Source: a virus
Taxonomy: Duplodnaviria; Heunggongvirae; Uroviricota; Caudoviricetes
IMG/VR virus record: IMGVR_UViG_3300042402_002792
Direction: 5' to 3' (one strand)
Length of the DNA stretch: 64,000 nt
Part shown: one piece after another, positions 1 through 64,000 of the stretch
Layout of the letters: every line of letters starts with the position of its first letter
Numbering within the stretch: the first letter of the stretch is position 1
Program-made: the position numbers and the translations under genes
The notes under the pieces: model-generated
Database searches by the model: none
What the model saw: only the letters and a program-made list of their open reading frames with translations
Told to the model about the DNA's origin: nothing

Positions 1-127
1 TGCAGCTAACCGAATATATGAGTTGCGTAATCAATGGCAAGGATTAACTGGCTTTGATCAAAACAACTGGAAAGCCAAATACTTGTTAGGCTGGTCTAAG
101 GCAGAGTACACTGAAAAAACAATATAG

Positions 128-153
128 AAAAAGGACTCCGAAGAGTCCTTTTT
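128..153. terminator. Bidirectional intrinsic terminator
   Basis: AAAAAGGACTC-CGAA-GAGTCCTTTTT; lies between a + gene ending near the window start and convergent minus-strand genes. Confidence 0.8.
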
Positions 154-212
154 CATTTCGTAACAATAATGTATATTACCGCTATGCGGGATAGCTGTCT
201 CTAATATAATAT

Positions 213-479
213 TTACTTCTTAGCGCCGGTATTGACAAAACCGTACATCTTTTCAGCTGTCTCTAATACTTTGTCAAGTCCTGGAAACTCTGGCATATTG
301 ACCTTGTTAACGATCTGACCAGTCTTTTCATCACGTTCAGCACTCATTTCCCAACCGTGAAACTTCATACTGTATTCACTTTGGACAAGATCCTTGGCCA
401 TACCTAGGATGTCTGTGCGGATTTCATATCCGTTCTTGTTAAATTTAACTTCTGGTAATTTTGGTGTTTCAAATGACAT
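213..479 (-). CDS. Hypothetical phage protein (88 aa)
   Basis: ORF with SD GGAG upstream on the minus strand. Confidence 0.75.
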   Translation of the reverse strand: MSFETPKLPEVKFNKNGYEIRTDILGMAKDLVQSEYSMKFHGWEMSAERDEKTGQIVNKVNMPEFPGLDKVLETAEKMYGFVNTGAKK

Positions 480-523
480 ATTATTCTCCTTGTATCTGTG
501 TATGTCTTAAACCGTTAGGTGGT

Positions 524-736
524 TTAGCCCTTCTTTGGAAACCAGCACTTAGTAAAGGCGTCCATTGAATACTTAGCTACGTCAACAGTATTATGTGCTA
601 ACATTTTGCCGAAAGTTGTCTGCGCATCGATAAAATCGTTTGCGGCTTTGTTTAGTGTAGGGTCTTTGATAACTTGATTTGTAAAAGCACGTTTCATGCT
701 TTGAAAGCTATCGATAAAAAAGTCTGGTCCGAACAT
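524..736 (-). CDS. Small helical protein, possibly phasin-like (70 aa)
   Basis: SD AGGAG and TATAAT upstream; amphipathic helical composition; phasin call is tentative. Confidence 0.55.
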   Translation of the reverse strand: MFGPDFFIDSFQSMKRAFTNQVIKDPTLNKAANDFIDAQTTFGKMLAHNTVDVAKYSMDAFTKCWFPKKG

Positions 737-812
737 ATATGTTTCTCCTGTGTGTTTGTATATGTGCTATTATATATCTCTTTTAGATATAAAGCAATAG
801 GTTATGGCAGTA

Positions 813-914
813 TTAGACCCAACCTTGAAACTCGTCTTCAAGGCCTATAGGATGTACCTCCCATCCTCGAGTCTTCCAACGTAGTAGTGTAAGTAGGGAG
901 TCTAGAAAGTTCAT
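813..914 (-). CDS. Micro-ORF MNFLDSLLTLLRWKTRGWEVHPIGLEDEFQGWV (33 aa)
   Basis: Read manually; ATGA overlap with upstream micro-ORF; GAGGAG about 7 nt upstream. Confidence 0.5.
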   Translation of the reverse strand: MNFLDSLLTLLRWKTRGWEVHPIGLEDEFQGWV

Positions 915-988
915 TTATTAAACTCCTCTGCCATATATACTAGAATTATCATCCCAAATACGATAATTTGAATTGCTGCTAATTCCAT
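911..988 (-). CDS. Micro-ORF, single TM peptide MELAAIQIIVFGMIILVYMAEEFNK (25 aa)
   Basis: Read manually; starts 1 nt after the upstream stop; hydrophobic core. Confidence 0.45.
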   Translation of the reverse strand: MELAAIQIIVFGMIILVYMAEEFNK

Positions 989-989
989 G

Positions 990-1109
990 TTAGTTTCCGT
1001 ATATCGCTTTAGCTTCTTCTATACGGCCTTGACGAGCAAGACTTGCGGCAGCACGGGCTTGCCCAAATGCTTGTAAAAATGACCAAATTGCGTTAGTGAT
1101 TGTTTTCAT
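990..1109 (-). CDS. Micro-ORF MKTITNAIWSFLQAFGQARAAASLARQGRIEEAKAIYGN (39 aa)
   Basis: Read manually; ATGA overlap with 1106..1357; AAGGA SD. Confidence 0.55.
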   Translation of the reverse strand: MKTITNAIWSFLQAFGQARAAASLARQGRIEEAKAIYGN

Positions 1110-1357
1110 AGATATCCTTCCTTTTGAGAATTAAATTGTCGGATGTAGTTTTCCAACTGTGCGGCATCGGTAATGCCTTTGGTGTTTAGATATGCATCTA
1201 AACGGCTTTGGTAACTAGAACCTGGGAACATTTCGGATAGACGTTCCATGATCCTAATCATTTGCTCTGAAATGTATTTCATGCTATAATCCTTGTGTAA
1301 GTGTGTGTAGATACTCATGGTTTCTACTAATATATTTAGTCTTTTTCTATCTGGCAT
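1106..1357 (-). CDS. Hypothetical protein (true start probably a downstream ATG)
   Basis: ORF track; divergent TAAATA motifs near 1331 and 1389. Confidence 0.6.
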   Translation of the reverse strand: MPDRKRLNILVETMSIYTHLHKDYSMKYISEQMIRIMERLSEMFPGSSYQSRLDAYLNTKGITDAAQLENYIRQFNSQKEGYL

Positions 1358-1417
1358 TGCAACATTTTTATTTTACTTTACAAAAAGGTTAAATATTAAA
1401 AAGGGATTACGATCAAA

Positions 1418-1678
1418 ATGCGTAAAAGTACCAGGTCAATATTACAAGAATTAAGCGATTTAGGCGTAAGCAGAGACACGGATCAAGTTATCGAAAGTCG
1501 TGGTGCTAATTTAATTGAATCAGCTATAAATCTTTTAACACTAATAAAAGAACAATACGACATAGAAACTGCTGCCGAATTAGAGCGCAGATTTATCAAT
1601 GCTATTAGAACAGCAGAACCCGCTAAATTTAAACGTGGTATGAAAAAGTTACAGGAATCAAAAAATGCAAATAAATGA
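1418..1678 (+). CDS. Hypothetical protein (86 aa), first gene of putative late head cluster
   Basis: ORF downstream of TTAAATA motif. Confidence 0.75.
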   Translation: MRKSTRSILQELSDLGVSRDTDQVIESRGANLIESAINLLTLIKEQYDIETAAELERRFINAIRTAEPAKFKRGMKKLQESKNANK

Positions 1679-2720
1679 AGGCGGAAACATGTTTCCAGAT
1701 GTGGAACCTTTTGATCAAAAGGATGTGCCTGCCCTACTAAACTTAGTTAATAAAGCACTAGGATCCACAGGCATTCGTGCTATTCCTGTAGGTTCTGGTG
1801 CTAGTCCAACACCTGGCAAGATCAGCGGTGATCTAGATGTTATTGCAGACGAAGATCAAGTACTACAATTTTTTAATGCCAACGATGCTAAGTCTGCTCG
1901 CAAAGAGCTCAATGCTTACATTGCTAAACAGGGATTAGAAACTGCTCAAAGCGGCATTAATGTGCATGTTCGTGTACCGTTAGGTGACAAAGCACATCAA
2001 ATTGATATTATGGTAAGCCCTAAGGCTGAAAAAGTTAGTAAGTTTCATACTCACGATATTCCAGCAGGTAGTCCTTACAAAGGTGTAAACAAACAGTTAA
2101 TGTTAGCTATACTAGCTAAGAGTAAAGGCTATATGTGGTCAGCTTGGCAAGGCCTATTTGCTCGTAATCAAGAAGGCAAAAAGGGCGATTTTGTCAGCGA
2201 CGATCTAGATGAGATAGCACGAATCTTGCTAGGCTCAGACTCAAGCAGTCGCAACTTATCATCAGTTGAGGCTATACTTAAAAGCTTACCAGAACCTGAA
2301 TCTAAAGAGCTATTAGATCGTGCTCGTCAAGATCCAAACTGGAAGGAACGACCAGTCAGTGAAGAATTAGCTCGTATTAAAAAGTTAAGTGGATTGAAAG
2401 ACGAGGATATCACTATAGGTGGACTTACTAAACACGATAATGGAGATGTGTCTTATAATGCAGGACCCTTAAGCATACGTAAAAAATCAGACGGTTCAAC
2501 AGATTCGTCTTATACTATGGGAGATACTACTGCTCGTGTACAGCAAAATCCTATAGGAGTTAAGACTCTTACAGCGAAAGGCTCAGCAGCTGATGACATT
2601 GTAGGCGTAGATGCTAGTGCAGCTCGCAAAGGTGTTGATCCTAAGAAGTTTGCAGCTTTCCAGCAACAGCAAGCTAAAGAAGAACTAGACGCTATGTTAA
2701 GAATTGCGAGACTTAGATGA
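1665..2720 (+). CDS. Pol-beta-fold nucleotidyltransferase, probable virion-internal protein
   Basis: Motif VGSG-x8-GDLDV plus third acidic residue in QIDIM; ELARIKKLSGL motif. Confidence 0.65.
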   Translation: MQINEGGNMFPDVEPFDQKDVPALLNLVNKALGSTGIRAIPVGSGASPTPGKISGDLDVIADEDQVLQFFNANDAKSARKELNAYIAKQGLETAQSGINVHVRVPLGDKAHQIDIMVSPKAEKVSKFHTHDIPAGSPYKGVNKQLMLAILAKSKGYMWSAWQGLFARNQEGKKGDFVSDDLDEIARILLGSDSSSRNLSSVEAILKSLPEPESKELLDRARQDPNWKERPVSEELARIKKLSGLKDEDITIGGLTKHDNGDVSYNAGPLSIRKKSDGSTDSSYTMGDTTARVQQNPIGVKTLTAKGSAADDIVGVDASAARKGVDPKKFAAFQQQQAKEELDAMLRIARLR

Positions 2721-3865
2721 GAGCAAAAGAATTTTTAACAGAAGCAGAAGAAGCTGCTAAAAAGAAATTAGGTCGTGCTTTTAATCACTTAGAAGATCTA
2801 GTATTCTTTCACGGGTCTTCAGGTACAATGGAAGCACTGGATCATGTCAAAGAACTAGCTACATCAGAAGGCAGTCAAACACTAAGAATTAAATGGGACG
2901 GTAATCCGCAGATCTACTGGGGTCGTGAACGTAAAGGCGGACCATTAATACTAACAGGACACAATGGATGGCTTCGTGGTGCTAAAACAGATAATCCTAA
3001 AGACCTAGCCAAGTTTATTGCTTACGGCAGTGGCAATCCTAAAACCCCTGAAGAACAACAACAACGAGTAAAATTTGCTAAAGAATTTAGCAGTATGTAT
3101 TCTGTATTTGATGCAGCTACTCCTAAAGACTTCGAAGGATTTGTCTATGGTGATGGACTATTCATGCGTCGACCTGCACTAGACAAAGAGGGTAATTTTA
3201 CGTTCTGCCCAAACCCTAACAGTCAAACTTGCTATCATGTTAAGCCAGACAGTCCTTTAGGTCAACGTATTAAACAAGCACAAATTATGGTTGTAGGACA
3301 TGCGTTCTTCCCAGAGTTTGGCATGGATGACAGTGAACAACAGCCTTTAGACGACTTTGAACAGTTTAACTCAAACCCTGCTGTGATTGTGCAAGGTCCT
3401 GTATACAACTCTAATCCAGTTAGCATTGACACTACAGAAATAGATCGTGTAGAAGCTTACTTAAATCAAAACTCTGCTGTAATCGACTCATTCCTACAGG
3501 GTACAGCAGGTCTAGGTGATCTTAAGAATATATTGTATACCTATGTCAATCAAAGTGCCAAAGCTAAAAACTTAGATCAACTAGGCACACAAGATTTCTT
3601 TGCATGGTTGAAGTCTAGCAAAGTCAGCTTGCCTAAACAGACTAAGATTGAACAACTAGCACAACAAAACGCTAATGCACTAGATGCTATATTTGGACTA
3701 GTTGGTCGTATTATGACACTTAAAGATCGTATTATTAATCAAGTAGAGCAGAACCAAGGCGAAATATGGGCTACAAATGGTGAAGGGTTTGTACGCTATG
3801 CACCTCAAGGCAAACAGTTCGGCAACGTTAAGCTAGTACCTCGCAAACGCTGGACTCCTAAGTAA
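2717..3865 (+). CDS. RNA-ligase-like covalent nucleotidyltransferase (DUF6267-like)
   Basis: KWDG (motif I, KxDG), YGDGLF (III-like), GEGFV (IV-like), NVKLV (V-like); N-terminus MRAKEFLTE. Confidence 0.6.
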   Translation: MRAKEFLTEAEEAAKKKLGRAFNHLEDLVFFHGSSGTMEALDHVKELATSEGSQTLRIKWDGNPQIYWGRERKGGPLILTGHNGWLRGAKTDNPKDLAKFIAYGSGNPKTPEEQQQRVKFAKEFSSMYSVFDAATPKDFEGFVYGDGLFMRRPALDKEGNFTFCPNPNSQTCYHVKPDSPLGQRIKQAQIMVVGHAFFPEFGMDDSEQQPLDDFEQFNSNPAVIVQGPVYNSNPVSIDTTEIDRVEAYLNQNSAVIDSFLQGTAGLGDLKNILYTYVNQSAKAKNLDQLGTQDFFAWLKSSKVSLPKQTKIEQLAQQNANALDAIFGLVGRIMTLKDRIINQVEQNQGEIWATNGEGFVRYAPQGKQFGNVKLVPRKRWTPK

Positions 3866-3879
3866 TTTTTAATCTAGCC

Positions 3880-3907
3880 AAAAAACGGCATAACTTGCCG
3901 TTTTTTT
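3880..3907 (+). terminator. Intrinsic terminator
   Basis: AAAAAACGGCA-TAACT-TGCCGTTTTTTT. Confidence 0.8.
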
Positions 3908-3989
3908 ACGACTTTGGTAAATAATTATACAAAGGCTCACGGGTGTGAGTCCCCTGTAGAGAACAGGGAAAGCCAACGAGGAGATTATC

Positions 3990-4349
3990 ATGGCAGGATT
4001 TACAAGAGTTAACCCAACAGCAGTAGCGTTAGGTACAGTACAAAAAACATTTCAACACACCGTATTCAAGTATGTATTGAGCGGTTCAGGCGGCGCAGTT
4101 GCACTAACAGCAACAACAGCAGCTCCAGTTACCGACGAAATCGGTACAACTTCAGCAGTATTCCAGGTTAAGAGCGATGGTTTAGCTATCATCACTTACG
4201 GTGACAACCACAGCCTAGACATCGACACATTAGCAACCCGTGTTGGTCGTGTTATCGGTGCTGGTTCTTTAACAGGTTCCGGTGTTTGGACATTCACAGC
4301 AGGTGGTACACTAACAGTTACAGCGCCAACAACATTGTACGCACTATAA
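3990..4349 (+). CDS. Small, probably abundant structural protein (119 aa)
   Basis: TAAATA motif, two 5'UTR hairpins, strong GAGGAG SD, G/T/A-rich beta-type sequence, own terminator. Confidence 0.7.
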   Translation: MAGFTRVNPTAVALGTVQKTFQHTVFKYVLSGSGGAVALTATTAAPVTDEIGTTSAVFQVKSDGLAIITYGDNHSLDIDTLATRVGRVIGAGSLTGSGVWTFTAGGTLTVTAPTTLYAL

Positions 4350-4377
4350 TAGTTAATTCTCAGGGATGGGAAGCATT

Positions 4378-4400
4378 AAAGGACCTTCGGGTCCTTTTTT
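4378..4400 (+). terminator. Intrinsic terminator with UUCG loop
   Basis: AAAGGACC-TTCG-GGTCCTTTTTT. Confidence 0.9.
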
Positions 4401-4498
4401 GTTAAGTACAAATATATAAATAAATGTAATAGGCAAACAACCAGGCACTTAAATTAGGCACATGTCCTACGGGAACTTGACCAATACGGAGTAACTGG

Positions 4499-4870
4499 AT
4501 GCCCTCTCAAGCAGAACGACTAGCTATAGTCGAAACGAAAGTAGTAAACATAGAAGACAAAATTGACGCTATAAAAGTAGACGTCAAAGATCTACATGAT
4601 TGTTTAGACAATACTCGAGACCTTCTCGATGCAAAGCTAGACCAAATGATGCTCGAATACAGAGAAAATCGAGATCGTTATTATCAAGTGCTTGAAGATA
4701 ACAAAACTGATGCTGAACTAGCTCACGCAAGTCTAGCAGCTAAAATATCAAACTTAGAAAAACTCAAAATAAAAGTAACCATCGGAGTAGTCGCTGTCAT
4801 TGCTTTTATAGCAGGTACTGGATACTTAACTCTTGAGCAGATAGCTAAAATTGTAGTTAAACTTAGCTAA
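4499..4870 (+). CDS. Coiled-coil protein with C-terminal TM helix (holin/XhlA-like architecture)
   Basis: Heptad region followed by VTIGVVAVIAFIAGTGYL. Confidence 0.6.
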   Translation: MPSQAERLAIVETKVVNIEDKIDAIKVDVKDLHDCLDNTRDLLDAKLDQMMLEYRENRDRYYQVLEDNKTDAELAHASLAAKISNLEKLKIKVTIGVVAVIAFIAGTGYLTLEQIAKIVVKLS

Positions 4871-4904
4871 CTCATACCCATACGACTAGAATTATCAGAG
4901 TAGT

Positions 4905-4910
4905 TAAATA
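4905..4910 (+). promoter_or_regulatory. T4-late-like promoter motif TAAATA (recurrent)
   Basis: Same motif 4-7 nt before ATG at 4905, 5288, 21801, 30231, 31888, 38192, 41977 (+) and 41106 (-); resembles the T4 late promoter TATAAATA. Confidence 0.7.
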
Positions 4911-4915
4911 CTCTG

Positions 4916-5290
4916 ATGATTTACAAACTTTATACGCTAGCAGATATTACAGAAACTGGGCAATATAGGTCAAGATCTGATCTCGAACGACTACAGCAAC
5001 AGAACTTTGATACAGTAATCCAGACAATTGGATTAGCTGGTAACATTGATACTTACAAAAAACCAGAAATAACTAACGGTGATATATTTGGAAACAAAGA
5101 TCTTCGATGCTGGTATTTTGAATGGACAATGGAACGAGAACAAGTGTTTGAACACTTAGGAGACGAACTATTTAGACTTAAAGAATTGTTTGAATTTGTT
5201 CCTATAATAGTAAATCTTACTGAATCTGTATCTTTCGAAAAACCCATGTTTAACCTTGGCCGAAATATCATTTTTGATTTTATGCCATAA
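4916..5290 (+). CDS. Hypothetical protein (124 aa)
   Basis: ORF directly after TAAATA. Confidence 0.75.
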   Translation: MIYKLYTLADITETGQYRSRSDLERLQQQNFDTVIQTIGLAGNIDTYKKPEITNGDIFGNKDLRCWYFEWTMEREQVFEHLGDELFRLKELFEFVPIIVNLTESVSFEKPMFNLGRNIIFDFMP

Positions 5291-5298
5291 ATATACTA

Positions 5299-6048
5299 AT
5301 GCTATTAAGAGAATTTAAACTAGACAGTCTTGTAGGATCAGCAGTTCAGTTTCATGATCAGTTGAATCCAAAGCTTTGGCGCGGCCGAGAGCTTGACCCT
5401 AAGGTTCGATTTAAATTACTTAAGATAGCTAAACATTTTATTGATTTTATTAACATACCTAGTATTAGACTTAGAGATATTACAATATCTGGATCTAATG
5501 CTGCTTATACATATACAGCAACATCAGATATAGATTTACATCTAGTAGTTGACATACCTCGTGCTGCCGAGTATCATTTAAAGCCTTTATTTGATGCTAA
5601 AAAGAATCAATATAACTTTAACCATGATGTTAAAATACACGGTATAGATGTAGAAGTTTATGTACAACCTAGCACAGATAAGCATCATAGTGCTGGCATA
5701 TATAGTGTATTAGATAATGAATGGCTCAGCGCACCTAAGGCAGAAAAGGCCAACATTGATGGTAGTGATGTAGAGCTTAAAGTTAAAAGTTATCTTAATA
5801 AAATTAAAATGGCACTTAGAACTAGAGACCTTGATGCTGCAAATGCTATCAAAGACGAAATAGGCAAATTAAGAAAAAGTGGATTAGATCGTGCTGGAGA
5901 GTTTTCAGTAGAAAATATAGCATTTAAAGTATTACGTGCTAAAGGTTATATAGATCAATTACGCCAACACATTTACGATTTAGAGGACGAGGCCCTTAGC
6001 CTGGAGAACATGTATGAAACGCAACGAAATCATAGTATACGAACATAA
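5299..6048 (+). CDS. Pol-beta-fold nucleotidyltransferase
   Basis: ISGSNAAYTYTATSDIDLHLVVD = hGS-x10-DhD motif; third acidic residue in IDVEVY. Confidence 0.75.
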   Translation: MLLREFKLDSLVGSAVQFHDQLNPKLWRGRELDPKVRFKLLKIAKHFIDFINIPSIRLRDITISGSNAAYTYTATSDIDLHLVVDIPRAAEYHLKPLFDAKKNQYNFNHDVKIHGIDVEVYVQPSTDKHHSAGIYSVLDNEWLSAPKAEKANIDGSDVELKVKSYLNKIKMALRTRDLDAANAIKDEIGKLRKSGLDRAGEFSVENIAFKVLRAKGYIDQLRQHIYDLEDEALSLENMYETQRNHSIRT

Positions 6049-7132
6049 GAAAGGCGTAAGAGCCGTCAAATATAACAAGAAGCCTCAAACTACTATTGAG
6101 CCTCCTAAGCCAACAAACCCTGTGGCTAAGAATGCCAACGCTGCTATTGGCGGAGGAGCTGCTGGTGCTCACAAAAATGAAAAGAAAGCCAGTCAATCAG
6201 TGCGTGGACAAAAGCATAAGAATGCAGAAATGGCGGAAGGCAGCGAGTTTGGTGCTTACTATTATGAAAAAGTAGCACAAGAAATCTTTAACAATCGTGA
6301 AGACATATCTTCAGAAGATGAAGTTTTAAATCAAGCCTACAAAATTGTAGCAAATGATCGAGGACAAAAATCTGCTCGTTATATGTTCAACTACGACGAA
6401 GACTTTCCGAGCGATCTTGTAAGTGCTTACTTTTGGCTACAGAAAAATCAGCAAGATGTAGAAGAAGGCTATGGTAGTCGTAATCCAGATTTAATGAGCC
6501 CTAATGATTACGATCGTTATCAACAAGATCAAATGGACTATGACAAACGTTCTTTTAAACGTGCAGAATTACAGCACGAGTTAGGGCACGAAGACGATCC
6601 CAACTTTGAGCGCAAGATGCGTCAGCAACAGATGGATAGAGATCGAGGACCGTGGTTTATTAAAATTAACGGTAAAATTTTAAAAGTTAAAGGCGAACCA
6701 AAAGTATTTGACTGGAAGAAAGGTGCTAACAACTACGCTCTAGCTGTATTAAAGAACAAGCCAGAGTTACAAGGTAAAATCATGCTGACCAAAAAAGGTG
6801 AAGATGATGTAGCAGAAGCTGGACAAGAAGTAGGAACTATCAGTAAAGTAGATCCTATGACTAAAAAAGCTACAGTAACTAAGTCAGACGGGTCTAGTAT
6901 GGAAATTGATAGTTCAGCTCTTAAACCTACTCCAGACGGCAAAATGCAAATGGACGTACCTGACTCGGATGAAATGAAATCGGGTACTAAAGTTGTTAGT
7001 ACAGAAGGTGCTACAGAAGAAGAAATGATGGCACCTCCTACAGATAGTTCAAGTCCAATTCCAGGCGATAACGACCACGATGAGATCAGCAAACTATTAG
7101 TTAAAAGATTACGTAGGTTAGCAGGGCTATGA
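6014..7132 (+). CDS. Acidic modular virion-internal protein (372 aa)
   Basis: N-terminus MKRNEIIVYE; internal xxE|G/A sites; C-terminal RLRRLAGL. Confidence 0.65.
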   Translation: MKRNEIIVYEHKKGVRAVKYNKKPQTTIEPPKPTNPVAKNANAAIGGGAAGAHKNEKKASQSVRGQKHKNAEMAEGSEFGAYYYEKVAQEIFNNREDISSEDEVLNQAYKIVANDRGQKSARYMFNYDEDFPSDLVSAYFWLQKNQQDVEEGYGSRNPDLMSPNDYDRYQQDQMDYDKRSFKRAELQHELGHEDDPNFERKMRQQQMDRDRGPWFIKINGKILKVKGEPKVFDWKKGANNYALAVLKNKPELQGKIMLTKKGEDDVAEAGQEVGTISKVDPMTKKATVTKSDGSSMEIDSSALKPTPDGKMQMDVPDSDEMKSGTKVVSTEGATEEEMMAPPTDSSSPIPGDNDHDEISKLLVKRLRRLAGL

Positions 7133-7329
7133 AACTAAAAGATGTTCTAAATCAGTTTGAGATTTACACTAACAACGAAGAAGATAAGTTGTTAGAAGAG
7201 CTAACTTACGCTCGTCCTTTAAGTAGTTTTGACGAGCGAGACCAGTTCACAATCGAAGGGTTGATCCGTAAAAGTTTGGTAATTAAGATAGGAGAGATTA
7301 ATCCTAGAGTAATTGCTAATGACCGCTAA
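7129..7329 (+). CDS. Hypothetical protein (66 aa)
   Basis: ATGA coupling to upstream gene. Confidence 0.7.
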   Translation: MKLKDVLNQFEIYTNNEEDKLLEELTYARPLSSFDERDQFTIEGLIRKSLVIKIGEINPRVIANDR

Positions 7330-7738
7330 AGATTTAGAAAGATTTATCACAGAAGAAATTAAACGAGAAATACCCCTAGTGGTTGTTTCTAATAGTTTAT
7401 TGTTTTATAAAGATATTAAGATTAAACAATTAAAGTCAGGTAACTGGTGTTTGTTTAGTAAAACAGGGGATAAAATAGCCGAGTTTAGAATGCGTAGTAC
7501 CGCTAGTCTAGCAGCTAAGTTTTATCACAAAACAGATTTTAAAAACTATAACTGGGTAAAAATAATAGATTTTGAATACTGGCATAACTACACGGACGCA
7601 GAAATCTTTCAATATCGTAAAAAGAATACTAAAGACTTTGACAGACGTGATACCTTTACAGCTAGGTACGAAATGGCAAAGTCTAAAGCAGATCATTACA
7701 AGCAAGAAATAACCTCATTGTTTAAGGTTAACTTTTGA
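7313..7738 (+). CDS. Hypothetical protein (about 140 aa)
   Basis: ORF track; alternative ATG at 7319. Confidence 0.7.
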   Translation: MLMTAKDLERFITEEIKREIPLVVVSNSLLFYKDIKIKQLKSGNWCLFSKTGDKIAEFRMRSTASLAAKFYHKTDFKNYNWVKIIDFEYWHNYTDAEIFQYRKKNTKDFDRRDTFTARYEMAKSKADHYKQEITSLFKVNF

Positions 7739-7775
7739 TAAATAAAAATAACAGTCTTTTAGGGATTATTTTAAA

Positions 7776-8678
7776 ATGCAAATCAAAGAATTAGCACATC
7801 CAAAAACTAGCCGAGCACTCAATGAAAGTGTTGCACAAAAATTTGGCTATAAACTAAATTTAAATAGTTTCACTATGGAACAGCTACGTGCTGCTAGAGA
7901 TAAAATTACTCGTCAGCTTGCTGAATTTGAAACCAGTAGAAACTATGATGCTGTCTATGAAAGCAACGCTTATCAACGTGATCGTGCCCTATTAGACGTA
8001 ATTACAGTAGCAATTTCAGAGCGTACACTTTCCCCAGGCGAAGAATCAAAGAAAGAAAAGTATGTTAAGGGAATGAAAAAGAAGTCAGGCGAATTTAAAA
8101 AGCGTTATGGCGAAAAAGGCGACGAAGTAATGCATGCCACAGCCACTAAAATGGCTAAGAAAGAAAGTATTGAAGAGGCAATGGAAGTGTTACGCTCTGT
8201 TCTTTCAGAAAGAACTCTAACAGAAGGCGAAGAAGAAAAGGCCGCTCTAATTATGAGCGCAAGAGATATGGTTGACAAGATTACAGGTTGGCTAGAAGAT
8301 GTAGCTAGCATGAAGTCCGAGACTATGTTAGAATTAGTAGACTCTATAAGAGACGAACTAGGCAGTGAAGTCAGTGCTCAATTTTCAGGCAAGACAAAAC
8401 CGGCACTAGATGAATTATACACAGCACTAGAAACAAGCAGAACCACAATGGCGCAGGCAGTAGCAATCCTAACTGGTGAAGAAGCACCAGGAATGGGCGC
8501 AGAGTCTCCAGAAGGTATGCCAGCAGAGCTAGGTGCAGAAGCCATGCCTACAGGTGATGATTTTGCAGCAGCTGAACCAGCAGCTGGCGGAGAAGAAGCA
8601 GCAGGACGTATGAAGCGTGAAAGCGTTGAATATAGTCGCAAGCTAGGCACAATACTAAGTCAACCAAAAAAAAAGTAA
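7776..8678 (+). CDS. Acidic coiled-coil head/scaffold-like protein (300 aa)
   Basis: E/A/P-rich helical sequence with LNE, LSE and LTE sites; ends at slippery CCA AAA AAA AAG TAA. Confidence 0.7.
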   Translation: MQIKELAHPKTSRALNESVAQKFGYKLNLNSFTMEQLRAARDKITRQLAEFETSRNYDAVYESNAYQRDRALLDVITVAISERTLSPGEESKKEKYVKGMKKKSGEFKKRYGEKGDEVMHATATKMAKKESIEEAMEVLRSVLSERTLTEGEEEKAALIMSARDMVDKITGWLEDVASMKSETMLELVDSIRDELGSEVSAQFSGKTKPALDELYTALETSRTTMAQAVAILTGEEAPGMGAESPEGMPAELGAEAMPTGDDFAAAEPAAGGEEAAGRMKRESVEYSRKLGTILSQPKKK

Positions 8679-9001
8679 CAGAAGGCGCTGATAACTTAAT
8701 TCGTGTATTAAACGCATTAAAGGCTCGTTCAGATTCCAAGGGCGTTCCGGGGCAATTTACCTGGGATGCCCTTTCTAATATGATGCGTAATTTCTCTGGC
8801 ACTGCTATAGATTACGAAACATTTAAATCACAGTTTGACGCTGTACCACAAATCAAAAACATTGTAGATAGATTTGACGGAAATGGATTAGTACTCAAAA
8901 CTAAAGAAAAACCTGAAGCTACTCGTTCGGACAAGAATAATACTGGATTAGATCAAGCGGCCAGTCGAGCAGCGGCTAAATCACTTCAACAACCCGGTTG
9001 A
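8675..9001 (+). CDS. -1 frame extension of the 7776 gene (108 codons), or separate short gene from ATG 8780
   Basis: Open frame from 8675 with no start codon until 8780; begins VTEGADNL. Confidence 0.6.
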   Translation, partial: VTEGADNLIRVLNALKARSDSKGVPGQFTWDALSNMMRNFSGTAIDYETFKSQFDAVPQIKNIVDRFDGNGLVLKTKEKPEATRSDKNNTGLDQAASRAAAKSLQQPG

Positions 9002-9026
9002 CAATTAAGTCATAGTGCTATATACT
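8998..9026 (+). promoter_or_regulatory. Sigma70 promoter
   Basis: TTGACA-17-TATACT; ATG 5 nt downstream. Confidence 0.8.
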
Positions 9027-9031
9027 GTACT

Positions 9032-9721
9032 ATGACTTTACTTGTATCAAAATATAACTATAAACCACTCTCTAGAGACGATTCAACAGGACGCAGACTA
9101 TATCAAACACCAGAAGGTGTTGCTGTTCCTAGCGTAACTACAATCTTAGATAAAACTAAACCAGCTGAAGCCCGTGAAGCATTAGCTCGTTGGAAAAAGG
9201 CTGTGGGCGAACAAAAAGCCCAAGAGATTACCACAGAAGCTGCCGGACGTGGTACTCGTATGCACAAGTTTTTAGAAGATCATATTAAAGGGGTTGCTCT
9301 TAAAGAATCAGTAACTAATCCTTATGCACAACAAAGCTTAGATATGGCTCGTAAAGTTATAGCTGAAGGCTTCCCTAAAATTAATGAAGTATGGGGATCA
9401 GAAGTGCCCTTGTACTTTCCAGAACTATATGCGGGAACTACTGATTGCTGTGGTATGCACGACGGTGACGAAGCTATTTTAGACTTTAAACAGACTAACA
9501 AACCTAAGAAACTAGAGTGGATTGGTGATTACTTCTTACAGCTAACAGCCTACGCCCTAGCACATAACGAAGTACACGGTACAAACATACGCAAGGGCGT
9601 TATTCTAATGTGTAGCAAAGACTATGAGTATCAGGAGTTTATCCTAGAGCCCAAGGATTTTGACTACTGGACAGAAGAGTGGTGTAAACGTGTGGAGCAG
9701 TACTACCGTTTGAACAGCTAA
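9032..9721 (+). CDS. PD-(D/E)XK exonuclease (YqaJ/MGME1/Cas4-like)
   Basis: PSVTTIL, RGTRMH, YAGTTD...ILDFKQT, QLTAY motifs. Confidence 0.85.
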   Translation: MTLLVSKYNYKPLSRDDSTGRRLYQTPEGVAVPSVTTILDKTKPAEAREALARWKKAVGEQKAQEITTEAAGRGTRMHKFLEDHIKGVALKESVTNPYAQQSLDMARKVIAEGFPKINEVWGSEVPLYFPELYAGTTDCCGMHDGDEAILDFKQTNKPKKLEWIGDYFLQLTAYALAHNEVHGTNIRKGVILMCSKDYEYQEFILEPKDFDYWTEEWCKRVEQYYRLNS

Positions 9722-9745
9722 ATATCGTATAACGAGGATATTTCA

Positions 9746-11371
9746 ATGGCTGTTGTACAAATAAGCAGAATTCAACTACGCAGAGGCAAACGCAATGAAG
9801 GTAGTGGACTACCTCAGCTGGCCAGCGGAGAATTAGCATGGTGTGTAGACACACAGGAGTTGTTTATAGGCAATGGTGCTGTATCAGAAGGTGCACCTGC
9901 TGTAGGCAATACTAAACTGTTGACCGATAAAGACAGCCTACTTGACCTAGGAACATACAGCTATAAAGCAGATGTTGCTGCCATACAAACAGGCTCAGAT
10001 GTCAATTTTCCTGTAGTCCGTACATTACAGCAAAGATTTGATGATCGAGTTACTAATCCTGCTTATGGTATTGAATCTAGCGGTCTTAATCAATACGCAA
10101 AGATTCAACGTGCTATTGACAATCTGTTCCTTGACATGGCCTACGAAGTTGAAAAAAGTAGAGTTGTATTAGAGTTTTTACCAGGTATATACACATTTAA
10201 TCAAACAATTTATTTGCCTAGTTATGTTTCTATTGTAGGCGCTGGTTCTCAAAAAACAGTCTTTAATTATACTGGCACAGGAACAGCGTTTGAGTTTGTT
10301 AACGATACATCTACAAAGACAGTCCGTAGTTCTATTAATTCAACAACTTATCTTAATCAGCCTAAACATACCTTGCTAAAAGGGTTTACTATTAACACTA
10401 CTGGTAATGCTGTAACTGCAATTAAATTAAATGCAGTTCGAGATTCACAATTTATAGATTTAGAAATTACTGGATCTTATAACGACTCTTCAGCATCTTT
10501 AACAGCTACTAGCAACGGTTTAGCCATGTATGCTTTAAGTGCTATTATCACATGTCAACGTAACATTTTTGATAATGTCAGCATTAACGGTTTTGCTAAT
10601 GCTGTATTTGCTAAACAAGATATTCGTAACAGTAAATTTATTAATTGTCAACTGGTCAATCATAGACAAGGATTTTATTTTGGTATAGGTGCTGATGGTA
10701 TATCGGCTGGTGAGCAGTTTGGACCTCGTTACATTACTATTGAAAATTGTTACTTTGAAAATATTGACCTTGAAGGCATTTATATAGCCAAAGGTTATAG
10801 CAATCGATCAGTTTCAAATACTTTTGTTAACGTTGGTAGCAATGGCGGCGGCTATCAAGATAACGAATCAAGCATTGTAAGATTTACCACTACTGGTAAT
10901 ACTTCAGAGTTAGATAACTTTGACAGATCAAATCCTGTAACAGCTTCTCAGGATCTTGAACAGGCAAACTTTGGATTAGTTTACAAACGAGAAGTTAGTG
11001 GAAAGGCATTGTATGCTAAGAAAGAACCTAGAACAATTACCTTAACCTATAACACTTCGCTTACAAACTTATTCCGTTTACCTACAGTAGAAACTACAAG
11101 CTTTGAAATTAATTATGTTTTAGAAAGCACATTTTATACACAGGTAAGAAGAGGCCGAATTCTTATTTCTTATGACAAAGATGCTGACACACTACAAGTA
11201 TCAGACGAATATGAATATACCGGTTCGACTAATGAAGACACAAGGATTGTATTCAATGCCTCATCAGCAGCTTCTACTGATTCAGTTATGATTCAATACA
11301 TAAACAATAATACATTTGACACAAATATTAATCCAACAATAATGACTTATACATATAGTGCTTTAAGTTGA
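9746..11371 (+). CDS. Tail/baseplate protein with Mtd-like N-terminus and beta-helix (pectate-lyase-like) domain
   Basis: RIQLRRG...LPQLASGELAW N-terminus; VLEFLPGIY and N/I-rich beta-helix rungs. Confidence 0.65.
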   Translation: MAVVQISRIQLRRGKRNEGSGLPQLASGELAWCVDTQELFIGNGAVSEGAPAVGNTKLLTDKDSLLDLGTYSYKADVAAIQTGSDVNFPVVRTLQQRFDDRVTNPAYGIESSGLNQYAKIQRAIDNLFLDMAYEVEKSRVVLEFLPGIYTFNQTIYLPSYVSIVGAGSQKTVFNYTGTGTAFEFVNDTSTKTVRSSINSTTYLNQPKHTLLKGFTINTTGNAVTAIKLNAVRDSQFIDLEITGSYNDSSASLTATSNGLAMYALSAIITCQRNIFDNVSINGFANAVFAKQDIRNSKFINCQLVNHRQGFYFGIGADGISAGEQFGPRYITIENCYFENIDLEGIYIAKGYSNRSVSNTFVNVGSNGGGYQDNESSIVRFTTTGNTSELDNFDRSNPVTASQDLEQANFGLVYKREVSGKALYAKKEPRTITLTYNTSLTNLFRLPTVETTSFEINYVLESTFYTQVRRGRILISYDKDADTLQVSDEYEYTGSTNEDTRIVFNASSAASTDSVMIQYINNNTFDTNINPTIMTYTYSALS

Positions 11372-11374
11372 TCT

Positions 11375-11797
11375 ATGCTGATCAAAGACCGTACACAAGT
11401 CTCTACCCTTTGGTATAATTTAAGGCGACAGTTAGAAAACGATTTAACACCGTTCGAAACTGTCGCTAATTTTTTCGAACAACTACCAAAGGTCAAAATA
11501 TATACCGACCCCTATGATCCTGACACATGGCCGACACCATGGGAACTCATTGACGAAAATGAATACTGTCAGTTCAACATCTTATTAGGTATATGTTACA
11601 CCATTCAATTAACCGAGCGTTTTAAGAATTGTCATCCAAAGATAAATGTAGCTATTGACACAATCAATAAAACTGTGTATTATCTTCTTATAATAAACGA
11701 TAAAGTATATGGTTACGATTCAAATTGGATCGAAGCCTCAGCTCTACCTAAGTCGTTGAAAATACAAAAGATGTATGCAATGAAAGAGCTGCACTAA
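11375..11797 (+). CDS. Hypothetical protein (140 aa)
   Basis: ORF track; DPYDPDTWPTPWELI motif. Confidence 0.7.
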   Translation: MLIKDRTQVSTLWYNLRRQLENDLTPFETVANFFEQLPKVKIYTDPYDPDTWPTPWELIDENEYCQFNILLGICYTIQLTERFKNCHPKINVAIDTINKTVYYLLIINDKVYGYDSNWIEASALPKSLKIQKMYAMKELH

Positions 11798-11821
11798 ATA
11801 CGTCCTAGACTTTAAAAAATT

Positions 11822-14167
11822 ATGACAAACATCACCGTTATTAAAAGAAATGGTTCTAAAGAACCCTTAACAATAGACAAATGGCAGACACAAGTAGCTA
11901 AGGTTTGCCAAGGCATAGCAGATGTTAGTCAATCAATGGTAGAAATAAAAGCACAACCACATTTTTACGACGGAATCACTACTAGAGAAATTGATGAAAT
12001 AACTCTAAGAGCTATTGTTGATCTTATTGATGTTGAGCACAATCCAGACATCGGTCATACTAATTATCAGTATGTAGCAGGAAAACAACGTGTTAGTATG
12101 TTACGCAAAGATGTATATGGGTCTTACAATGTTCCTCGACTGTATGATATAGTTACAAAGAATGTAGCCACTGGTCTTTATACAAGTGAACTGTTATCAT
12201 GGTACACTGAAGAAGAGTGGAACAAGATGGATACATTTATTGATCATAGTAAAGATGAACAATATGGCTATGCTGCTATTGAACAATTGATTGAAAAATA
12301 TCTTGTACGTAATCGCAGTACAAAAGAAATTTATGAAACACCACAAGTGAGATATATAATTGCAGCCGCAACAGTATTTCACAAAGAAGAGCCACATAGT
12401 GCTCGAATGAAGTACATTAAGGAATACTATAATGCTGCGAGTGATGGTCTATTTACTCTTGCTACTCCCGTGCTTGCTGGTCTTGGAACTCCTACTAAAC
12501 AATTCAGTTCTTGCGTTCTTATTCGCAGTGATGATGATTTGGACAGTATATTTGCTAGTGGAGAGATGATGGCCAAATATGCTAGCAAACGTGCTGGCAT
12601 TGGTTTAGAGATTGGACGCCTACGCCCGTTGGGATCTCCTATTAGGGGAGGTGAGATAATGCACACCGGCATGATTCCCTTCTTAAAGAAATGGTTCGGT
12701 GATTTACGTAGTTGTTCGCAAGGAGGTATTCGCAATGCAAGTGCTACTGTTTTCTATCCTATTTGGCATCATCAGTTTGATGATCTTATTGTACTTAAGA
12801 ACAACCAAGGAACAGACGAAACCCGAGTCCGTCATATGGATTATGGGGTTGTGCTTAGTAGTTTCTTCTGGAGACGATTTAAAAACAAAGAAGACATAAC
12901 CTTCTTTGATCCTAATGAAGTTCCTGACTTGTATGAGGCTTTCTACAAGAATACAGAACTGTTTGAAGAATTGTACGTTAAGTACGAAAAGCAAAAAGGT
13001 CTTCGCAAGAAGACAATGAGTGCAGAAGAAGTATTCAAGTCGGGCATACTGAAAGAACGTACTGATACAGGACGTATCTATCTAGTGTTCATTGACAACG
13101 TGATGAACCAAGGGCCATTCGATCCCGAGTATCATACAATTTACCAGAGTAACCTTTGCTGTGAAATTCTTTTACCTACTAAGTCTTTTAAGCGTCTCGA
13201 CGATGCTGACGGCCGCATCGCTTTATGTACTCTAGGATCAATCAATTGGGGAAGTTTCCGCAATCCTGAGGATATGCGTAGGGCTTGTCGTATTCTTCAG
13301 CGCAGTCTGTGTAACATACTTGACTATCAGGATTTCTTAAGTATTCAAAGTAAGTTAAGCAATGACGAAATACAGCCGTTAGGAATTGGTGTAACTAATC
13401 TTGCCTACTGGCATGCTAAACGAGGATTAAAATATGGTGATTCAGATAGTCTTGCAGACGTTAAGTCGTGGATGGAGCACCAGGCGTTCTATCTTACAGA
13501 AGCCACAGTCGACCTTGCCAAAGAAAGAGGCAAGTGTAAAGACTCGGACAAAACTTGGTACGGACGAGGCATCTTCCCGTGGGAAAGACGAGCCAAAGGT
13601 GTAAATGAATTAACTAGCTTTGTTCCAGAGTTAGACTGGGAACCACTGCGTGAACAAATGAAAGAATACGGTGTCCGTAATGCTACCTTAATGGCTGTTG
13701 CACCAGTAGAATCAAGCAGTGTTGTTATTAACAGTACAAACGGCATTGAGCTACCCATGAGTCTAATTTCTACTAAAGAATCAAAAGCAGGTTCCTTTAC
13801 ACAGGTTGTTCCTGAATATCATAAACTTAAAAACAAATATCAACTAATGTGGGAACAAAAAGATTGTCAAGGCTACTTAAAAACTGCGGCTGTGTTAGCA
13901 GCTTACATTGATCAAAGTATTTCAACAAACACATTTTACAATCCTGCACACTTCCCTGATCGTAAAGTTCCTACAACATTGATTGCTAAAAATTTAATGC
14001 AGGCTCAGTTGTGGGGTTTAAAAACATTCTATTACAGCCTAATTAACAAAGCAGGCAGCAGAGCAGTAGAAGAACAGCAGCCTAAATTAAACGGATTTCA
14101 CGAGGCACCCTTTAACGGACATGAGATTGAATTTGTAGATGATGACTGTGAAAGTTGTAAATTATAA
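11822..14167 (+). CDS. nrdA: Class Ia ribonucleotide reductase alpha subunit with ATP cone
   Basis: VIKRNG ATP cone, FSSCV, SNLCCEI, LKTFYY, C-terminal CESC. Confidence 0.97.
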   Translation: MTNITVIKRNGSKEPLTIDKWQTQVAKVCQGIADVSQSMVEIKAQPHFYDGITTREIDEITLRAIVDLIDVEHNPDIGHTNYQYVAGKQRVSMLRKDVYGSYNVPRLYDIVTKNVATGLYTSELLSWYTEEEWNKMDTFIDHSKDEQYGYAAIEQLIEKYLVRNRSTKEIYETPQVRYIIAAATVFHKEEPHSARMKYIKEYYNAASDGLFTLATPVLAGLGTPTKQFSSCVLIRSDDDLDSIFASGEMMAKYASKRAGIGLEIGRLRPLGSPIRGGEIMHTGMIPFLKKWFGDLRSCSQGGIRNASATVFYPIWHHQFDDLIVLKNNQGTDETRVRHMDYGVVLSSFFWRRFKNKEDITFFDPNEVPDLYEAFYKNTELFEELYVKYEKQKGLRKKTMSAEEVFKSGILKERTDTGRIYLVFIDNVMNQGPFDPEYHTIYQSNLCCEILLPTKSFKRLDDADGRIALCTLGSINWGSFRNPEDMRRACRILQRSLCNILDYQDFLSIQSKLSNDEIQPLGIGVTNLAYWHAKRGLKYGDSDSLADVKSWMEHQAFYLTEATVDLAKERGKCKDSDKTWYGRGIFPWERRAKGVNELTSFVPELDWEPLREQMKEYGVRNATLMAVAPVESSSVVINSTNGIELPMSLISTKESKAGSFTQVVPEYHKLKNKYQLMWEQKDCQGYLKTAAVLAAYIDQSISTNTFYNPAHFPDRKVPTTLIAKNLMQAQLWGLKTFYYSLINKAGSRAVEEQQPKLNGFHEAPFNGHEIEFVDDDCESCKL

Positions 14168-14817
14168 TGTTAGAAACTATTTGCGATATTATGGTAGACG
14201 CTTATAAGCGTAACTGGATTACCAGCCGTGATGGTAACGTAAGTATTCGTCACCACGACCGTGATCACTTTTACATTACACCTAGCGGTGTGCGTAAACA
14301 AACTCTACAGCCTGATCAGTTTAAAAAGATTGGCATTGAGAAAGGTTACTATGATCAGCCTCCTCGTCTGTATCATGCCAGTAAAGAACTACCATACACT
14401 GAGATCAGTGCCAACCTAAAGCCCAGTGGAGAACTACCATTACATTTTGGTCTACAACGAGAAATGGGACAACATACAGGTGAGGTTCGCGTAGTAGTAC
14501 ACGTTCATCCTACATACTGTATTGCCGCAATGCATGCCGGTATTGATTTGAGTACAGTCAGTGCGGCATTTCCAGAGCTTAACCGTTACACTAAGGTAGC
14601 ACCTAATGTTGGAGATGTACCTCCTATTAGTCAAGAGCTTGCGGATCAATGCCATAAACAGTTACAATTAGATAAAGACGGTAATATTGCCTATGACATA
14701 GTTGGTATCAAAGGGCACGGAGTAGTTGCTATTGACACAACACCATGGCGTGCCTATGAACATATCGAACGATTAGAACACATTTGCAAGATAGTACTTG
14801 CATCAGGAAAATATTAA
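14167..14817 (+). CDS. Class II aldolase/adducin family protein
   Basis: DGNVS, ITPSG, PSGELPLH, VVHVHPTY, GHG motifs. Confidence 0.85.
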   Translation: MLETICDIMVDAYKRNWITSRDGNVSIRHHDRDHFYITPSGVRKQTLQPDQFKKIGIEKGYYDQPPRLYHASKELPYTEISANLKPSGELPLHFGLQREMGQHTGEVRVVVHVHPTYCIAAMHAGIDLSTVSAAFPELNRYTKVAPNVGDVPPISQELADQCHKQLQLDKDGNIAYDIVGIKGHGVVAIDTTPWRAYEHIERLEHICKIVLASGKY

Positions 14818-15929
14818 TGAGCAAACAACAATACAATTTACACACAAAGACAGACTACCTGAGCCGTAAGATGTTTCTGGATCCAGCTGGTCCTGTGACT
14901 ATTCAACGATTTGAGGAAGTCAAATACAACAAGATTGCAGACTTTGAAAAGACAGCACGTGGCTTCTTTTGGGTTCCAGAAGAAATTAGTCTAACCAAAG
15001 ATGCACAAGATTTTAAGGATGCATCAGATGCGGTTAAACATATATTCACCAGTAATCTGCTTAGGCAAACTGCTCTTGACAGTTTGCAAGGTCGCGGCCC
15101 TAGTCAAATCTTTACTCCGGTCATAAGTCTACCAGAGTTGGAAGCATTAGTCTACAACTGGACATTTTTTGAAACAAACATTCACAGTCGTAGTTACAGT
15201 CACATCATTCGTAATATCTACAATGTGCCAAAGGAAGTGTTTGCTACTATTCACGACACTAAAGAAATTGTAGAGATGGCATCAAGTGTTGGTCGTTACT
15301 ATGATGACTTGCACAGATTAAATTCTTTAAAAGAAATAGCTGATCCAACAAAAGAAACAGTTATAGAGGCAGCACACATTAAAGCAATCTACCTAGCACT
15401 TCATGCAAGTTATGCATTAGAAGCATTCCGTTTTATGGTTTCATTTGCTACAAGTCTTGCTATGGTAGAAAATAAAATCTTTATTGGCAACGGTAATATC
15501 ATTAGTCTAATTCTACAAGATGAATTACTACACAAAGGTTGGACTGCTTTCTTGATTAATCAAGTAGTCAAAGAAGATCAACGATTCGCTCAAGCAGCAC
15601 AAGATTGTCAAGACGAAGTAATTCAAATTTACCGAGATGTTATTTTAGAAGAAAAAGGATGGGCAGACTACTTGTTCCAAAAAGGTCCTGTTATTGGTCT
15701 TAATGCTAACATTTTAAAAGATTTTGTTGATTATACTGCCGCTGATGCCCTTAAAGCTATTGGTATAAAGTACTGGAACGCTGCCCCAAAAACTACACCT
15801 ATTCCTTGGTTTAACAAACACAGCGATACTAGTAAAAAACAAACTGCCTTACAAGAAAACGAATCAACTAACTATGTTATCGGCGTTATGAGCGATGCTA
15901 TTAACTACGATGAATTACCTGCACTATAA
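14817..15929 (+). CDS. nrdB: Class Ia ribonucleotide reductase beta subunit
   Basis: FWVPEEI, LDSLQ, ETNIHSRSY (radical Tyr), LEAFRF, DELLH; start placed at TAATG overlap 14817. Confidence 0.96.
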   Translation: MSKQQYNLHTKTDYLSRKMFLDPAGPVTIQRFEEVKYNKIADFEKTARGFFWVPEEISLTKDAQDFKDASDAVKHIFTSNLLRQTALDSLQGRGPSQIFTPVISLPELEALVYNWTFFETNIHSRSYSHIIRNIYNVPKEVFATIHDTKEIVEMASSVGRYYDDLHRLNSLKEIADPTKETVIEAAHIKAIYLALHASYALEAFRFMVSFATSLAMVENKIFIGNGNIISLILQDELLHKGWTAFLINQVVKEDQRFAQAAQDCQDEVIQIYRDVILEEKGWADYLFQKGPVIGLNANILKDFVDYTAADALKAIGIKYWNAAPKTTPIPWFNKHSDTSKKQTALQENESTNYVIGVMSDAINYDELPAL

Positions 15930-15940
15930 AGGAAATAAAA

Positions 15941-16189
15941 ATGAAAGCTGTTATATGGAGCAAATATCACTGCCCTTATTGCGATCAGGCAAAGGCATTA
16001 TTAAAATCTAAAAATATTGAATTTGAAGAACGTAAAATTGGCGATGGGTATACTAAAGAAGAATTATTAGAAGCAGTTCCTAATGCTAGAACTGTGCCAC
16101 AAATTTTCTTAGATGAAAAACTAATCGGCGGATTTAACGAATTACAAATCTACATTCAAAACAACATGGAGCCGCAAAGCTCATTCTAA
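15941..16189 (+). CDS. grxC: Glutaredoxin
   Basis: CPYC, TVPQIF, IGGF. Confidence 0.93.
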   Translation: MKAVIWSKYHCPYCDQAKALLKSKNIEFEERKIGDGYTKEELLEAVPNARTVPQIFLDEKLIGGFNELQIYIQNNMEPQSSF

Positions 16190-16198
16190 AGGACACAC

Positions 16199-16513
16199 AT
16201 GCTATTACAAAAATCAAAATTTGACTCTGGAGACATCGTTAGTTTAAAGTTGACTTCGGGAGAAGAAATTGTTGGAAAATTCGTCAGCGAAGATATGATG
16301 GAATTTGTGCTTACCAAAGTCGTTATGTTAGCTATGACACAAAAAGGTGTAGGTATGGCACCTTATATGGTTACTGTTGATCCGGATAAGGAATATGCAA
16401 TTAACAAACAAGCGATTATTATGAAAGCGCCTACCGATAAAGAAATTGCAGATCAGTACATATATCAAACTACAGGAATACAACCTGTAAGTGCAGGAAG
16501 TATTATTAAATAA
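16199..16513 (+). CDS. Sm-like fold hypothetical protein
   Basis: GDIVSLKLTSGEEIVGK pattern. Confidence 0.6.
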   Translation: MLLQKSKFDSGDIVSLKLTSGEEIVGKFVSEDMMEFVLTKVVMLAMTQKGVGMAPYMVTVDPDKEYAINKQAIIMKAPTDKEIADQYIYQTTGIQPVSAGSIIK

Positions 16514-16564
16514 ATTTTTACCAAACGTCTTTGTAAATTAACTAATTTCCTGTAGTATATAAAC

Positions 16565-17062
16565 ATGAACATATATTTAGACATGGATGATGTAGTTGCC
16601 GACTGGATGGGATATGCTAGAAAATATCTTAGAATGGGATGGCAACAAGGAGAGATGGTTCCAGAAAATCAATGGAATCGTCTCAAAGACGATCAACGTA
16701 TGTATAGCAAGCTGGACCTTAAGGAAGGAGCCAGAGAGCTTGTTGAGTGGTGTCAAACATACATAAAACAAAATCCAACAACAAGATTATTTTTCTTAAC
16801 CGCAGTGCCGCATAATAACGATATGCCTTACAGCTTTCATGATAAAGTAGAATGGGCACAAAAATATTTTCCAGGTATCCCTGTGTTCTTTGGTCCGTAC
16901 AGTCATGATAAATGGATACGGTGTAAAAGCCCTGAAGACATCTTAATTGACGATCGAAGATCTAATAACGAAGAATGGATCAGAGCCGGCGGCCGTGCTC
17001 ACCTATACCGAACTTGGAATGATTGTAAGGTATGGTTAGAAAACGAATTAGGAGTTCTATGA
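16565..17062 (+). CDS. 5'(3')-deoxyribonucleotidase (HAD, NT5C)
   Basis: IYLDMDDVVAD, FLTA, ILIDDR. Confidence 0.88.
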   Translation: MNIYLDMDDVVADWMGYARKYLRMGWQQGEMVPENQWNRLKDDQRMYSKLDLKEGARELVEWCQTYIKQNPTTRLFFLTAVPHNNDMPYSFHDKVEWAQKYFPGIPVFFGPYSHDKWIRCKSPEDILIDDRRSNNEEWIRAGGRAHLYRTWNDCKVWLENELGVL

Positions 17063-18237
17063 AGGTTGCAGTTATAGGTGCAGGCATTGCAGGATTAACC
17101 GCAGCATACTTCTTAGCCAAAGACGGGCATGAAGTTCATGTATTCGAAAAAGAAAACGGGCCAGCCGAAAAATGTAGTTATGCTAATGGAGGACAAATCT
17201 CTGTAAGCAATTCAGAGGTATGGACTACTTGGGCTAATGTACGTAAAGGCATCAAATGGATGTTTCAAAAAGACGCACCTTTGCTTATTAGGCCTGAACT
17301 AGATTTTGATAAAGCTATTTGGTTAACTAAGTTTCTATATCATACTGCAAGTAACGACTATATTCGTAATACTATAGAAACTATTCGTATGGGTATTGAA
17401 AGTCGACAAGCGTTAATGCAGATTGCTTCAGACGAATCTATAGATTATGATCAACAATATAATGGCATACTGCACATTTACAAAAACTCCAACTACTTTA
17501 TACAAGCTCAACAAATTAAAGAGTTGTATAATGCCTACGGTTGTGAATGGGAAATACTAGACTCATATCAGGTTTATGATCAAGATCCTGCTCTAAGAGA
17601 CATGCGAGGTATTGTTGGCGGAGTATATACTTCTAGTGATTGGACTGGTGACATACACAAGTTTTGTCTAGAGCTTACTAAAGTTTTACAAGAAAAATAT
17701 AGTGTATTGTTCAGCTACGAGTATGAAAAATATTTTGTGGATACGTATGGGCATGACATTACTGTCATAGCCGCAGGCGTAGATAGTCCATCTATAGCTA
17801 GATCGTTTGGGGATAATTTACCTATATACCCTGTTAAGGGATATAGTATTACTATACCAGCAGTTAACGACATTAATTATTTGGCTATGCCGCAGGTCAG
17901 CTTGCTAGACGACGAAGCCAAAATTGTAACTAGCACTTTAGGTAACAGACTCAGAGTTGCGGGTACCGCAGAGCTAGCAGGACATAACTATACTATACGT
18001 AAAGACAGAATAGAACCGTTGGTGCGTTGGGTTAAAACAAACTTCCCTCACATTGAGATAGCAGATTATAATGAGTGGGCTTGTTTAAGACCTATGACAC
18101 CAAATATGATGCCCATTGTAGGTCAAAGCAAAGTCAAAGACAATGTGTACTACCATACAGGACATGGACATCTAGGTTGGACACTGTCCGCAGGAACGGC
18201 TAAGAAGTTAGCCAAACTCATTAAAGAAAGGATATAA
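17059..18237 (+). CDS. dadA: D-amino acid dehydrogenase small subunit
   Basis: GAGIAG, SYANGG, PVKGYSIT, RVAGTAE, LRPMTP, GHGHLGWT; start at 17059 after GGAG. Confidence 0.9.
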   Translation: MKVAVIGAGIAGLTAAYFLAKDGHEVHVFEKENGPAEKCSYANGGQISVSNSEVWTTWANVRKGIKWMFQKDAPLLIRPELDFDKAIWLTKFLYHTASNDYIRNTIETIRMGIESRQALMQIASDESIDYDQQYNGILHIYKNSNYFIQAQQIKELYNAYGCEWEILDSYQVYDQDPALRDMRGIVGGVYTSSDWTGDIHKFCLELTKVLQEKYSVLFSYEYEKYFVDTYGHDITVIAAGVDSPSIARSFGDNLPIYPVKGYSITIPAVNDINYLAMPQVSLLDDEAKIVTSTLGNRLRVAGTAELAGHNYTIRKDRIEPLVRWVKTNFPHIEIADYNEWACLRPMTPNMMPIVGQSKVKDNVYYHTGHGHLGWTLSAGTAKKLAKLIKERI

Positions 18238-18238
18238 C

Positions 18239-18439
18239 ATGAGTCAAAATAAATTTTCAGAATTCACAAAAATCGTAGAAGCCATGGAAGGCGACTTTGA
18301 AAAGTTTTACGACAAAGAAGTAGGTGCCGCAGGTACTCGCGTTCGTAAGCATTTACAAGAACTTGCCAAACTGTGCAAAGAAACTCGTAACGATGTTACC
18401 GCAGTTAAAAACGCTCGTAAAGAAGCATCTGGCAAGTAA
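18239..18439 (+). CDS. Histone H1-like protein (Hc1 family)
   Basis: DFEKFYDK..AAGTRVRK.LQEL motif. Confidence 0.7.
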   Translation: MSQNKFSEFTKIVEAMEGDFEKFYDKEVGAAGTRVRKHLQELAKLCKETRNDVTAVKNARKEASGK

Positions 18440-18490
18440 TTGTCAACGAAATACCCGGTAAATACGTTATATACTTACAAGGGGTATATT

Positions 18491-18793
18491 ATGAAAAGAT
18501 TTTTAACTGTTCTATTACTAACTATTAGTGCTACAGCATTTGCTGGCCCGCATCATGGGCATGGGTTTAGACATCACGGACATTGGCAGGGTGGATATAA
18601 TAATTGGATTGCACCTGCTATTGTTGGCGGAGTCGTGACTTATGTACTAACTCGTCCGCAACCAGCACCTGTTATTATAGAACAACAACCTGTAATCGTG
18701 CAGCCTACACAAACGTGTACTGAATGGCGAGAAATTCAAACTCTAGAAGGTAAAACTTATAAGGAGAGAACTTGCTATGGCATACAGCGATAA
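18491..18793 (+). CDS. Exported His/Pro-rich small protein
   Basis: Signal peptide MKRFLTVLLLTISATAFA; HHGHG; PAPVII. Confidence 0.7.
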   Translation: MKRFLTVLLLTISATAFAGPHHGHGFRHHGHWQGGYNNWIAPAIVGGVVTYVLTRPQPAPVIIEQQPVIVQPTQTCTEWREIQTLEGKTYKERTCYGIQR

Positions 18794-19169
18794 AGTAGTT
18801 GATCATTATGAAAATCCCAGGAATGTCGGATCTTTTGACAAGACTGATACTAATATTGGTACTGGTATGGTTGGCGCACCTGCTTGCGGCGACGTCATGA
18901 AATTACAAATAAAGGTAAACAATGAAGGTATCATTGAGGACGCAAAATTTAAAACGTATGGGTGCGGTTCGGCAATCGCAAGTTCATCACTCATTACGGA
19001 GTGGGTCAAAGGTAAGACGTTGGATGAAGCAGGATCTATTAAGAATTCTGAAATCGCCGAACATCTTGCACTCCCCCCAGTTAAAATACATTGCTCAATT
19101 CTTGCTGAAGACGCGATCAAAGCTGCTGTAGAAGATTATAGAAAAAAACATGAATACAGTAGTCAATGA
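18777..19169 (+). CDS. iscU: Fe-S cluster scaffold IscU
   Basis: HYENPRNVG, ACGD, GCG, LPPVK, HCS. Confidence 0.97.
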   Translation: MAYSDKVVDHYENPRNVGSFDKTDTNIGTGMVGAPACGDVMKLQIKVNNEGIIEDAKFKTYGCGSAIASSSLITEWVKGKTLDEAGSIKNSEIAEHLALPPVKIHCSILAEDAIKAAVEDYRKKHEYSSQ

Positions 19170-19755
19170 TTATCTTTGGACTGACCTTTTTACAGATATA
19201 GATAATAAAAAATTATACAATACTTGCTTAATGGTAGAGCGGGCTTTATTAACATTTCTGCCATACGAAGAGGGCGATTACGGTTGTCCTACTAGTTACT
19301 ACCATAGAGCATATAATCTTTTTAGTTTTCCCTGCACTGAATTACAAAAGCTTCATTCTAACATATCTAAAGTAATGTCAACACTAGTTGATGAGCAACT
19401 TTATGTTAGATGTTGGGTAAATCTATTTAAAAATTCAAAACGGATTGATTGGCATAGTCATTTTGAACCTGAGTTCAATGCATACCACGGGTTTTATTGT
19501 GTAAACACTGAGGATATACCTTCTTATACAGAATATAATATTCCCGGGCATGACATTTTAAAAGTTGATAGCAAAAACGGGTTATTAGTGTTAGGCAAAT
19601 CAGCAGGCGATAAACATAGAAGCTCAGAGTGGCAACACGCAGATAAGTACAGAGTAACTATTGCATTTGATGCTGTCCCAGTTGATAAATTAAGACCTAG
19701 AGACGACTTTGATGGACTAATAATGCACAATTTTATTCCTTTGGCAAAATGTTAA
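19150..19755 (+). CDS. 2OG-Fe(II) oxygenase-like protein
   Basis: CWVN...WHSH...HGFYCV...HRS...RVTIAFD. Confidence 0.6.
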   Translation: MNTVVNDYLWTDLFTDIDNKKLYNTCLMVERALLTFLPYEEGDYGCPTSYYHRAYNLFSFPCTELQKLHSNISKVMSTLVDEQLYVRCWVNLFKNSKRIDWHSHFEPEFNAYHGFYCVNTEDIPSYTEYNIPGHDILKVDSKNGLLVLGKSAGDKHRSSEWQHADKYRVTIAFDAVPVDKLRPRDDFDGLIMHNFIPLAKC

Positions 19756-20069
19756 CTTTAACACCTACAGCAGCAGAAAAGATAAAAAAACAATTAGAAC
19801 GTAGAGGCAAGGGACTAGGTATTCGGATAGGTGTTAAAACTACAGGCTGCTCAGGGCTTGCCTATGTTCTTGAATATGTAGACAAAGTATTTGAAGGCGA
19901 TTGTATTTTTGAATCCAGCGGTGTACATGTTTATGTAGACGGCAAAAGTATAGCTTACATTACTGGATTAGAAATGGATTGGGTCCGCAATGGTCTCAAT
20001 GAAGGATTCGAATTCCGAAATCCAAACGAAAAAGATCGTTGTGGATGTGGCGAAAGTTTTAGAGTATGA
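19749..20069 (+). CDS. iscA: Fe-S A-type carrier IscA
   Basis: GCSGLAY, CGCGESF. Confidence 0.96.
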   Translation: MLTLTPTAAEKIKKQLERRGKGLGIRIGVKTTGCSGLAYVLEYVDKVFEGDCIFESSGVHVYVDGKSIAYITGLEMDWVRNGLNEGFEFRNPNEKDRCGCGESFRV

Positions 20070-20401
20070 ATTTTTGGTCTAGAGACGATACTAAAGAATG
20101 GATTGCTCAACTAGAGCATAGAGTTGAAGACATTGATTATTATCTACGTCGAACTGTTGACTGGTGTGAACAGAACGGTGTTTGGGATGATGATAAAGTT
20201 TTTGGATTAGCATTTGTCACTGTGCTTTGGGTATGTCACATGCGTGGCGAAGATGTAAGTCGCAAAGAAATTATTGAAATAATCGGAATCAAAGATTGGG
20301 AAGATGCTGAAGATGCTGTAATGGACTTAGGCGACCGTCTTAGTAGTGTAGATCACGAAGAAATGCTCCAAATTGTGGCAAATTCACTATATAAAGACTA
20401 G
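20066..20401 (+). CDS. Hypothetical protein (111 aa)
   Basis: ORF with ATGA coupling. Confidence 0.7.
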   Translation: MNFWSRDDTKEWIAQLEHRVEDIDYYLRRTVDWCEQNGVWDDDKVFGLAFVTVLWVCHMRGEDVSRKEIIEIIGIKDWEDAEDAVMDLGDRLSSVDHEEMLQIVANSLYKD

Positions 20402-20433
20402 ACTTTTGCCAAAATAGAGTATATAATATACTG

Positions 20434-20856
20434 GTGTCCATTACTATCGGTATGAATTCTATGAGTATGCATCTCGAAGGCCCGTGGTTAAGTACTACAG
20501 GTAAGCGTAAAGGTAAACCAAAGTTTAGAAATGCTGAAGAAGCAAGGAAGGCTAGAGATTTGGAACAAAGTTGGAAAGAGCTCCAGAAAAAATGGGGATT
20601 AGAAGCAGAAGATCGCAAGCGAAAGCAAGCTATGTCTGCACCTACTTGGTCGACTCCTAATACAGTATATAGGCGTGACACTGGTCCTAAAATCCCTAGC
20701 CTAAATGGTGGTGCAGACATGAGTCCTGCTATCAAGGCAGCACCTAAGGTCTACACCGGTACTAAGATTAAAGGTATTGGTACTATGCATAAAAGCAATG
20801 CAGTTCCCATCTTTACAGATGACGAAGCAAGAGACATTGCCAACATGCGTCGATAA
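20434..20856 (+). CDS. Hypothetical phage protein (start uncertain)
   Basis: TAGACT-17-TATAAT promoter upstream; C-terminal YTG..GIGTMHKSNAVP motif. Confidence 0.7.
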   Translation: MSITIGMNSMSMHLEGPWLSTTGKRKGKPKFRNAEEARKARDLEQSWKELQKKWGLEAEDRKRKQAMSAPTWSTPNTVYRRDTGPKIPSLNGGADMSPAIKAAPKVYTGTKIKGIGTMHKSNAVPIFTDDEARDIANMRR

Positions 20857-20887
20857 TATTTTTAACATCCCGCGTAAAGGAGGAAAA

Positions 20888-21421
20888 ATGATACGCACTA
20901 TAATCAAAGTTGTTCTTGTCTGCCTCGGTCTAGCTGTTGCTGGATGGATTGGCTACAAGGTAGTGAAATTTAAGTTAGATGGTAGCAAGGAAATTAATAT
21001 CAAAATGAGTGCTGTTACCGCAGAAGTTCGTAACAAGCAGTTAGAATGTCTTGCTCGTAATATCTACTATGAAGCAAAAGGTGAACCTTTTGAAGGAAAA
21101 GTTGCAGTAGCACAGGTAACTATTAATCGAATGGAAAGTGGTTTGTTTCCTAACGACCTATGTAAAGTGGTTTATCAAAAGAACATAGTCTATGACAAAG
21201 TTCTTTGTCAGTTTAGTTGGTACTGTGAAGGACCTGCCAAAATACCGCCTAAGCATACAGCCGCTTATCGTGAAAGCGAAATTGTAGCTAGACAAGTTTT
21301 GTTAGAAGGGTTTCGACTACCTAGCCTAACTAAGGCGTTATATTTTCACGCTAAACATATTAACCCAAAATGGGATCGTGAGAAGGTAGCAGTAATTGGC
21401 GGACATATTTTTTATAGATAA
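20888..21421 (+). CDS. Cell wall hydrolase (SleB/Hydrolase_2), N-terminal membrane anchor
   Basis: CLARNIYYEAKGE...GKVAVAQVTINR...QFSW...LYFHA...IGGHIFY; start at ATG 20888 after AGGA. Confidence 0.9.
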   Translation: MIRTIIKVVLVCLGLAVAGWIGYKVVKFKLDGSKEINIKMSAVTAEVRNKQLECLARNIYYEAKGEPFEGKVAVAQVTINRMESGLFPNDLCKVVYQKNIVYDKVLCQFSWYCEGPAKIPPKHTAAYRESEIVARQVLLEGFRLPSLTKALYFHAKHINPKWDREKVAVIGGHIFYR

Positions 21422-21430
21422 GGAGATAGT

Positions 21431-21754
21431 ATGACTTTTGCATCATTGCGTGAATTAGTAAATGTTAAAAGAATGGCTGACAGTATTCGTGAGAATATTG
21501 GACATCTTAGTGCAGAAACATTAGGTTGGATTGCTGTAATTTTAGTGCATATGGCTACTATTCCTACATTAGTGGCTGTACTAACTGGACTTACAGAAAA
21601 ATTACCGCCAGTTGATCTAGTTGGATTAATTTGGCTAGGGTTGTTCTTTTTCTTTGTAAGAAGCGTTATTGCCAAAGATCTGCTTAATATTATTACTATT
21701 GGATTTGGATTCTTTGTACAGGCTATGCTTTGTGCATTGATCATTTTCAAATAA
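21431..21754 (+). CDS. Multi-pass membrane protein
   Basis: 3-4 hydrophobic segments; AGGAG SD. Confidence 0.75.
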   Translation: MTFASLRELVNVKRMADSIRENIGHLSAETLGWIAVILVHMATIPTLVAVLTGLTEKLPPVDLVGLIWLGLFFFFVRSVIAKDLLNIITIGFGFFVQAMLCALIIFK

Positions 21755-21757
21755 AGC

Positions 21758-21797
21758 AAAGTTCCTATAGTAAGGTATTATTATAGGAGCTTTTTTT
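21758..21797 (+). terminator. Intrinsic terminator
   Basis: AAAGTTCCTATA...TATAGGAGCTTTTTTT. Confidence 0.7.
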
Positions 21798-21812
21798 CCA
21801 TAAATATTTGTT

Positions 21813-23204
21813 ATGAAAATTACGTTGGCTGATAAATTTATCGCCTGGCTTACACTAATTTGTGGTCTGTCACTAAGTGCTGTAGCAATCTATTACTCTG
21901 TAGCTGGATTGGTTAGTATTTTTGCCGCCGCAGTTGTTCCTATTATCATTATGGGTGCAGTTCTAGAAATTAGCAAGCTGGTAGCGACTGTATGGTTAAA
22001 ACAGAACTGGTTTGTTGCTCCTCGAGCAATCAAAGCCTATTTGCTTGCGGCCATTGCCCTATTAATGTTTATTACATCGATGGGTATCTTTGGTTACTTG
22101 TCAAAGGCTCACACTGATCAAAGTTTAGTCAGTGGCGATGTTCAAAGTAAGATTGCTCTTTACGACGAAAAGATTAAGACTGAACGGGAGAACATAGATG
22201 CTTCAAGACGTGCTCTTAAACAAATGGACGAAGCTGTGGACCAAACTATGTCTCGCACTGATTCGGAAAGAGGAGCAGAACGAGCTGTACAAATTAGGCG
22301 TCAACAACAAGCAGAGCGAGCTAGACTCCAAAAAGATATTGCTACTGCACAGAGCAACATTAGTAAACTTACCGAAGAACGATCACCTATTGCTGCCGAA
22401 GTCCGTAAAGTTGAAGCAGAAGTCGGGCCAATCAAGTACATAGCTAAACTTATCTACGGTGATAATCCCGATGCTAATCTTTTAGAAAAAGCAGTAACCT
22501 GGGTCATCATTATGATTGTTGTTGTATTTGATCCGTTGGCTGTTATTATGTTGTTGGCCAGTCAATATAGTTTTCAATGGTTTAAAAAACAAGAAGAAGA
22601 ACATCCACCTTACTATGTTGCTGACGTAGGAGAAAAACCTACACCTGACGAACTAGAAGATGATGGAGTATGTGAACCTTGCCCAAAATGTGGAACGTCA
22701 ATGTTAGACGCACCTGGCATTGGCGTATTTTGTCCAAATAAAGCGTGTGATGTATTAGACGGCCCAAAAAGTTATCTAGCTGAACAAGAAGATAAAGATG
22801 CAGTATGGCCGTTTCCTACATACGATGAGATAACCCCAAAAGAAAACCCCACAACTCATCATCCTGACACACATCCATATTTGCGTGAAGGTTTTAAATA
22901 TCCGCCCGGATGGATGTTTCAACCACCGTTAGTTGGTAAAATTGAAGAACCTAAACCAATTACTAATGAAGAAATTGATGCCCAACTAGATAAGGATTTG
23001 AATGATGATATAGAGTTAAGCGATGAAGAGAAAGAGGCTAGACGCCGCTGGAAGGAAGATCATCCTGATTCGACTATTAAGCAACAAGAATATCTTAAAG
23101 ATGTAGGTAGAATTGATAAGTTACCCTGGGAAGACGAATCAAAAAAAAAGAGCAAGTACATAGTCAAGGAAGACAATCATCAAGTCAAGAAGACAAAGGA
23201 TTAA
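21813..23204 (+). CDS. Membrane-anchored coiled-coil protein with Zn-ribbon (463 aa; -1 frameshift variant 485 aa)
   Basis: 3 N-terminal TMs, long coiled coil, TM, CPKC..CPNKAC; TCA AAA AAA AAG at 23139-23150. Confidence 0.8.
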   Translation: MKITLADKFIAWLTLICGLSLSAVAIYYSVAGLVSIFAAAVVPIIIMGAVLEISKLVATVWLKQNWFVAPRAIKAYLLAAIALLMFITSMGIFGYLSKAHTDQSLVSGDVQSKIALYDEKIKTERENIDASRRALKQMDEAVDQTMSRTDSERGAERAVQIRRQQQAERARLQKDIATAQSNISKLTEERSPIAAEVRKVEAEVGPIKYIAKLIYGDNPDANLLEKAVTWVIIMIVVVFDPLAVIMLLASQYSFQWFKKQEEEHPPYYVADVGEKPTPDELEDDGVCEPCPKCGTSMLDAPGIGVFCPNKACDVLDGPKSYLAEQEDKDAVWPFPTYDEITPKENPTTHHPDTHPYLREGFKYPPGWMFQPPLVGKIEEPKPITNEEIDAQLDKDLNDDIELSDEEKEARRRWKEDHPDSTIKQQEYLKDVGRIDKLPWEDESKKKSKYIVKEDNHQVKKTKD

Positions 23205-23273
23205 CCTACATTCAAAATGCTGAACAAGATTCTAAATCATTGTGGCAGAGAATTAATAAGAATAAGTAAATTT

Positions 23274-23684
23274 ATGAATCTTGGTAAAATTAATTTAATT
23301 ACTCCCCCGGATAAGTTGTTTAATTTAAATCCGGGGATTTTACTGATTAAGCCTAGTGTTAAAGTTAAAATGCACTTTCAACAATTGCTTAGTCAAGTTG
23401 ACGAAGATATCAATGTTTATATTTTTGATACAGACGAAACAAATACTGAATGGATGTTGAGTGTATGTCAACAAGCTGACATAATTATTATTGATATCGA
23501 TAATTGCGATGCAGTTACTAAATCATTTGTAAGTTTTATGTTGGCACAACCAAATGTACATTACTTAACTAGTGACGAAAACACTCCATACAATCTAATC
23601 AGTAGAAACAGAATATATAATCTAGACTGGATACTAGATACACTAAAGGAAGATGACGAGGAAGATGATGCAACAGAAGATTAA
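23274..23684 (+). CDS. Hypothetical protein
   Basis: In frame with track ORF 23217; ATG 23274 follows the stop of the frameshifted product. Confidence 0.7.
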
Positions 23685-23898
23685 AGGCACAGCAGTTATT
23701 TTAAAAGAAGGCGAGGACGTTCATCGTGCTTTACGCCGTTTCAAAAATAAAGTAGAAGACTCCGGAGTGCTCAAAACACTTCAAAAGACAGAGTTTTATG
23801 AAAAGCCCACTACAGAACGTAAACGTAAAAAAGCGGCTGCGGTAGCTCGCTACCAAAAAAAGATGGAAAAAGAACAATTACCTAAAAAAATGTATTGA
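23668..23898 (+). CDS. rpsU: Ribosomal protein bS21
   Basis: [14 protein letters not shown]...[13 protein letters not shown]. Confidence 0.92.
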
Positions 23899-23923
23899 CA
23901 CGCATTCATAATTACTGTATAAT
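23895..23923 (+). promoter_or_regulatory. Consensus sigma70 promoter
   Basis: TTGACA-17-TATAAT; ATG at 23930. Confidence 0.85.
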
Positions 23924-23929
23924 ATGAGA

Positions 23930-24505
23930 ATGAATACAGACATTATGATTGACCTCGAAACGTTAGATACTGGTCCTAACGCAACTATTCTCACTATCGG
24001 AGCAGTTAAATTTGATCCGTTTGGTGACGACATTAAAGAACCCAGCAGTGAAAAGTTCTATGTAAGAGTAGATCTGGATAGCTGTAACGAGCTAAAGCTT
24101 GACGTTAGTAACGATACTATCGATTGGTGGAGTCGCCAAAGTAAAGAAGCACAAGAAGAAGCATTCAGTACTGATGGTAGAATTCATATTAGAGAAGCAA
24201 TGAATCAACTTTACAGTTTTTGTTGGGGTGCTAAACGTGTATGGAGTCACGGTGCAGCTTTTGATATTGTGATTTGCGAAAATGTTTTTAAGAAACTACA
24301 AAAAGCAGTACCGTGGACTTACTGGCAAGTTCGGTGTACTAGAACTTTGTTCGACATCGGAATTAATCCAGAAAGACCTCCGGTACTCAAACATCATGCT
24401 CTCGAAGACGCATGGAATCAAGCAGTAGGTGTTCAAAATACTTACAAGAAGTTAAGGACTGCTAGCGGCATTGATGGTCAACTTTTTAACCCATTAGCAA
24501 GATGA
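23930..24505 (+). CDS. DEDDh 3'-5' exonuclease (Rv2179c/DUF5051-like)
   Basis: IMIDLET, FDIVI, RCTRT, HHALEDA. Confidence 0.85.
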
Positions 24506-25521
24506 GAATCGAAGACGAAATTAAATTAGATTTTAAGGATGTATTAATCCGTCCTAAGCGATCAACACTGTCTACTCGCAAAGCAGTAGATCTGTTTAGA
24601 ACATACAAATTTAAACATAGTCAAACAGAATGGACTGGAGTTCCTATTATGTCTGCCAACATGGATGGGGTTGGCACATTAGAAATGGCGCAGACATTAT
24701 GGGACCATCGTATGTTTACCTGTTTAGTAAAGTCTTATAACGAAGATGACTTATCCGATCTAGCAACAAAGATTGGCGGCAATTATTTTGCTGTTAGTAC
24801 AGGCACCAGTGACAGTGAGTTTTTAAAATTACGTCGGATCATTAATGCTTATCCAGAAATACATTTTATCTGTATTGATGTAGCAAACGGCTATCAAGAA
24901 CGTTTCGGTGACTTTGTACAAAAGGTGCGCCAAACATTTCCGCATTGTACAATTATTGCAGGTAATGTTGTTACCGCAGACATGACACAGGAGTTAATTT
25001 TACGTGGCGCAGATATTATTAAAGTTGGCATTGGGCCTGGGAGTGTTTGTACTACTAGGATTCAGACTGGCGTGGGATATCCTCAACTTAGTGCAATCAT
25101 TGAGTGCGCCGACGCCGCTCACGGTCTTGGCGGCCACATTATTGCTGATGGCGGATGTACTTGTCCTGGAGATGTTGCGAAGGCTTTTGGTGCAGGCGCT
25201 GACTTCGTAATGCTAGGCGGTATGCTAGCAGGGCACGACGAAGGCGGCGGCACTGTTGAGGACGGCAAAATTACATTCTATGGTATGAGCTCAGACACTG
25301 CTATGGAAAAGCATCATGGCGGAGTAGCTGAATATCGTTCATCAGAAGGTCGAACTGTAACTGTACCCTATAGAGGTGCAGTAAAGAACACTGTTTTAGA
25401 TATTTTAGGCGGGCTACGCTCAACTTGCACTTACGTTGGGGCAGCTAGTTTAAAACAATTATCTAAATGTACAACATTTATCCGCGTCAATAGACAAATA
25501 AACGACGTTTTTCTGAGATAA
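24502..25521 (+). CDS. guaC: GMP reductase
   Basis: [35 protein letters not shown]. Confidence 0.96.
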
Positions 25522-25572
25522 ATAAATTTGTAAAACGCTTCGGGTTTTACAAGGGGCATGAGCCCAAAACTA

Positions 25573-25590
25573 TCTTGCTTTTTAAGGAGA
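25573..25590 (+). promoter_or_regulatory. ROSE-like RNA thermometer hairpin (dnaK)
   Basis: TCTTGCT-TTTTA-AGGAGA pairing the SD with a bulged G. Confidence 0.6.
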
Positions 25591-25595
25591 AATAT

Positions 25596-27479
25596 ATGAG
25601 CAAAGTAATCGGTATCGATTTAGGTACAACAAATTCGTGCGTAGCCATTATTGAAAATGGCACAACTAAAGTAATTGAAAACTCTGAAGGCGCACGTACA
25701 ACTCCAAGTATTGTAGCTTACGCAAATGAAGAAATCCTTGTAGGAGCTTCAGCAAAACGTCAAGCAGTAACAAACCCCAAAAACACTATCTACGCAAGTA
25801 AGCGACTAATTGGACGAAAGTTCAAAGAACAGGCTGTGCAAAAAGATATTGATCTTATGCCATACGAGATTATGGAAGCTAAAAACGGTGACGCATGGGT
25901 TCGTGCTAACGGCAAGGAATTAGCTCCTCCACAGATTTCGGCAGAAGTTCTTCGCAAAATGAAAAAGACTGCTGAGGACTATCTCGGTCATGAAGTTACA
26001 CAAGCTGTAATTACAGTACCTGCTTACTTTAATGATCAGCAACGTCAAGCAACTAAGGATGCAGGACAAATTTCTGGTCTTGAAGTATTGCGTATTATTA
26101 ACGAACCAACCGCAGCCGCTTTAGCCTATGGTGTAGACAAAACAGACAAGAAAGATCGTAAGATTGCTGTGTATGACCTAGGTGGTGGTACATTTGACGT
26201 ATCAATTATTGAAATTGCCAACGTTGATGGCGACAAACAAATTGAAGTATTGTCTACAAACGGTGACACATTCTTAGGTGGTGAAGACTTTGATCAACGC
26301 ATTATGGATTTCTTAGTAGAAGAATTCAAGAAAGAACAAGGCATTGATCTTACCAAAGACATGCTAGCATTACAACGTCTTAAAGATGCCGCTGAGAAAG
26401 CAAAAATCGAACTGTCAAGCAGTGCCCAAACAGATGTTAACTTGCCCTACATCACAGCAGACGCTAGCGGTCCTAAGCACCTTGTAGTTAAACTTACTCG
26501 TGCTAAGTTAGAAAGCCTTGTAGACGAATTAATCCAGCGTAGTATTAAGCCATGTAAGGTTGCTATGTTAGATGCTAAAGTAACTGCTGACGATATAGAC
26601 GAGGTTATCCTTGTAGGCGGTATGACTCGTATGCCTAAAGTACAAGAAGCTGTTGAGCAATTGTTTGGCAAGGCACCCCGCAAGGATGTTAATCCAGATG
26701 AAGCAGTGGCAGCAGGTGCGGCAATTCAGGGTGCTGTTCTAGCTGGTGACCGTAGCGATGTTCTGTTGTTAGATGTTACACCATTAAGCCTAGGTATTGA
26801 AACTATGGGCGGCATTATGGCCAAGTTAATCAACAAGAATACAACTATTCCTACAAAACATAGTCAAACTTTTTCAACAGCCGATGACAATCAACCAGCT
26901 GTTACAATTAAAGTGTTCCAAGGTGAACGTGAACTAGTTCAGCATAACAAGCTGTTAGGCGAATTCAACTTAGAAGGAATCGCGCCAGCACCTCGAGGCA
27001 TGCCACAGATTGAAGTTAGTCTTGATATCGATGCCAACGGCATTATGCATGTCAGTGCTAAGGACAAGAACACTGGAAAAGAAAACAAGATCACTATTAA
27101 GAGTGACAGCGGACTTAGCAAAGAAGAAATCGATCGTATGATTCAAGAAGCTGAGACCAATGCTGAAGACGACAAGAAAAAGCGTGAAGAAATTGAAACA
27201 CGTAATATGGTAGATGCACAGATTCATAGTATCCGTAAGGATATGACTGAAGTGGCAGATGCAATTAGTCAAGAAGAAAAAGACAAAATTGAGACTGCTA
27301 TCACAGATCTTGAAACTGCTGTTTTGGAAAACGATAAGGATAAGATTACTCAAAAAATCAGCGACCTTATTGCTGCCACTGAACCAGTACAAAAAGCCAA
27401 AGCTGCCAAAGCCAACGAACCAAAAGTTGATGATGGCTTTACTGAAGCTGAAGTTAAAGAAGTTAAAGATCCAGTTTAA
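25596..27479 (+). CDS. dnaK: Chaperone DnaK (Hsp70)
   Basis: [32 protein letters not shown]; start after AGGAG. Confidence 0.98.
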
Positions 27480-27530
27480 CACAGACACAGTTATTATATT
27501 AAGGGGTGCTCAGGTGAGGCCCCTAACAAT

Positions 27531-27549
27531 TCTTGCTTATTAAAGGAGA
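27531..27549 (+). promoter_or_regulatory. ROSE-like RNA thermometer hairpin (hsp20)
   Basis: TCTTGCT-TATTAA-AGGAGA, preceded by GC-rich hairpin AGGGG...CCCT. Confidence 0.65.
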
Positions 27550-27556
27550 ACTTAAA

Positions 27557-27997
27557 ATGACAACATTAACAAGATTTGACACACAAAGCCTAGCCAAGGC
27601 TCTAGTTGGCTTTGATCGAATGTTTGATACTTTCGAACATAGATTTGCTAATCAACTAGCAACTAATTATCCACCCCATAACGTTATTAAAACTGACGAT
27701 ACCCATTATGTTATCGAAATTGCAGTAGCCGGTTTCAAACGTAACGAAATTGCTGTTGAAGTTGAACAGGATATTTTAACTGTTCGCGGAGCCAGCGACA
27801 CATTAAATGAATCAGTAACTCGTCAGTATCTTCATAGAGGTCTAAGTAGCAGAGACTTTGAACGTAGCTGGCAACTTGCTGAGCATATGGTAGTCAAGGG
27901 TGCTGAAATTCGAGACGGTGTACTCACAATCAATCTTGAGTATGTGATTCCGGAAGAAAAGAAGGCACGTATCATTGACGTTGTAGAGGTTAAGTAA
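27557..27997 (+). CDS. Small heat-shock protein Hsp20 (IbpA-like)
   Basis: GFD, NYPPHN, AVAGF, YLHRG, GVLTI. Confidence 0.95.
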   Translation: MTTLTRFDTQSLAKALVGFDRMFDTFEHRFANQLATNYPPHNVIKTDDTHYVIEIAVAGFKRNEIAVEVEQDILTVRGASDTLNESVTRQYLHRGLSSRDFERSWQLAEHMVVKGAEIRDGVLTINLEYVIPEEKKARIIDVVEVK

Positions 27998-28043
27998 TAT
28001 AATAGAGGGAAGGAAACTTCCCTCACTTCCATGGAGAAATAAA

Positions 28044-28346
28044 ATGGCAGCTACTGATATCGTATTAGACGAAAAAATCAAACAAAAAATTGAAGAACCT
28101 AAAAAATGGAAGGTTATTCTATTAAATGACGATCATACTCCGATGGATTTTGTAATTGGAGTACTTACTGAAATCTTTAGACACACTCAAGAAACAGCTA
28201 AAGATATCACAATAAAGATACATACAGAAGGCAGCGGAATTGCTGGCGTTTATAGCTATGAGATTGCTGAAGTAAAATCTGTAGAAACTGTAAACCTTGC
28301 TCGTTCAAATGGATTTCCTCTGCAAATCAAAATGGAGGAAGAATGA
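28044..28346 (+). CDS. clpS: ClpS adaptor
   Basis: KVILLNDDHTPMDFV...IHTEG..IAGVY...FPL. Confidence 0.95.
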   Translation: MAATDIVLDEKIKQKIEEPKKWKVILLNDDHTPMDFVIGVLTEIFRHTQETAKDITIKIHTEGSGIAGVYSYEIAEVKSVETVNLARSNGFPLQIKMEEE

Positions 28347-28891
28347 GTTTAAAAGAGCTCACACACGAACAGCACAGAACAGCCGAGACACAACCTTTTG
28401 TCAAGGTATTATTTTCTGGCAAGATAGATCCAAAGATTTATGCTATCTATCTTTTTAATCAACACAGAATGTATGACGTATTAGAAGCCTGCGCTATGAT
28501 GCACGGGCTTCTAAACGATTATCCTACAATTCGAAGAAGTCCAAATATTTTTTCAGATTTTGAAGAATTATGGGAAGACAAAAACAGTCGTCCCAACATA
28601 TTACCTTCAACCGATCGTTACATCAAATATGTAATGTCGATTAAAGATGATCCTAAAAAGTTGTTGGCACACTTATATGTTAGGCACTTTGGAGACCTAA
28701 GCGGCGGACAAATGATAGCCAAACGTGTTCCAGGAAACGGTAAGTATTATCAATTCGATGGTGACACTGATCAAATCAAAAATATACTTAGACAAAAATT
28801 AGATGATAGTCTGGCAGACGAAGCTCGTGTTTGCTTTCAATATGCTACTGAATTTTTTCAAGACATGATGAGTGTAGTAGATGCAAAGTAA
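28343..28891 (+). CDS. hemO: Heme oxygenase
   Basis: LKELTHEQH, AHLYVRHFGDLSGGQ. Confidence 0.92.
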   Translation: MSLKELTHEQHRTAETQPFVKVLFSGKIDPKIYAIYLFNQHRMYDVLEACAMMHGLLNDYPTIRRSPNIFSDFEELWEDKNSRPNILPSTDRYIKYVMSIKDDPKKLLAHLYVRHFGDLSGGQMIAKRVPGNGKYYQFDGDTDQIKNILRQKLDDSLADEARVCFQYATEFFQDMMSVVDAK

Positions 28892-29567
28892 AGTTTGGGA
28901 TACGCTGATTAATATCCAGCAATTACTAGAAAGGAAGTTCAATGAAACAGGCACAGAAGTCTTTGAGACGGGTATGGATCGCTTCAATAGCCCTGGTTGG
29001 GTTAATCGTGTTTGGACCAGTAGCAGTTATCGTAGGGCTCACGTTGATGTTGTGGATGCTAGGGAGACCAAAGGTCTCTGGATGATGCATTGTTGTGTGT
29101 TCCCGCATACACACAATCCTGCTCCTATATTTGGTTTTGATGTTATTGCTGGCAAAAACAAAATTACAGGTTGTTTTATAGACTATAGTCCTGCAGGCGA
29201 TTCGGAGCATCCTATGTTAGAATGGTTTGCAGATGAATCTAACAAACTAGACTGGAACAAGAAACGTAAACTACCAGACTGGGCTGAGCGTATCTTTAGT
29301 TCTAGCATGATTGCCGCAGGTAATGTAAGTGATGAAACTGAATTAGCACAAATAGAAAGCCTTGCACAAACTGCTATCAATCATTATTTAGAAACTGTGG
29401 GCGAAACTAATCGCACAACAGATAACACAGCACATGAGCAAAACTACTATGCTCAGAATCAAAAAATGAATCCTCATACTCCTAAAGTTATGACTAGCTT
29501 AGGACTAAATGAGGAAGATGTTAGGGTCTTTATACAAGACTGTTTATTTCCTGAGATTAAATTATGA
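28881..29567 (+). CDS. Ferredoxin-dependent bilin reductase (PcyA/PcyX-like)
   Basis: RRAHV, HCCVFP, PIFGFD, LPDWAERIFS, Q..NPHT; adjacent to heme oxygenase. Confidence 0.85.
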   Translation: MQSKVWDTLINIQQLLERKFNETGTEVFETGMDRFNSPGWVNRVWTSSSYRRAHVDVVDARETKGLWMMHCCVFPHTHNPAPIFGFDVIAGKNKITGCFIDYSPAGDSEHPMLEWFADESNKLDWNKKRKLPDWAERIFSSSMIAAGNVSDETELAQIESLAQTAINHYLETVGETNRTTDNTAHEQNYYAQNQKMNPHTPKVMTSLGLNEEDVRVFIQDCLFPEIKL

Positions 29568-30223
29568 GTGATTTTACAAAAAATATTTTTGCTACACCAG
29601 TATACGCAGCAGTTAGTGATAATGTTGCTATCCAAGAACTTATTTGTAACCTATTGTACAAATGGAAAGAAGAAACCTTTGATAAAATGAAAGCATCGGG
29701 TGTTCCTATGAACGGGCTTATGAGCTATCATTGGGATCTTAACACAGAATCTAACAGCAGAACTGATTTTGAAAAATTTGGTATTACCACATTTTATACC
29801 GGTAATCTAGCAGAAAACCCAGAGTGGGCTCCAGTAGTACAGTTTATACAAAACGTATCTTCTGGACTCCTTGATAGCGATTATCAAGGAAAAATTGCAA
29901 TTACAAATATGTGGGCTACAATTTATCCTAAAGGTTCTTATGTTCCTGAGCACATACATAACAATAGCCTTTTTAGTGGTGTTTATTATGCTAAAGCTGA
30001 ACCTTATTGCGGTAATTTAGTATTCAAAGACCCTGCGTATGTGGCTAAAAGCATGAGTTCCAAAATTGCTAGTGGGTTTCCTACAGTACCTATTGTGCAT
30101 ACTCAAGAAGTTGAAAGCGGATTAATGACGCTATTTCCTAGTTGGCTTCCACATATGAGTCAGCCAAACGAGTCAGAATCTGACAGAATTATTGTAAGTT
30201 TTAATCTAGATTTTCCTAGTTGA
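29564..30223 (+). CDS. 2OG-Fe(II) oxygenase (TIGR02466-like)
   Basis: EHIHNNSLFSGVYY...LFPSWLPH...RIIVSFN. Confidence 0.85.
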   Translation: MSDFTKNIFATPVYAAVSDNVAIQELICNLLYKWKEETFDKMKASGVPMNGLMSYHWDLNTESNSRTDFEKFGITTFYTGNLAENPEWAPVVQFIQNVSSGLLDSDYQGKIAITNMWATIYPKGSYVPEHIHNNSLFSGVYYAKAEPYCGNLVFKDPAYVAKSMSSKIASGFPTVPIVHTQEVESGLMTLFPSWLPHMSQPNESESDRIIVSFNLDFPS

Positions 30224-30243
30224 TCTCTAATAAATAGTTAACT

Positions 30244-31866
30244 ATGAGATCACACGACTTTATCTTCGAAGCTAGCCTAGCACCAAAAACATTTTATAAG
30301 CGTGACCGCTTACAAAATTTAGTAAAACGTCTTGCTGAAAAAGACGATTTTATGACCACAGATGGCGAATATGTTAAAATACCTGTTACTAGAGATGAAT
30401 TAACATATTTGCGAGATCTTCTTAGAACAAACTATGATGCTCAAGGTAATGTTATTACCAACAAACGTATGCCAAACACTATCGGCGGAGTTCCTCTTAG
30501 TAAGTTAATGAAAACTAATGACTTTGGCGGCAAAGGCGGTATCGGAGCCAAAGGCGAAGCAGAAGGTAAAGCTAACATAGGGCCTACTACAGAAGCAATG
30601 AAAGCTATTGCTATCTTTACTAGACTAGTTAATAGAAATAAGCCATCTATTGATGTTAATGATTGGCGTCGAGTTGCTAGCATTATGAAAGATAATGCAA
30701 CAGATGTTCGAGAAAAAGGTAAAACTGTATCTACAACATCAAGCGAAATGTCTAAGAGAGTCTACGATGCTAGCAAGAAAGTTCAAGACATAATTAAGTT
30801 AAACATACAATTAAGCACACCACCTTTTCTACGTGCAGTTGATGTCAACGAAGCTGACAAACAAGCCTGGGGAACTCTACAGGGTATTATTAATTACGTA
30901 AATTCAGAATCGGATGTACAAAAATATAATAGATTCTTTACTAACAATAATAAACGAGATCCTTTAAACATTGGCGTAGTTGGTATAGGTGGAGACAAAG
31001 TAGACATTCTTGCTACTAGAACAGAACCAAACGGCGACGAAAGACCCTTAAGTCATTTAAGTATGAGTATTAAAGCGGGCAGTTCTATGTACGAACAATC
31101 AAGCGGTATGAATACTGAAGGTATTGAAAAACTCTATGATATATTAGGACTAGATCCTTTATCAGCAGCTGATGCTATGAGAGCCACAGGTTTTGTAAGC
31201 AAAGATAAGAAAAAAGAAGATACACCTGAACAAGCAAAGGCTCGAGTTGCAGCAGTTCAAGAAATTTATCAAATATTAGGTATGCAGTTAGAAACTTACA
31301 TTAATTCAAAAAATGATAACGGTGAAGCTGACTACATTCAAACTTTTTTAGGTAAACTAAAAAACAGTATTCAAGGTGATCAACGATTAGTATATGTAAA
31401 CTTTGATGCAAGAGGTACATATAATAAATTAAATCCGCAGGTTATTGATATTTTAGCCAAACATATCGATCTAGGTGTTACTGTAGATATGGAGTCTAAG
31501 TCTACACCTTATATCTATATCATAGATAAAATTAGCGGCAAACCTATTATTCACATACGATTAGCAATACTAAAATCGGGTAGAATGACTAATACATTTG
31601 AATTAGACTATCTACTAGATTTAGTGCGTGATGCGTTGAAAAAGAACAATGCTGCTACAGCTCAAACTCAGCAGCAACCAGCAGTATCTACTGATACTAA
31701 AACGCAACAACCAGCAGTATCTACACAAGAAAAACCTATTAATTTAGGCCCTACAGATGCAGAACCTGGTAAAGTACCTACAAAAACCAAAACTGGTCCA
31801 AAAAACAAACCTGTTGCAACAACACCTGTTTCGGATATTGAAGACGAAGCGCCAGTAAAAGTATAG
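30244..31866 (+). CDS. Large hypothetical, probable virion-internal protein (540 aa)
   Basis: N-terminus MRSHDFIFE; TAAATA promoter; Q/P/T-rich tail with a short tandem repeat QQPAVST x2. Confidence 0.65.
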   Translation: MRSHDFIFEASLAPKTFYKRDRLQNLVKRLAEKDDFMTTDGEYVKIPVTRDELTYLRDLLRTNYDAQGNVITNKRMPNTIGGVPLSKLMKTNDFGGKGGIGAKGEAEGKANIGPTTEAMKAIAIFTRLVNRNKPSIDVNDWRRVASIMKDNATDVREKGKTVSTTSSEMSKRVYDASKKVQDIIKLNIQLSTPPFLRAVDVNEADKQAWGTLQGIINYVNSESDVQKYNRFFTNNNKRDPLNIGVVGIGGDKVDILATRTEPNGDERPLSHLSMSIKAGSSMYEQSSGMNTEGIEKLYDILGLDPLSAADAMRATGFVSKDKKKEDTPEQAKARVAAVQEIYQILGMQLETYINSKNDNGEADYIQTFLGKLKNSIQGDQRLVYVNFDARGTYNKLNPQVIDILAKHIDLGVTVDMESKSTPYIYIIDKISGKPIIHIRLAILKSGRMTNTFELDYLLDLVRDALKKNNAATAQTQQQPAVSTDTKTQQPAVSTQEKPINLGPTDAEPGKVPTKTKTGPKNKPVATTPVSDIEDEAPVKV

Positions 31867-31899
31867 TTTTATTCCTTTAAAGCTATATAAATAGCATAC

Positions 31900-32268
31900 A
31901 TGGAAATATTAGCACTTTTATTCCTTTTTCAAATCAAGCACTGGTACGCTGATTTTAAGATCCAAACCTACATGCAGACTGTTAAGAAAGGCGTGTGGTT
32001 AGATCCTATCGGCATAAGCCATACTGTTGATCATATATGGACAACGTTAGTTGTTCTAATGATTTTTAATTTCTTTCATCCTATTCCAGCATTTACGATT
32101 ATTGCAGTAGCCGTATTAGAAGGTTTCTATCATTACATGATAGATTACACTAAAGTAAAATACGGATGTAAAGACAACACAAAACCACTATTTTGGAATC
32201 AATTTGGCCTAGATCAACTAGCGCATCAAACATCGTATCTAGCCATAGTATGGTATATACTACTTTAA
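31900..32268 (+). CDS. DUF3307 family membrane protein
   Basis: KHWYADF, HYMIDYTK, LDQLAH. Confidence 0.8.
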   Translation: MEILALLFLFQIKHWYADFKIQTYMQTVKKGVWLDPIGISHTVDHIWTTLVVLMIFNFFHPIPAFTIIAVAVLEGFYHYMIDYTKVKYGCKDNTKPLFWNQFGLDQLAHQTSYLAIVWYILL

Positions 32269-32332
32269 CCTAGTAGATAATTATCTTTTTATACGACTTA
32301 AATACTTAGGTAAAATCTCAAGGAGCGAACCA

Positions 32333-32812
32333 ATGAGAAACATCCTAGTATCAGTCAGTCTGATATTATTAGCTACTGCGGCTCATGCAGAATTAGTACA
32401 TCAATTTAAAAATCCAGCCTTTAGCGGCATTGGATTCAGCAGTCACGTTTTAACTATCGACAGTATTGAAAAAAGTCGTCGTGACGCTATCGAAGCAGAC
32501 AAAAAAGCAGCTATTGCCAAAGCAGAAGCTGAACTGCTAAACACACCTTTGAATAGATTTATGAGTCTATTCCAAAGTCAAGTATATGCTCAACTGGCAA
32601 CACAGTTAAGTAATAACCTATTTCAAAATCGTTGTGCAGCACCAGATGGCACTGCTATCCCAGGTTGTGTAAATCCAACAACTGGTACATTCGTCTTAGA
32701 CGGTAACACAGTTACATGGGTTAAAGCAAATGATAAAGTCACGCTGACAGTAGTAGATGCCAAGGGCACAAAGACTACTGTTGTAGTACCTATTGCTAGT
32801 TTCGGTTTTTAA
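32333..32812 (+). CDS. csgF: Curli assembly CsgF-like protein
   Basis: Signal peptide then ELVHQFKNPAFSG. Confidence 0.75.
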   Translation: MRNILVSVSLILLATAAHAELVHQFKNPAFSGIGFSSHVLTIDSIEKSRRDAIEADKKAAIAKAEAELLNTPLNRFMSLFQSQVYAQLATQLSNNLFQNRCAAPDGTAIPGCVNPTTGTFVLDGNTVTWVKANDKVTLTVVDAKGTKTTVVVPIASFGF

Positions 32813-32822
32813 GGAGTAAAGA

Positions 32823-33767
32823 ATGAAAGCAATTAAATTATCCTTAATCACACTAGCCGTAGTAGCCCTAACAGGTTGTTCAACTGTTCGTCCATGGGGC
32901 GATGTAAAGATCAAAGAAGAAGCTCGAGTCAGCGAAACTATTAACAAGAGTTTTAGTGTTATTCCAGCACCGGCAGGTCCAGCAGTTACAGTGGCGGTAT
33001 ATGGATTTAAAGACCTAACAGGACAGCGTAAACCAAGTAGTACATTGAGCTTGTTTAGTACAGCAGTCACACAAGGTGCAGAAGCATACTTGATTAAGAG
33101 TTTACAAGAAGTTGGTAACCGTCAATGGTTCTCAGTTGTTGAACGTGTTGGCCTAGACAACTTGTTGAAAGAGCGTCAGATGATCAAACAGACACGTGAG
33201 ATCTACGAGGGAGCAAATGCTAAACCTTTACCTCCACTACAAATGGCAGGTGTTATTCTAGAAGGCGGCATTATTGATTATAACAGCAATACACTAACAG
33301 GTGGAACGGGCGCACGTTGGTTAGGTATTGGAGCACAAACAGCTTACACTCAAGACGTAGTTGTAATTAGTCTACGTTTAGTGAGTGTACAAACTGGGGA
33401 AGTTTTAACTACCGTTACAGTAGAAAAGAACTTGCTCAGCACCGCCGATGGCGCCACTGCGTTGAAGTTTTTCAATCAGGCAACACGAGCATTTGAATTT
33501 GATTCAAGTCAGACATTTAATGAGCCTGGCAACTATGCCCTACGTTCAGCTATCGAAACAGCAGTTATTGAGTTAATTAATAAAGGCGAGCGTCAAGGCT
33601 TATGGAAATTCAAGGAGAAACCTAATGAGTTGGTTCAAAAGGAAACCCCACGTGAAGGAGCCGCCAAAGCTCCATCCTCATCACCACAGTCCGATATCGG
33701 AAAGCGTGATGAAGGAAGCAAAGAAAAGAGTAGCTGGAGAAAACTCCAGTTCTGGAAAAAAGACTAA
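32823..33767 (+). CDS. csgG: Curli secretion channel CsgG lipoprotein
   Basis: Lipobox LTGC; VYGFKDLTGQRK, STAVTQG, VERVGLDNLLKERQ, EGGIIDY. Confidence 0.93.
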   Translation: MKAIKLSLITLAVVALTGCSTVRPWGDVKIKEEARVSETINKSFSVIPAPAGPAVTVAVYGFKDLTGQRKPSSTLSLFSTAVTQGAEAYLIKSLQEVGNRQWFSVVERVGLDNLLKERQMIKQTREIYEGANAKPLPPLQMAGVILEGGIIDYNSNTLTGGTGARWLGIGAQTAYTQDVVVISLRLVSVQTGEVLTTVTVEKNLLSTADGATALKFFNQATRAFEFDSSQTFNEPGNYALRSAIETAVIELINKGERQGLWKFKEKPNELVQKETPREGAAKAPSSSPQSDIGKRDEGSKEKSSWRKLQFWKKD

Positions 33768-33795
33768 ATCGGGTAATACCGGGAGCGAAAAATGA
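33625..33795 (+). CDS. Candidate overprinted 56-aa basic ORF inside the csgG 3' end
   Basis: AAGGAG SD, ATG 33625, stop TGA coupled to the next ATG (ATGA). Confidence 0.35.
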   Translation: MSWFKRKPHVKEPPKLHPHHHSPISESVMKEAKKRVAGENSSSGKKTKSGNTGSEK

Positions 33796-34580
33796 AACAA
33801 ACAATAATAACAATTCTACTAGCAGCGGCATTTCCAGTAATGGCCCAGACCGCTGTGTCAGCACCAGCTGCACCTACAATCCCTGCAATGGCTACAGTTA
33901 GCCCTAACGCAACAGCCGCACTGGCCATTGCTACAACTAACCGTATCTTCATTGACCAAAGCGGTGACGATCCCAACGTCAATATGACACAAGATGGCAC
34001 TGGTAACAAAGCAGGTAGTTCTGCTCGTCCAGTGTATCTACGTGGTATCGATCAAACTATCGTTACTAAGCAGATCGGTGTTAGCAATGAAATCATGTTA
34101 GAAGCAGTTAACGATACAACTGGCACTGGCAAAGGTGTTACTATCACTGTTCAGCAGATTGGTGATAGTAATAAAGTTGATGCTGCCTGCGGTTATGGCA
34201 CAGCTTCAACAGGTGGTACTGCCCTAACAGGTTGTAATGCTGCTGACCTAAACTGGAAGTTCACTGGCGACAGCAACGACTTTCAATTCCGTGGTACAGG
34301 TGCTGATCTAAAGAGTGCTGTTGATGTAACAGGTGACAGCAACGTATTCCGTATTGATGCTATCGGTGACAAGCACACACAAACTATCAAAGTAGCAGGC
34401 GACACTAACACATTCAACATCAATCAACGTTCAACTGGTGCAGCTGGTTCTAGCATTTGGGTTGACCTAACTGGTAACAGCAATACATTGACAATGAGCC
34501 AGACTGGTACTATTGACAATGTTATCAATATCAAGAGTGTGAGCAACAGCGGCACATTCAATATCACACAGAAGAACTAA
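33792..34580 (+). CDS. Secreted curlin-repeat protein (CsgA/CsgB-like)
   Basis: Signal peptide; repeated xQxGxxN rungs (IDQSG, TQDGTGN, KQIGVSN, QQIGDSN, SQTG). Confidence 0.75.
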   Translation: MKQTIITILLAAAFPVMAQTAVSAPAAPTIPAMATVSPNATAALAIATTNRIFIDQSGDDPNVNMTQDGTGNKAGSSARPVYLRGIDQTIVTKQIGVSNEIMLEAVNDTTGTGKGVTITVQQIGDSNKVDAACGYGTASTGGTALTGCNAADLNWKFTGDSNDFQFRGTGADLKSAVDVTGDSNVFRIDAIGDKHTQTIKVAGDTNTFNINQRSTGAAGSSIWVDLTGNSNTLTMSQTGTIDNVINIKSVSNSGTFNITQKN

Positions 34581-34589
34581 GGAGCGGCA

Positions 34590-35765
34590 ATGAGAGTTGC
34601 TGCTCTTATCATAGGCTTGATAACAGCCTTTTCAGCTTGGGCAGACATTGGATCTGTCACTGAAGCCTCAGGTACGGCTGTTATCAAACGTGGTAAAGAC
34701 ACTATTCAAATAGTCAAAGGCACAGAGATTAAAACCAATGACAAGGTCGAGACTAAGAATGGTAAGGTTAAGATCGTTTTTAAAGACGATACAAACGTTA
34801 CAGTCACTGAGTCGAGTAGCCTTGTTATCGACGATTTTGTATATGATCCCAAAAGTGGCGCTGGTAAGTTAGGGCTCAAAGCGGCCGCAGGCACTGTGCG
34901 TTATGTATCAGGTGCTATTGCCAAAGACCCTAAGAATGTAAAAATCAACACACCCACAGCAGCCATTGCTGTTCGTGGCACAGACTTTGTCATGGCTGTT
35001 AGCGAAACTGGCAGCAGTATGATCATGTTGATGCCCACTTGCGAAATAGAACAAAATATAAACTTAAAAGGTATGACCTGTGGTAGTGGTGCTATTGATG
35101 TAGAAACACCAGCGGGCATTGTTAAACTTAACCGTCCTTATCAAGCTACCTTAGTTGAAACATTAAATGGCATGCCTAGTCCTGCTGTAGTCGTTGCACT
35201 TAATGGTATGGCTATTGGTAACAACCTAATGGTTAATCCACCTAAGACAACTACGGGTGTTAGCGTTATTGCTGCTGCTCGTGCAGCCGCAGAAAAGACT
35301 GGCGATGCTAAGAAAGATTCTCGTGACAAGCGTGACGAAAAAGATGACAAAGACGATGCTAAAGATAGTGAAAAGCAACATGTAGCAGGCAAGCAAGAAG
35401 GTGGCGGTAATCGATCTTATAGACAAGGTCGTAGCGCCAACGAAAGCGATGAAGATACTGCTAACGGAACTAAAGTAGGATTAGATACTGCTAGCAACAA
35501 AGATGCCCTAGCTAATGAAGTAGCTGCTACCGGCGATACAGAAAATCCTTATGTTAAGAAACTGTTTAAAGATAAAAGTGAAACACAGCAAGTTGGCTGG
35601 TTGTATGAGAGCCTGAGTCCAAATAGTCGCAACTATGCTAACGTGGTTATGCCCATGAACACCCAAGTTCAAGTAATAGTAACACAAGATATGCAGACTA
35701 ACAGCTGGAACTTTTCAGCAGGTAAAGCCATAGGACAGATTGTTATCAATCAGAACTACAGATGA
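34590..35765 (+). CDS. FecR-domain protein
   Basis: Signal peptide; IVFKDDTNVTV, INTPTAAIAVRGTDF. Confidence 0.85.
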   Translation: MRVAALIIGLITAFSAWADIGSVTEASGTAVIKRGKDTIQIVKGTEIKTNDKVETKNGKVKIVFKDDTNVTVTESSSLVIDDFVYDPKSGAGKLGLKAAAGTVRYVSGAIAKDPKNVKINTPTAAIAVRGTDFVMAVSETGSSMIMLMPTCEIEQNINLKGMTCGSGAIDVETPAGIVKLNRPYQATLVETLNGMPSPAVVVALNGMAIGNNLMVNPPKTTTGVSVIAAARAAAEKTGDAKKDSRDKRDEKDDKDDAKDSEKQHVAGKQEGGGNRSYRQGRSANESDEDTANGTKVGLDTASNKDALANEVAATGDTENPYVKKLFKDKSETQQVGWLYESLSPNSRNYANVVMPMNTQVQVIVTQDMQTNSWNFSAGKAIGQIVINQNYR

Positions 35766-37681
35766 AAAAGATATTATTTGCTTTGATGTTTTTATGCTCT
35801 AATGCATTTGGAGCAATTACTGATTTGAAACTTAGTACTGCACAAATATTTGACGTGCAATGGAATGTGTCAGGCGGAAGTGGCTGCGGCTATTACAATC
35901 TTGCTCCTTGTACATCTCTAAGTGCTTCAAATTTTGTTGCACCGTATGCAAGTACTGGACCGTATGCCTACGGGCATCCTTCTTTAAGTTCTGGACAATA
36001 CTACGCATTTTTTGCCAGCACAACTAATCCTGGATTATATGGAATGGGGGTCTACAACTCTAACGGAACCCTAGCCTATGTTGTACACGATTACGGAACT
36101 ATTAGTAAGTTAGGCCCTACTGGATTATTTTATCAAGGTGGGAATACAGACCCCAATTCTGCAGGAGGATATGGAACAGTTATTACTACCTCAACTGGAT
36201 ATTCTTACGGCAGCAGTGCAACATTATCTTTGAGTAGCGGGACTCCAACTTCTTCAGAATTAAATAATTATACTCCGCCAAGTTCAACTCCTCTAGCAGC
36301 TGGTCAAACGGCCGCGCCTGCTACTCCTACAGTTAATTGGCAAACAGTTAACACTAACAGTAATCCTGTTGTTATCAGCAACATCTATCCCACTAGTTAT
36401 AATAGCCCAGGCGGTGAAGGTGCAGCTAATGCTTTTGACGGTAATCCCTACACCAAGTACCTAAACTTTGACAAAGCCAACGCAGGTGTTACAGTTAAAC
36501 TAAGTCAAGGCCGTGTAGTTCAAAAGTTTACCATTACCACTGCCAATGACTTTTCAGGTCGTGATCCTACTAGCTATAAACTATACGGATCAAATGATGG
36601 TGTTACCTGGACATTGATTAAACAGGATTCACTAAGTCTAAGTGAGTCGAGATACTGGACCAGCCCTGAGATACAGACGGGCAACACTACTGCTTATGTA
36701 TATTACTTTATTCTATTCCCTACTACCAAAGCAGGACAAGGCTGCGGCCTAAACTGTGATAGTATGCAGATTGGCGAAGTTACCTACTACTATGATCTTA
36801 ATGATGGTGTAACTTCAACAGCTACAGGTTCAGGTGGCACACCTAGTAACCCAGGACAAGCAGGCAGCGTATGTGCTGACTGTGCTCCTACATGGCCTTC
36901 AACTAGCGAAATCACCGTGGGACAAACAACACAGCGCAACTCAGCAAAGAGCCGTGTAAGTAATGTAACATTAGGTAATCACTTATACATTGAACAAAAG
37001 ATTGGCAGTAGCAGTAACTCAGTGACCGTTGAACAAACTGGCAACTATAATAAGATAGCAGGCCTAGGTGGTAATACCTATGCAGTCATCGATGGTGACA
37101 ACAACACGGTCAACATCAAACAAGGCGATACACTAGGTAAGAACTTGATTGAGTTTTCAGTTACAGGTAACAGCAATAATGTCACTGTATGGCAAGCACG
37201 TAATCCTACTACTAGCCTGCAAGATGGTAACGAGTCAGGCGGACACTACGCTGGCATAAACATTGCAGGCAGCACTAATACACTGAGTGTAAAACAAAGC
37301 AATGACGGTGGATCTACTAGTGGACACTTTGCCTATGTTGATGTCACTGGCACAGGTAATACCGCTACACTAAAACAAACAGGCAATGGTGAGAAAACAT
37401 TCTTTGGAGTAATCAATGGCAACACTAATGTGTTCGATGTTACACAACAAGGCAGCGGTAGTTATCTTGATCTGAGTTTAACCGGCACAGGACACAATGT
37501 CACAGCTAACCAAAAAGATGCAGGCAGTCACAAGGCCACTATCAACTTAACCAATGCAGGTGGTGCTAGTAATGTTACCCTAGTTCAACAAGGTGCCACG
37601 GCACAGAACGTCAACATCACTCAACAGTGTGCTACACTAAGCGGTTGCACTGTTTCAGTGACACAAGGCACAGGTCCTTAA
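35762..37681 (+). CDS. Secreted protein: discoidin/F5/8-like domain plus C-terminal curlin repeats
   Basis: NAFDGNPYTKY..ANDFSGRDP..LYGSNDG; many QxGxxN repeats after about aa 400. Confidence 0.75.
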   Translation: MKKILFALMFLCSNAFGAITDLKLSTAQIFDVQWNVSGGSGCGYYNLAPCTSLSASNFVAPYASTGPYAYGHPSLSSGQYYAFFASTTNPGLYGMGVYNSNGTLAYVVHDYGTISKLGPTGLFYQGGNTDPNSAGGYGTVITTSTGYSYGSSATLSLSSGTPTSSELNNYTPPSSTPLAAGQTAAPATPTVNWQTVNTNSNPVVISNIYPTSYNSPGGEGAANAFDGNPYTKYLNFDKANAGVTVKLSQGRVVQKFTITTANDFSGRDPTSYKLYGSNDGVTWTLIKQDSLSLSESRYWTSPEIQTGNTTAYVYYFILFPTTKAGQGCGLNCDSMQIGEVTYYYDLNDGVTSTATGSGGTPSNPGQAGSVCADCAPTWPSTSEITVGQTTQRNSAKSRVSNVTLGNHLYIEQKIGSSSNSVTVEQTGNYNKIAGLGGNTYAVIDGDNNTVNIKQGDTLGKNLIEFSVTGNSNNVTVWQARNPTTSLQDGNESGGHYAGINIAGSTNTLSVKQSNDGGSTSGHFAYVDVTGTGNTATLKQTGNGEKTFFGVINGNTNVFDVTQQGSGSYLDLSLTGTGHNVTANQKDAGSHKATINLTNAGGASNVTLVQQGATAQNVNITQQCATLSGCTVSVTQGTGP

Positions 37682-37682
37682 C

Positions 37683-38171
37683 ATGTTTGATCCTGTTACA
37701 ATCGGTGTTGCCTTTGTAACTGCACAGAAAACAGTAGGGTATATCAAGCAGGCAGTTGCTCTGGGCAAAGATGTTAACAGTCTATACAAACAGTTCAGCA
37801 GTTTCTTTGTCAACTGCGATACTGTTCACAGTGCCAGTGTAGCACTGAAAGAAAAAGCAGACAAGTCTATGCTTACAGACGGGCAGATTCGAGCTCAGGC
37901 ACTGCAAATAGCCATGCACAGCAAAGCACTACGTGAAGCTGAGAAAGAGCTAAAGGACATGCTGATATGGTCGGGCAACAAAGATGTCTGGGACGAGATG
38001 ATGGCTGAACGTGTGCGTATGTATAAAGAACGTGCTGCTCTTGAAAAACGCCTCAAAGAAACTAAAGCCAAAGCTCATGCCGACATGATTGATCGTGTGA
38101 TAATGGGCATCAGCACCTTGGCCATAAGTGTGCCTGCGGTGTTAGGTGGGTTCACTGCACTAATAAGATAA
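37683..38171 (+). CDS. Hypothetical helical protein with C-terminal TM
   Basis: ORF track. Confidence 0.7.
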   Translation: MFDPVTIGVAFVTAQKTVGYIKQAVALGKDVNSLYKQFSSFFVNCDTVHSASVALKEKADKSMLTDGQIRAQALQIAMHSKALREAEKELKDMLIWSGNKDVWDEMMAERVRMYKERAALEKRLKETKAKAHADMIDRVIMGISTLAISVPAVLGGFTALIR

Positions 38172-38201
38172 TTCCCCCACTAAAAACTTGGTAAATATTA
38201 G

Positions 38202-40262
38202 ATGATGAAAAAAATCCTACTTAATCCATGGACCGCATTGGTCACATTATTTTTAGTTCTAGGTATTAGATTTATAGATCCTAGTTTTGTTGAATCAGTT
38301 AGACTACGTTACTTTGATCAACTTATTGTTAGTCAACCTACTAAAGAAGTTCCTATACATACAGTCAACATTGACGAAGCTACCTTAGACAAGTATGGAC
38401 AATGGCCTTTTCCTAGAGGACAGTATGCAGAGATTATAAAAGAATTATACAAGAGAGAAGCAGGCTTAGTTGTATTCAATGTATTGATGCCCGAAAAGGA
38501 TCGTTTTAACCAGGATCAAGCTCTAGCAAGAATCGTGCAAGATCTGCCTGTGGTCCTGCCTGCAATAGGCAGCACGAAGTCCAAAAATACAGATCACGGT
38601 AGTCCTATTCAAATCGTAGGACAAGACCCAGCTGGCAAAGTAGTAGAATATCCTGGACTAATTACCAGTGTAGACGTTATTGCAGAAAAGGCCGCAGGCG
38701 TAGGCATTGTAAATACCTTTCCCGAAATTGACGGTGTTGTTCGTCGTATGCCTTTGGTTATTGCCGCAGGTGAGAACATACACCCTGCACTTAGCTTAGA
38801 AACTATACGTGTGGCAGCACAGGATAAAATACAAGTCAAAATTGGAGACACGGGTGTTGAAGCTGTGCGTGTGCCTAAAGTAGGTCGTATTAATACTGAT
38901 AATCTTAGTCGCATTTGGATTGACTGGGCAGGTAAACCTACAGAGCATAGCCTTGCTGATTTACCAAAATCATTTAATGGTGGTATAGTTATTGTTGGTC
39001 TTAGTGCAGCAGGTCTAGCTAATCCTATTGCTACAGCAGCTGGCGAAGTTTGGCCTCACTACCTACAAGGTGCTGTTATAGGCACTATGATGACACAGAC
39101 TAATATACAACGTCCCGGTAATGCAGACTTATATGAACTGTTATCTATATTGATAGCTGGTGTTGTGTTAATATTTTTAATGAGGTGGACCTATGCCGGT
39201 ATCGCTGCAACTGTGGTTACGATTGGTGCTGTCATTGGCGGCAGTATGTTTGCTTACAGCAATTTTTTATTCTTATACGATAGTACTGCCTTTACAGTTG
39301 GCGTTGGCATGGTCGCTTTGCATGCCTACATGGTAAAGTTTGTTTCAGAGTTCTTACAAAAACAACAGATTAGAAAACAGTTCCAAAGTTATCTATCACC
39401 AGACTTAGTTGCCAAACTAATTAAAGATCCTAGTTTACTAAAACTAGGTGGAGAAGAAAAAGAACTCAGTATCATGTTTACTGATGTTCGTGGCTTTACT
39501 TCAATTTCAGAACACTATGGTCGAGACGTTCAAGGACTGACTAGTATCATGAATCGTTACATGACTGCCATGACACGTACAATTTTAGAAACAGGCGGTA
39601 CATTGGACAAGTACATTGGTGATGCACAGATGGCTTTCTGGAATGCACCGTTAGATGAAAAAAAACACTGCAAGGATGCGGTAGAAGCTGGTTTACAAAT
39701 GTTAGGGAGTTTAGATGCGTTTAATGCAAGTATTAAGGACGAGGGTGTTCCACCCTTTGGCATGGGCATTGGTATTAACACTGGCGTTGTTGTTGTCGGT
39801 AACATGGGCAGTGAGCAACGTTTTGATTATACTTGTCTTGGCGATGCTGTCAATCTTTCATCCAGACTTGAAGGACAAAGTAAGAACTATGGTGTCCTCA
39901 TGGTTCTTGGTCCCGTAACTGCTGAACGAGTAGCCGGTGATTATTTTACACTAGAGTTAGATTGCATTGCTGTTAAAGGTAAAAAAGAAGGTGTAAACAT
40001 ATTCACAGTATTTTACAATCCTAAATCAGCAGATGAATTAGCAGAATGGAATCACAACCGTGAAATACACGATCTAATGTTAGAATATTACCGTAAACAA
40101 CAATGGGATAAAGCTGTAGCTCTTATCACAGAAGTATTAAAAGGATCATTTAACGGCGGTATGGATCATTACTATGATCTATGGTTAGAACGTATTGAAG
40201 AAATGCAAGCAGCCAATTTACCTGCAGACTGGGATGGTGTGTTTAGGGCCACAAGCAAATGA
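38202..40262 (+). CDS. CHASE2-domain class III adenylate cyclase
   Basis: CHASE2 (QWPFPR, DGVVRRMPL), TMs, FTDVRGFT, DKYIGDA, YTCLGDAVNLSSRLE. Confidence 0.93.
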   Translation: MMKKILLNPWTALVTLFLVLGIRFIDPSFVESVRLRYFDQLIVSQPTKEVPIHTVNIDEATLDKYGQWPFPRGQYAEIIKELYKREAGLVVFNVLMPEKDRFNQDQALARIVQDLPVVLPAIGSTKSKNTDHGSPIQIVGQDPAGKVVEYPGLITSVDVIAEKAAGVGIVNTFPEIDGVVRRMPLVIAAGENIHPALSLETIRVAAQDKIQVKIGDTGVEAVRVPKVGRINTDNLSRIWIDWAGKPTEHSLADLPKSFNGGIVIVGLSAAGLANPIATAAGEVWPHYLQGAVIGTMMTQTNIQRPGNADLYELLSILIAGVVLIFLMRWTYAGIAATVVTIGAVIGGSMFAYSNFLFLYDSTAFTVGVGMVALHAYMVKFVSEFLQKQQIRKQFQSYLSPDLVAKLIKDPSLLKLGGEEKELSIMFTDVRGFTSISEHYGRDVQGLTSIMNRYMTAMTRTILETGGTLDKYIGDAQMAFWNAPLDEKKHCKDAVEAGLQMLGSLDAFNASIKDEGVPPFGMGIGINTGVVVVGNMGSEQRFDYTCLGDAVNLSSRLEGQSKNYGVLMVLGPVTAERVAGDYFTLELDCIAVKGKKEGVNIFTVFYNPKSADELAEWNHNREIHDLMLEYYRKQQWDKAVALITEVLKGSFNGGMDHYYDLWLERIEEMQAANLPADWDGVFRATSK

Positions 40263-40426
40263 TAAATCCATATGTTCTATGGGTTGATTATCAAGTGTGG
40301 TTAATGCTACAAATGAAGTTTATGATGCCTGCATACATGATTGCTAAAAATGATGATATGCAGGAGTTTATGAAACAGTTTAGTTTAAACGGTATCAAGT
40401 CTTCTAATCTTTGCAAGCCCGACTAA
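40259..40426 (+). CDS. Possible small protein (55 aa)
   Basis: Read manually; ATGA coupling to the cyclase stop; overlaps the desaturase end by 42 nt. Confidence 0.35.
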   Translation: MINPYVLWVDYQVWLMLQMKFMMPAYMIAKNDDMQEFMKQFSLNGIKSSNLCKPD

Positions 40427-41101
40427 TTCAAATAACTTAAACCACATCCATCCTATGTCAAATTCAAACCGGCGTCTGCTAAGTTTAGGATTTGCAGGAT
40501 CTAAGTGATGATTATTATGTAGTTCTTCACCGCCTATAAGGACACCCCAAGGACTTATATTGCGACTATGGTCTTTAGTTTCTCCATTGCGATATCCCCA
40601 CCAATGAGCAAGACCGTTGATGACCCCAGCAGCCCAGAATGGAATCCATAGCATTTGAACACCCCACACTATAAAGCCCCATGGTCCAAATAATAATAAG
40701 TCTATGACTAGCATTAGAAGAATACCAAGGCGACTATGTGGAGTGTACAAATTCTTTTCAATCCAATCGTCCGGAGTTCCTACTCCGTATTGTTGAATCA
40801 TTGCTGTGTCTTTACTTGCTGTATGATATAATACAGCTCCTTTAAATAAAACAGTCCATACTCCAAATACATGCGGAGTATGGGGATCGCCTTCAACATC
40901 GCTAAATCTATGATGCTTACGATGTATAGCTACCCATTGTTTGGTAATTTGGCCTGTAGTAAGCCATAACCAAAAACGTATGAAGTGTTCTAATATTGGG
41001 TGGAATATGATTCCTCTATGTGCTTGTCCTCTATGTAAAAATAAAGTAACACATACAATTGTGATATGAGTCACAATTAAAGTATATAATATGGTTAACA
41101 T
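40385..41101 (-). CDS. Fatty acid desaturase (delta-9-like)
   Basis: His boxes HRGQAH, HRKHH, HNNHH. Confidence 0.93.
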   Translation of the reverse strand: MLTILYTLIVTHITIVCVTLFLHRGQAHRGIIFHPILEHFIRFWLWLTTGQITKQWVAIHRKHHRFSDVEGDPHTPHVFGVWTVLFKGAVLYHTASKDTAMIQQYGVGTPDDWIEKNLYTPHSRLGILLMLVIDLLLFGPWGFIVWGVQMLWIPFWAAGVINGLAHWWGYRNGETKDHSRNISPWGVLIGGEELHNNHHLDPANPKLSRRRFEFDIGWMWFKLFELVGLAKIRRLDTV

Positions 41102-41108
41102 TAAGTAT

Positions 41109-41492
41109 TTAATCGTCGCCTGCTGCGTCTTTGACTTCTTGTGGCGTTGCTTTACGCCCTTTTGGCCCGCCTATTGCTTTAGCAGCGTCTTCATCACGTT
41201 TCTTTTTAAACGGATCTATGTTAATTTCTTGTTCAGCAATGATACGCTCTTTGTCAATGGTCTTACCACGTAACTGTAGTACAACTTCAACTTTTTGATT
41301 CAATCTTATAAGGTCGTTGTCCAACATACGAATGCGATCAATAAGAGCAATAAGAGTTCCATTTGCTTGTCCTATAACAGGTTTGATAACAGTAGTCACC
41401 CATTTCCAAACAAAATAGATAAAGTAACCCATGCCAGCTGCTGACACAATTGGGAAACCGTACTTGTTAATTAGGTCTGCTATATTATCCAT
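41109..41492 (-). CDS. Small membrane protein (YvrJ/holin-like), paralog A
   Basis: NKYGFPIVSAAGMGYFIYF plus coiled coil. Confidence 0.7.
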   Translation of the reverse strand: MDNIADLINKYGFPIVSAAGMGYFIYFVWKWVTTVIKPVIGQANGTLIALIDRIRMLDNDLIRLNQKVEVVLQLRGKTIDKERIIAEQEINIDPFKKKRDEDAAKAIGGPKGRKATPQEVKDAAGDD

Positions 41493-41671
41493 TATTTGTA
41501 TCCCTTGACAAACTTAACTACAGGGTCAACTTTTTCTAATATTATTTGTCCATTAATATTCTTAATTTCAAAGTGATCGCCTGCTTTCCATTCTAGCTTA
41601 TCAATATTAAGTTCCTGATCAAGTATAATTTTATCTTTATGAAGATCCCAGTTGTAATCAACGTATTTCAT
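41492..41671 (-). CDS. Small AbrB/MazE-like swapped-hairpin protein (59 aa)
   Basis: Read manually: ...IDKLEWKAGDHFEIKNINGQIILEKV; TAATG coupling at both ends. Confidence 0.55.
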   Translation of the reverse strand: MKYVDYNWDLHKDKIILDQELNIDKLEWKAGDHFEIKNINGQIILEKVDPVVKFVKGYK

Positions 41672-41949
41672 TAATCTCGCCTTTGATCAGTTTGTTCTGC
41701 ACGACTAATCCTATAGTAGTCGGGCTGTAGTCCTAATGCATGACTGATCTTTACGTCTACACGCTGTAGATCGTTAGTCATTGTATCTACACGGGCATCT
41801 AGGCCCTTAATAATACCAGCCATTCCGTTTACACTAGATGTTACACCGTCTAGAATAAACTTTAGTGTTAAAAACACAAAATAACCAGCTGCTAGTGCAG
41901 CCGCAATGGGAAACCCCACATCTGCTACTAGTTTAAAAAACTCACCCAT
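41671..41949 (-). CDS. Small membrane protein (YvrJ/holin-like), paralog B
   Basis: ADVGFPIAAALAAGYFVF plus coiled coil. Confidence 0.7.
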   Translation of the reverse strand: MGEFFKLVADVGFPIAAALAAGYFVFLTLKFILDGVTSSVNGMAGIIKGLDARVDTMTNDLQRVDVKISHALGLQPDYYRISRAEQTDQRRD

Positions 41950-41987
41950 AGTTGTCGCTCCTACTATAACTATTTATAAATATCATT

Positions 41988-42083
41988 ATGAAGTATTTGT
42001 TGTGGACTGTTATTGTTTTTATTGTTGGTTATGCTATCTATTGGATTATGGATTGGCAAAGTAAACACGAAGACGGCGAATAA
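41988..42083 (+). CDS. Single-TM micro-protein (31 aa)
   Basis: MKYLLWTVIVFIVGYAIYWIMDWQSKHEDGE after TAAATA. Confidence 0.5.
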   Translation: MKYLLWTVIVFIVGYAIYWIMDWQSKHEDGE

Positions 42084-42087
42084 CTAC

Positions 42088-42116
42088 TTGACAACAACTA
42101 AAAATTAGTGTATATT
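42088..42116 (+). promoter_or_regulatory. Sigma70 promoter of tmRNA
   Basis: TTGACA-17-TATATT. Confidence 0.8.
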
Positions 42117-42122
42117 GTAAGT

Positions 42123-42496
42123 TAAGACTGTATGAAGTAGATTGAAAAGGATTCAAGACGCGAGTTCGAATCTCGCCAGGTCCACCATAAAGTACATTAG
42201 CCAACACCCGACATACTGGGATAGTAAGATGGCATTGCCGCTAGTGTATTTTATAATGGGCCTGCTCCGGTAATCGATTGGGTCAAGAGTAATGAAATGG
42301 ACAGTCCGGCAATGTAGAAGCCGTTAGGGTTGGGGTTACCCGGCCGAAGAAGCAAAAAAAGTAAATGCAAAAGCAAATACATTCGAGTATTTCACAGTTG
42401 ACTTCGACATTACAGCAATGAATGACGAGCAATTCGAAATGGCGGCCTAAGAAACCGCAACTCCGGGGTAGGACTTACCTTGTAAAATAAACAACC
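42123..42496 (+). ncRNA. ssrA: Circularly permuted (two-piece) tmRNA
   Basis: T-arm plus CAGGTCC-A-CCA (ends 42187) lies upstream of the 5' strand GGGCCTG (42258); 7-bp acceptor stem with G3.U70; tag frame ends NDEQFEMAA-stop. Confidence 0.88.
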
Positions 42497-42522
42497 ATAG
42501 GACCTTCGGGTCCTATCTTTTT
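42497..42522 (+). terminator. Intrinsic terminator after tmRNA
   Basis: ATAGGACC-TTCG-GGTCCTAT-CTTTTT. Confidence 0.85.
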
Positions 42523-42553
42523 GGCTAAATTAATTAAATTATCGCCTCGAAGT

Positions 42554-42569
42554 TGTGCGTGTACGCACA
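42554..42569 (+). promoter_or_regulatory. CRP/FNR-like palindrome centred near -41.5
   Basis: TGTGC-GTGTAC-GCACA; TATAAT at 42591-42596 with no good -35. Confidence 0.5.
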
Positions 42570-42625
42570 TGTTTTATTTGATATTCTGTGTATAATTGTA
42601 GGTTCATATATTGAAAGGAAAAATT

Positions 42626-43522
42626 ATGACAACTACAATTACAATTAAAGACAAATCAGTAAATGCTACCTACCAAAATGTTACAGGCCTAACAGGCGGA
42701 ACTGGAACAGGTGCAGCTTTTGATGTTACTAAAACAGACGGAGTGTACTCTGTGGTTCTTGACAGCTTGGCCGCTAGTGCAGGATCTGGTTATGTTGCAG
42801 GCGACACAATCACGCTTGCTGGTACAGCATTAGGTGGCACTGTAGCTAACAACCTAATCGTTACCGTAGCCACAGTTGGTACATCTGGCAAAGTTGCTAC
42901 CTTTGGTGTAGTAGGTACGGGTCGTGCAGGTGACGGTACAGTTGACATTACCGTTGACGTTACTGGTACTACAGGCGTTGACACTTATACAATGGGTGGT
43001 AAGAGTACAGAATTTACAGTTACTAAAACTACTGACAAAGTAAACTTAGCAAGCACATTAGTTTCTAACATGGAATTTAATCTTGCTGATCATGAACGTG
43101 TAGTATTCACAGACAAAGCCATTGCTTATGATGCCGCAGGTCGTGCAGGTGATGTATATGCTTTATTAGCAGCCGCACTTGGCACAGCTGATGTAACCAA
43201 CGCATACAAAGGCATTGGTATTGACCTTGCTGACAAAGGTTGGACAAACAAACAATTGGCAGAAGCATTGTTAAACACAGACGTTTACAAAACAGATGCA
43301 GGTGGTGTTAGCAATGAAACATTCATCAAGCACGTTTACAAAAATGTGTTTGGCACAGATGCTACATTGACACAGGTCACAGACTATACAGCATGGATGA
43401 CCAACAGCAAGTTGAGTCAAGCTGACGTATTAGTTGCCGCCAGTGAGTTGGCAGCATTTGAAACTACTATTGGTTTAGTTGGGTTAGCAACAACTGGTAT
43501 TGAGTATACTCCTGTAGTATAA
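42626..43522 (+). CDS. S-layer/RTX-like protein with tail-fibre-type N-terminal module and DUF4214-like C-terminus
   Basis: NETFIKHVYKNVFG...LSQADVLVAASE; no signal peptide. Confidence 0.6.
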   Translation: MTTTITIKDKSVNATYQNVTGLTGGTGTGAAFDVTKTDGVYSVVLDSLAASAGSGYVAGDTITLAGTALGGTVANNLIVTVATVGTSGKVATFGVVGTGRAGDGTVDITVDVTGTTGVDTYTMGGKSTEFTVTKTTDKVNLASTLVSNMEFNLADHERVVFTDKAIAYDAAGRAGDVYALLAAALGTADVTNAYKGIGIDLADKGWTNKQLAEALLNTDVYKTDAGGVSNETFIKHVYKNVFGTDATLTQVTDYTAWMTNSKLSQADVLVAASELAAFETTIGLVGLATTGIEYTPVV

Positions 43523-43523
43523 T

Positions 43524-43547
43524 AAAAGGCACTTTGGTGCCTTTTTT
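43524..43547 (+). terminator. Intrinsic terminator
   Basis: AAAAGGCAC-TTTG-GTGCCTTTTTT. Confidence 0.85.
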
Positions 43548-43615
43548 GTTTGACTTCCTACTTACTAAACTATAAAATAGACGTATGACGCGAGTCATTT
43601 TTAAAGGAAATCAAA

Positions 43616-44158
43616 ATGAAAAAAATCTTAATCGCGACTGCAATTGCTTTGTCAGCGGCAAGTGCATCGGCTTTAGAAGTTGGCTTAACTGTTGGTACTA
43701 ATTATGCTAAAAACTCTGCCTCTCGTTCGCATGAACCTATTATCGGTCCTATGCAGTGGAGCAACGGCACAGATCGCACAGAGTATGGTATTACTATTGG
43801 TGAAAAATTTGGAAAAGCAGGCATTACTGCGGGATTTGCTCGCAGTAATGGCGGCACTCCGATCACCATCCCAACAGATGGTCCTTACAAAGATCAAGTA
43901 CAAGATCGTTACAGTCTAGTTGCTGGTTATGATGTTGCAAAAATTGCAACAGTTACAGTTACTCCAAAACTAGGTGTTGCATATTTGGACAATGCACGTG
44001 ATATAGATGGTTATGCAATAACAGTTGGTGTCGGAGCATCAGTTCCGGTTACTAAGCAGATTAGCTTGGCTGCAGACATTGCTCGACAGTATGGTCAAGA
44101 TCGTGTTAATCAGTTCAACGGTAATCGTGTTGCCGTTAGCGTTAACTACAAATTCTAA
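43616..44158 (+). CDS. Outer-membrane beta-barrel protein (OmpA-TM/Ail-like)
   Basis: Signal peptide ending ASA; amphipathic strands; C-terminal VNYKF; TTGACT-17-TAAAAT promoter. Confidence 0.85.
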   Translation: MKKILIATAIALSAASASALEVGLTVGTNYAKNSASRSHEPIIGPMQWSNGTDRTEYGITIGEKFGKAGITAGFARSNGGTPITIPTDGPYKDQVQDRYSLVAGYDVAKIATVTVTPKLGVAYLDNARDIDGYAITVGVGASVPVTKQISLAADIARQYGQDRVNQFNGNRVAVSVNYKF

Positions 44159-44172
44159 TTAATTTAGATCAC

Positions 44173-44198
44173 AAAAAAAGGGCTCTAAGAGCCCTTTT
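44173..44198. terminator. Bidirectional terminator between convergent genes
   Basis: AAAAAAAGGGCTC-TAA-GAGCCCTTTT. Confidence 0.85.
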
Positions 44199-44201
44199 CT
44201 T

Positions 44202-47200
44202 TTAGGCCTGTGCTTCGCCCCAACGTAAAATAACGTTAGCCGGTACAGCCACGCCAGCTACCTTGTATACGTTGATAGCTAGTACGTCGGGACCATTAGG
44301 GAATGTGCCTCGACCACCAATTGCTGTACTGGTCAATTCTTTAAGTTCTTCTAAACTCAATGTAGATGTTTCGCCTGGGTTAGATATAAAAGAAAATACT
44401 TGCTCTCCAGGTAGCGCATAGTTAGCACCAAATTCAAATGATACTGTGGCTGCTGCCGCAATTGATGCTGTTGCTGCCTGTGTAAATGTTACACGATATA
44501 CTGTTACAGCACCAAATGTTCTAGTTGAAATAGCTGTTACTGTTGTACCAGCAGGGAATTGAGTATAACTCGGTGCAATTTTTGTACCTATTATTGCTCC
44601 ACTAGCAGTCCATGAAGCACTGGTAAAGAACAAGTAGTTTGTATTAGCGTAACTTGCGGCACTACCGGAAGCAGTAACAGTGACAGTTTGATTATTACCT
44701 GAACCTGCAGGACTAGACGAGTTAGCATTGGCGCTCATAGTGATTCTAGTATATGTAACACTGCTAATAGTAATAAAGCTAGAAGTTATACCAGTGATAG
44801 TCTGACCGCCGGTTATAAAAGTAGCTATACTTAAAGTATCTCCTACAGCAATACCAGCACCTGATGCTTGAGCATTTGTAATTAAGAAATCGTTTCGTCC
44901 TGTACTCAATGCACTAGCATATCTAGCAGTAGCAGCAGACGTAGAAGTAATTGTTTGATTATTACCTGATCCGCTAGTGCTTGAAGCATTAGCAGCAGAA
45001 CTCATAACTACTCGAGCATAGGCTGTACCAGATACTGTAGCATAATTTTGTGTAATACTACTGATAGTTTGACCAGTGGTCAAAAATGTAGCCAAACTCA
45101 AAACGTCTGTAGTAGTAGCAGTTGTAGTCGAAGCTTGTGCTTGTGTAATTAAAAAGTCTGTACGAGCATTACTTAGTGCTGCACCATAAGTGGCTGCAAT
45201 ACTGCTGGTTACAGTAATTGTTTGATCTTGCCCTGGACCATTATTACTGTTACTGCTTGCTACGGTATTCATTACGATACGGCAATAAGTTTGTCCGCTA
45301 ATTGAAATGTAGTTATTGGTTACGCTAGATACTGATCTAGCAGGGTTTAAGAAACTAGCGTTAAAAACTGAATCTCCTGCTCTAATTGGAGTTGTTAAAC
45401 TGTTAACTGTAGATTGCAGTATTAAGAAATCTGTTCTATTAGTTTGTAAAGATCTAGCATATGTACTATTAGTAAATGTACTAAATGATGGAGCAACAAC
45501 ATTATAAGTTACTGCACTAAAACTAATAGCAGTTAATGACGTTGTTTGCGGCGCAAAACTGGTTGCTGTAAGAGTAGTTGTAAAAGCACCTTGAACAGTG
45601 GCAGTAGTTGTAGTAGTACCAGCTCCCCAACTAACAGAACCACCTGAAGCAATTTGTGCAAAACTAGGTTGACCCCCAGCGGCCTGACTGTTTAGTGTAG
45701 TCCATGTAATCTTTGTAGGATCTTCTGGATAATTAATCGGATTTAACACTCCTTCAACAACAATACCACCAGTACCAGTATCTGAAGTAACTGAAATTGA
45801 ACTTAGCAATAACTGTGCTCGATTTAACAATTCACGTTCACCTAGATCACCTGTTTGTGCGTTTGACACACTAGGTGCTAGTCGAATCAAGAAAGCTGTA
45901 GTCTTTGATGTACTTGCACTAAAACCTGTAGCAGCATAGTTAAAAATGTATCCACGATCCGAATCAAATTGTCCATCTAATAAGAACGCTGAACCCCAGT
46001 GGCTAATAATAGGAGTGATAGTATTTGAAACTAAGACCACACCAGTGTTTCGAGCATGAGTTACTGCTAATCCGCCGGTAAATGTACGTTGTGCTCCAGC
46101 AACAAACTGAGTCATTGTAGCACCTCTAGTACAACCAGTTAAATTGTTACCGTCATTGCCGGTATACCTAACCAGTTCACTATCGATCAATACTATACCT
46201 GAACTTGGGAAATATCTAGCTTCGTTTAACGGAATACTAGTAACACTGCCGTCAATATTGCTAGGCAGTTTTGTACGTGCTCCTTCGTTGACCACTTCGT
46301 AACGAACGGGCTGGTTACCAGTACGCATATAAGCTTCTGTGTTTACGTTACTATTTCTAAAACGATGTGCAAATACATAGTTACCATCGGGGCCACGTAG
46401 CATAAAGTCAATAAATCCAGCACCGTACCAAGTATGCTGAATACCGATCATCTGCATTTTACCGATGTCAATGTTATATCCACTAGGACCAGTACCGTTG
46501 CAAGGGTCGTTATTCCAGTCTTCTTGTGCTACCTTAAGATCAATAATTTTACATATCTTTACAGCAGCCGCATTACTAACTCCTCGATAATCGGGAGCCA
46601 TAGTCATTTGTGTATCACTAATAACTTCAGTAACTGTGTGTGTCATTCCTCGAATAACAATTTTGTCACCGCTGGCTAACTGCTGTGTGAATCTAGTATT
46701 AGAACCTGTGCATAAGTTACTATTAGCATTAACAGCAATTACTCCTGCTACTTGGAAAGTGCTAGATCTACGAACAGCATATAGTTTTTGACCATCGTAC
46801 TCATAAAACATACCGTTTTGATCGTCAAAAATACCTGCTCGAACAGTAGACCCGTGCCATTTTCTAATAGTCATTTGACAAGGACTATCTAGGTCTGGTG
46901 CTGTATTACCTAAGACAGTACTGGCTGATATTCTAAATGTTCTTTCATCTACAATGTCAATAACCTCGTATACTCCGTTGTATCCAGTAGTTAACACACC
47001 ACTGATAGTAACTTGAGCACCAACTTGACATCCGTGGTCTGTATCGTCTAAGTTTACTGTTATAGTACTGCCTATACTAGTTCCTGAAGAAGTGATATTT
47101 CTAATATCATAACTAGGAGCAAATAATGCACCTGTGTTATACATAACACCTTTACCAGACTGGTAACGAATGTATTTTTTACTCATACGTATAGCACTAG

Positions 47201-50200
47201 CACCGTGAGCAGGGCCACCTGTACCTAACTGTACACCACCATCAAACGGTCTGTGTAAAAAGTAACTATCTGGCCTTCCGTATAAAATACCAGTTAATGT
47301 GTTAGCAATTGTTCCAGCAGCTCTAGCGGTATATCTTAAAGTAGTTGATGTTGGCACTTGTTCAACAAAGTAGGCACCTGCTGCAAACTGAGCATTTGCA
47401 CCTGAACTTGTAATTTGGACAGTGATAGTATTTCCTGGAACAAAACCGTGCGCTGTAGCAAATGTTACTTCAATAACACCGATAGCACTAAAAGTTATGC
47501 CAGTATTTCCGCTGGCAATTTGTGCCGTAGTTGGTGCGTTAATAGTGAATGCGCTAATAAAGTTTTGATTACCAGCAGTTATAGGAGTTCCAGCAGTTGA
47601 TACTGACTGTATTAATCCGCCTGGACTTACTGATGCAATTTGTATAGTGGCCGGAGTGGCAACAGATGATACTGAAAAACTTGCATTACCAGTTCTAGGT
47701 GTACCTGATACAGTTATGGCATTTATTACACCAGCCGATACTCCAGTGACTGTAACAGTACAGTCATTTGCTGGGCTGGTTCCACCTAGATTAGTTCCTA
47801 AGATTCTTATCTGATTACCGTTAGCATATCCAGTACCACCGCCATTTATTGTACCTGCATAAATGCCGCCGGAAAAATTAATATTAAATGTTGCACCGGT
47901 TCCTACACCTGATATGTTTGTTCCTGATCTATTAAGATAAAAACCAGAAGCAGCAATAGTTAGGGTATTACCGGCAGTATATAATTGCCCACCGTTATTA
48001 AGAGTAACAGATGTTACTTGTCCATTTGATGCAGATGTAATTGTAATAACAGAATCATTGCCTCCCCCATTAATTCTTACAGTATCATTATCTTGATATC
48101 CTGATCCAGTGGCACTAATAAACACTCCGGTAATAGTGCCAGAACTAGCTGTATATGCAAGAGTAAGTCCAGAACCTGTTCCAGTTAAAGTAGTAGTAGG
48201 TCCAAAACCGCTAGTATAACCTGTTCCACCGTTGGTAATACCAACACTTAACACACTACCAGTGCTGTCGTTGGCCACTATGTCAACAGTTGCACCGCTA
48301 CCAGAACCCCCCGAACAAGCTACATTATTTTGACTAACATATCCGCTACCAAAAGTTTGTAACGATCCAACTTGAATAATTCTTCCTGTGACAATACCTC
48401 CGATTGTTACAGTGTTACCTACAGTATAATTACTACCAGCAGTAGCTACAGTTGCAGATGTTACTGTGCCACCTGATAAAACAACATCTACAGTAAGACC
48501 ACTTCCTGATCCGCCAGTGGTAGGAAGACCTGTACTGTTTTGGTATCCTGATCCGCCAGTTATTGAAGTATTATCTAATGTACTTACTGTATCTTTATCA
48601 CTGGCTGCTGTAACTGTTATGGTTGCTGTATTAGTAGGCGCCGTTCCGCCTAATTGTGTTCCTAAAATTGTGATAGTGTCATTGGTACTGTATCTCGATC
48701 CAGGTGTTACTACTGTGGTTGTATATGTAGCTCCTGATCGACTAACATCAAAAAGTGCATTTGTACCTGTACCTGTAGTGGAGTTTTGTAGTAAATTGCT
48801 ATAAGTTTGGTTCGTACCTAAAATTATAGATGTTAATGCTCCACTTAAAGAAACTTCGTTGCCTACTATGTTAGTAACTGCAACAGATTGTCCGTCTCCT
48901 CGATCAAAAACTAAACCAGGCCCGATACCTGCCAACGAGTTAACTTGAATACTAGTATCACCTATGTTGCCATTTACTGTTAACGTTGTAGTTGCTGCTG
49001 TACCACCAGAACCTGTGATAGCTGTTACTTGTGTTCCAGGTGTTATTCCAGTTCCACTAAGTGGAGATCCAATCGGAGGAGGTGCACCTGTAAAACCTAT
49101 AATATCACTGCCAGAGGGTGTTATTAATTGTGTAGTAATAGATCCATTTGAACCAGCTGAGAATACGCTGAATGCTGGACTACCAACTGCGGAGCCTGTG
49201 TAAAAACCTGCTTTTCTAAGTTGAGTGTAGGTTGAGCTCAATTGCTCACCGTTAGTAGTTCCTACTTTAGATTTGGCATAGAATGTAAAACTATATGATG
49301 TTGGTACAGAACTTACTAAGAACGTTCCTTCAGCTCGACTAAAACCTGTGATACTATTAGCCAAAGCTTTGATTGTGAACGGACTATTAACTAAAAATCC
49401 GTGTTCATTGACTGTGGTCACAGTAATAAGACTAGAACCAGATCCGGCAGTAGCAGCACTAGCATCAGTAACTACACTTACAACAGCTAAGTCGCTACCA
49501 GGTATTTCGTACACACTAGGATAATTTCGCATTAACGCAATAGCCTGCCACTTGGTTGGCTGTAATCCGTATTCAAAGTCAGCATCAAGCATACTTTGTG
49601 GAATACCTACTTTCTGTCGTTCCATTGCATCTGTAGCAATAGAATTTAATCGTACGGTTTGTTCTTTTCCTTCTACAAATATTTGTAAATTGTCGGTGAC
49701 CATCATGCGACTTGTATCAACATCAAGTACTACTGTGGTAATTTTTTCAATTCCGTATAACGCACCTGGAAAATCATTATCTGAAAATTCACTATAAGTA
49801 ACATCGGCTGCACTAGCACTATCTGCAAAATTGTAGATAATGGTATTTCTAGTTGTATTAGTGATTAATAATAAATCTTTAAGTTTATAATAACCGGGAA
49901 ATTTAACTATGCCTCGATTGGTAATAGGTGTTGGAAGTTGCGATAATCCGTCATCTATAACATTAATAATAATATTTGAAAGAGTGGTTAGTTTAGTTTT
50001 TCCTGCAGGCTCAACAGTATATGCTAGATTGACAGTTTGAGCAATTTCTATACTTGAATCTAGTAATTCTTGATAAGAAGTAGCTTCAACGTTTTCTAAG
50101 ACAAAATTTAAAATTAAATTACGTAAAAATGTATGAGCAGAAACTTCCGGCGCTCTATCTCCGTCAATTTGAGGAATGCCATTTTCAAAATACTTACTAG

Positions 50201-50477
50201 CAACACTGACTGTCTGCCATGTACCGCCTTTTTTAATATCGCTAATGTATGCTTCGATTACATAACTAGTATCTCTACGGCATTTTTCTGCATTATAAGT
50301 GTAAAAAATATAAGGACTAATATTATTATTAATATTATATTGAATAAATGATATTACTTCTTCTATCAAAAATTTCTTGTTTAACTCTAAAATAGCCACA
50401 GTATTAGGAAACTGATTAATATCAGGCAAAACTGTTCCTGGATAAAATTTATAGTTAAGTATTTGTTTCTTTGCCAT
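44202..50477 (-). CDS. Very large tail fibre/baseplate-associated protein (2091 aa)
   Basis: G/T/S-rich repeats (GGSGY...GD/NT.TI), three xxLSxxRxDFLI repeats, conserved RRSSTF/WYGAG-type domain. Confidence 0.8.
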   Translation of the reverse strand: MAKKQILNYKFYPGTVLPDINQFPNTVAILELNKKFLIEEVISFIQYNINNNISPYIFYTYNAEKCRRDTSYVIEAYISDIKKGGTWQTVSVASKYFENGIPQIDGDRAPEVSAHTFLRNLILNFVLENVEATSYQELLDSSIEIAQTVNLAYTVEPAGKTKLTTLSNIIINVIDDGLSQLPTPITNRGIVKFPGYYKLKDLLLITNTTRNTIIYNFADSASAADVTYSEFSDNDFPGALYGIEKITTVVLDVDTSRMMVTDNLQIFVEGKEQTVRLNSIATDAMERQKVGIPQSMLDADFEYGLQPTKWQAIALMRNYPSVYEIPGSDLAVVSVVTDASAATAGSGSSLITVTTVNEHGFLVNSPFTIKALANSITGFSRAEGTFLVSSVPTSYSFTFYAKSKVGTTNGEQLSSTYTQLRKAGFYTGSAVGSPAFSVFSAGSNGSITTQLITPSGSDIIGFTGAPPPIGSPLSGTGITPGTQVTAITGSGGTAATTTLTVNGNIGDTSIQVNSLAGIGPGLVFDRGDGQSVAVTNIVGNEVSLSGALTSIILGTNQTYSNLLQNSTTGTGTNALFDVSRSGATYTTTVVTPGSRYSTNDTITILGTQLGGTAPTNTATITVTAASDKDTVSTLDNTSITGGSGYQNSTGLPTTGGSGSGLTVDVVLSGGTVTSATVATAGSNYTVGNTVTIGGIVTGRIIQVGSLQTFGSGYVSQNNVACSGGSGSGATVDIVANDSTGSVLSVGITNGGTGYTSGFGPTTTLTGTGSGLTLAYTASSGTITGVFISATGSGYQDNDTVRINGGGNDSVITITSASNGQVTSVTLNNGGQLYTAGNTLTIAASGFYLNRSGTNISGVGTGATFNINFSGGIYAGTINGGGTGYANGNQIRILGTNLGGTSPANDCTVTVTGVSAGVINAITVSGTPRTGNASFSVSSVATPATIQIASVSPGGLIQSVSTAGTPITAGNQNFISAFTINAPTTAQIASGNTGITFSAIGVIEVTFATAHGFVPGNTITVQITSSGANAQFAAGAYFVEQVPTSTTLRYTARAAGTIANTLTGILYGRPDSYFLHRPFDGGVQLGTGGPAHGASAIRMSKKYIRYQSGKGVMYNTGALFAPSYDIRNITSSGTSIGSTITVNLDDTDHGCQVGAQVTISGVLTTGYNGVYEVIDIVDERTFRISASTVLGNTAPDLDSPCQMTIRKWHGSTVRAGIFDDQNGMFYEYDGQKLYAVRRSSTFQVAGVIAVNANSNLCTGSNTRFTQQLASGDKIVIRGMTHTVTEVISDTQMTMAPDYRGVSNAAAVKICKIIDLKVAQEDWNNDPCNGTGPSGYNIDIGKMQMIGIQHTWYGAGFIDFMLRGPDGNYVFAHRFRNSNVNTEAYMRTGNQPVRYEVVNEGARTKLPSNIDGSVTSIPLNEARYFPSSGIVLIDSELVRYTGNDGNNLTGCTRGATMTQFVAGAQRTFTGGLAVTHARNTGVVLVSNTITPIISHWGSAFLLDGQFDSDRGYIFNYAATGFSASTSKTTAFLIRLAPSVSNAQTGDLGERELLNRAQLLLSSISVTSDTGTGGIVVEGVLNPINYPEDPTKITWTTLNSQAAGGQPSFAQIASGGSVSWGAGTTTTTATVQGAFTTTLTATSFAPQTTSLTAISFSAVTYNVVAPSFSTFTNSTYARSLQTNRTDFLILQSTVNSLTTPIRAGDSVFNASFLNPARSVSSVTNNYISISGQTYCRIVMNTVASSNSNNGPGQDQTITVTSSIAATYGAALSNARTDFLITQAQASTTTATTTDVLSLATFLTTGQTISSITQNYATVSGTAYARVVMSSAANASSTSGSGNNQTITSTSAATARYASALSTGRNDFLITNAQASGAGIAVGDTLSIATFITGGQTITGITSSFITISSVTYTRITMSANANSSSPAGSGNNQTVTVTASGSAASYANTNYLFFTSASWTASGAIIGTKIAPSYTQFPAGTTVTAISTRTFGAVTVYRVTFTQAATASIAAAATVSFEFGANYALPGEQVFSFISNPGETSTLSLEELKELTSTAIGGRGTFPNGPDVLAINVYKVAGVAVPANVILRWGEAQA

Positions 50478-50488
50478 TCTTATTCCTC

Positions 50489-51733
50489 TTAGCTAAGTGC
50501 TATACCCATAGCAATTGCTCTTGTGTCTACATATTTTTTATTAGTGATATGATTATCTATAAGTGGTTTAGTAGGAGATGTAATATTGCCACTAACAGTT
50601 AAATTTGCTGCTGTAGTAGTTCCGGTAAATGATGAATCATTAAACATTGTAGTCTTTGATTCATTTGTTACATTACCCAAACCTACCATTGATTTAGAAA
50701 TACCTGCAACGGTTCCTGTAAATGTTGGATTATTAATAGGAGCTTTTTCACTTAACCCGTCATCAACGTAAGTTTTTACTGCCGCTTCTGTAGGAACAGC
50801 AGTATTACTATTACCTGCTAAACTTGTATCTATAGAGATAGAATTAATTTCAGCAGCTGATCCTGTAAAATTCAAACTACTAAGATTAACTATATTTCCA
50901 TTGTCTTGAGCATCTATGGTTCCTGTAAAGTCTGCATTAAAAAAAGTAACAATATCAGTTAAAACATCATACTTAAAATTACTTGAACCACCAAACACAC
51001 CGTTACTATTAAATTGAATATCACCACTTACACCGCCTGGTGGATTAGAAGATCCGCCACCCCCACCTCCACCGCCAGTCATAGGAATCCAGCTTAACGC
51101 ACCTGATCCATTAGTAGATAACACATATCCTACAGTTCCGTCAGCGGCCGGCCATTGATAAGTTGTATTAACAGTTAAGTTTGCAGGCGCCTTAAACGCA
51201 ATATGGTTGTCATTGTTTGTATCATTGAATCTTAGTTCGCTTGCAGATCTAATAGTAAGTGTTGATCCGTATGATCCAATAGTTGTAACAGTTAAACTGC
51301 CTGTTACCTGACTGTTACCAGTTATATTAGCACCACCAGAGCTTAATGTTAAATTTGTTCCGCTTAAAGCTCCAGAAAATGTACCTGAACTGCCTACATT
51401 AAGGGCGCCGCCAATTCCTACACCGCCTAAAACTACTAAAGCACCAGAACCAGTTCCTGAACTAGATGAGCTATTTTGTATCTGCAACGTATTAGAAATA
51501 CTGCCGCCATTAAAACTACTAGTTAATGATAACGGTCCCCACGAACTAGTAGCACCATTGTAGTACAAAACTTGCCCGTCTTGAACTCCTGTTAAATCTA
51601 CATCAGTTAGATCGTCAAGATTACTGCCAGGAGGTTTAATATTCCAGGCAGTGCCACTCCAGATCCATGTATTAGATCCTACAGTGAAATTTTGATTAAC
51701 GATAGGATTACTGGGGAAATTAATTGCTGGCAT
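50489..51733 (-). CDS. Tail fibre protein (414 aa)
   Basis: INFPSNP..NQ.FT..W.W.G..W start; GALVVLGGVGIGG; VGLGNVTNESK; HITNKKYVD. Confidence 0.75.
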   Translation of the reverse strand: MPAINFPSNPIVNQNFTVGSNTWIWSGTAWNIKPPGSNLDDLTDVDLTGVQDGQVLYYNGATSSWGPLSLTSSFNGGSISNTLQIQNSSSSSGTGSGALVVLGGVGIGGALNVGSSGTFSGALSGTNLTLSSGGANITGNSQVTGSLTVTTIGSYGSTLTIRSASELRFNDTNNDNHIAFKAPANLTVNTTYQWPAADGTVGYVLSTNGSGALSWIPMTGGGGGGGGSSNPPGGVSGDIQFNSNGVFGGSSNFKYDVLTDIVTFFNADFTGTIDAQDNGNIVNLSSLNFTGSAAEINSISIDTSLAGNSNTAVPTEAAVKTYVDDGLSEKAPINNPTFTGTVAGISKSMVGLGNVTNESKTTMFNDSSFTGTTTAANLTVSGNITSPTKPLIDNHITNKKYVDTRAIAMGIALS

Positions 51734-51753
51734 AATATAATATTTTTATATAT

Positions 51754-53271
51754 TTAGCTTCGATTTATTGTCAAGGGATACTGACTGTTAAACGGCCAAA
51801 ATAGGTATCTATTAGGACTTCCTTGCAGGCTTTGCGTATCAGTATATGATGTAGAACCAGAATCTGCTAAACGATTCTTTGTGGTAAATCTCGCCAACCA
51901 GTTAATACAGTTATAAGCATCATATGTTTTTCTGTTGCCTAATAAACAAGCAAGAACACCAGATACTTGTGGTGCAGCCATACTAGTGCCTTGTATTTTT
52001 TTAATTAAAAAACTGGCATTATCAGGATGAGCAACTGCTCCTGATGCTAGCGTAGCACCGTTTGGCATAGCACTTTGCACAGCTTCTCCGGGAGCATATA
52101 CTGTAATTGCAGGCCCGCAGGTACTAAATGCAGATTTGTATTCATTTAAACTAGATTGAATAGCCCCAACACTGATAACCCCATTAGGACCATTAGGGGT
52201 AGACCCTCTATGATAATACCTAGTTGATCCTCCGCTGGTAGTATAATAATTATCGTAATCTAAACCGCCAGACACATCCATTTTATGAGTATCATTACCT
52301 GCTGCGGCTACTAAAATTATACCTGCATCGATACAGGCAGTGATGTCAGCATCTACACTAGCTACTCTTATAGGGTGTGTATAACTTCCTTGATCCTGAT
52401 TATAAACTGTTTCAACCATACCATAGGCACTTTGTGTAGTTGTTCCAGTCCAAGGTGTTCCTCTGTAGTTACCGCCTGTAATATTTGAATAGTAATTAAA
52501 ATAACCCCAACTCATGTTAACTACAGTGGGTACAAAACCTAACTTAGTATTATGCCAAAGTCTAATCATATTAAAACTAGCACTTATACCAAAAGCATCA
52601 GTGTCAAATATTTTTATAGCGTAAATGTTGGCCGCTTTCGCCCACCCGTATCTACGTCCGGCCGCAGTTCCTGCACAATGCGTTCCGTGACCGTATTGAT
52701 CTGTGTAGTGAGCAGGACCCTGTGTATAGATACCAGTTTGCCCAGATACTTGTGGCCAGTTAACTTGTTGAAGTCTAGAAGTTACACCGTCTTGTGATAA
52801 CCATTCCGGGTGTCCTACTTCGATACCACTGTCTTGTACAACAACATCGACACCAGCTCCTATAGCTGTATATGGATGACTATATGTGTAATTGAGTGTA
52901 GTATAAGGATTAGCTGCATTCATACATGCAGGAAAGGCCCACGCATAATGTGCATTATTTTGTGCTGTAGATCTACTGTGATTTCTTGCAGGATCAATTA
53001 AATTGTGCTTTAGGATTATACCGTTTTCTACTTTGCTACCATACCGCACATCGATAATTCTAGGATCTTGTTTTAACAATTCAGCTTCTGCTCTAGTTAA
53101 TACAACATCAAAATTGTAAAGGCTATCATTTTTTTCGTTCCACATTTCTACTTTACGATCTGGAACAAAATTGTTTGTAGCCCCTAGGCTACAAATTTCT
53201 TCCATTAAGGCATCGATGTCGACACCTTTATGTACAGTAACTACACAACGATTTTGATCTTCTGTACTCAT
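51754..53271 (-). CDS. Subtilisin-like S8 serine protease
   Basis: Catalytic triad VQDSG, HGTHCAG, GTSMAAP; start at 53271 (ATGA overlap). Confidence 0.92.
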   Translation of the reverse strand: MSTEDQNRCVVTVHKGVDIDALMEEICSLGATNNFVPDRKVEMWNEKNDSLYNFDVVLTRAEAELLKQDPRIIDVRYGSKVENGIILKHNLIDPARNHSRSTAQNNAHYAWAFPACMNAANPYTTLNYTYSHPYTAIGAGVDVVVQDSGIEVGHPEWLSQDGVTSRLQQVNWPQVSGQTGIYTQGPAHYTDQYGHGTHCAGTAAGRRYGWAKAANIYAIKIFDTDAFGISASFNMIRLWHNTKLGFVPTVVNMSWGYFNYYSNITGGNYRGTPWTGTTTQSAYGMVETVYNQDQGSYTHPIRVASVDADITACIDAGIILVAAAGNDTHKMDVSGGLDYDNYYTTSGGSTRYYHRGSTPNGPNGVISVGAIQSSLNEYKSAFSTCGPAITVYAPGEAVQSAMPNGATLASGAVAHPDNASFLIKKIQGTSMAAPQVSGVLACLLGNRKTYDAYNCINWLARFTTKNRLADSGSTSYTDTQSLQGSPNRYLFWPFNSQYPLTINRS

Positions 53272-55811
53272 ATTGTTGCTATATCTTTGACAGTAATAGT
53301 TCCAGTCATACCACCGTGATTTTGACAAACATATCTAAATGTACCTGTAACACTACTAGGTACTTTCCAATATACTGTACCGTCTACTTTCGCTTGAGCG
53401 GCCGAGCCTGTACTTATAGTACCGAGAGTGCTTACATGCACTAACCCTGTGTTGTAATTTGTAAATCCAGCACCAGTATTGTTCTGTATCAAGAACGGAT
53501 GACTAGGACCACTGGTTATATTAAAAGAAATTGTAGTGCCACTTAAAGCATATATAGTTGGATTATCAGTAGTAGGACCGTATTGATCAAATCTATAAGC
53601 CGATGAACCATTTGCTGATACAACTAATTTAGTAATAGCTGGCAAATAAATTTGGTCTATAGTTAATCCAGCTGAGTCAGTTAACTGAGTAAACGCAGTA
53701 GCTCCTGCTGATTGAGAATTAGTAATGGTAATAGTATCAGTTGTAGCATTAGTAGTAATTGTGATACCTGTGCCGGCTACCAGTGTAAGTGTATCTGATG
53801 AACTGTCAGCTACAACACTAGACTGTCCGGCAACTGTGATAGTTTCAAAACTATTACTGCTAGAGCCAGCTGATACTGTAGACCAACTTAAAACACCTGA
53901 CCCGTTAGTTGTAAGCACTTGTCCAAGTGATCCGCCATTAATAACAACATTAGATACTGTACCTAAAGTTACTGTGCCACTAAATGTAGGACCACTAAAC
54001 ATAGTGGCTTTAGATTCATTAGTTACATTGCCTAGACCAACTTTCGATGCTGCTAAACTGGTTATCCATGTTGGATCAGCATATGATCCATTAGTATACA
54101 CACCATTAGTCACAGTTCCGGCATTGCCTGATATACTACCTGTAATTGTATTAGTAACTGATAAGTTAGCTAGAACGCCAACACTGGTTAAACTACTGCT
54201 AACCACATTACTGGCTAGTGTTGTACCAGTGAGTGTTCCGGCTGCGGCAACAGTACTAGCAGGGATACGCTGCCATATTGTACCATTATATATTACATTA
54301 TCACCGGCAACAAATGTAATACTACCTGATCCTAAATTCCTAGTGCCGCCAACACTAACTGCATATTGCCAGCCTGTTGTGCCGCTGCCGTCTGCTAGTG
54401 TTGGAGTGTTTGTACTTGCATCCCATGTTCCTTTAAAAACTACAGCACCAGTAAGACTACTAGGAATTTGACTAGCTGCCAGTTTACCATCTGATCCTAA
54501 ACTAGCTATTCCGTTAGCAATACCAACGTTGCCTAGTGTAGCAGTTCCCGATACTTCAATATCTCCATTTAAAATTAATGCTCCGGCGCCACCACCTGTG
54601 TTAAAAACAAAATCTGAAGCACTGGTATATGTTGGTGTACCTGTACCAGAACTTTGTAATACTGTAGCTGTAACAGTGTCAAAAATTACATCATCGGTTG
54701 TGTTTAAATTTTGATTAAATCCACTACTGATTGTTATTGTGTCAGAGGTAGCATTACCACTGATAGATATACCTGTACCAGCAGCAAAAGTTAGTGTATC
54801 ATTAGAAGAATCAGCTACTAGTGTAGCGCCACCGGATATACTAACAATATTAAATGTATTAGGTATTCCTGTATTTGTAATAGTAAGGGTATCTGTACCT
54901 GGTACTGTTGAAATAGAAATACCAGTGCCTGCAGACATAGTTAAAATATCGTTATCAGTTTCAGCAACAATATCACTTTGTCCTGGAACTGATATAGTTC
55001 CAAAAGAAGGACCACCTCCGCCGCCTCCACCTGATGCACTAATAGTAATAGTGTCATTAGTAGCGTTGGTTGTAATTGTAACGTTTGTTCCTGCAACTAA
55101 TGTTAACGTATCGTTGGATTGATCAGCTACTACATTGGTTTGTCCTGCAACTGCAACTGTACCGAATGATGCTAGTCCAGCACCGCTTACATCAGCTTGT
55201 GTAGCCAACGGTACCCACGCTCCAGCATGAGCAAAGTAAACTCTACCAGTTTCGTGTACGTGTGCTAGCATTCCGTGCCATGTAACCGGATTAACTTCTG
55301 TATTTAGATCAGTTAATGTATCCCAGTGAAATCTAATAAAATTCTTTTGGCCACTAGCAGTTAAAGAACCGGTTATAGTTAGTCGACTAGATTCCCATGT
55401 GAGCTCTGCAAGATCATCGACACTAGTTCCAGCTGTTGGATAATAGGCTAGCTTATTAGCTGATCCAGCAAGCACAGTACCACTGCCGCCCCCACCTCCT
55501 CCACCACTGCCTATTAGTCCAGCTGGAACTATTGGAGCAATCCATTGATTGCTAGTACCATCTTCATAATAGATATAAAAGGCGCCTGTACCAGAATTAA
55601 ACCATAAACTACCTTGAGTAGGGCTAGTTGGAGCAGTTTCTTGAACACTTACACTGGCATTTAAAAGTGTACCGCCGAGAAGAGTTCCGTCAAAAATCCT
55701 AAGACTTTTTGACGTACTATCGTAAAATATTTCACCTTTATTACCAGAGATCCGGTCTAATTCTGACTTAGATTTGGGTAATAAACGTAATGAACGTACA
55801 GGTATAGACAT
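53268..55811 (-). CDS. Tail fibre/virion protein with four internal repeats and C-terminal cupredoxin-like domain
   Basis: SFxTIxVxGQxxxVADxxxDTLTLxAG x4; HPF...YVCQNHGGM. Confidence 0.75.
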   Translation of the reverse strand: MSIPVRSLRLLPKSKSELDRISGNKGEIFYDSTSKSLRIFDGTLLGGTLLNASVSVQETAPTSPTQGSLWFNSGTGAFYIYYEDGTSNQWIAPIVPAGLIGSGGGGGGGSGTVLAGSANKLAYYPTAGTSVDDLAELTWESSRLTITGSLTASGQKNFIRFHWDTLTDLNTEVNPVTWHGMLAHVHETGRVYFAHAGAWVPLATQADVSGAGLASFGTVAVAGQTNVVADQSNDTLTLVAGTNVTITTNATNDTITISASGGGGGGGPSFGTISVPGQSDIVAETDNDILTMSAGTGISISTVPGTDTLTITNTGIPNTFNIVSISGGATLVADSSNDTLTFAAGTGISISGNATSDTITISSGFNQNLNTTDDVIFDTVTATVLQSSGTGTPTYTSASDFVFNTGGGAGALILNGDIEVSGTATLGNVGIANGIASLGSDGKLAASQIPSSLTGAVVFKGTWDASTNTPTLADGSGTTGWQYAVSVGGTRNLGSGSITFVAGDNVIYNGTIWQRIPASTVAAAGTLTGTTLASNVVSSSLTSVGVLANLSVTNTITGSISGNAGTVTNGVYTNGSYADPTWITSLAASKVGLGNVTNESKATMFSGPTFSGTVTLGTVSNVVINGGSLGQVLTTNGSGVLSWSTVSAGSSSNSFETITVAGQSSVVADSSSDTLTLVAGTGITITTNATTDTITITNSQSAGATAFTQLTDSAGLTIDQIYLPAITKLVVSANGSSAYRFDQYGPTTDNPTIYALSGTTISFNITSGPSHPFLIQNNTGAGFTNYNTGLVHVSTLGTISTGSAAQAKVDGTVYWKVPSSVTGTFRYVCQNHGGMTGTITVKDIATI

Positions 55812-55928
55812 ATGTTTTCACTCTTTATTGATATTTATCGGTATTATGTCTATTAGAAAATTCACCAAACTGTTTATTTTTACTTGATTTTTACTTGATT
55901 TATTAGCAGAAACACGTATAATACAAAC

Positions 55929-56183
55929 ATGGGATCTTTAGAAGAATATTTTAGAAAAAATCGACCTCAATCTATATGGCATATAGGAGAACGAGTATTT
56001 GGTTATTGGAACAAGATACCGTTTATTGGAACAGTTGGTAATGACAACATGATCAATGAACGTGAAGGTCCGAGAGTATCAATATTTCTCGATCTACCTA
56101 TCAAGCACAAAGACAAGATTCATAATATAATCTTTGTCAAACAAAAAGATATTAAACGCCTAAACGATTTTAGCAATAATTGA
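55929..56183 (+). CDS. Hypothetical protein (84 aa)
   Basis: Sigma70-like promoter, ATG 6 nt after TATAAT. Confidence 0.7.
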   Translation: MGSLEEYFRKNRPQSIWHIGERVFGYWNKIPFIGTVGNDNMINEREGPRVSIFLDLPIKHKDKIHNIIFVKQKDIKRLNDFSNN

Positions 56184-56264
56184 TTTTTCCTATTGCTGCT
56201 ATTAAAAAATATTAGGCAAAACTAATGGAAAACCATTGATTTATAGCGTAAATAAATGTATAAT
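56179..56264 (+). promoter_or_regulatory. OxyR-like site plus sigma70 promoter of ahpC
   Basis: ATTG-N7-CTAT-N7-ATTA-N7-TTAG-N7-TAAT, then TTGATT-17-TATAAT. Confidence 0.5.
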
Positions 56265-56323
56265 AACTGTACAGTACAAAATATGTACAGGTAAGTTTTT
56301 CATTCACACACAAAGGAGATAAT

Positions 56324-56863
56324 ATGAAAACAGTTGGCGACAAATTAGCCCCATTCGCAATCACAGGCGTTAAGCCAGGACAACCAGAAGATGCATTCTA
56401 TACTATTACAGAAAATAGTTTTGAAGGCAAGTGGAAAGTAATCGTTTACTATCCAAAAGATTTTACATTTGTATGCCCTACAGAAATCGTAGCTTACGAC
56501 AAATTGGCAAGTGACTTTGCTGACCGTGATGCAGTATTGCTAACAGGTTCAACAGACAACGAGTTCTGCAAAGTAGCATGGCAAAATGCTCATGCTGATT
56601 TGAAGAAAATCACACATCATCAATTTGCTGACACACAACGTGGCGAGTTGAGCTTGATTGAGCAGTTGGGCGTATTCTATGCTCCAGCAGGTGCGGCTCT
56701 TCGTGCAACATTCATTGTTGATCCAAACAATGAAATTCAACACGTCACAGTCAACAATTTAAACGTTGGTCGTAGTCCAGAAGAAACACTTCGTGTATTG
56801 GACGCATTGCAAACTGGCGAACTGTGTGCTTGCAACCGTACAGTCGGTGGTGAGACATTATAA
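56324..56863 (+). CDS. ahpC: Peroxiredoxin AhpC
   Basis: YPKDFTFVCPTE, GELCAC. Confidence 0.96.
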   Translation: MKTVGDKLAPFAITGVKPGQPEDAFYTITENSFEGKWKVIVYYPKDFTFVCPTEIVAYDKLASDFADRDAVLLTGSTDNEFCKVAWQNAHADLKKITHHQFADTQRGELSLIEQLGVFYAPAGAALRATFIVDPNNEIQHVTVNNLNVGRSPEETLRVLDALQTGELCACNRTVGGETL

Positions 56864-57051
56864 TGCTAAAATTCTTTAGCCGCACATCGAATCATAAGTA
56901 TCCGTTGATGCGTCAACCTGATCAACTGCCTAGATGCTACGAGCTAACAGAACAGGAACGCTTGCAGAGAATTAAAGAGTGGAATAATCGTAATGTTTGG
57001 AACACTCCTGATCTCTCTGAAGAAGATGCGAACACTTACTACGGAGCATGA
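56863..57051 (+). CDS. Hypothetical protein (62 aa)
   Basis: Coupled on both sides. Confidence 0.6.
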   Translation: MLKFFSRTSNHKYPLMRQPDQLPRCYELTEQERLQRIKEWNNRNVWNTPDLSEEDANTYYGA

Positions 57052-57053
57052 TT

Positions 57054-57563
57054 ATGAGTTTTATTGAATCAGTTAAATCAGCATTACCAGACTACGCAAA
57101 GGACACTAAGCTCAATATTGATGCTGTCCTTGTACGTAGTACATTAGATGCAGATGTGGCCATAGGCTGTGCTGTAGCCGCACTCGCTGCAACTGGCAAC
57201 GGAAAAATCCTTTCTGTTATTTTAGCAGATGCCCCGGTACATGCAGAGTCAGCAATGACTGCCGCAAGTATTATGGCACAGAATAACGTTTGGTATCCTT
57301 ATGTTGAAATGGCAGAAGATCCAGCACTCAAAGGCCTACCAGCCCAGTTACGCATGAATGCTATTGCAAATCATGGCGGAACTACTAAGGCAAACTTTGA
57401 AGCGTTTAGTCTTGCCGCTAGTATTGTAGGCAAGTGTCATTTCTGTGTTAAAGCACACTATGACACACTAAAGAACTCGGAAGGCTATACTGTAGAACAA
57501 CTTCGTGACATTGGACGTATTGCCAGTGTTATGAATAGTGTAGCCAAAGTGCTAAACAGTTAA
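57054..57563 (+). CDS. ahpD: Alkylhydroperoxidase AhpD
   Basis: LPDYAKD..LN, MAQNNVWY, ASIVGKCHFCVKAH. Confidence 0.93.
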   Translation: MSFIESVKSALPDYAKDTKLNIDAVLVRSTLDADVAIGCAVAALAATGNGKILSVILADAPVHAESAMTAASIMAQNNVWYPYVEMAEDPALKGLPAQLRMNAIANHGGTTKANFEAFSLAASIVGKCHFCVKAHYDTLKNSEGYTVEQLRDIGRIASVMNSVAKVLNS

Positions 57564-57590
57564 ATAAAAGGGACTTAGGTCCCTTTTATT
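57555..57590. repeat. 36-bp direct repeat copy 1 (TAAATA plus terminator hairpin)
   Basis: AACAGTTAAATAAAAGGGACTTAGGTCCCTTTTATT. Confidence 0.9.
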
Positions 57591-57708
57591 TTGGATACTA
57601 CATGTTTATCATAGACTTTTTTAAAGACATAATTAGACGGTATAAAGAGCGAAAAGAATACAAAAAACGATTGGAAGAGATACGTAAACGTGATCCTTTC
57701 ATATACAA

Positions 57709-58662
57709 ATGATCGAGTGGGGTATAAATGCTCTAAATCACGATGCTAGTATTGCAGTATTTAGAGATAACAAATTAATTTTTCACCGTCGTAGTAGTGA
57801 GTACAGTGGAATACCTGGAGACAGTGAGCTTAATCAAGCCATTGTTGATCACGCTATTAGACTAGGATACCCTGAAAAAATATACTGGTACGAACGACCT
57901 TTAGTAAAAAAGACTCGTCAAGCTTATGCAGGTCAATGGCGCTGGTTCTTTGATGTAACAGAATTTCCAGCATGGTATCTTAAAGACTACATTGTTGATA
58001 CCCCTATTACTTATACTAGCCACCATCACAGTCATGCTGCCGCAGGCTATTATACAAGTCCATTTAATCATTGTGCTGTAGTAGTAATAGATGCTATAGG
58101 TGAATGGGAATCTATTAGTATCTGGGAAGGGTCACAAGACAAACTTAAGAAACGCTGGAGTCAAAGTTATCCTACTAGTTTAGGACTGTTTTATTCTGCA
58201 TTTGCAGATCTGTTAGGATTTAAACCTACTAAAGAAGAACACTTACTACAACAACTTAGCGAAGAAGGCAACCCACATAGATTTTACGGACAAGTAAAAA
58301 CCTATTTCAACTCCGATGGTACAGCCAAATACAATTTACATAAGGGCGTAACAAACTGGGGAGCAGTCAAAGAAGAAGATCGAGCTGACATAGCTGCCAG
58401 TGTTCAATTAGTTTTTGAAGAACAAGTAGATTGGATTATGGCTAAGGCTCGTGAACTAATTGATACAGACTGCCTAATCTACATGGGCGGATGTGCTATG
58501 AACAGTAAGTACAATAAGAGATTAGCTAATCGATGGAAGCACATATGGAGTCTTCCATTTCCTGGAGATGCAGGGTCAGCAGTTGGAGCAGTACTAGCTA
58601 AGAAAAAAATTAGAATAGACTATCCCGAACAAATAATAAAACATCTAGAAATTAAAAAATAG
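57709..58662 (+). CDS. Carbamoyltransferase (NodU/CmcH family, short form)
   Basis: HDASIA, HHHSHAAAGYY, VIDAIGE, SLGLFY, GGCAMN, GDAGSAVGA. Confidence 0.85.
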   Translation: MIEWGINALNHDASIAVFRDNKLIFHRRSSEYSGIPGDSELNQAIVDHAIRLGYPEKIYWYERPLVKKTRQAYAGQWRWFFDVTEFPAWYLKDYIVDTPITYTSHHHSHAAAGYYTSPFNHCAVVVIDAIGEWESISIWEGSQDKLKKRWSQSYPTSLGLFYSAFADLLGFKPTKEEHLLQQLSEEGNPHRFYGQVKTYFNSDGTAKYNLHKGVTNWGAVKEEDRADIAASVQLVFEEQVDWIMAKARELIDTDCLIYMGGCAMNSKYNKRLANRWKHIWSLPFPGDAGSAVGAVLAKKKIRIDYPEQIIKHLEIKK

Positions 58663-58670
58663 GACTGAAA

Positions 58671-59465
58671 ATGACAAAACGAATTTTAATCATGGGGTTG
58701 CCTGGAGCAGGTAAGACTTATCTAGCGCAACATATAGTAGATCATTTACAAGCGGATAAAAAGAAAGTTGGATGGCTTAATGCAGATGATGTGCGTAAGA
58801 AATATAATGACTGGGATTTTAGTCATGAAGGCCGTATTCGTCAAAGTTTACGTATGCGTGAACTAGCAGATTCAATGAAAGAGTGTGATTATGTTATCTG
58901 TGACTTTGTTGCACCACTAGTAGAAATGCGTAACAACTTTAAAGCAGATTGGACCGTTTGGGTCGACACTATCGACAAGGGTCGTTACGAAGATACTAAT
59001 AAGGCTTTTGTTCCACCGGACGTTTATGACTTCCGTATTACAGAACAACACGGTGAAAAGTGGGGTGAGTTTATTGCTGCACATATTTTAGATAATAGAC
59101 GTCGTCCTGTGTTTGACTGGCAGAAAGAAACTGTACAGATGCTAGGTCGTTGGCAACCATGGCATCCAGGACATCGTAAATTGTTTGAACGTTCCATTGC
59201 TAAAACTGGACAGGTTGTTATTCAAATCCGTGACTGTCAAGGTTGGCAAGGTTCTAATCCATTTGCCATCGAACAAGTAAAGAGTTTTATTCGTAGAGAC
59301 TTAGATCCTCTGTACCAAGGTCAGTACGAGATACAAGTTGTTCCTAATATTGTAAACATTACCTATGGTAGAGATGTTGGCTACAAGATTGAACAAGAAA
59401 CATTTGACGAAGCAACACATAGTATAAGTGCTACCAAAATTCGAAAAGAAATGGGATTTGAATAA
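58671..59465 (+). CDS. Adenylylsulfate-kinase-like P-loop fused to cytidylyltransferase-like (HxGH) domain
   Basis: GLPGAGKT, LNADDVRK, CDFVAP; GRWQPWHPGH, SATKIR. Confidence 0.8.
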   Translation: MTKRILIMGLPGAGKTYLAQHIVDHLQADKKKVGWLNADDVRKKYNDWDFSHEGRIRQSLRMRELADSMKECDYVICDFVAPLVEMRNNFKADWTVWVDTIDKGRYEDTNKAFVPPDVYDFRITEQHGEKWGEFIAAHILDNRRRPVFDWQKETVQMLGRWQPWHPGHRKLFERSIAKTGQVVIQIRDCQGWQGSNPFAIEQVKSFIRRDLDPLYQGQYEIQVVPNIVNITYGRDVGYKIEQETFDEATHSISATKIRKEMGFE

Positions 59466-59470
59466 TTATT

Positions 59471-59507
59471 AACAGTTAAATAAAAGGGACTTTAAGTCCC
59501 TTTTATT
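59471..59507. repeat. 37-bp direct repeat copy 2
   Basis: AACAGTTAAATAAAAGGGACTTTAAGTCCCTTTTATT. Confidence 0.9.
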
Positions 59508-60377
59508 ATGACATATAGTATATCAAATACAGATCAAAATCAAGATATAATTGCATATCTCACAAACCAGGGGGTATTTTCAGCACAGCTAATAAGTCAA
59601 TCATTACAAGATTTTTCATATTATGAATTCAGTTTAGAAGAGTTAAATCTTCCCACTGCTGACGAATTATTAACAGCCACTTTATCTATCAAGGATCAAG
59701 TTGGATTAAAAGGATGGTTATTCAATGGTGTTGAAAGTAAAAGTTATAAAGGGTTTAGCCTAACATATAACCCAGATTTTCATGATACTAGCACTAGCAT
59801 AAATCATCAAACCTGGGGATCAAAAAATCTTTTACAAATTTTTGGCAGGGCGCATGGACTAGGTAATTTTTCTTCTATTCGAAATACCTATTACGATACA
59901 TATGCATTTCGAAATAGAACAGATATTATAGAAACTCATTTAGGTAAATTGTTTGACTGTTTCCAGTGTCCATTACTACGAAGCAGAGCTGCTTTTTTAA
60001 GACATTATACAGTACCTCAAGCATCTGACGGTTGGCATGTTGACGAACCGCCTACTCACTTGTTTCGTGTAAACATTCCTTTACAAACTTCTGAAGAACA
60101 TGTTTTAGAAATTAACGGTAGTGACGAATATGGTAATACATTAACATTGTCTAAACATCTTGAAGTAGGCAAAGCATATATATGGAATACTCGTATACCG
60201 CATAGAGTCACTATAACAAAACCATGTATTAATCCTATTGATCGAATACATTTAGTATTGGGTTTTGGAACCTGGGTTGATTATGATCCATACTTTGATA
60301 CGTTTTCAAAATCTTCACTGCATGGATTACCATTAAAAACTATCATTGAAGAAAAAATGTTTTTAAAAAGGAAATAA
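59508..60377 (+). CDS. 2OG-Fe(II)/Asp-Arg-hydroxylase-like oxygenase
   Basis: WHVDE...RVNIPL...YIWNTRIPHRV...RIHLV. Confidence 0.7.
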   Translation: MTYSISNTDQNQDIIAYLTNQGVFSAQLISQSLQDFSYYEFSLEELNLPTADELLTATLSIKDQVGLKGWLFNGVESKSYKGFSLTYNPDFHDTSTSINHQTWGSKNLLQIFGRAHGLGNFSSIRNTYYDTYAFRNRTDIIETHLGKLFDCFQCPLLRSRAAFLRHYTVPQASDGWHVDEPPTHLFRVNIPLQTSEEHVLEINGSDEYGNTLTLSKHLEVGKAYIWNTRIPHRVTITKPCINPIDRIHLVLGFGTWVDYDPYFDTFSKSSLHGLPLKTIIEEKMFLKRK

Positions 60378-60378
60378 A

Positions 60379-61137
60379 ATGGATCTAGAAAAAGAAAAAC
60401 AGATTATAGATACAATTAGAAGATGCCAGCGAAACTGGGATCATTCTAGATCTATCCCAGATGAGCACATTGATCACTGGATTTATATTGCACAACATGC
60501 TCCTTCTAAACAGGACGAATCTTATTTTAATTTGTATGTAGTTACTGATAAAGAAAAAATAGAGTTATTGTCAAATCATACTTGGGGACATACGATGGAA
60601 GTTGCTCCGGGTAATTTCACTGGTGTAACTAGAAATACACAAATGGCTGCTAATGCGTATTTTCTTTTTACATTCAAACTTCCTTCAACTATTAGAGAAA
60701 TAAAACCAGACGGCCAACTTTATAATCAGACTGGAACAGAACTTGAAGAAAGAAAAAGAAATGGCTACGTTGCTATAGGAATAGCAGCGGGACTTATTGC
60801 TCAAAGTGCGGCAGATCTAGGATATAAAACGGGATTTAATACTAATCATTGTAGTCATGCACGAGGTGGCCCCGATCAAACAAAATTTTGGTGCGAAACA
60901 CTGGGTATAGGGCATTCTGAAAACATAACAGTTGGATTAGGAATAGGATATCCCGAAGAAGGTAAGGCTAGAAATGATCATAACGAAACAGAGTTTTTAA
61001 TTGGCACCTATCCCGGAACACGACATAACGTTAACGATCCTTATATTATAATTGATGGGCAGCAACATCCTACTCCTAAGATTCATTACAAGACCTACAG
61101 CGAAAAAACAAAAATGATCAAAGTCAGTAGATTTTAA
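60379..61137 (+). CDS. Nitroreductase-family protein
   Basis: RRCQRNWD, HAPSKQ, LGYKTGF, LGIGYP. Confidence 0.75.
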   Translation: MDLEKEKQIIDTIRRCQRNWDHSRSIPDEHIDHWIYIAQHAPSKQDESYFNLYVVTDKEKIELLSNHTWGHTMEVAPGNFTGVTRNTQMAANAYFLFTFKLPSTIREIKPDGQLYNQTGTELEERKRNGYVAIGIAAGLIAQSAADLGYKTGFNTNHCSHARGGPDQTKFWCETLGIGHSENITVGLGIGYPEEGKARNDHNETEFLIGTYPGTRHNVNDPYIIIDGQQHPTPKIHYKTYSEKTKMIKVSRF

Positions 61138-61144
61138 ATACTGT

Positions 61145-61720
61145 ATGAATTTATTGTTCCTTCCTATCGATATTGAAATTCCAAAGATTGATCTAACACA
61201 CTCTCTATCTATGATTAGAAAGGGAAAAAAACATCAATGGTGGTGGAACGTCGTTAATATTGATGAATCAGTTGATAAAAATTTAAAATTTATATTAGAT
61301 CAATTACCGTTTGACAAAATAACAAATGTATATTACAAAGAACAAACAAGGCCAGTGTCTCCGCACTGTGATGTATATCCAGATATGAATTTCGAAGAGG
61401 GAGAACACGCTAATATCTTAGATAACGAACCAGCAGGATATCGACTAGTCTTAGAAGGTTCTACTAATGTACTTTATGTTAAAAGTGGAGACACCTTTAA
61501 GTTAGCAGCATTGCCATCTGTGCCTAGTTGTTATCTTTTAAATTCTACAGCAGGGTTACACAAGGTCAAGGATGATCCGGGCAGAAAGATTATCTATGTT
61601 AGAGGATTCATTAATCCTGCTAAACACAAAGTTCTTATAAACAAAAGTTTAAAATTATATCAAAATTTTGCAGTATATGATGTTTCGACTAAAATAGTAG
61701 TTGACACTGAGAATAAATAA
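61145..61720 (+). CDS. 2OG-Fe(II) oxygenase-like protein
   Basis: PHCD...YLLNSTAGLHKV...RKII. Confidence 0.6.
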   Translation: MNLLFLPIDIEIPKIDLTHSLSMIRKGKKHQWWWNVVNIDESVDKNLKFILDQLPFDKITNVYYKEQTRPVSPHCDVYPDMNFEEGEHANILDNEPAGYRLVLEGSTNVLYVKSGDTFKLAALPSVPSCYLLNSTAGLHKVKDDPGRKIIYVRGFINPAKHKVLINKSLKLYQNFAVYDVSTKIVVDTENK

Positions 61721-61912
61721 ATATACAATAGAGACTAGGTTGTACAAAAATTAGTTGTTTTTTAGCCACAATTAAAACAGTGGTTGACAAGAGAACTAAA
61801 TAAATGTACAATAGAGACAAGTTAGCAAACAATGTGATCCGCAAGTGTTGTAAAAATACAACAAAAAAAGATTCCAAAAGTTGTTGACAAGGGCACTGAA
61901 AGGTGCTACAAT
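61701..61912 (+). promoter_or_regulatory. Three tandem sigma70 promoters for the tRNA array
   Basis: TTGACA-17-TACAAT at 61701, 61784, 61884; each followed by AGA(G/T)AC(T/A)AG. Confidence 0.9.
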
Positions 61913-61971
61913 AGATACAAGTTAGTTAGGAATGGTCCTAGCTAATAACAAGGATTTTAAAGAGAAAGCAA

Positions 61972-62106
61972 ATGACAAACGTAACGATACATTATTGCAG
62001 ACAAGACGCCAAACAGGCAGGCTTTATGCCCACCTCTTGGTTACTGTCAAGTAATGATCGTACACCAGAGATTTGCCAGGGGTCCCGGGAGGATCGTGTA
62101 AGTTAA
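61972..62106 (+). CDS. Attenuator leader peptide (44 aa, all 20 amino acids)
   Basis: MTNVTIHYCRQDAKQAGFMPTSWLLSSNDRTPEICQGSREDRVS; overlaps the antiterminator. Confidence 0.7.
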   Translation: MTNVTIHYCRQDAKQAGFMPTSWLLSSNDRTPEICQGSREDRVS

Positions 62107-62159
62107 CACTACACAATTACACCCAGAGGACCCCAGGACTAAACACCCTGGGGTTTTTT
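62079..62159 (+). terminator. Mutually exclusive antiterminator/terminator
   Basis: GGGGTCC(62079-85)/GGACCCC(62128-34) versus ACCCCAGG(62130-37)/CCTGGGGT(62147-54) plus T-tract. Confidence 0.8.
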
Positions 62160-62175
62160 ATTGCTCAAAGGAATT

Positions 62176-62331
62176 ATGACAGAAACAGATAGTAAGAAAC
62201 AACGAGAAGCTGAGTTTACACGTGAGCATACGCTAACTCAAGAAGATCTTCGTAAGATGATCCTTGAAAAGTTTGAACGTGCAAAAGTGTATAGCAAAGC
62301 CGTTAGAAAGCGCGAGATTGCTCAAGGGTAA
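62176..62331 (+). CDS. Small charged protein (51 aa), first ORF after the attenuator
   Basis: AAAGGA SD; MTETDSKKQREAEF... Confidence 0.55.
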   Translation: MTETDSKKQREAEFTREHTLTQEDLRKMILEKFERAKVYSKAVRKREIAQG

Positions 62332-62336
62332 TTGTA

Positions 62337-62441
62337 GACCGCGAAGTGTGTATAGGTAACGAGGACCTAGTCTGCACTTAAAACATAGACAAACGGGCGG
62401 CCTGTAGGATGGAGTTCTTCTTGTAGAACAAAAAATTACAG
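62337..62441 (+). ncRNA. Putative structured ncRNA
   Basis: Stems CCGC/GCGG, AAGTG/CACTT, TAGGT/ACCTA, CTGTA/TACAG, GTTCT/AGAAC. Confidence 0.45.
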
Positions 62442-62442
62442 C

Positions 62443-62561
62443 GTATTAAAGCAGATTGCCGAACAGTCAAATGGCCTATGCCGATGAGTAGTCTGCTTTA
62501 ATACACATATTCTCTTTCCGCTCTTGACGCGGTCAAAAACGCATAGCGGAGAGTGTGTTAT
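62443..62561 (+). ncRNA. Two adjacent stem-bounded RNA cassettes
   Basis: GTATTAAAGCAGATTG/TAGTCTGCTTTAATAC and ACACA..CTCT..CCGCT/AGCGG.AGAG.TGTGT. Confidence 0.55.
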
Positions 62562-62568
62562 AAATTTT

Positions 62569-62657
62569 GGGGGCTGTTCTCTACGGCGGACTGTAAATCC
62601 GTTGCCTTAATATGTAGAGTGGCTGGCAATTAGGTTCGATTCCTTCAGTCCCCACCA
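62569..62657 (+). tRNA. tRNA-Tyr(GUA), D-armless atypical
   Basis: Anticodon arm GCGGA-CTGTAAA-TCCGT, TTCGATT loop, CCA; only about 9 nt where the D-arm should be. Confidence 0.6.
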
Positions 62658-62662
62658 GTTAT

Positions 62663-62738
62663 GCTCGGTTCGTCTATCGGTTTAGGACGCTGCCCTTTCA
62701 AGGCGGAAAGACGGGTTCGATTCCCGTACCGAGTACCA
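62663..62738 (+). tRNA. tRNA-Glu(UUC)
   Basis: Full cloverleaf, loop CTTTCAA, CCA. Confidence 0.93.
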
Positions 62739-62743
62739 AATTT

Positions 62744-62818
62744 GGTTCCAAAGTGTTCATGGACGCACACGACACTGTCACTGTCGAAGAAGGGGATCGT
62801 TACCCCTTGGGACCGCCA
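62744..62818 (+). tRNA. tRNA-Asp(GUC)
   Basis: Cloverleaf, loop CTGTCAC, variant T-loop ATCGTTA, G73, CCA. Confidence 0.9.
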
Positions 62819-62827
62819 TCTTTCTAT

Positions 62828-62906
62828 TCCGTGAAATCCAAGCATGGTGCAAGGACCTGACTGTTAATCAGTGATTAGGTGAGTTCGATCCTCACACACG
62901 GAGCCA
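62828..62906 (+). tRNA. tRNA-Asn(GUU)
   Basis: Loop CTGTTAA, T-arm GTGAG/CTCAC, G73, CCA. Confidence 0.9.
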
Positions 62907-62993
62907 TTATAGAAGCACATACAGATCCGCCCTAAGTCCCGGGGAGATAGCGCGGACACGTTGAAGGACTGTTTAAATGTGTTTCTATAATGG
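62904..62993 (+). ncRNA. Stem-bounded inter-tRNA cassette
   Basis: 17-bp stem CCATTATAGAAGCACAT/ATGTGTTTCTATAATGG. Confidence 0.7.
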
Positions 62994-63066
62994 GGGCAGT
63001 AGTGGGCTACGGGTAACCCTTGCAAGGTTGCTGACTACAAGGGTTCGATTCCCTGGGCTTCCACCA
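62992..63066 (+). tRNA. tRNA-Ala(UGC), shrunken D-arm
   Basis: G3.U70, loop CTTGCAA, D-arm reduced to GTAG-TGGG-CTAC, CCA. Confidence 0.65.
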
Positions 63067-63071
63067 AATTA

Positions 63072-63146
63072 GCTCTGTAAGCATTGCTGGCGATGCAGGC
63101 GCCTTGTAAGCGTCAGAATGGGGTTCGATTCCTCAACGGAGCACCA
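63072..63146 (+). tRNA. tRNA-Thr(UGU)
   Basis: Cloverleaf, loop CTTGTAA, CCA. Confidence 0.92.
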
Positions 63147-63151
63147 ACTAC

Positions 63152-63244
63152 GGAAGTGTGGCTGAGCTGGCTTAAGGCAGCAGGTTGCTAACCTGTCGAT
63201 TCAGATAACTGGGTCCGAGGGTTCGAATCCCTCCGCTTCCACCA
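63152..63244 (+). tRNA. tRNA-Ser(GCU)
   Basis: Long variable arm, loop TTGCTAA, CCA. Confidence 0.93.
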
Positions 63245-63250
63245 AACAAA

Positions 63251-63329
63251 CTGGATGTAATGTCAGTCAGGTCAGACGGCCGGCCTTGGAAGTCGGAGGT
63301 CGCAGGTTCGAATCCTGCCATCCAGACCA
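63251..63329 (+). tRNA. tRNA-Pro(UGG)
   Basis: C1-G72, loop CTTGGAA, CCA. Confidence 0.92.
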
Positions 63330-63334
63330 GTTTA

Positions 63335-63396
63335 AGGATGCTAACAGCAAAAATTTATACATTTGACTTTTAATCAAAACCGTAAAAATGCATCCT
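63335..63396 (+). ncRNA. Stand-alone Lys anticodon stem-loop mimic
   Basis: AGGATGC/GCATCCT closing stem enclosing TTTGA-CTTTTAA-TCAAA. Confidence 0.6.
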
Positions 63397-63429
63397 GTTT
63401 ATTTTAATCAATGTTCAAAGGAGAACGAC

Positions 63430-63486
63430 ATGAAACGTGCTAAACGTTAGTGTCATCCTAGACCCCCGTATGGTCCTGGATGGCAC
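63430..63486 (+). other. Mini-ORF MKRAKR plus adjacent hairpin
   Basis: AAAGGAG SD, ATG AAA CGT GCT AAA CGT TAG, then GTGTCATCC/GGATGGCAC stem. Confidence 0.55.
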
Positions 63487-63512
63487 GTAAAAGAAAATTA
63501 TTTACGAATCAT

Positions 63513-63588
63513 CCACAGCTGGCGTTAACGGTAGCGTACTCGGCTCTTAACCGATGAGGTGTCAGTTCGAATCTGACGCTGTGGACCA
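63513..63588 (+). tRNA. tRNA-Lys(CUU)
   Basis: Loop CTCTTAA, T-arm GTCAG/CTGAC, CCA. Confidence 0.9.
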
Positions 63589-63591
63589 TAT

Positions 63592-63666
63592 GGGGGTATA
63601 ACTTAGCGGCTAAAGTAGTAGGCTTTTAACCTATTAATCAGGGTTCGATTCCCTGTGCCCCTACCA
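63592..63666 (+). tRNA. tRNA-Lys(UUU)
   Basis: Loop CTTTTAA, cloverleaf, CCA. Confidence 0.93.
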
Positions 63667-63774
63667 TAAGCAAACACATTACTGACGCCTCGGCGAAGGG
63701 TTCCGGTTACCCCGTAGCGATTAATAACTAAGCCAGCAGTTGGGTTCGCTGGATGTAGTGTGTTTACTTATGGT
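63663..63774 (+). ncRNA. Stem-bounded inter-tRNA cassette
   Basis: 20-bp stem ACCATAAGCAAACACATTAC/GTAGTGTGTTTACTTATGGT (one mismatch, one G.U). Confidence 0.7.
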
Positions 63775-63846
63775 AAAGTAGCATAATGGTTGTGCAACAC
63801 CTTCATACGGTGCCCGGTGTGAGTTCGAATCTCACCTTTACCACCA
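63772..63846 (+). tRNA. tRNA with CAU anticodon (elongator Met or Ile2)
   Basis: Loop TTCATAC, G1-C72, CCA. Confidence 0.88.
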
Positions 63847-63857
63847 GGTTTTGTTAG

Positions 63858-63959
63858 AGTGTTAGCAAGTGAAGTCACGCTATAAAGGTTTCTTCGAAGG
63901 ACTGATATAGTAGAAGGTGAGGGTTCGATTCCCTGAAAATCTCAACAGGCGAGAACACT
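63858..63959 (+). ncRNA. Putative structured ncRNA with T-arm mimic
   Basis: AGTGTT/AACACT closing stem, GCTATA/TATAGT, AGGG-TTCGATT-CCCT. Confidence 0.45.
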
Positions 63960-64000
63960 GGATGAATCCCAAGTAACGTACCGAGTCCCGCTCGAGTTTA

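What the first reader, a model, noticed from the sequence alone, without database searches (positions are those of the whole stretch)
61972..62159. Pan-codon attenuator: a leader sampling all 20 amino acids gates the phage tRNA array
Seen: a 44-codon leader containing all 20 amino acids (19 by codon 24, all by codon 33). 29 of the first 30 codons are different (35 distinct of 44), including ACG, CGG, CCC, TCC and GGG, which look uncommon in this AT-rich DNA. My rough birthday-problem estimate for at most one repeat in 30 under uniform usage is about 2-3e-3. Codons 36-44 form the 5' arm of a long antiterminator (GGGGTCC/GGACCCC plus GTGTAA/TTACAC enclosing the stop) that is mutually exclusive with terminator ACCCCAGG/CCTGGGGT-T5. 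Established: trp/his-type attenuators use runs of one codon. Inference: this is the inverse design. Shortage or cleavage of almost any tRNA stalls the ribosome upstream, lets the antiterminator form and turns on the replacement tRNAs, making it a general sensor of host tRNA-targeting defences or starvation. I am not aware of this being described.
Basis: partly seen in the sequence, partly recalled or inferred. Interest (0 to 1): 0.92.

Follow-up and report, generated by a model that had tools for sequence, protein, structure and literature searches.

The report
Pan-amino-acid leader gating phage tRNAs
A tiny translated gene that spells out all 20 amino acids, wired to a switchable transcription stop, sits in front of the tRNA gene array of this phage and of more than 120 related lake phages. 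It probably lets the phage make its own tRNAs whenever any amino acid is decoded slowly.

Summary
The 44-codon ORF (61972-62106) contains all 20 amino acids, and the antiterminator and terminator pairings are as described.

Two capped IMG/VR scans gave about 160 homologous units, with 125 distinct ORFs and a median peptide identity of 37%.
- **Conserved unit:** each has a sigma-70 promoter, an in-frame ORF of 34-60 codons, an antiterminator and a terminator.
- **Amino-acid completeness:** 90% of the peptides hold all 20 amino acids. An independent-column null gives 22%, and other short ORFs in the same loci give 2.3%. Cys, His and Tyr occur about once per peptide and moved position at least 33-39 times on the tree, with only 1-2 losses each.
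- **Switch:** the base shared by antiterminator and terminator covaries with both partners. The stop codon always lies between the antiterminator arms.
- **Context:** in 124 of 124 loci with enough sequence, a same-strand tRNA array follows.
- **Matched exception:** one subfamily whose leader lacks Glu and Tyr has tRNA-Glu, tRNA-Tyr and tRNA-Asp upstream of the leader.

My best reading is a ribosome-mediated attenuator that samples decoding of every amino acid and gates the tRNA array. Regulation itself is inferred, not shown. I found no published description. Earlier unverified notes of this scan report codon-matched leaders before tRNA arrays in other phages.

The parts
61701..61729 (+). Promoter-like site 1 (TTGACA-17-TACAAT)
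   Evidence: 11 of 12 matches. Not present in most homologues, which have one promoter.
61784..61812 (+). Promoter-like site 2 (TTGACA-17-TACAAT)
   Evidence: 11 of 12 matches.
61884..61912 (+). Proximal promoter of the leader unit (TTGACA-17-TACAAT with TG extension)
   Evidence: A near-consensus promoter lies within 120 nt upstream of the ATG in 113 of 114 distinct homologues. It aligns with the homologues' promoters.
61921..61946 (+). 5' hairpin at the predicted start of the transcript
   Evidence: MFE fold. It is present with changed sequence in the long-leader class of homologues. About a quarter of homologues lack it and are leaderless-like, with the -10 box ending 6-10 nt before the ATG.
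61972..62106 (+). Leader ORF of 44 codons plus TAA, encoding all 20 amino acids
   Evidence: In frame in all readable homologues. 113 of 125 distinct peptides hold all 20.
61968..62076 (+). Domain 1 of the leader RNA: a long-range helix (codons ~5-9 with the N-D-R codons) enclosing hairpin 62009-62040, which contains the invariant Trp codon
   Evidence: MFE folds. Cross-family support is only moderate, 41-78% of cells paired per helix.
62053..62070 (+). Most conserved stretch of the family (AATGATCGYACACCAGAG, codons N-D-R-T-P-E). Its 3' nine bases are predicted single-stranded.
   Evidence: Third codon positions are also conserved, except the C/T of the Arg codon.
62079..62085 (+). Antiterminator 5' arm GGGGTCC, inside the ORF (codons 36-38)
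   Evidence: It is read in two different frames across the family, 61 versus 61.
62104..62106 (+). Leader stop codon, between the two antiterminator arms
   Evidence: The stop lies 8-27 nt after the 5' arm and 17-39 nt before the 3' arm in all 125 distinct units.
62128..62134 (+). Antiterminator 3' arm GGACCCC, overlapping the terminator 5' arm
   Evidence: for three-way covariation; 97.9% of cells paired.
62130..62159 (+). Intrinsic terminator: 8-bp stem, 9-nt conserved loop, six T
   Evidence: RNAalifold consensus (11 pairs, 4 with compensatory changes). The scan missed it because its loop limit is 8 nt.
62176..62331 (+). First gene behind the terminator: a 51-aa charged protein of no known family, with a Shine-Dalgarno sequence
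   Evidence: An ORF of 30 aa or more starts within 45 nt of the terminator in 83 of 118 distinct loci. No Pfam, PHROG or Atlas family.
62568..64000 (+). Start of the gated tRNA array, which runs beyond the window
   Evidence: No promoter-like site on the + strand between 61912 and 64000.

Best explanation
This is a ribosome-mediated transcription attenuator whose leader ORF samples every amino acid.

**Proposed mechanism.**
- Transcripts from the strong promoter(s) begin with a 44-codon ORF.
- Its last 8-9 codons run through the 5' arm of a stable antiterminator. The antiterminator's 3' arm shares five bases with the terminator stem.
- If the ribosome translates smoothly to the stop codon, which lies between the arms, it keeps the antiterminator open. 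The terminator then forms and transcription ends at about 62159.
- If the ribosome is delayed at any codon upstream of the arm, because any one aminoacyl-tRNA is scarce, the antiterminator forms first. The same happens if no ribosome is loaded.
- RNA polymerase then reads on into the 51-aa ORF, the structured RNAs and the tRNA array.
- The phage would therefore raise its own tRNA output whenever decoding of any amino acid slows, whether through host tRNA cleavage, host shut-off, demand or starvation.

**Shown here:**
- a conserved ORF;
- selection for amino-acid completeness;
- covarying, mutually exclusive helices;
- the stop-codon geometry;
- the position at the head of tRNA arrays.

**Inferred:** that translation controls termination, the direction of the response, and the physiological trigger.
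For: **1. Family.**
- That gave 163 units and 125 distinct ORFs with a median peptide identity of 37%.

**2. ORF.** It is in frame in all units that could be read, despite many indels, at 34-60 codons.

**3. Completeness.**
- 90.4% of peptides hold all 20 amino acids. The independent-column null gives 22%, a composition null 3.2%, and 3,790 other short ORFs in the same loci 2.3%. The neighbouring ~53-aa ORF family mostly holds 14-18 types.
- Two 34-aa leaders still hold all 20.
- Cys, His and Tyr average 1.1-1.2 copies spread over 17, 10 and 14 alignment columns. Expected absence is 23-30% and observed absence is 0.8-1.6%.
- On a tree there are at least 36, 39 and 33 position changes against 2, 1 and 1 losses.
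- An internal Met is present in 120 of 122 peptides.
- The part upstream of the antiterminator arm alone holds all 20 in 95 of 125.

**4. Switch.**
- The shared base pairs with the antiterminator 5' arm as G-C 77, A-U 41, G-U 4, and mismatched 4 of 126.
- It pairs with the terminator 3' arm as C-G 81, U-G 29, U-A 16.
- The antiterminator outer helix is 97.9% paired, with 22 double changes.
- The 5' arm is read in two frames.

**5. Geometry and folding.**
- The stop codon is always between the arms.
- The antiterminator (mean -23.7 kcal/mol) forms in the pre-terminator transcript in 83 of 83 representatives.
- The terminator (mean -13.7 kcal/mol) forms in 83 of 83 when the RNA up to stop+10 nt (10 nt past the stop codon) is masked.

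**6. Context.**
- 124 of 124 loci have a same-strand tRNA array 185-1171 nt downstream.
- Arrays with 25 or more tRNAs cover 17-20 amino acids.
- 82 of 118 loci, and the window itself, have no promoter-like site between terminator and first tRNA.

**7. Matched exception.**
- In the L013/L111 subfamily the leader lacks Glu and Tyr, and Asp occurs only in the tail. There, tRNA-Glu, tRNA-Tyr and tRNA-Asp lie upstream of the leader.
- In L111 that upstream block has its own attenuator of the same architecture, whose ORF does contain L, E, Y, D and M.
Against: - There is no direct evidence of regulated termination. Metatranscriptome contigs only show that pieces on both sides of the terminator occur in RNA libraries.
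- A canonical Shine-Dalgarno sequence is absent in most leaders: 45 of 117 have an SD-like tetramer.
- Leader codons are not enriched for those read by the phage's anticodons, 40% against 43% Watson-Crick.
- 36 of 118 loci have a promoter-like site between terminator and first tRNA. Some of these lie inside the small ORF.
- Sporadic 19-amino-acid leaders still have the missing amino acid's tRNA downstream (L071 and L096 Leu, L133 Cys, L187 Val). The match between leader and array is therefore not strict.
- The matched exception is essentially one lineage.
- The conserved Glu codon ends only about 8 nt before the antiterminator arm, so a ribosome stalled there may partly cover the arm.
- The strongly conserved ACACCAGAG linker and the conserved terminator loop are not explained by this model.
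Confidence: 0.66

Rival explanations
1. A general translation-capacity sensor. The same attenuator reports only whether ribosomes are available and coupled to RNA polymerase (host shut-off, ribosome-targeting toxins, antibiotics). It does not report the supply of individual aminoacyl-tRNAs, and the amino-acid completeness is a side effect.
For: - The default fold without a ribosome is the antiterminator in 83 of 83 representatives, so any loss of leader translation would give read-through.
- There is no codon-level match to the phage anticodons.
- Known ribosome-mediated attenuators respond to stalling at many positions, for example bmrB-bmrCD (PMC4191407) and the whiB7 uORF (PMC10274678).
Against: - It does not explain why Cys, His and Tyr are kept at about one copy while moving at least 33-39 times with 1-2 losses.
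- It does not explain why 34-aa leaders still hold all 20.
- It does not explain why the subfamily with tRNA-Glu and tRNA-Tyr upstream lacks those residues.
Confidence: 0.15
2. A stand-alone, highly expressed small-protein gene (or dual-function small RNA) with its own promoter and a constitutive terminator. It merely happens to lie next to the tRNA array. The peptide or the ~240-nt RNA acts in trans, for example against a host defence.
For: - The unit has its own strong promoter and terminator.
- W and D-R-T-P-E are nearly invariant.
- The RNA is highly structured, z = -5.1.
- The terminator loop and a single-stranded linker are conserved without explanation.
- 36 of 118 loci have a promoter-like site after the terminator.
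- Attenuator RNAs and leader peptides acting in trans are known: rnTrpL and peTrpL (PMC6614838, PMC7298713).
Against: - The C-terminal third is read in two frames while the nucleotides are conserved.
- There is no third-position periodicity.
- Three-way covariation supports a switch rather than a plain terminator.
- The stop codon is always inside the antiterminator.
- The arrays in the window and in 70% of loci have no other promoter.
- Amino-acid completeness is unexplained by this reading.
- No protein family matches.
Confidence: 0.12
3. A purely non-coding structured RNA (or a chance ORF). The reading frame and its composition are by-products of a GC-balanced, high-complexity RNA.
For: - The region is 47% GC in 38% GC DNA.
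- It has a strong fold z-score.
- A local-composition null already gives 2.4% all-20.
- The window lies in an array rich in unexplained structured RNAs (earlier notes).
Against: - The frame is preserved through many indels in every readable member, with the ATG invariant.
- 90% are all-20 against 22% for a null that keeps every column's composition.
- Other frames and ORFs of the same loci give 2.3%.
Confidence: 0.03

Closest known systems
Classical leader-peptide attenuators of amino-acid operons (trpL, hisL, pheL, leuL, thrL, ilvL; E. coli type)
   Same: A short translated leader, an intrinsic terminator, and a mutually exclusive antiterminator whose 5' strand is covered by a ribosome that reaches the leader's stop codon. 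A slow ribosome upstream gives read-through.
   Different: - There is no run of codons for one or a few amino acids. Every amino acid is present, the rare ones about once.
- No anti-antiterminator (1:2) was found, so the untranslated default is read-through.
- The controlled genes are tRNA genes of a virus, not biosynthetic enzymes.
- The leader RNA is much more structured.
Ribosome-mediated attenuators that respond to translation stress (bmrB-bmrCD, PMC4191407; mef/msrD leaders, PMC4335068; whiB7 uORF, PMC10274678)
   Same: Stalling at various places in a leader ORF favours an antiterminator and switches on downstream genes. The sensor is not tied to one amino acid.
   Different: Those control resistance or stress genes of bacteria and are not reported to be selected for amino-acid completeness. 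Here completeness is the conserved trait and the output is tRNA.
T-box riboswitches
   Same: They also couple tRNA charging status to antitermination.
   Different: T-boxes bind one uncharged tRNA directly through a specifier codon and the T-box bulge, without translation. No Rfam T-box (or any other family) matches here at E <= 1.
Codon-matched leader attenuators before phage tRNA blocks, noted earlier in this scan on other genomes (e1-1919666, e1-5326844, e1-3450868, e1-5369942 and others; unpublished AI notes)
   Same: A promoter, mini-ORF and terminator/antiterminator cassette in front of tRNA blocks, with the leader's amino acids mirroring the tRNAs behind it. One of those leaders has 18 amino acids.
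   Different: This is a distinct, sequence-conserved family in lake phages with a full 20-amino-acid leader in front of near-complete tRNA sets. Here the completeness was tested against nulls and on a tree.
Phage tRNAs as counter-defence (PMC10264068, PMC11464382, PMC11555353)
   Same: These provide the physiological rationale: phage tRNAs replace host tRNAs cleaved by anticodon nucleases, PARIS or retron effectors.
   Different: Those papers deal with the tRNAs themselves. None describes a translational sensor controlling their transcription.

Membership tests
Leader-peptide (ribosome-mediated) transcription attenuator | Short ORF in the 5' leader, kept open in relatives | tested here: met
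   34-60 codons, in frame in all readable homologues, with the ATG invariant.
Leader-peptide (ribosome-mediated) transcription attenuator | Intrinsic terminator between the leader and the controlled genes | tested here: met
   8-bp GC-rich stem plus T-run at 62130-62159. It is the RNAalifold consensus with compensatory changes.
Leader-peptide (ribosome-mediated) transcription attenuator | Antiterminator mutually exclusive with the terminator, supported by covariation | tested here: met
   The shared base covaries with both partners. The outer helix is 97.9% paired with 22 double changes.
Leader-peptide (ribosome-mediated) transcription attenuator | Leader stop codon placed so that a terminating ribosome blocks the antiterminator | tested here: met
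   The stop lies between the arms in 125 of 125 units. Masking up to stop+10 nt (10 nt past the stop codon) gives the terminator in 83 of 83.
Leader-peptide (ribosome-mediated) transcription attenuator | Regulatory codons: a run or enrichment of codons for the sensed amino acid(s) | tested here: not met
   There are no runs. All 20 amino acids are present, with rare ones at about one copy. This is the point of difference, not a failure of the mechanism.
Leader-peptide (ribosome-mediated) transcription attenuator | Anti-antiterminator or pause hairpin (1:2) giving termination when the leader is untranslated | tested here: inconclusive
   No competitor of the antiterminator was found, since the pre-terminator MFE contains it in 83 of 83. 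Upstream domain 1 could act as a pause hairpin but is only moderately supported.
Leader-peptide (ribosome-mediated) transcription attenuator | Read-through changes with translation of the leader | not testable with these tools
   This needs a reporter, in vitro transcription-translation or Term-seq. The RNA contigs cannot show ends or levels.
T-box riboswitch | Specifier loop and T-box sequence (Rfam RF00230) | tested here: not met
   No Rfam match at E <= 1 in 61900-62560.
Any curated RNA family (Rfam 15) | Covariance-model match | tested here: not met
   Only tRNA hits appear in 61000-64000.
Known protein families (Pfam, PHROGs) | Profile match of the leader peptide | tested here: not met
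   No family. The protein collection holds only 8 unnamed relatives.

The most novel reading that the evidence does not exclude
Large lake phages carry a dedicated translation-speed sensor: a leader ORF kept under selection to contain every amino acid. It turns on transcription of a near-complete viral tRNA set whenever decoding of any one amino acid slows. This would be a homeostatic, defence-agnostic answer to tRNA-cleaving immunity, host shut-off and starvation, and the first attenuator known to control tRNA genes. The partition seen in L111, with two leaders of complementary composition before two tRNA blocks, would mean that leaders are tuned to the block they gate.
Probability: 0.6. Interest if true: 0.92.

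Novelty: new variant of a known kind. Interest (0 to 1): 0.86.

Why it matters
- How phage tRNA genes are regulated is essentially unknown. Their role against tRNA-targeting defences is a current topic (PMC10264068, PMC11464382, PMC11555353).
- A leader selected to contain all 20 amino acids would be the logical inverse of the textbook trp and his attenuators. It would be a single cis element that senses the whole aminoacyl-tRNA pool.
- It is directly testable. In a reconstituted transcription-translation system, omitting any one amino acid should raise read-through, and removing that amino acid's only codon should abolish the response.
- It also offers a compact, natural any-amino-acid or translation-stress reporter.
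- It gives a genomic marker for regulated tRNA arrays in uncultivated phages.

Tried and rejected
- **Rfam:** at E <= 1, only tRNAs matched.
- **INPHARED phage records:** searched by DNA and by a structural protein. The only hit was a promoter-like 60-bp match in Bacillus phage Mater.
- **Window's own assembly:** not held. The nearest record, G001, is a 28-kb fragment without the region.
- **Neighbouring 191-aa ORF:** its only relative (L001) has no tRNAs or leader.
- **RNAalifold on the full MAFFT alignment:** found only the terminator. Projecting the window's fold on a sequence alignment gave 59.7% pairing. After covariance-model realignment only the antiterminator outer helix is strongly supported.
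- **Codon-level matching** of the leader to the phage anticodons: none.
- **Chimera test** between nearest neighbours: 84% of chimeras are still all-20, so the test does not discriminate.
- **Metatranscriptome contigs (4 runs):** exact pieces of the leader (62003-62147), of the promoter region and of 62232-62436 occur in RNA libraries, and one relative's contig bridges the terminator. Contigs show neither ends, levels nor that the DNA is transcribed.
- **Genome-collection scan:** 5 of 6 hits were chance matches. One true member lies on a 6.2-kb contig binned with a Polynucleobacter MAG, which is a weak host hint only.
- **Protein look-ups:** Pfam, PHROGs, the protein collection and the Atlas gave nothing for the leader peptide or the 51-aa ORF.
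- **TnaC-like arrest peptide:** the W-to-P spacing varies from 9 to 14 residues, so this reading was dropped (reading).
- **Literature:** five full-text searches found no description.

Full report
**What is in the window.**
- Three near-consensus sigma-70 promoters (TTGACA-17-TACAAT) at 61701, 61784 and 61884 point rightwards.
- After the last one come a 5' hairpin (61921-61946), an A-rich stretch and the ATG at 61972.
- The ORF runs 44 codons to the TAA at 62104-62106.
- It contains all 20 amino acids: 19 by codon 24 and all by codon 33. It uses 35 distinct codons, 29 in the first 30, several of them rare in this phage.
- GGGGTCC (62079-62085, inside the ORF) can pair with GGACCCC (62128-62134).
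- GGACCCC overlaps the terminator stem ACCCCAGG/CCTGGGGT, which is followed by six T ending at 62159.
- The 251-nt stretch folds far better than shuffles, z = -5.1.
- No Rfam family matches it.
- Behind the terminator lie a 51-aa ORF with a good Shine-Dalgarno sequence (62176-62331), structured non-tRNA elements, and a tRNA array from about 62568 to beyond the window.
- No further promoter-like site lies on that strand.

**Is the single observation more than chance?**
- Alone, only modestly. All 20 amino acids in 44 codons has P about 0.01 under the phage's coding usage and 0.024 under a local non-coding null.
- At least 29 of 30 distinct codons has P = 5.5e-5 (coding null) or 0.0026 (non-coding null).
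- It is the only one of 81 comparable ORFs in the window with either property.

**A large family.**
About one match was expected by chance.
- The 200 nt upstream of almost every hit aligned with the window.
- A second scan with the most conserved internal stretch again hit the limit and brought members with variant terminators.
- In all I read 163 units with 125 distinct ORFs. Median pairwise peptide identity is 37% and the minimum is 8%.
- They come mostly from lake and freshwater samples, on contigs up to 383 kb.
- The conserved unit is the whole cassette:
  - a promoter within 120 nt of the ATG in 113 of 114;
  - either a 5' hairpin with an A-rich leader or a leaderless-like start, with the -10 box ending 6-10 nt before the ATG in 27 of 117;
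  - the ORF, the antiterminator and the terminator.

**The ORF is real.**
- The aligned ATG is invariant.
- Every unit that could be read has an open frame of 34-60 codons, despite many insertions and deletions. One example is a variable hairpin inserted before the antiterminator arm.
- The peptide is not evolving like an ordinary protein. There is no excess of third-position change.
- The GGGGTCC arm is read in two frames, 61 against 61.
- The conserved N-D-R-T-P-E codons are conserved at third positions too. RNA-level constraints therefore dominate the sequence, while the frame is kept open.

**Amino-acid completeness is selected.**
- 113 of 125 distinct peptides (90.4%) contain all 20 amino acids, and almost all the rest contain 19.
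- Nulls and controls:
  - drawing each alignment column independently, which keeps all site conservation, gives 22%;
  - random peptides of the family's composition give 3.2%;
  - 3,790 other ATG ORFs of 34-60 codons in the same loci give 2.3%;
  - the ~53-aa ORF family next door has mostly 14-18 types.
- Two 34-residue leaders still hold all 20.
- The residues at risk tell the story. Cys, His and Tyr average 1.1-1.2 copies, scattered over 17, 10 and 14 alignment columns. Independent columns would leave 23-30% of peptides without each, but only 0.8-1.6% lack one.
- On a FastTree of the 125 ORFs the position state of Cys, His and Tyr changes at least 36, 39 and 33 times, against 2, 1 and 1 losses.
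- An internal Met, which is read by elongator tRNA, is present in 120 of 122.
- The window's near-perfect codon non-redundancy is not shared. Homologues have 22-28 distinct codons in the first 30.

**The switch.**
- The base shared by the two helices (the last C of GGACCCC) pairs with the first base of the 5' arm as G-C 77, A-U 41, G-U 4, and is mismatched in 4 of 126.
- The same base pairs with the terminator's 3' arm as C-G 81, U-G 29, U-A 16. A second arm pair changes C-G to U-A in three members.
- On a covariance-model alignment of 90 members the antiterminator outer helix is 97.9% paired with 22 double changes.
- RNAalifold calls the terminator, with compensatory changes at four pairs.
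- The stop codon always lies between the arms: 8-27 nt after the 5' arm and 17-39 nt before the 3' arm.
- Folding 83 representatives:
  - the antiterminator (mean -23.7 kcal/mol) is in the MFE of the transcript up to the terminator's 3' arm in 83 of 83;
  - the terminator (mean -13.7 kcal/mol) forms in 83 of 83 when the RNA up to 10 nt past the stop codon is masked, as by a terminating ribosome.
- No anti-antiterminator was found, so an untranslated leader should read through.
- The upstream domain is a long-range helix enclosing the hairpin with the invariant Trp codon. It is predicted in most members but only moderately supported across the family, at 41-78% pairing.

**Context.**
- In 124 of 124 loci with at least 1.5 kb held downstream, a same-strand tRNA array follows. 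The first tRNA lies 185-1171 nt after the terminator, and 4-41 tRNAs lie within the stored locus.
- Only 39 of 131 loci have any tRNA upstream, usually one or two for Met, Leu or Arg that recur downstream.
- Arrays with 25 or more tRNAs cover 17-20 amino acids.
- 82 of 118 distinct loci have no promoter-like site between terminator and first tRNA. Of the 36 that do, some sites lie inside the small ORF.
- The region of the ORF upstream of the antiterminator arm, where a stalled ribosome would leave the arm free, already holds all 20 amino acids in 95 of 125 and at least 19 in 123.

**A natural experiment.**
- The divergent L013/L111 subfamily has leaders without Glu or Tyr, and with Asp only in the tail inside the antiterminator.
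- In exactly these phages tRNA-Glu, tRNA-Tyr and tRNA-Asp lie upstream of the leader, together with Ser or Leu and Met tRNAs.
  - In L013 the 20 tRNAs held downstream of the leader include none for Glu, Tyr or Asp.
  - In L111 the six tRNAs held downstream, in a locus that ends 736 nt after the terminator, likewise include none.
- In L111 the upstream block (Leu, Leu, Glu, Tyr, Asp, Met) has its own cassette of the same design:
  - a promoter and a 25-codon ORF (L111:4873-4950);
  - a 10-bp antiterminator whose 5' arm ends one base before the stop codon;
  - an overlapping terminator.
  - That ORF contains L, E, Y, D and M.
- This is one lineage, and the match is not strict elsewhere. Sporadic 19-amino-acid leaders still have the missing amino acid's tRNA downstream. 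Leader codons are not enriched for those read by phage anticodons.

**Interpretation.**
- The simplest model that uses all these facts is a ribosome-mediated attenuator.
  - Completed, timely translation of the leader keeps the antiterminator open and transcription stops.
  - A delay at any codon before the arm lets the antiterminator form, and the small ORF, structured RNAs and tRNA array are transcribed.
- Because every amino acid is represented, shortage or cleavage of almost any tRNA would be sensed.
- The model does not explain:
  - the near-invariant single-stranded ACACCAGAG linker;
  - the conserved terminator loop (AYTAAAMAC);
  - the role of the 51-aa protein;
  - the weak or absent Shine-Dalgarno sequences;
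  - the Glu codon lying only about 8 nt before the arm.
- Expression data were not decisive.

**Comparison and novelty.**
- The mechanism class is known: leader-peptide attenuation, and ribosome-mediated attenuators responding to general translation stress (PMC4191407, PMC4335068, PMC10274678).
- The design and the target are not. Five full-text searches found no description of a leader selected for all 20 amino acids, or of attenuation of phage tRNA genes.
- Earlier AI notes of this scan report codon-matched leader attenuators before tRNA blocks in other phages. They are unverified but agree in kind. This family is a separate, sequence-conserved case in which completeness was tested quantitatively.
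- I rate it a new variant of a known kind, of high interest, with about two-thirds confidence in the mechanism.

Noticed in passing
window 62176-62331: A 51-aa, highly charged ORF with a good Shine-Dalgarno sequence directly behind the terminator. A related ORF (shared motif around H-T-L-T...E-R-A) follows the terminator in 83 of 118 distinct loci. It has no Pfam, PHROG or Atlas family, and it would be co-regulated with the tRNAs.
   Followed up: partly
window 62340-62560: A conserved structured element after the small ORF. It is a hairpin with loop AACG(A/C)G and covarying stem, then CACT-TAAAA, then GGGCGGCC...GGATG. The same element follows the leader directly in loci that lack the small ORF. 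It is probably one of the Y-RNA-like modules flagged by earlier notes on this genome.
   Followed up: no
window 62568-62654, 62827-62900, 62990-63066: tRNA-like genes missed by ARAGORN. They carry Tyr(GTA), Asn(GTT) and Ala(TGC) anticodon loops with odd or reduced D-arms. The first gets only a weak Rfam tRNA-Sec score of 27.8 bits.
   Followed up: no
window 63421-63441: A six-codon ORF (M-K-R-A-K-R) with a strong Shine-Dalgarno sequence, followed by a hairpin, about 70 nt upstream of two tRNA-Lys genes (63513, 63592). It may be a Lys/Arg mini-leader inside the array.
   Followed up: no
window 61701-61912 and 61847-61862: Three tandem near-consensus promoters share the initial transcribed sequence AGAGAC(T/A)AG. 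A hairpin GTTGTA-AAAA-TACAAC just upstream of the proximal promoter is conserved in many homologues.
   Followed up: no
L111:4838-5000: A second attenuator of the same architecture but unrelated sequence. It has a 25-codon ORF, a 10-bp antiterminator overlapping a terminator, and sits before a Leu-Leu-Glu-Tyr-Asp-Met tRNA block. It lies about 3 kb upstream of the family-type leader, which lacks Glu and Tyr.
   Followed up: partly
L183:7778-7903: A natural deletion variant of the leader in which the interior of the antiterminator is missing and a short CCAGGG/CCCTGG hairpin plus T-run remains.
   Followed up: no
L197:5711-5902: One bona fide family member (127.8 bits with the covariance model) lies on a 6.2-kb contig binned with a Polynucleobacter MAG. 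It may be a host hint or a mis-binned phage contig.
   Followed up: no
window 42095-42541: ARAGORN calls a permuted tmRNA-like gene with a 27-residue tag peptide in this phage.
   Followed up: no

What the first reader, a model, noticed from the sequence alone, without database searches (positions are those of the whole stretch)
62443..63774. Family of stem-bounded RNA cassettes with shared arms and variable cargo, one of which is the tmRNA intervening segment
Seen: five elements (42187-42254, 62443-62504, 62503-62558, 62904-62993, 63663-63774) closed by 14-20-bp helices (bulged in 62503-62558). Left arms share roughly AAA(G)YACAT(T) and right arms roughly AGTGTGYTTT, while the 30-72-nt interiors are unrelated but structured. 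In two, the helix pairs the upstream tRNA's CCA with the next tRNA's first bases. Inference: either a common processing signal that releases a library of small RNAs (decoys, antitoxin or anti-defence RNAs) from the tRNA transcript, or a tiny mobile element that targets tRNA ends. Such an element could also explain how this tmRNA became permuted.
Basis: partly seen in the sequence, partly recalled or inferred. Interest (0 to 1): 0.75.

Follow-up and report, generated by a model that had tools for sequence, protein, structure and literature searches.

The report
Swappable small-RNA cassettes in phage tRNA arrays
A giant lake phage and many uncultivated relatives carry, between their tRNA genes and inside their split tmRNA gene, one conserved 17-20 base-pair RNA stem that frames dozens of unrelated small RNA inserts, an apparently undescribed modular RNA family whose function is still unknown.

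Summary
All five helices fold far better than shuffled sequence. A covariance model built only from relatives finds just three places in the 64-kb window: the Lys(UUU)-to-Met spacer, the tmRNA intervening segment and the Asn-to-Ala spacer.

Element 2 is the head-of-array version of the same stem and lacks the CCA. Element 3 is a related short hairpin that carries no insert in several relatives.

The stem has the form CCA-UAU-R-N-AAACACAUUA / UAGUGUGUUU-N-Y-AUA-UGG. It starts at the CCA of the preceding tRNA. It covaries, and its wobble pairs point to the tRNA-sense RNA.

In a complete 364-kb relative the family is confined to the tRNA array. One exact arm occurs in at least 120 viral contigs.

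The interior is an exchangeable slot:
- It ranges from 4-7 nt to over 200 nt.
- 81 cassettes with an identical arm carry 59 unrelated cargo groups.
- Empty sites exist between the same tRNA pairs.
- The same cargo sits at different tRNA junctions in different phages.
- The window's tmRNA cargo lies between Glu and Leu tRNAs in a relative.
- Some cargo types are covarying structured RNAs.

Best reading: small RNAs cut out by tRNA processing, with a shared stem, shuffled by recombination. Nothing supports the idea that the element caused the tmRNA permutation. Expression could not be tested.

The parts
42185..42259 (+). Cassette filling the intervening segment of the two-piece tmRNA. CCA is at 42185-42187, the left arm at 42188-42201, the 38-nt cargo at 42202-42239 and the right arm at 42240-42253. 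UAAU follows, and the coding piece starts at G42258.
   Evidence: Fold. Leave-out model R2 gives 28.4 bits, E 3e-4. Compensatory arm changes are seen in L005, and other cargos occupy the same slot in L003, L004 and L006. The cargo is 100% identical over 38 nt to a cassette between tRNA-Glu and tRNA-Leu in L039.
62443..62504 (+). Head-of-array cassette (element 2). It has a 17-bp stem GUAUUAAAGCAGAUUGC / GUAGUCUGCUUUAAUAC with a 28-nt cargo and is not preceded by a CCA.
   Evidence: z -5.57. It lies at the same position in at least 11 relatives, with 10 of 14 pairs compensatory and the cargo swapped. Its cargo type recurs in CCA-type cassettes (L014, L250).
62503..62558 (+). Element 3, a hairpin ACACAU...CUCUUUCCGCU / AGCGGAGAG...UGUGU that abuts element 2.
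   Evidence: Fold. It is conserved directly after the element-2-type cassette in relatives. In L017, L028, L038 and L030 it is a bare ACACA(C)AUUC-GNRA-GAGUGUGU hairpin, and L030 shows compensatory changes.
62904..62993 (+). Cassette between tRNA-Asn(GUU) (62828-62906) and tRNA-Ala(UGC)-like (62992-63066). The stem is 17 bp and the 56-nt cargo forms a three-way junction.
   Evidence: z -5.04. R2 gives 26.0 bits, E 1e-3. The same cassette is in L026 and L052, and in L044 it lies between two Leu tRNAs. The Asn-to-Ala spacer is only 5-8 nt in L028, L030 and L038.
63664..63773 (+). Cassette between tRNA-Lys(UUU) (63592-63666) and tRNA-Met(CAU) (63772-63846). The stem is 19-20 bp with a C*A mismatch at pair 8, and the cargo is 72 nt.
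   Evidence: z -4.10. R2 gives 42.9 bits, E 1.8e-7. The arms are conserved in 29 distinct relatives while cargos are unrelated. L047 has an empty site with a 4-nt spacer.
42095..42541 (+). Two-piece (permuted) tmRNA gene that hosts cassette 1.
   Evidence: ARAGORN. Rfam RF04321, 83 bits.

Best explanation
These are members of one family of modular small-RNA cassettes that live in the tRNA arrays and two-piece tmRNA genes of a large group of uncultivated freshwater jumbo phages.

Each cassette is a 17-20-bp terminal RNA helix, the 'handle'. Its consensus is CCA-UAU-R-N-AAACACAUUA / UAGUGUGUUU-N-Y-AUA-UGG. It normally begins at the CCA of the preceding tRNA or tRNA-like domain and ends at, or a few bases before, the first G of the next one. 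The handle encloses an exchangeable slot that can be empty (a 4-7-nt loop) or hold 30 to more than 200 nt.

Shown here:
- The helix is conserved and covaries.
- It is used on the tRNA-sense strand.
- It is confined to tRNA arrays and tmRNA genes.
- One handle carries dozens of unrelated cargos.
- Some cargos are conserved, covarying structured RNAs that occur at different junctions in different phages.

Inferred:
- The cassettes are co-transcribed with the tRNAs and cut out by the tRNA-processing machinery. RNase P would cut at the 5' end of the next tRNA. On the other side, either the nuclease that matures the upstream CCA end or RNase III cutting within the ~20-bp helix would act.
- The product is a small RNA whose paired ends protect it and give all cargos one common recognition surface.
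- The nearly invariant arms also serve as homology for recombination, so cargos are swapped, gained and lost among co-infecting phages.
- The tmRNA intervening segment is used because it is just another CCA-to-G junction that is excised anyway.
For: **Helices.** They are real and form a significant family. The leave-out model R2 finds only elements 5, 1 and 4 in the window. Model R1 was run over 477 kb: the window, a complete 364-kb relative and the T4 tRNA locus. It hits only tRNA arrays and tmRNA intervening segments.

**Length.** Closing-helix length in 267 distinct tRNA spacers is bimodal. The background is 10 bp or less, and 39 spacers have 15-21 bp with a mode of 19.

**Covariation.** 8 of 13 pairs are compensatory in alignment A1, and 10 of 14 in the head-of-array set.

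**Strand.** In 29 Lys-linked helices, G*U outnumbers A*C by 35 to 1 outside one fixed mismatch at pair 8. Sense-strand model scores exceed antisense scores by about 5-19 bits.

**Exchangeable slot.**
- Arms are identical while cargos are unrelated.
- 81 cassettes with one exact 17-nt arm carry 59 cargo clusters.
- Empty sites exist between the same tRNA pairs.
- Cargo-free hairpins exist.

**Cargo moving independently of the flanks.** The element 4 cargo is at Asn>Ala and at Leu>Leu. The 93-nt 'beta' cargo is at Arg>Val, Thr>Met and Gln>His, and in L015 directly before tRNA-Gln with no adjacent upstream tRNA. The window's tmRNA cargo is at Glu>Leu in L039.

**Functional cargo.** Beta has 9 compensatory pairs in 4 sequences. 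The element 4 cargo keeps its stems and junctions while its loops vary. Cargo GC is 47%, against 37% in other spacers and 39% in the window.

**Pairing with the CCA.** This seems selected. Where extra bases separate the right arm from the next tRNA, the arm usually still ends in UGG or UGGU (six of seven such cases, one ends UGA).
Against: - Excision, the stability of the product and the nuclease involved are all inference.
- Cargo alone does not fold better than shuffled sequence on average (mean z -0.6).
- Cargo-free versions exist, so the helix may be the only functional part and many cargos may be passengers.
- Members without a CCA exist.
- No partner protein is known. Four complete relatives encode no RNase III and give no Pfam TROVE hit.
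- The near-invariance of the arm sequence is stronger than a generic RNase III site would need and is not explained.
Confidence: 0.5

Rival explanations
1. The helix alone is the functional unit. It would be a double-stranded RNA processing or insulating signal, for example a host RNase III site like the stems flanking rRNAs. It would separate blocks of the polycistronic tRNA transcript and free the upstream CCA end. The interiors would then be neutral filler or selfish passengers with no function of their own.
For: - Helix length is tightly clustered at 17-21 bp, about two turns.
- Cargo-free versions persist: a 6-nt loop in L038, and GNRA-capped element-3 hairpins.
- Cargo alone is not unusually structured.
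- Cargo at the Lys>Met site differs in almost every relative.
- The phages lack their own RNase III, so a host enzyme would be used.
- From my own knowledge, RNase III takes part in processing the T4 tRNA cluster and cuts T4 species 1 RNA.
Against: - Several cargo types are conserved across phages at different junctions and carry compensatory changes.
- Cargo GC is raised.
- Most tRNAs in the same arrays are separated by only 1-10 nt and need no such site.
- The arm sequence, not only the pairing, is nearly invariant.
Confidence: 0.25
2. A miniature inverted-repeat transposable element (MITE-like selfish DNA). Its terminal inverted repeats would be the arms, and it would insert at the AT-rich TA/ATAT spacer between a CCA and the next tRNA.
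For: - Inverted terminal repeats of fixed length are present.
- Filled and empty sites exist between the same tRNA pairs. An example is CCA-AUAU-GG in L047, where relatives carry a cassette.
- The same cassette occurs at different junctions.
- A flanking TA could be a palindromic target duplication.
Against: - Interiors are mostly unrelated: 59 clusters among 81 copies with an identical arm. MITE copies share their interior.
- The family is absent from the other ~340 kb of a complete genome.
- The wobble-pair asymmetry shows selection on the sense-strand RNA helix.
- No transposase or integrase was found among array-embedded ORFs. The only hint is a sub-threshold HNH match.
- tRNA order itself is shuffled, so ordinary recombination suffices.
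Confidence: 0.1
3. The handle is a docking site for one dedicated RNA-binding protein, encoded by the phage or the host. It would work like the Ro60-binding stem of Y RNAs, so that many different cargo RNAs are presented on one protein. Cargos could be tRNA-like pieces, decoys or guides.
For: - The sequence-level invariance of the arms, with a fixed A*C/C*A mismatch at pair 8 (20 of 29), looks like a specific recognition surface.
- The architecture (paired ends plus a variable body) is that of Y RNAs (PMC4201824).
- T-loop words (GGTTCGA) are enriched in longer cargos.
- A second stem-closed family with the ACAGCAAA signature lies in the same array at 63330-63405. Earlier notes of this scan link that family to a Ro60-like gene of this genome. 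I did not verify that link.
Against: - The Ro-site motif GNCGAAN0-1G of bacterial Y RNAs (PMC4201824) is absent from the arms.
- No Pfam TROVE hit was found in four complete relatives.
- No candidate protein was identified here.
- Binding cannot be tested with these tools.
Confidence: 0.15

Closest known systems
Phage T4 small stable RNAs rnaC and rnaD (species 1 and 2) in the T4 tRNA cluster
   Same: They are non-tRNA small RNAs encoded inside a phage tRNA gene cluster. They abut tRNA genes, are presumably released by tRNA processing, and have no known function (annotation).
   Different: The T4 RNAs lack the conserved 17-20-bp AU-rich handle (folds). Models R1 and R2 give no hit in the T4 locus. 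T4 has two fixed RNAs. Here one handle carries dozens of interchangeable cargos.
Y RNAs / YrlA with Ro60 (Chen et al. 2014, PMC4201824)
   Same: They are small RNAs whose 5' and 3' ends pair into a long conserved stem that frames a variable body. Some bodies resemble tRNA, and phage examples lie near tRNA genes.
   Different: The GNCGAAN0-1G Ro-site motif is absent. The window's cargos are not tRNA-like. No TROVE gene was detected by Pfam in complete relatives.
Intervening segment of two-piece (permuted) tmRNA genes, and intervening sequences of rRNA removed by RNase III
   Same: It is a stem-closed segment excised without religation. It varies in content and is sporadic among relatives. Element 1 is literally a tmRNA intervening segment.
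   Different: The same stem and even the same cargo also occur between ordinary tRNA genes. Such sharing has not, to my knowledge, been described for tmRNA or rRNA intervening sequences.
Correia/nemis-type MITEs, whose inverted repeats fold into RNase III-cleaved RNA hairpins
   Same: They have short terminal inverted repeats, show filled and empty sites, and are transcribed as hairpins within operons.
   Different: Interiors here are unrelated. Copies are confined to tRNA arrays. No parent transposon was found, and the RNA helix itself is under selection.
PeSL promoter/terminator stem-loops of T4-type phages (PMC2839356, PMC4122927)
   Same: They are short conserved stem-loop modules in plastic regions of T4-like genomes, proposed to mediate modular shuffling by recombination.
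   Different: PeSLs hold a sigma-70-type promoter (TTGACA-N17-TATAAT-like) and a terminator stem. The cassettes here have no such promoter and lie inside tRNA transcripts.

Membership tests
The cassette family defined here (model R2) | A 17-20-bp terminal helix with the consensus CCAUAU-R-N-AAACACAUUA / UAGUGUGUUU-N-Y-AUAUGG | tested here: met
   Elements 5, 1 and 4 score 42.9, 28.4 and 26.0 bits with a model built without them. Elements 2 and 3 are not detected and are linked only by comparison.
The cassette family defined here (model R2) | Located directly after the CCA of a tRNA or tRNA-like domain, within a tRNA array or tmRNA gene | tested here: met
   Elements 1, 4 and 5 start at a CCA. 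In the complete relative G008 all hits lie in the tRNA array. Element 2 and some relatives lack the CCA.
YrlA / bacterial Y RNA (Rfam RF02553) | GNCGAAN0-1G Ro60-binding motif in the terminal stem | tested here: not met
   The motif is described in PMC4201824. It is absent from all five arm pairs. No Rfam hit, even at E<=10.
YrlA / bacterial Y RNA (Rfam RF02553) | A tRNA-like domain (T and D arm mimics) in the body | tested here: not met
   No tRNA model hit inside the window's cargos. Cargo versus tRNA BLAST is negative. Some relatives' long cargos do hold T-loop words.
YrlA / bacterial Y RNA (Rfam RF02553) | Encoded beside a Ro60/TROVE gene | tested here: inconclusive
   No PF05731 hit in four complete relatives. 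Earlier scan notes report a distant Ro60-like gene about 10 kb beyond the window, which I did not verify.
MITE (for example Correia/nemis) | Copies share a homologous interior derived from a parent element | tested here: not met
   59 unrelated cargo clusters among 81 cassettes with an identical arm.
MITE (for example Correia/nemis) | Dispersed through the genome, with target-site duplications | tested here: not met
   Confined to about 6 kb of the tRNA array in a 364-kb genome. The flanking TA/ATAT is palindromic, so a duplication cannot be told from an extension of the stem.
PeSL (promoter-early stem loop) | A sigma-70-type promoter embedded beside or within the stem-loop | tested here: not met
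   No -35/-10 pair at the required spacing occurs in the arms or cargos of elements 1-5 (read).
RNase III processing stem | About two turns (around 20 bp) of mostly Watson-Crick double-stranded RNA | tested here: met
   17-21 bp, mode 19.
RNase III processing stem | Staggered cleavage by RNase III | not testable with these tools
   Needs an enzyme assay or end mapping.
T4 rnaC/rnaD-type stable RNAs | A discrete stable RNA accumulating from the tRNA cluster transcript | not testable with these tools
   No RNA data. Position in a tRNA cluster is shared, structure is not.

The most novel reading that the evidence does not exclude
A phage 'RNA cassette system', an RNA-level counterpart of integron cassettes. 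One conserved handle would let any of a large, fast-turning library of small RNAs be expressed from the tRNA transcript, excised by tRNA processing and loaded onto one common partner. The library would be traded between phages by recombination at the arms. The hypervariable cargo at the always-occupied tRNA-Lys(UUU) site would then be under diversifying selection, for example as decoys or inhibitors of host defences that act on tRNAs.
Probability: 0.2. Interest if true: 0.85.

Novelty: new variant of a known kind. Interest (0 to 1): 0.65.

Why it matters
Phage tRNA clusters have been known since T4 to hold unexplained stable RNAs. This finding shows that in a widespread group of uncultivated jumbo phages such RNAs are organised as a modular system. 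One conserved stem carries at least 59 unrelated interiors, and the same stem is used inside the two-piece tmRNA gene.

It provides:
- a concrete, searchable signature, in the form of a covariance model and a 17-nt arm found in at least 120 viral contigs;
- several new covarying RNA motifs;
- a natural test bed for how polycistronic tRNA transcripts are punctuated and how small RNA genes are exchanged between viruses.

If the cargos prove to be anti-defence RNAs, or the handle proves to bind a dedicated protein, that would be a new layer of phage-host RNA biology.

Tried and rejected
- **Own genome.** The assembly is not held, and the nearest record G001 does not cover either region.
- **Neighbouring protein.** A search with the 191-aa neighbour found one locus without tRNAs.
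- **Contigs sharing the tmRNA.** They hold no tRNA array.
- **Cultured phages.** BLAST against isolates found only tRNA similarity, and no cultured phage carries the cassettes.
- **Rfam.** Nothing for any window cassette, even at E<=10, and nothing for the beta cargo.
- **Cargo as tRNA fragments or anti-tRNA.** Rejected. BLAST of 39 cargos against about 1,000 array tRNAs was essentially negative.
- **Cargo carrying the ACAGCAA signature of the other stem-closed family.** 0 of 39.
- **Promoter reading of the TATAAT-like right arms.** Rejected. The spacing to the tRNA start is wrong, the motif is not general, and the inverted copy would be unexplained.
- **T4 late-promoter reading of TATAAAAA.** Rejected, because it is present in only about half of the arms.
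- **A DNA-level palindrome with no strand preference.** A first count of G*U versus A*C looked symmetric, 30 against 25. The position-resolved count removed this: 35 to 1 outside one fixed mismatch.
- **Phage-encoded RNase III or TROVE.** Not found in four complete relatives.
- **Host origin of the motif.** 80 bacterial or archaeal loci with an exact left-arm match were chance hits. The exception was a 1.5-kb contig binned with a Planktophila MAG.
- **Array-embedded ORFs.** No transposase or integrase.
- **Literature.** The papers on two-piece tmRNA processing are not held.
Full report
**Context.** The window comes from a large myophage. Its proteins are about 38% identical to those of Pelagibacter phage HTVC008M and Methylophilales phage Melnitz. 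It also shares tRNA-array blocks with many IMG/VR contigs, several of them 340-380 kb and complete.

The window holds a two-piece tmRNA at 42095-42541 (ARAGORN; RF04321, 83 bits). From about 62440 onward it holds the start of a long tRNA array. Two-piece tmRNAs are already known in marine and aquatic phages (PMC9004378).

**Observation.** All five stems fold as described, and none of 200 shuffles does as well.

I aligned 38 cassettes from relatives only and built covariance model R2. On both strands of the window at E<=10 it finds only three places. These are the Lys(UUU)>Met cassette (E 1.8e-7), the tmRNA intervening segment (E 3e-4) and the Asn>Ala cassette (E 1e-3).

A sister model, R1, was run over 477 kb that included a complete 364-kb relative and the T4 tRNA cluster. 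It hits only tRNA arrays and tmRNA intervening segments. An independent inverted-repeat scan of that complete genome places all family-like stems within about 6 kb of its tRNA array, on the tRNA strand.

**Relatives.** An exact match to the 3' end of tRNA-Lys(UUU) fetched 47 loci with arrays of up to about 40 tRNAs. tRNA spacers there are either very short (1-13 nt) or long. Among 267 distinct long spacers the closing-helix length is bimodal. The background is 10 bp or less, and a second class of 39 spacers has 15-21 bp with a mode of 19.

The long helices share the consensus CCA-UAU-R-N-AAACACAUUA / UAGUGUGUUU-N-Y-AUA-UGG. They occur at 14 or more different tRNA pairs. RNAalifold recovers the helix, and 8 of 13 pairs show compensatory double changes.

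In 29 distinct Lys(UUU)-linked helices, pair 7 switches between A-U and G-C. Pair 8 is a mismatch in 21 of them, A*C or C*A in 20. Pair 16 is U*G in 19. Apart from pair 8, G*U outnumbers A*C by 35 to 1. That asymmetry, together with the higher sense-strand model scores, shows that the helix is selected in the RNA transcribed in the tRNA direction.

Where extra bases lie between the right arm and the next tRNA, the arm usually still ends in UGG(U) (six of seven such cases). Pairing with the upstream discriminator-CCA is therefore part of the element and not a by-product of the next tRNA's G's.

**The interior is an exchangeable slot.**
- *Same arms, different cargo.* At the Lys(UUU)>Met junction nearly every relative has the same arms, but the cargo is unrelated and ranges from 33 to 245 nt. 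L047 has an empty site, CCA-AUAU-GG.
- *Filled and empty sites.* The Asn>Ala junction is filled in the window, L026, L009 and L021/L040, but is 5-8 nt long in L028, L030 and L038.
In 77 new loci, 81 cassettes with that identical arm carry 59 unrelated cargo clusters. They follow tRNA-Lys(UUU) 38 times, Gln 11 times and Glu 5 times, among others.
- *Same cargo, different flanks.* The element 4 cargo is at Asn>Ala in the window and L026, and at Leu>Leu in L044. A 93-nt cargo, 'beta', is at Arg>Val, Thr>Met and Gln>His, and in L015 directly before tRNA-Gln with no adjacent upstream tRNA. The 38-nt cargo of the window's tmRNA intervening segment is 100% identical to a cassette between tRNA-Glu and tRNA-Leu in L039, whose own tmRNA lies elsewhere.
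- *tmRNA slot.* The tmRNA intervening segments of L003, L004, L006, L012 and L039 hold other stem-closed inserts. L005 shows compensatory changes relative to the window.

**Elements 2 and 3.** At least 11 relatives start their array with the same tandem. The first part is a cassette with arms GUAUUAAAGCA... / ...UGCUUUAAUAC, which has no CCA. Ten of its 14 pairs are compensatory, and its cargo is swapped between relatives.

Directly after it comes the hairpin ACACAYUC...GAGUGUGU, followed by an unusual tRNA-Tyr. In L017, L028, L038 and L030 the second hairpin is capped by a bare GNRA tetraloop. L038 also has a cargo-free cassette between Glu and Leu. The stem therefore persists without cargo.

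Element 2's cargo type recurs inside CCA-type cassettes (L014; L250). This ties element 2 to the family.

**Are the cargos functional?** The evidence is mixed.

For function:
- Cargo GC is 47%, against 37% for other spacers and 39% for the window.
- The beta cargo has 9 compensatory pairs among four sequences.
- The element 4 cargo keeps its stems and junction bases while its loops vary.
- Further recurrent types are visible.

Against function:
- Cargo alone folds no better than shuffles on average.
- Many cargos are singletons.
- Cargo-free stems exist.

No cargo matches Rfam or the array's tRNAs.

**Mechanism.** What is shown is the anatomy and its evolutionary behaviour. The rest is inference from established tRNA processing, which I cite from my own knowledge. 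RNase P cuts at the 5' end of each tRNA and of the tmRNA coding piece. The CCA end is matured by endo- and exonucleases. RNase III cuts helices of about 20 bp and takes part in T4 tRNA-cluster processing.

A cassette lying exactly between a CCA and the next G1 would be released by this machinery as a hairpin with paired ends. The near-invariant arm sequence and the fixed mismatch suggest a specific reader, either an enzyme or a binding protein. None could be identified. Four complete relatives lack RNase III and give no Pfam TROVE hit. The Ro-site motif of bacterial Y RNAs is absent.

A transposon reading is weak. Interiors are unrelated, the family is confined to the arrays, the RNA helix is under selection, and no transposase was found. 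tRNA order is itself scrambled among relatives, so recombination through the 20-nt arms is the simplest source of the swapping.

**tmRNA permutation.** The tmRNAs of L012 and L039 also match the betaproteobacterial two-piece model RF01850. The intervening segment behaves as one more cassette slot. Nothing indicates that the cassette created the permutation.

**Comparison and novelty.** The nearest precedents are:
- T4 rnaC and rnaD, which share the location but lack the handle;
- Y RNAs, which share the architecture, but whose defining motif is not met;
- excised intervening sequences of tmRNA and rRNA genes;
- Correia-type MITEs;
- PeSL shuffling modules.

I found no description of this handle-plus-swappable-cargo family in Rfam or in the papers searched.

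Earlier notes of this scan describe other stem-closed RNAs in this genome's arrays, with the ACAGCAA signature. One lies at 63330-63405 and differs from the family treated here.

**Limits.** The host is unknown, there is no cultured relative, and the window's own genome is not held.

Noticed in passing
window 63330-63405 (+): A different stem-closed element: a 7-bp stem AGGAUGC, then UA, then ACAGCAAA. It gives a weak hit to Dictyostelium Class I RNA (RF01414, 21 bits, E 0.88). Homologues start 1-3 nt after many different tRNAs in relatives, sometimes in two copies per locus. It matches the 'ACAGCAA handle' family of earlier scan notes. None of 39 cassette cargos carries that signature.
   Followed up: partly
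window 63462-63476 with 63583-63597 (+): A 15-bp long-range pairing. ACCCCCGUAUGGUCC lies in the conserved hairpin about 23 nt upstream of tRNA-Lys(CUU). It pairs with GGACCAUAUGGGGGU, which spans the Lys(CUU)-Lys(UUU) junction and so encloses the whole tRNA-Lys(CUU). The pairing is conserved in at least 9 relatives, with a compensatory one-base insertion on both sides in L038. It lies just after the mini-ORF MKRAKR (63431-63451).
   Followed up: partly
window 62569-62657 (+): A tRNA-Tyr(GUA)-like gene with a long extra arm. ARAGORN misses it at default settings (it appears only at -ps85, miscalled Asn), and Rfam scores it only as weak tRNA-Sec (27.8 bits). It is conserved as the first tRNA of the array in relatives.
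   Followed up: partly
window 63848-64000 (+), runs off the window: A conserved non-tRNA RNA after tRNA-Met, with a T-arm-like GAGGGUUCGAUUCCCUG and a conserved 3' extension. In L020 and L042 its homologue sits as the cargo inside the Lys(UUU)>Met cassette.
   Followed up: no
window 62520-62550, and cargos of relatives (L007, L011, L026, L052, L053): The short words YUGAC and GCAUAGC recur in many otherwise unrelated cargos, especially in element-3-type hairpins. Their meaning is unknown.
   Followed up: no
window 61795-61830, 61882-61915 and 42089-42125 (+): Sigma-70-like promoters (TTGACA-N17-TACAAT or TATATT) with a shared downstream word (ACAAGTTAG) lie ahead of the tRNA-array leader. A similar promoter lies ahead of the tmRNA.
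   Followed up: no
L085 (1,478-bp contig binned in a Candidatus Planktophila MAG): This is the only 'bacterial' locus among 80 with a real cassette, and it has three in 1.5 kb. It is probably a phage fragment mis-binned with the MAG. It could also be a faint host hint.
   Followed up: no
L012 8893-9236 and L039 10754-11172: The tmRNAs of two relatives score above threshold on the betaproteobacterial two-piece tmRNA model RF01850 as well as on RF04321. This may hint at the host lineage of the group.
   Followed up: no
L044 5202-5777 and related ORFs inside tRNA arrays: A 191-aa ORF family embedded in the arrays of 4 loci has a sub-threshold HNH endonuclease match (E 1e-3). It recalls the SegB homing endonuclease in the T4 tRNA cluster. 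Other array-embedded ORFs are a metallophosphoesterase, a radical SAM protein and a nitroreductase.
   Followed up: partly

What the first reader, a model, noticed from the sequence alone, without database searches (positions are those of the whole stretch)
62443..63774. Family of stem-bounded RNA cassettes with shared arms and variable cargo, one of which is the tmRNA intervening segment
Seen: five elements (42187-42254, 62443-62504, 62503-62558, 62904-62993, 63663-63774) closed by 14-20-bp helices (bulged in 62503-62558). Left arms share roughly AAA(G)YACAT(T) and right arms roughly AGTGTGYTTT, while the 30-72-nt interiors are unrelated but structured. In two, the helix pairs the upstream tRNA's CCA with the next tRNA's first bases. 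Inference: either a common processing signal that releases a library of small RNAs (decoys, antitoxin or anti-defence RNAs) from the tRNA transcript, or a tiny mobile element that targets tRNA ends. Such an element could also explain how this tmRNA became permuted.
Basis: partly seen in the sequence, partly recalled or inferred. Interest (0 to 1): 0.75.

Follow-up and report, generated by a model that had tools for sequence, protein, structure and literature searches.

The report
Swappable hairpin cassettes between phage tRNAs
Between the tRNA genes, and inside the split tmRNA gene, of this uncultivated giant phage sit small RNA modules that share one conserved closing helix but carry very different inner parts; the family occurs in many related phage contigs and matches no RNA family in Rfam 15.

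Summary
All five elements fold much better than shuffles. E3 (62907-62991) and E4 (63667-63771) are clear members of a family closed by an 18-bp helix with the core AAACACAYU/AGUGUGUUU. E1 and the tmRNA intervening segment E5 are divergent members with compensatory core changes. E2 has only the 7-bp core.

Across 29 distinct relatives, 95% of helix cells pair and 9 of 18 pairs show two-sided changes. In five near-complete relatives every match lies in a tRNA array or the tmRNA intervening segment. In IMG/VR the core starts exactly 8 nt after a tRNA's CCA in 61 of 125 unique elements, mostly after tRNA-Lys(UUU), and the 3' arm pairs with that ACCA tail.

The loop is a slot. It is empty, filled or swapped between the same tRNA pairs, and I count about 106 cargo types. 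E5's cargo recurs in a tRNA-array cassette of another phage.

Best reading: an RNA-level handle co-transcribed with the tRNAs, cut out by tRNA-processing nucleases, with cargo exchanged by recombination in the arms. Expression, the nuclease and cargo function are untested. Transposon-like mobility and a causal role in tmRNA permutation are not supported.

The parts
63667..63771 (+). E4: cassette filling the spacer between tRNA-Lys(UUU) (63592-63666) and tRNA-Met (63772-63846). The helix including the flanking CCA/UGG spans 63663-63774. It has a C.A mismatch at the 4th pair outside the core and a 77-nt cargo.
   Evidence: 58.5 bits; z -4.1. The same junction in relatives holds other cargos or an empty hairpin. 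The cargo has no match in 2.08 Mb of fetched loci.
62907..62991 (+). E3: cassette filling the spacer between tRNA-Asn(GUU) (62828-62906) and tRNA-Ala(UGC) (62992-63066). The cargo is a conserved three-way junction.
   Evidence: 61.5 bits; z -6.5; flanking tRNAs; consensus fold; 10 pairs with compensatory change. It is present in L113 and L115. In L112 the same tRNA pair is separated by only 5 nt.
42188..42257 (+). E5: intervening segment of the permuted tmRNA gene, between the CCA of the acceptor piece (42149-42187) and G1 of the coding piece (42258 onward). It is a divergent cassette with core UACAUU...AGUGUA.
   Evidence: domain limits; 21.9 bits; z -3.0. It has the same cargo in L009 and L013, with a compensatory CGCA/UGCG core in L009. 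The same cargo plus core sits in a tRNA array of L165.
62443..62504 (+). E1: stem-bounded element in the conserved leader of the tRNA array. The arms are GUAUUAAAGCAGAUU / AGUCUGCUUUAAUAC.
   Evidence: 21.9 bits; z -6.3. The arms are conserved in 11 relatives, with a compensatory UCGAAG/CUUCGA version in L112, and with at least four different cargos.
62503..62558 (+). E2: core-only hairpin (ACACAU...GUGUGU) directly after E1, here filled with about 42 nt.
   Evidence: only 5 bits for the full model; z -3.0. Most relatives have the empty mini-hairpin ACACAUU-(6-nt loop)-AGUGUGU at this place. L116 shares the filled form.

Best explanation
What it is. These are RNA-level modules of the phage's stable-RNA operons. 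Each is a conserved helix of about 18 bp: an AU-rich outer part, a frequent A.C mismatch at the 4th pair outside the core, and the core AAACACAYU/AGUGUGUUU with a U.G wobble. The loop of this helix is an exchangeable slot for an independent, folded insert of about 5-250 nt.

Where it sits. The module sits in spacers that run from the CCA end of one stable RNA to the 5' end of the next. That means after a tRNA, usually tRNA-Lys(UUU) with the core starting exactly 8 nt after CCA, or between the two pieces of the permuted tmRNA. The outermost pairs of the helix include the ACCA tail of the upstream tRNA.

Shown: the helix, its register, its restriction to these contexts, its orientation, and the cargo diversity and swapping.

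Inferred: the module is transcribed with the tRNAs. RNase P cuts at the next tRNA's 5' end. A host endonuclease cuts at or near CCA. The candidates are an RNase E-type cut in the weak AU-rich outer helix, or RNase III within the roughly 20-bp duplex. The GC-containing core then caps both ends of the released small RNA. New cargos arrive by recombination between co-infecting phages, using the conserved arms and flanking tRNA genes as homology.
For: Helix. 95% of cells pair, 9 of 18 pairs show two-sided changes, and the covariation score is 0.354 against 0.110 in shuffles (0 of 500 reach it). Slid controls pair in 29-64% of cells.

Context. In five relatives 92-100% complete (1.7 Mb), every model match lies in a tRNA array or the tmRNA intervening segment.

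Register. The core starts 8 nt after CCA in 61 of 125 unique IMG/VR elements. The upstream tRNA is Lys(UUU) in 33, Gln(UUG) in 8 and Glu(UUC) in 7 of the 64 placed within 12 nt of a tRNA. The 3' arm carries UGGU or UGGA opposite the ACCA or UCCA tail in 37 of 41 cases where no tRNA follows directly.

Orientation. Outside the two hallmark positions, G-U outnumbers A-C by 50 to 20 on the tRNA strand, and by 16 to 0 in the relatives. Cargo stems also use G-U on this strand.

Cargo is structured RNA. The E3 family has 10 compensatory pairs. Other cargo hairpins vary compensatorily between phages.

The slot behaves as a slot. It is empty, filled or swapped at the same junctions. There are about 106 cargo clusters among 155 unique elements. 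The same cargo plus core occurs in a tmRNA intervening segment and in a tRNA array.

Precedent. In E. coli, hairpins directly after CCA are removed endonucleolytically, by RNase E for the proline tRNAs (PMC5291269) and by RNase P for valU/lysT (PMC4176162). I take this from the abstracts shown.
Against: - No transcript data exist, so release and accumulation of the cargo RNAs are inferred.
- The nuclease is unknown, and no phage RNase III gene was found.
- A generic processing stem does not need a conserved sequence, yet the core is nearly invariant. The outer 5+5 nt, which the search pattern did not fix, are identical in 19 of 31 cassettes whose tRNA-Lys genes share only about 65% identity. 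This points to sequence-specific recognition or to recent spread.
- The prevalent A.C at position 4 would be a G.U on the opposite strand, so that one site argues the other way.
- E2-type 7-bp empty hairpins are too short for RNase III.
- The IMG/VR sample was selected by the core pattern, so core conservation there is partly circular.
Confidence: 0.5

Rival explanations
1. The conserved core helix is above all a sequence-specific binding site for a phage or host protein. Candidates are a processing endonuclease of the Cas6/Csy4 style, a chaperone that loads the cargo, or a nut-like antitermination factor for the long untranslated array. The cargo is then what gets presented. This overlaps with the best explanation but makes recognition, not duplex length, the key.
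For: The core is nearly invariant while the adjacent tRNA-Lys genes differ by about 35%. The A.C mismatch and the U.G wobble recur at fixed positions. Empty 7-bp core hairpins are kept in the array leader of most relatives and after tRNA-Lys in L125.
Against: No candidate protein was found, and no gene is consistently linked (ORF survey of arrays). Compensatory core variants exist (E1, E5, L009, L191). Core conservation in the IMG/VR set is inflated by how the set was found.
Confidence: 0.2
2. A DNA-level mobile element: a MITE-like or homing element with terminal inverted repeats that targets the 3' ends of tRNA genes.
For: Presence/absence and replacement occur between identical tRNA pairs. 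The same cassette sits at different junctions: L126 Lys-Met and L114 Glu-Leu. The same cargo plus core sits in a tmRNA gene and in a tRNA array. The arms are more uniform than the neighbouring tRNAs.
Against: There is no target-site duplication. At the Asn-Ala site the 5-nt spacer is replaced outright. No cargo type is repeated within one genome, unlike MITEs. Non-Watson-Crick pairs are biased to G-U on the tRNA strand. The cargos show RNA covariation. No transposase or homing-endonuclease-like ORF stood out beside cassettes (Pfam was run on three of these ORFs only). The upstream tRNA-Lys 3' ends differ in sequence, so there is no common DNA target.
Confidence: 0.12
3. Passive structural spacers. 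The helix only insulates neighbouring tRNAs from misfolding, or hides untranslated RNA from Rho and exonucleases. The cargo is neutral filler.
For: Every larger spacer in these arrays is stem-bounded, including other arm families. The empty forms seem to be tolerated.
Against: Cargo families are conserved across phages with compensatory stem changes. Core sequence conservation is not needed for insulation. Most tRNA junctions manage with 1-8 nt spacers.
Confidence: 0.1
4. Chance AT-rich stems, or decayed tRNA genes.
For: A few cargos end in a T-arm-like hairpin directly before the 3' arm (L017 intervening segment, L118:6036-6164).
Against: The statistics exclude chance. Rfam's tRNA model does not match E1-E5 even at E up to 10. 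Most cargos have no tRNA features.
Confidence: 0.03

Closest known systems
RNA C and RNA D (stable 'species 1 and 2' RNAs) of the phage T4 tRNA region
   Same: Small non-tRNA RNAs transcribed from within a phage tRNA cluster. Their role is still unknown (PMC3014915).
   Different: Only two RNAs are known there. No shared conserved closing helix, no exchangeable cargo and no link to tmRNA have been described. I had no T4 sequence in hand, so I did not compare sequences.
Processing stems of stable-RNA operons, and hairpins abutting CCA in E. coli tRNA operons
   Same: A helix made from the two flanks of an RNA, or a hairpin right after CCA, is removed endonucleolytically. RNase III does this at rRNA stems (textbook knowledge). 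RNase E does it after the proline tRNAs (PMC5291269). RNase P does it at valU/lysT terminators (PMC4176162).
   Different: Those helices are not a sequence-conserved family with hundreds of unrelated inserts. Cleavage here is not shown.
PeSL mobile regulatory cassettes of T4-type phages
   Same: Short conserved stem-loop motifs bound variable modules and mediate their shuffling between phages (PMC2839356, PMC4122927).
   Different: PeSLs are promoter-plus-terminator DNA motifs flanking protein genes. Here the repeats are inverted, lie inside a tRNA transcript and enclose non-coding RNA. No promoter-like site lies at the cassettes.
Intervening segment of permuted (two-piece) tmRNA genes
   Same: E5 is exactly this: the stretch between the CCA of the acceptor piece and the 5' end of the coding piece, removed by tRNA-processing enzymes (PMC11915505).
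   Different: That paper, as far as I read it, does not describe the intervening segment as a slot sharing a conserved helix with tRNA-array spacers. It calls a tRNA gene inside one intervening segment a unique feature. Here, relatives carry a tRNA, ORFs or cassettes there.
Integron attC sites
   Same: Imperfect inverted repeats with conserved ends, a fixed unpaired position and a highly variable centre, folded as one strand. Linked to cassette exchange.
   Different: The attC core consensus GTTRRRY is absent, and I searched for no integrase. The elements are oriented with, and in register with, tRNA transcripts. This is an analogy only, drawn from my own knowledge.
GOLLD and ROOL RNAs near phage tRNA islands
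   Same: Structured non-coding RNAs of unknown role in phage tRNA arrays. GOLLD itself lies in the arrays of relatives L117 and L118, and one cassette abuts its 3' end (PMC12286853).
   Different: Those are large single families (400-800 nt) with conserved cores, not a small handle with unrelated inserts.

Membership tests
Any Rfam 15 family (4227 models, including tRNA, hammerhead, twister and HDV-like ribozymes, GOLLD) | Match to a curated covariance model | tested here: not met
   Searches (gathering threshold; E up to 10, 61700-64000) give no hit on E1-E4. E5 lies inside the tmRNA_permuted match (RF04321, 83 bits) but is an unmodelled insert.
Permuted tmRNA intervening segment (E5 only) | Lies between the CCA of the acceptor piece and G1 of the coding piece of a permuted tmRNA gene | tested here: met
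   the 3' tRNA domain ends at 42187 and the 5' tRNA domain starts at 42258. RF04321 at 83 bits.
The cassette family defined here (model R1) | 18-bp closing helix with the core CACAYU/ARUGUG and AU-rich outer arms | tested here: met
   E3 61.5 bits and E4 58.5 bits. E1 and E5 21.9 bits each. E2 5 bits, so not met for E2, which has the core only.
The cassette family defined here (model R1) | Placed in a CCA-to-next-5'-end spacer of a stable-RNA operon, same strand as the tRNAs | tested here: met
   E3, E4 and E5 meet it. E1 and E2 lie in the array leader before the first tRNA.
RNase III processing stem | About two turns (about 20 bp) of duplex RNA | tested here: inconclusive
   There are 18 pairs plus 2-4 inner pairs in many members, but often with one mismatch. 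The empty E2-type hairpins have only 7 bp.
RNase III processing stem | Staggered cleavage in the duplex by RNase III | not testable with these tools
   No transcript ends are available. No phage RNase III gene was found in five relatives, with the positive controls ringing.
MITE / small transposon | Terminal inverted repeats | tested here: met
   The arms are inverted repeats.
MITE / small transposon | Target-site duplication and several near-identical copies per genome | tested here: not met
   The empty and filled Asn-Ala site shows replacement of the spacer with no duplication. Each genome has 1-5 cassettes, all with different cargo.
Integron attC | R''/R' core sites (RYYYAAC / GTTRRRY) and an integron integrase | tested here: not met
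   The arm consensus does not contain these cores. I did not search for an integrase.
PeSL cassette | Early promoter joined to a terminator stem-loop, flanking ORFs | tested here: not met
   No promoter-like site lies at E1-E4. The only strong sites are 61701-61912. The cargo is non-coding.
T4 RNA C/D-type stable RNA | Accumulating stable RNA processed from the tRNA-cluster transcript | not testable with these tools
   Position and orientation fit. Accumulation is unknown, and I did not compare sequences.

The most novel reading that the evidence does not exclude
The conserved hairpin is a communal docking slot, a kind of 'RNA integron', in the tRNA and tmRNA operons of uncultivated freshwater phages. 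More than a hundred unrelated small structured RNAs are swapped into it by recombination. In the tmRNA slot the occupant can even be a tRNA or a small membrane-protein ORF. Host tRNA-processing enzymes express the occupant, and a sequence-specific partner recognises it through the invariant handle. The tie to tRNA-Lys(UUU), Gln(UUG) and Glu(UUC) would then mean that the cargos are host-takeover or counter-defence RNAs deployed together with the tRNAs that anticodon nucleases target.
Probability: 0.3. Interest if true: 0.9.

Novelty: new variant of a known kind. Interest (0 to 1): 0.78.

Why it matters
Phage tRNA arrays are usually read as lists of tRNAs. Here the spacers hold a large family of small RNAs that matches nothing in Rfam 15. 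They are built on one conserved handle, and the sample alone contains about 106 cargo types.

If the cargos are released and active, this is a new reservoir of phage regulatory or counter-defence RNAs. It would also be a natural 'tRNA-scaffold' expression system.

The finding shows that the intervening segment of a permuted tmRNA gene is not junk. It is an expression slot shared with the tRNA arrays. It also offers a concrete, testable case of modular exchange of non-coding RNA between phages.

In practical terms, covariance model R1 can annotate these elements in metagenomes. The invariant helix is a ready bait for finding its partner.

Tried and rejected
- GenBank phages. Megablast and blastn of the array and of E3 found only tRNA-level similarity or nothing.
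- Own assembly. It is not held, and the nearest record G001 lacks both loci.
- Flanking protein. The 191-aa protein next to the array gave one distant locus without the array.
- Phage RNase III genes. None were found.
- Cargo as antisense. E1-E5 cargos have no significant complementary match in the window or in 2.08 Mb of fetched loci, apart from homologous cassettes. The host is unknown, so its toxin-antitoxin and CRISPR loci could not be searched.
- Bacterial genomes. The strict pattern hits only 4 stretches on three small contigs assigned to a Planktophila MAG, a Polynucleobacter MAG and a gammaproteobacterial assembly. This is not a host repeat family.
- Shared cargo motif. The idea of a common (R)UAG junction arose from reading. 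I did not test it statistically and dropped it.
- Resemblance of E1's 3' arm to rrn boxA and of the 3' arm to boxC. This came from my memory only. The arm is paired, so I did not pursue it.
- My first strand call paired arms of unequal length and was unreliable. replace it. ignores position 4, so its 103-to-9 result rests largely on the core U.G.
- An 87-nt look-alike in tRNA-less contigs. The flanking DNA matches Pasteurella multocida plasmid records, and it is one sequence seen in about ten related prophage-like contigs. I take it as an unrelated match of the search pattern.
- ORFs inside relatives' arrays. I saw no homing endonuclease next to cassettes. Only three of these ORFs were run through Pfam.
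Full report
**Setting.** The window is part of an uncultivated phage. It has no near match in GenBank phages. Its relatives in IMG/VR are 280-353 kb contigs.

The tRNA array begins at about 62,570 and runs off the window. ARAGORN finds 8 tRNAs at default settings. At a relaxed threshold it finds four more: 62569-62657, Asn 62828-62906, Ala 62992-63066 and 63856-63943.

A permuted tmRNA gene lies at 42095-42541 (RF04321 at 83 bits). Its acceptor piece ends with CCA at 42187 and its coding piece starts at 42258. The intervening segment is therefore 42188-42257.

**The five elements.** Each folds into a hairpin-closed structure more stable than dinucleotide shuffles, with z from -3.0 to -6.5. E3 fills the Asn-Ala spacer exactly and E4 fills the Lys(UUU)-Met spacer exactly. 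In both, the helix can extend over the upstream CCA and the first G's of the next tRNA. No Rfam family matches them, even at E up to 10. Their cargos are unrelated to each other.

**Relatives show a true family.**
- I fetched 80 loci around homologues of the protein next to the tmRNA, and the tRNA arrays of 17 relatives. The arrays hold 16-36 tRNAs each.
- The spacer table and a core-seeded scan show the same helix again and again, with different interiors.
- Twenty-nine distinct cassettes align over both arms.
- For the 18-pair helix, 95% of cells pair and 9 pairs change on both sides. The covariation score is 0.354 against 0.110 in shuffles (0 of 500 reach it). Sliding the partner by 1-3 columns drops pairing to 29-64%.
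- The 4th pair outside the core is unpaired in 18 of 29 cassettes, mostly as A.C or C.A. The first pair inside the core is U.G in 20 of 29.

**The covariance model.** Model R1 scores E3 at 61.5 bits and E4 at 58.5 bits in the whole window. Both were training rows. E1 and E5 were not, and they score 21.9 bits each when the filters are off. E2 scores 5 bits.

**E1 and E2 in relatives.** Together they form a conserved leader of the array.
- E1's arms are kept in 11 relatives, once with compensatory changes, around at least four different cargos.
- E2 is the bare core. In most relatives it is an empty 7-bp hairpin with a 6-nt loop. In the window and in L116 the loop is replaced by about 40 nt.

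**Where the family occurs.**
- In five relatives 92-100% complete (1.7 Mb), every R1 match is inside the tRNA array or is the tmRNA intervening segment.
R1 gave 189 matches at E up to 0.001 across the first 80 loci, often several per locus.
- Of 125 unique elements taken on the tRNA strand, 61 have the core exactly 8 nt after the end of a called tRNA. The upstream tRNA is Lys(UUU) in 33, Gln(UUG) in 8 and Glu(UUC) in 7 of the 64 lying within 12 nt of a tRNA.
- The 3' side is looser. Only 22 have the next tRNA at the fixed 9 nt.
- Where no tRNA follows directly, the 3' arm still carries UGGU or UGGA opposite the upstream ACCA or UCCA in 37 of 41 cases. The pairing with the tRNA's 3' tail is therefore a property of the element.
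- About a third of the elements do not abut an NCCA end. They follow another cassette, GOLLD RNA or something uncalled.
- The strict form is almost absent from 185,579 species genomes. It gives four stretches on three small contigs, assigned to two freshwater MAGs (Planktophila, Polynucleobacter) and a gammaproteobacterial assembly.

**Which strand folds.** Outside the two hallmark sites, G-U outnumbers A-C on the tRNA strand by 16 to 0 in the relatives and by 50 to 20 in IMG/VR. The core U.G favours this strand. The position-4 A.C favours the other strand, and I say so plainly. Cargo stems also use G-U on the tRNA strand, and the E3 cargo family has 10 compensatory pairs in a three-way junction. 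I conclude that selection acts on the transcript made with the tRNAs.

**The loop is a slot.**
- Lys(UUU) junction: cargos of 39-98 nt in the relatives and 77 nt in the window, and an empty 43-nt hairpin in L125.
- Asn-Ala junction: E3 is present in the window, L113 and L115. In L112 the spacer is 5 nt.
- The same cargo sits at different junctions with different outer arms: L126 against L114 and L123.
- About 106 cargo clusters occur among 155 unique elements, and none repeats within a genome.

**The tmRNA link.**
- Relatives' intervening segments range from 24 to 232 nt.
- About a third have the canonical core, among them L015, L017, L054 and L080. So do the intervening segments of other phage tmRNAs with different acceptor stems, namely L149, L155, L173, L184, L187 and L203.
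- E5 has a compensatory core variant. The same cargo with the same variant lies in a tRNA array of another phage, just before tRNA-Leu(UAG) (L165).
- The tmRNA slot and the tRNA-array slots therefore draw on one pool.
- In tmRNA precursors the leader UGAU can pair with ACCA, with an A.C at C74. The acceptor stem would then continue into the cassette helix. This is my reading of the sequences.

**Mechanism.** Shown: the helix, its register, its context, its orientation, and the exchange. Inferred: release of the cargo by RNase P on the 3' side, and by an endonuclease at or near CCA. E. coli offers precedents, with RNase E and RNase P removing hairpins that abut CCA (PMC5291269 and PMC4176162; abstracts). 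The roughly 20-bp duplex would also suit RNase III. The phages encode no RNase III, so a host enzyme is implied.

The outer arms are uniform next to tRNA-Lys genes that share only about 65% identity. This suggests sequence-specific recognition or recent spread. I keep both as rivals because the sample was selected by the core pattern.

**Permutation.** The permuted gene order is common to all relatives, while the occupant of the intervening segment varies freely. The cassette therefore did not cause the permutation. It uses the intervening segment because that segment is a CCA-to-5'-end spacer like those between tRNAs.

**What is known.** The literature searches found none of the following: a conserved-handle/variable-cargo family in tRNA arrays, or a described link between such spacers and tmRNA intervening segments. 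The nearest items are:
- T4 RNA C/D, of unknown role (PMC3014915);
- PeSL shuffling cassettes (PMC2839356 and PMC4122927);
- GOLLD/ROOL near tRNA islands (PMC12286853);
- the tmRNA database paper, which calls a tRNA gene inside one intervening segment a unique feature (PMC11915505).

**Verdict.** I file it as a new variant of stable-RNA processing stems and embedded small RNAs. There is about a 0.3 chance that it is something categorically new: a recombinational slot system for phage small RNAs.

Noticed in passing
window 63417-63488: A Shine-Dalgarno site and a 6-codon ORF, MKRAKR (63430-63450), are followed by a covarying hairpin about 60 nt before tRNA-Lys(CUU) and tRNA-Lys(UUU). The unit is conserved in seven relatives as MKRAKR, MKRGKL, MKRSSAKL or MKRSGKR. 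It looks like a leader peptide that could sense Lys/Arg decoding ahead of the phage's own tRNA-Lys genes.
   Followed up: partly
window 63334-63405; several junctions in L112-L114: A second repeated spacer family, with arms AGGAUGC...GCAUCCU followed by a U-rich run, occurs at different tRNA junctions in relatives.
   Followed up: no
L003, L020, L046, L050, L057, L072, L029 (tmRNA intervening segments); L122:8697-8903: In many relatives the tmRNA intervening segment encodes a small hydrophobic peptide whose Shine-Dalgarno site lies in the closing helix. In G004 it encodes a 68-aa DUF2061 membrane protein (Pfam 3e-20). These are protein-coding inserts inside a tmRNA precursor.
   Followed up: partly
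L002 and L053, tmRNA intervening segment (108 nt): By my reading of the sequence, this intervening segment contains a complete tRNA-like gene ending in CCA; I did not run a tRNA finder on it. The tmRNA database paper reports one such case elsewhere as a unique feature (PMC11915505).
   Followed up: no
L118:8159-8621 and L117:6346-6809: GOLLD RNA (RF02032, 215 and 193 bits) lies inside the tRNA arrays of two relatives. In L118 a cassette starts 6 nt after it (8627-8729).
   Followed up: no
window 61701-61912 and 62118-62331: Three tandem near-consensus promoters (TTGACA, 17 nt, TACAAT) lie upstream of the array. They are followed by a terminator-like GC hairpin with a U-run at about 62118-62160 and a 56-aa ORF (62161-62331) with no Pfam match.
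   Followed up: partly
window 62569-62657, 62828-62906, 62992-63066, 63856-63943: Four tRNA-like genes are missed by ARAGORN at default settings and by Rfam's gathering score. They include an Ala tRNA with G3:U70 and a long-variable-arm tRNA with a bulged acceptor stem.
   Followed up: partly
L113:665-892 and homologues in L112, L114, L118, L123: A 75-aa RNA polymerase omega (Rpb6/RpoZ)-like ORF (Pfam 2e-11) recurs inside the tRNA arrays of relatives.
   Followed up: no
L112:8073-8234, L113 (Glu to Tyr spacer), L128:3798-3947: Another arm family: 18-19-bp perfect stems directly after tRNA-Glu(UUC) with a UCCA end, enclosing 100-130 nt.
   Followed up: no
L207:3802-3888 and about ten related prophage-like contigs: An 87-nt inverted repeat has the same core words but no tRNAs nearby. 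DNA about 250 nt upstream of it matches Pasteurella multocida plasmid records. It is probably an unrelated match of the search pattern.
   Followed up: partly
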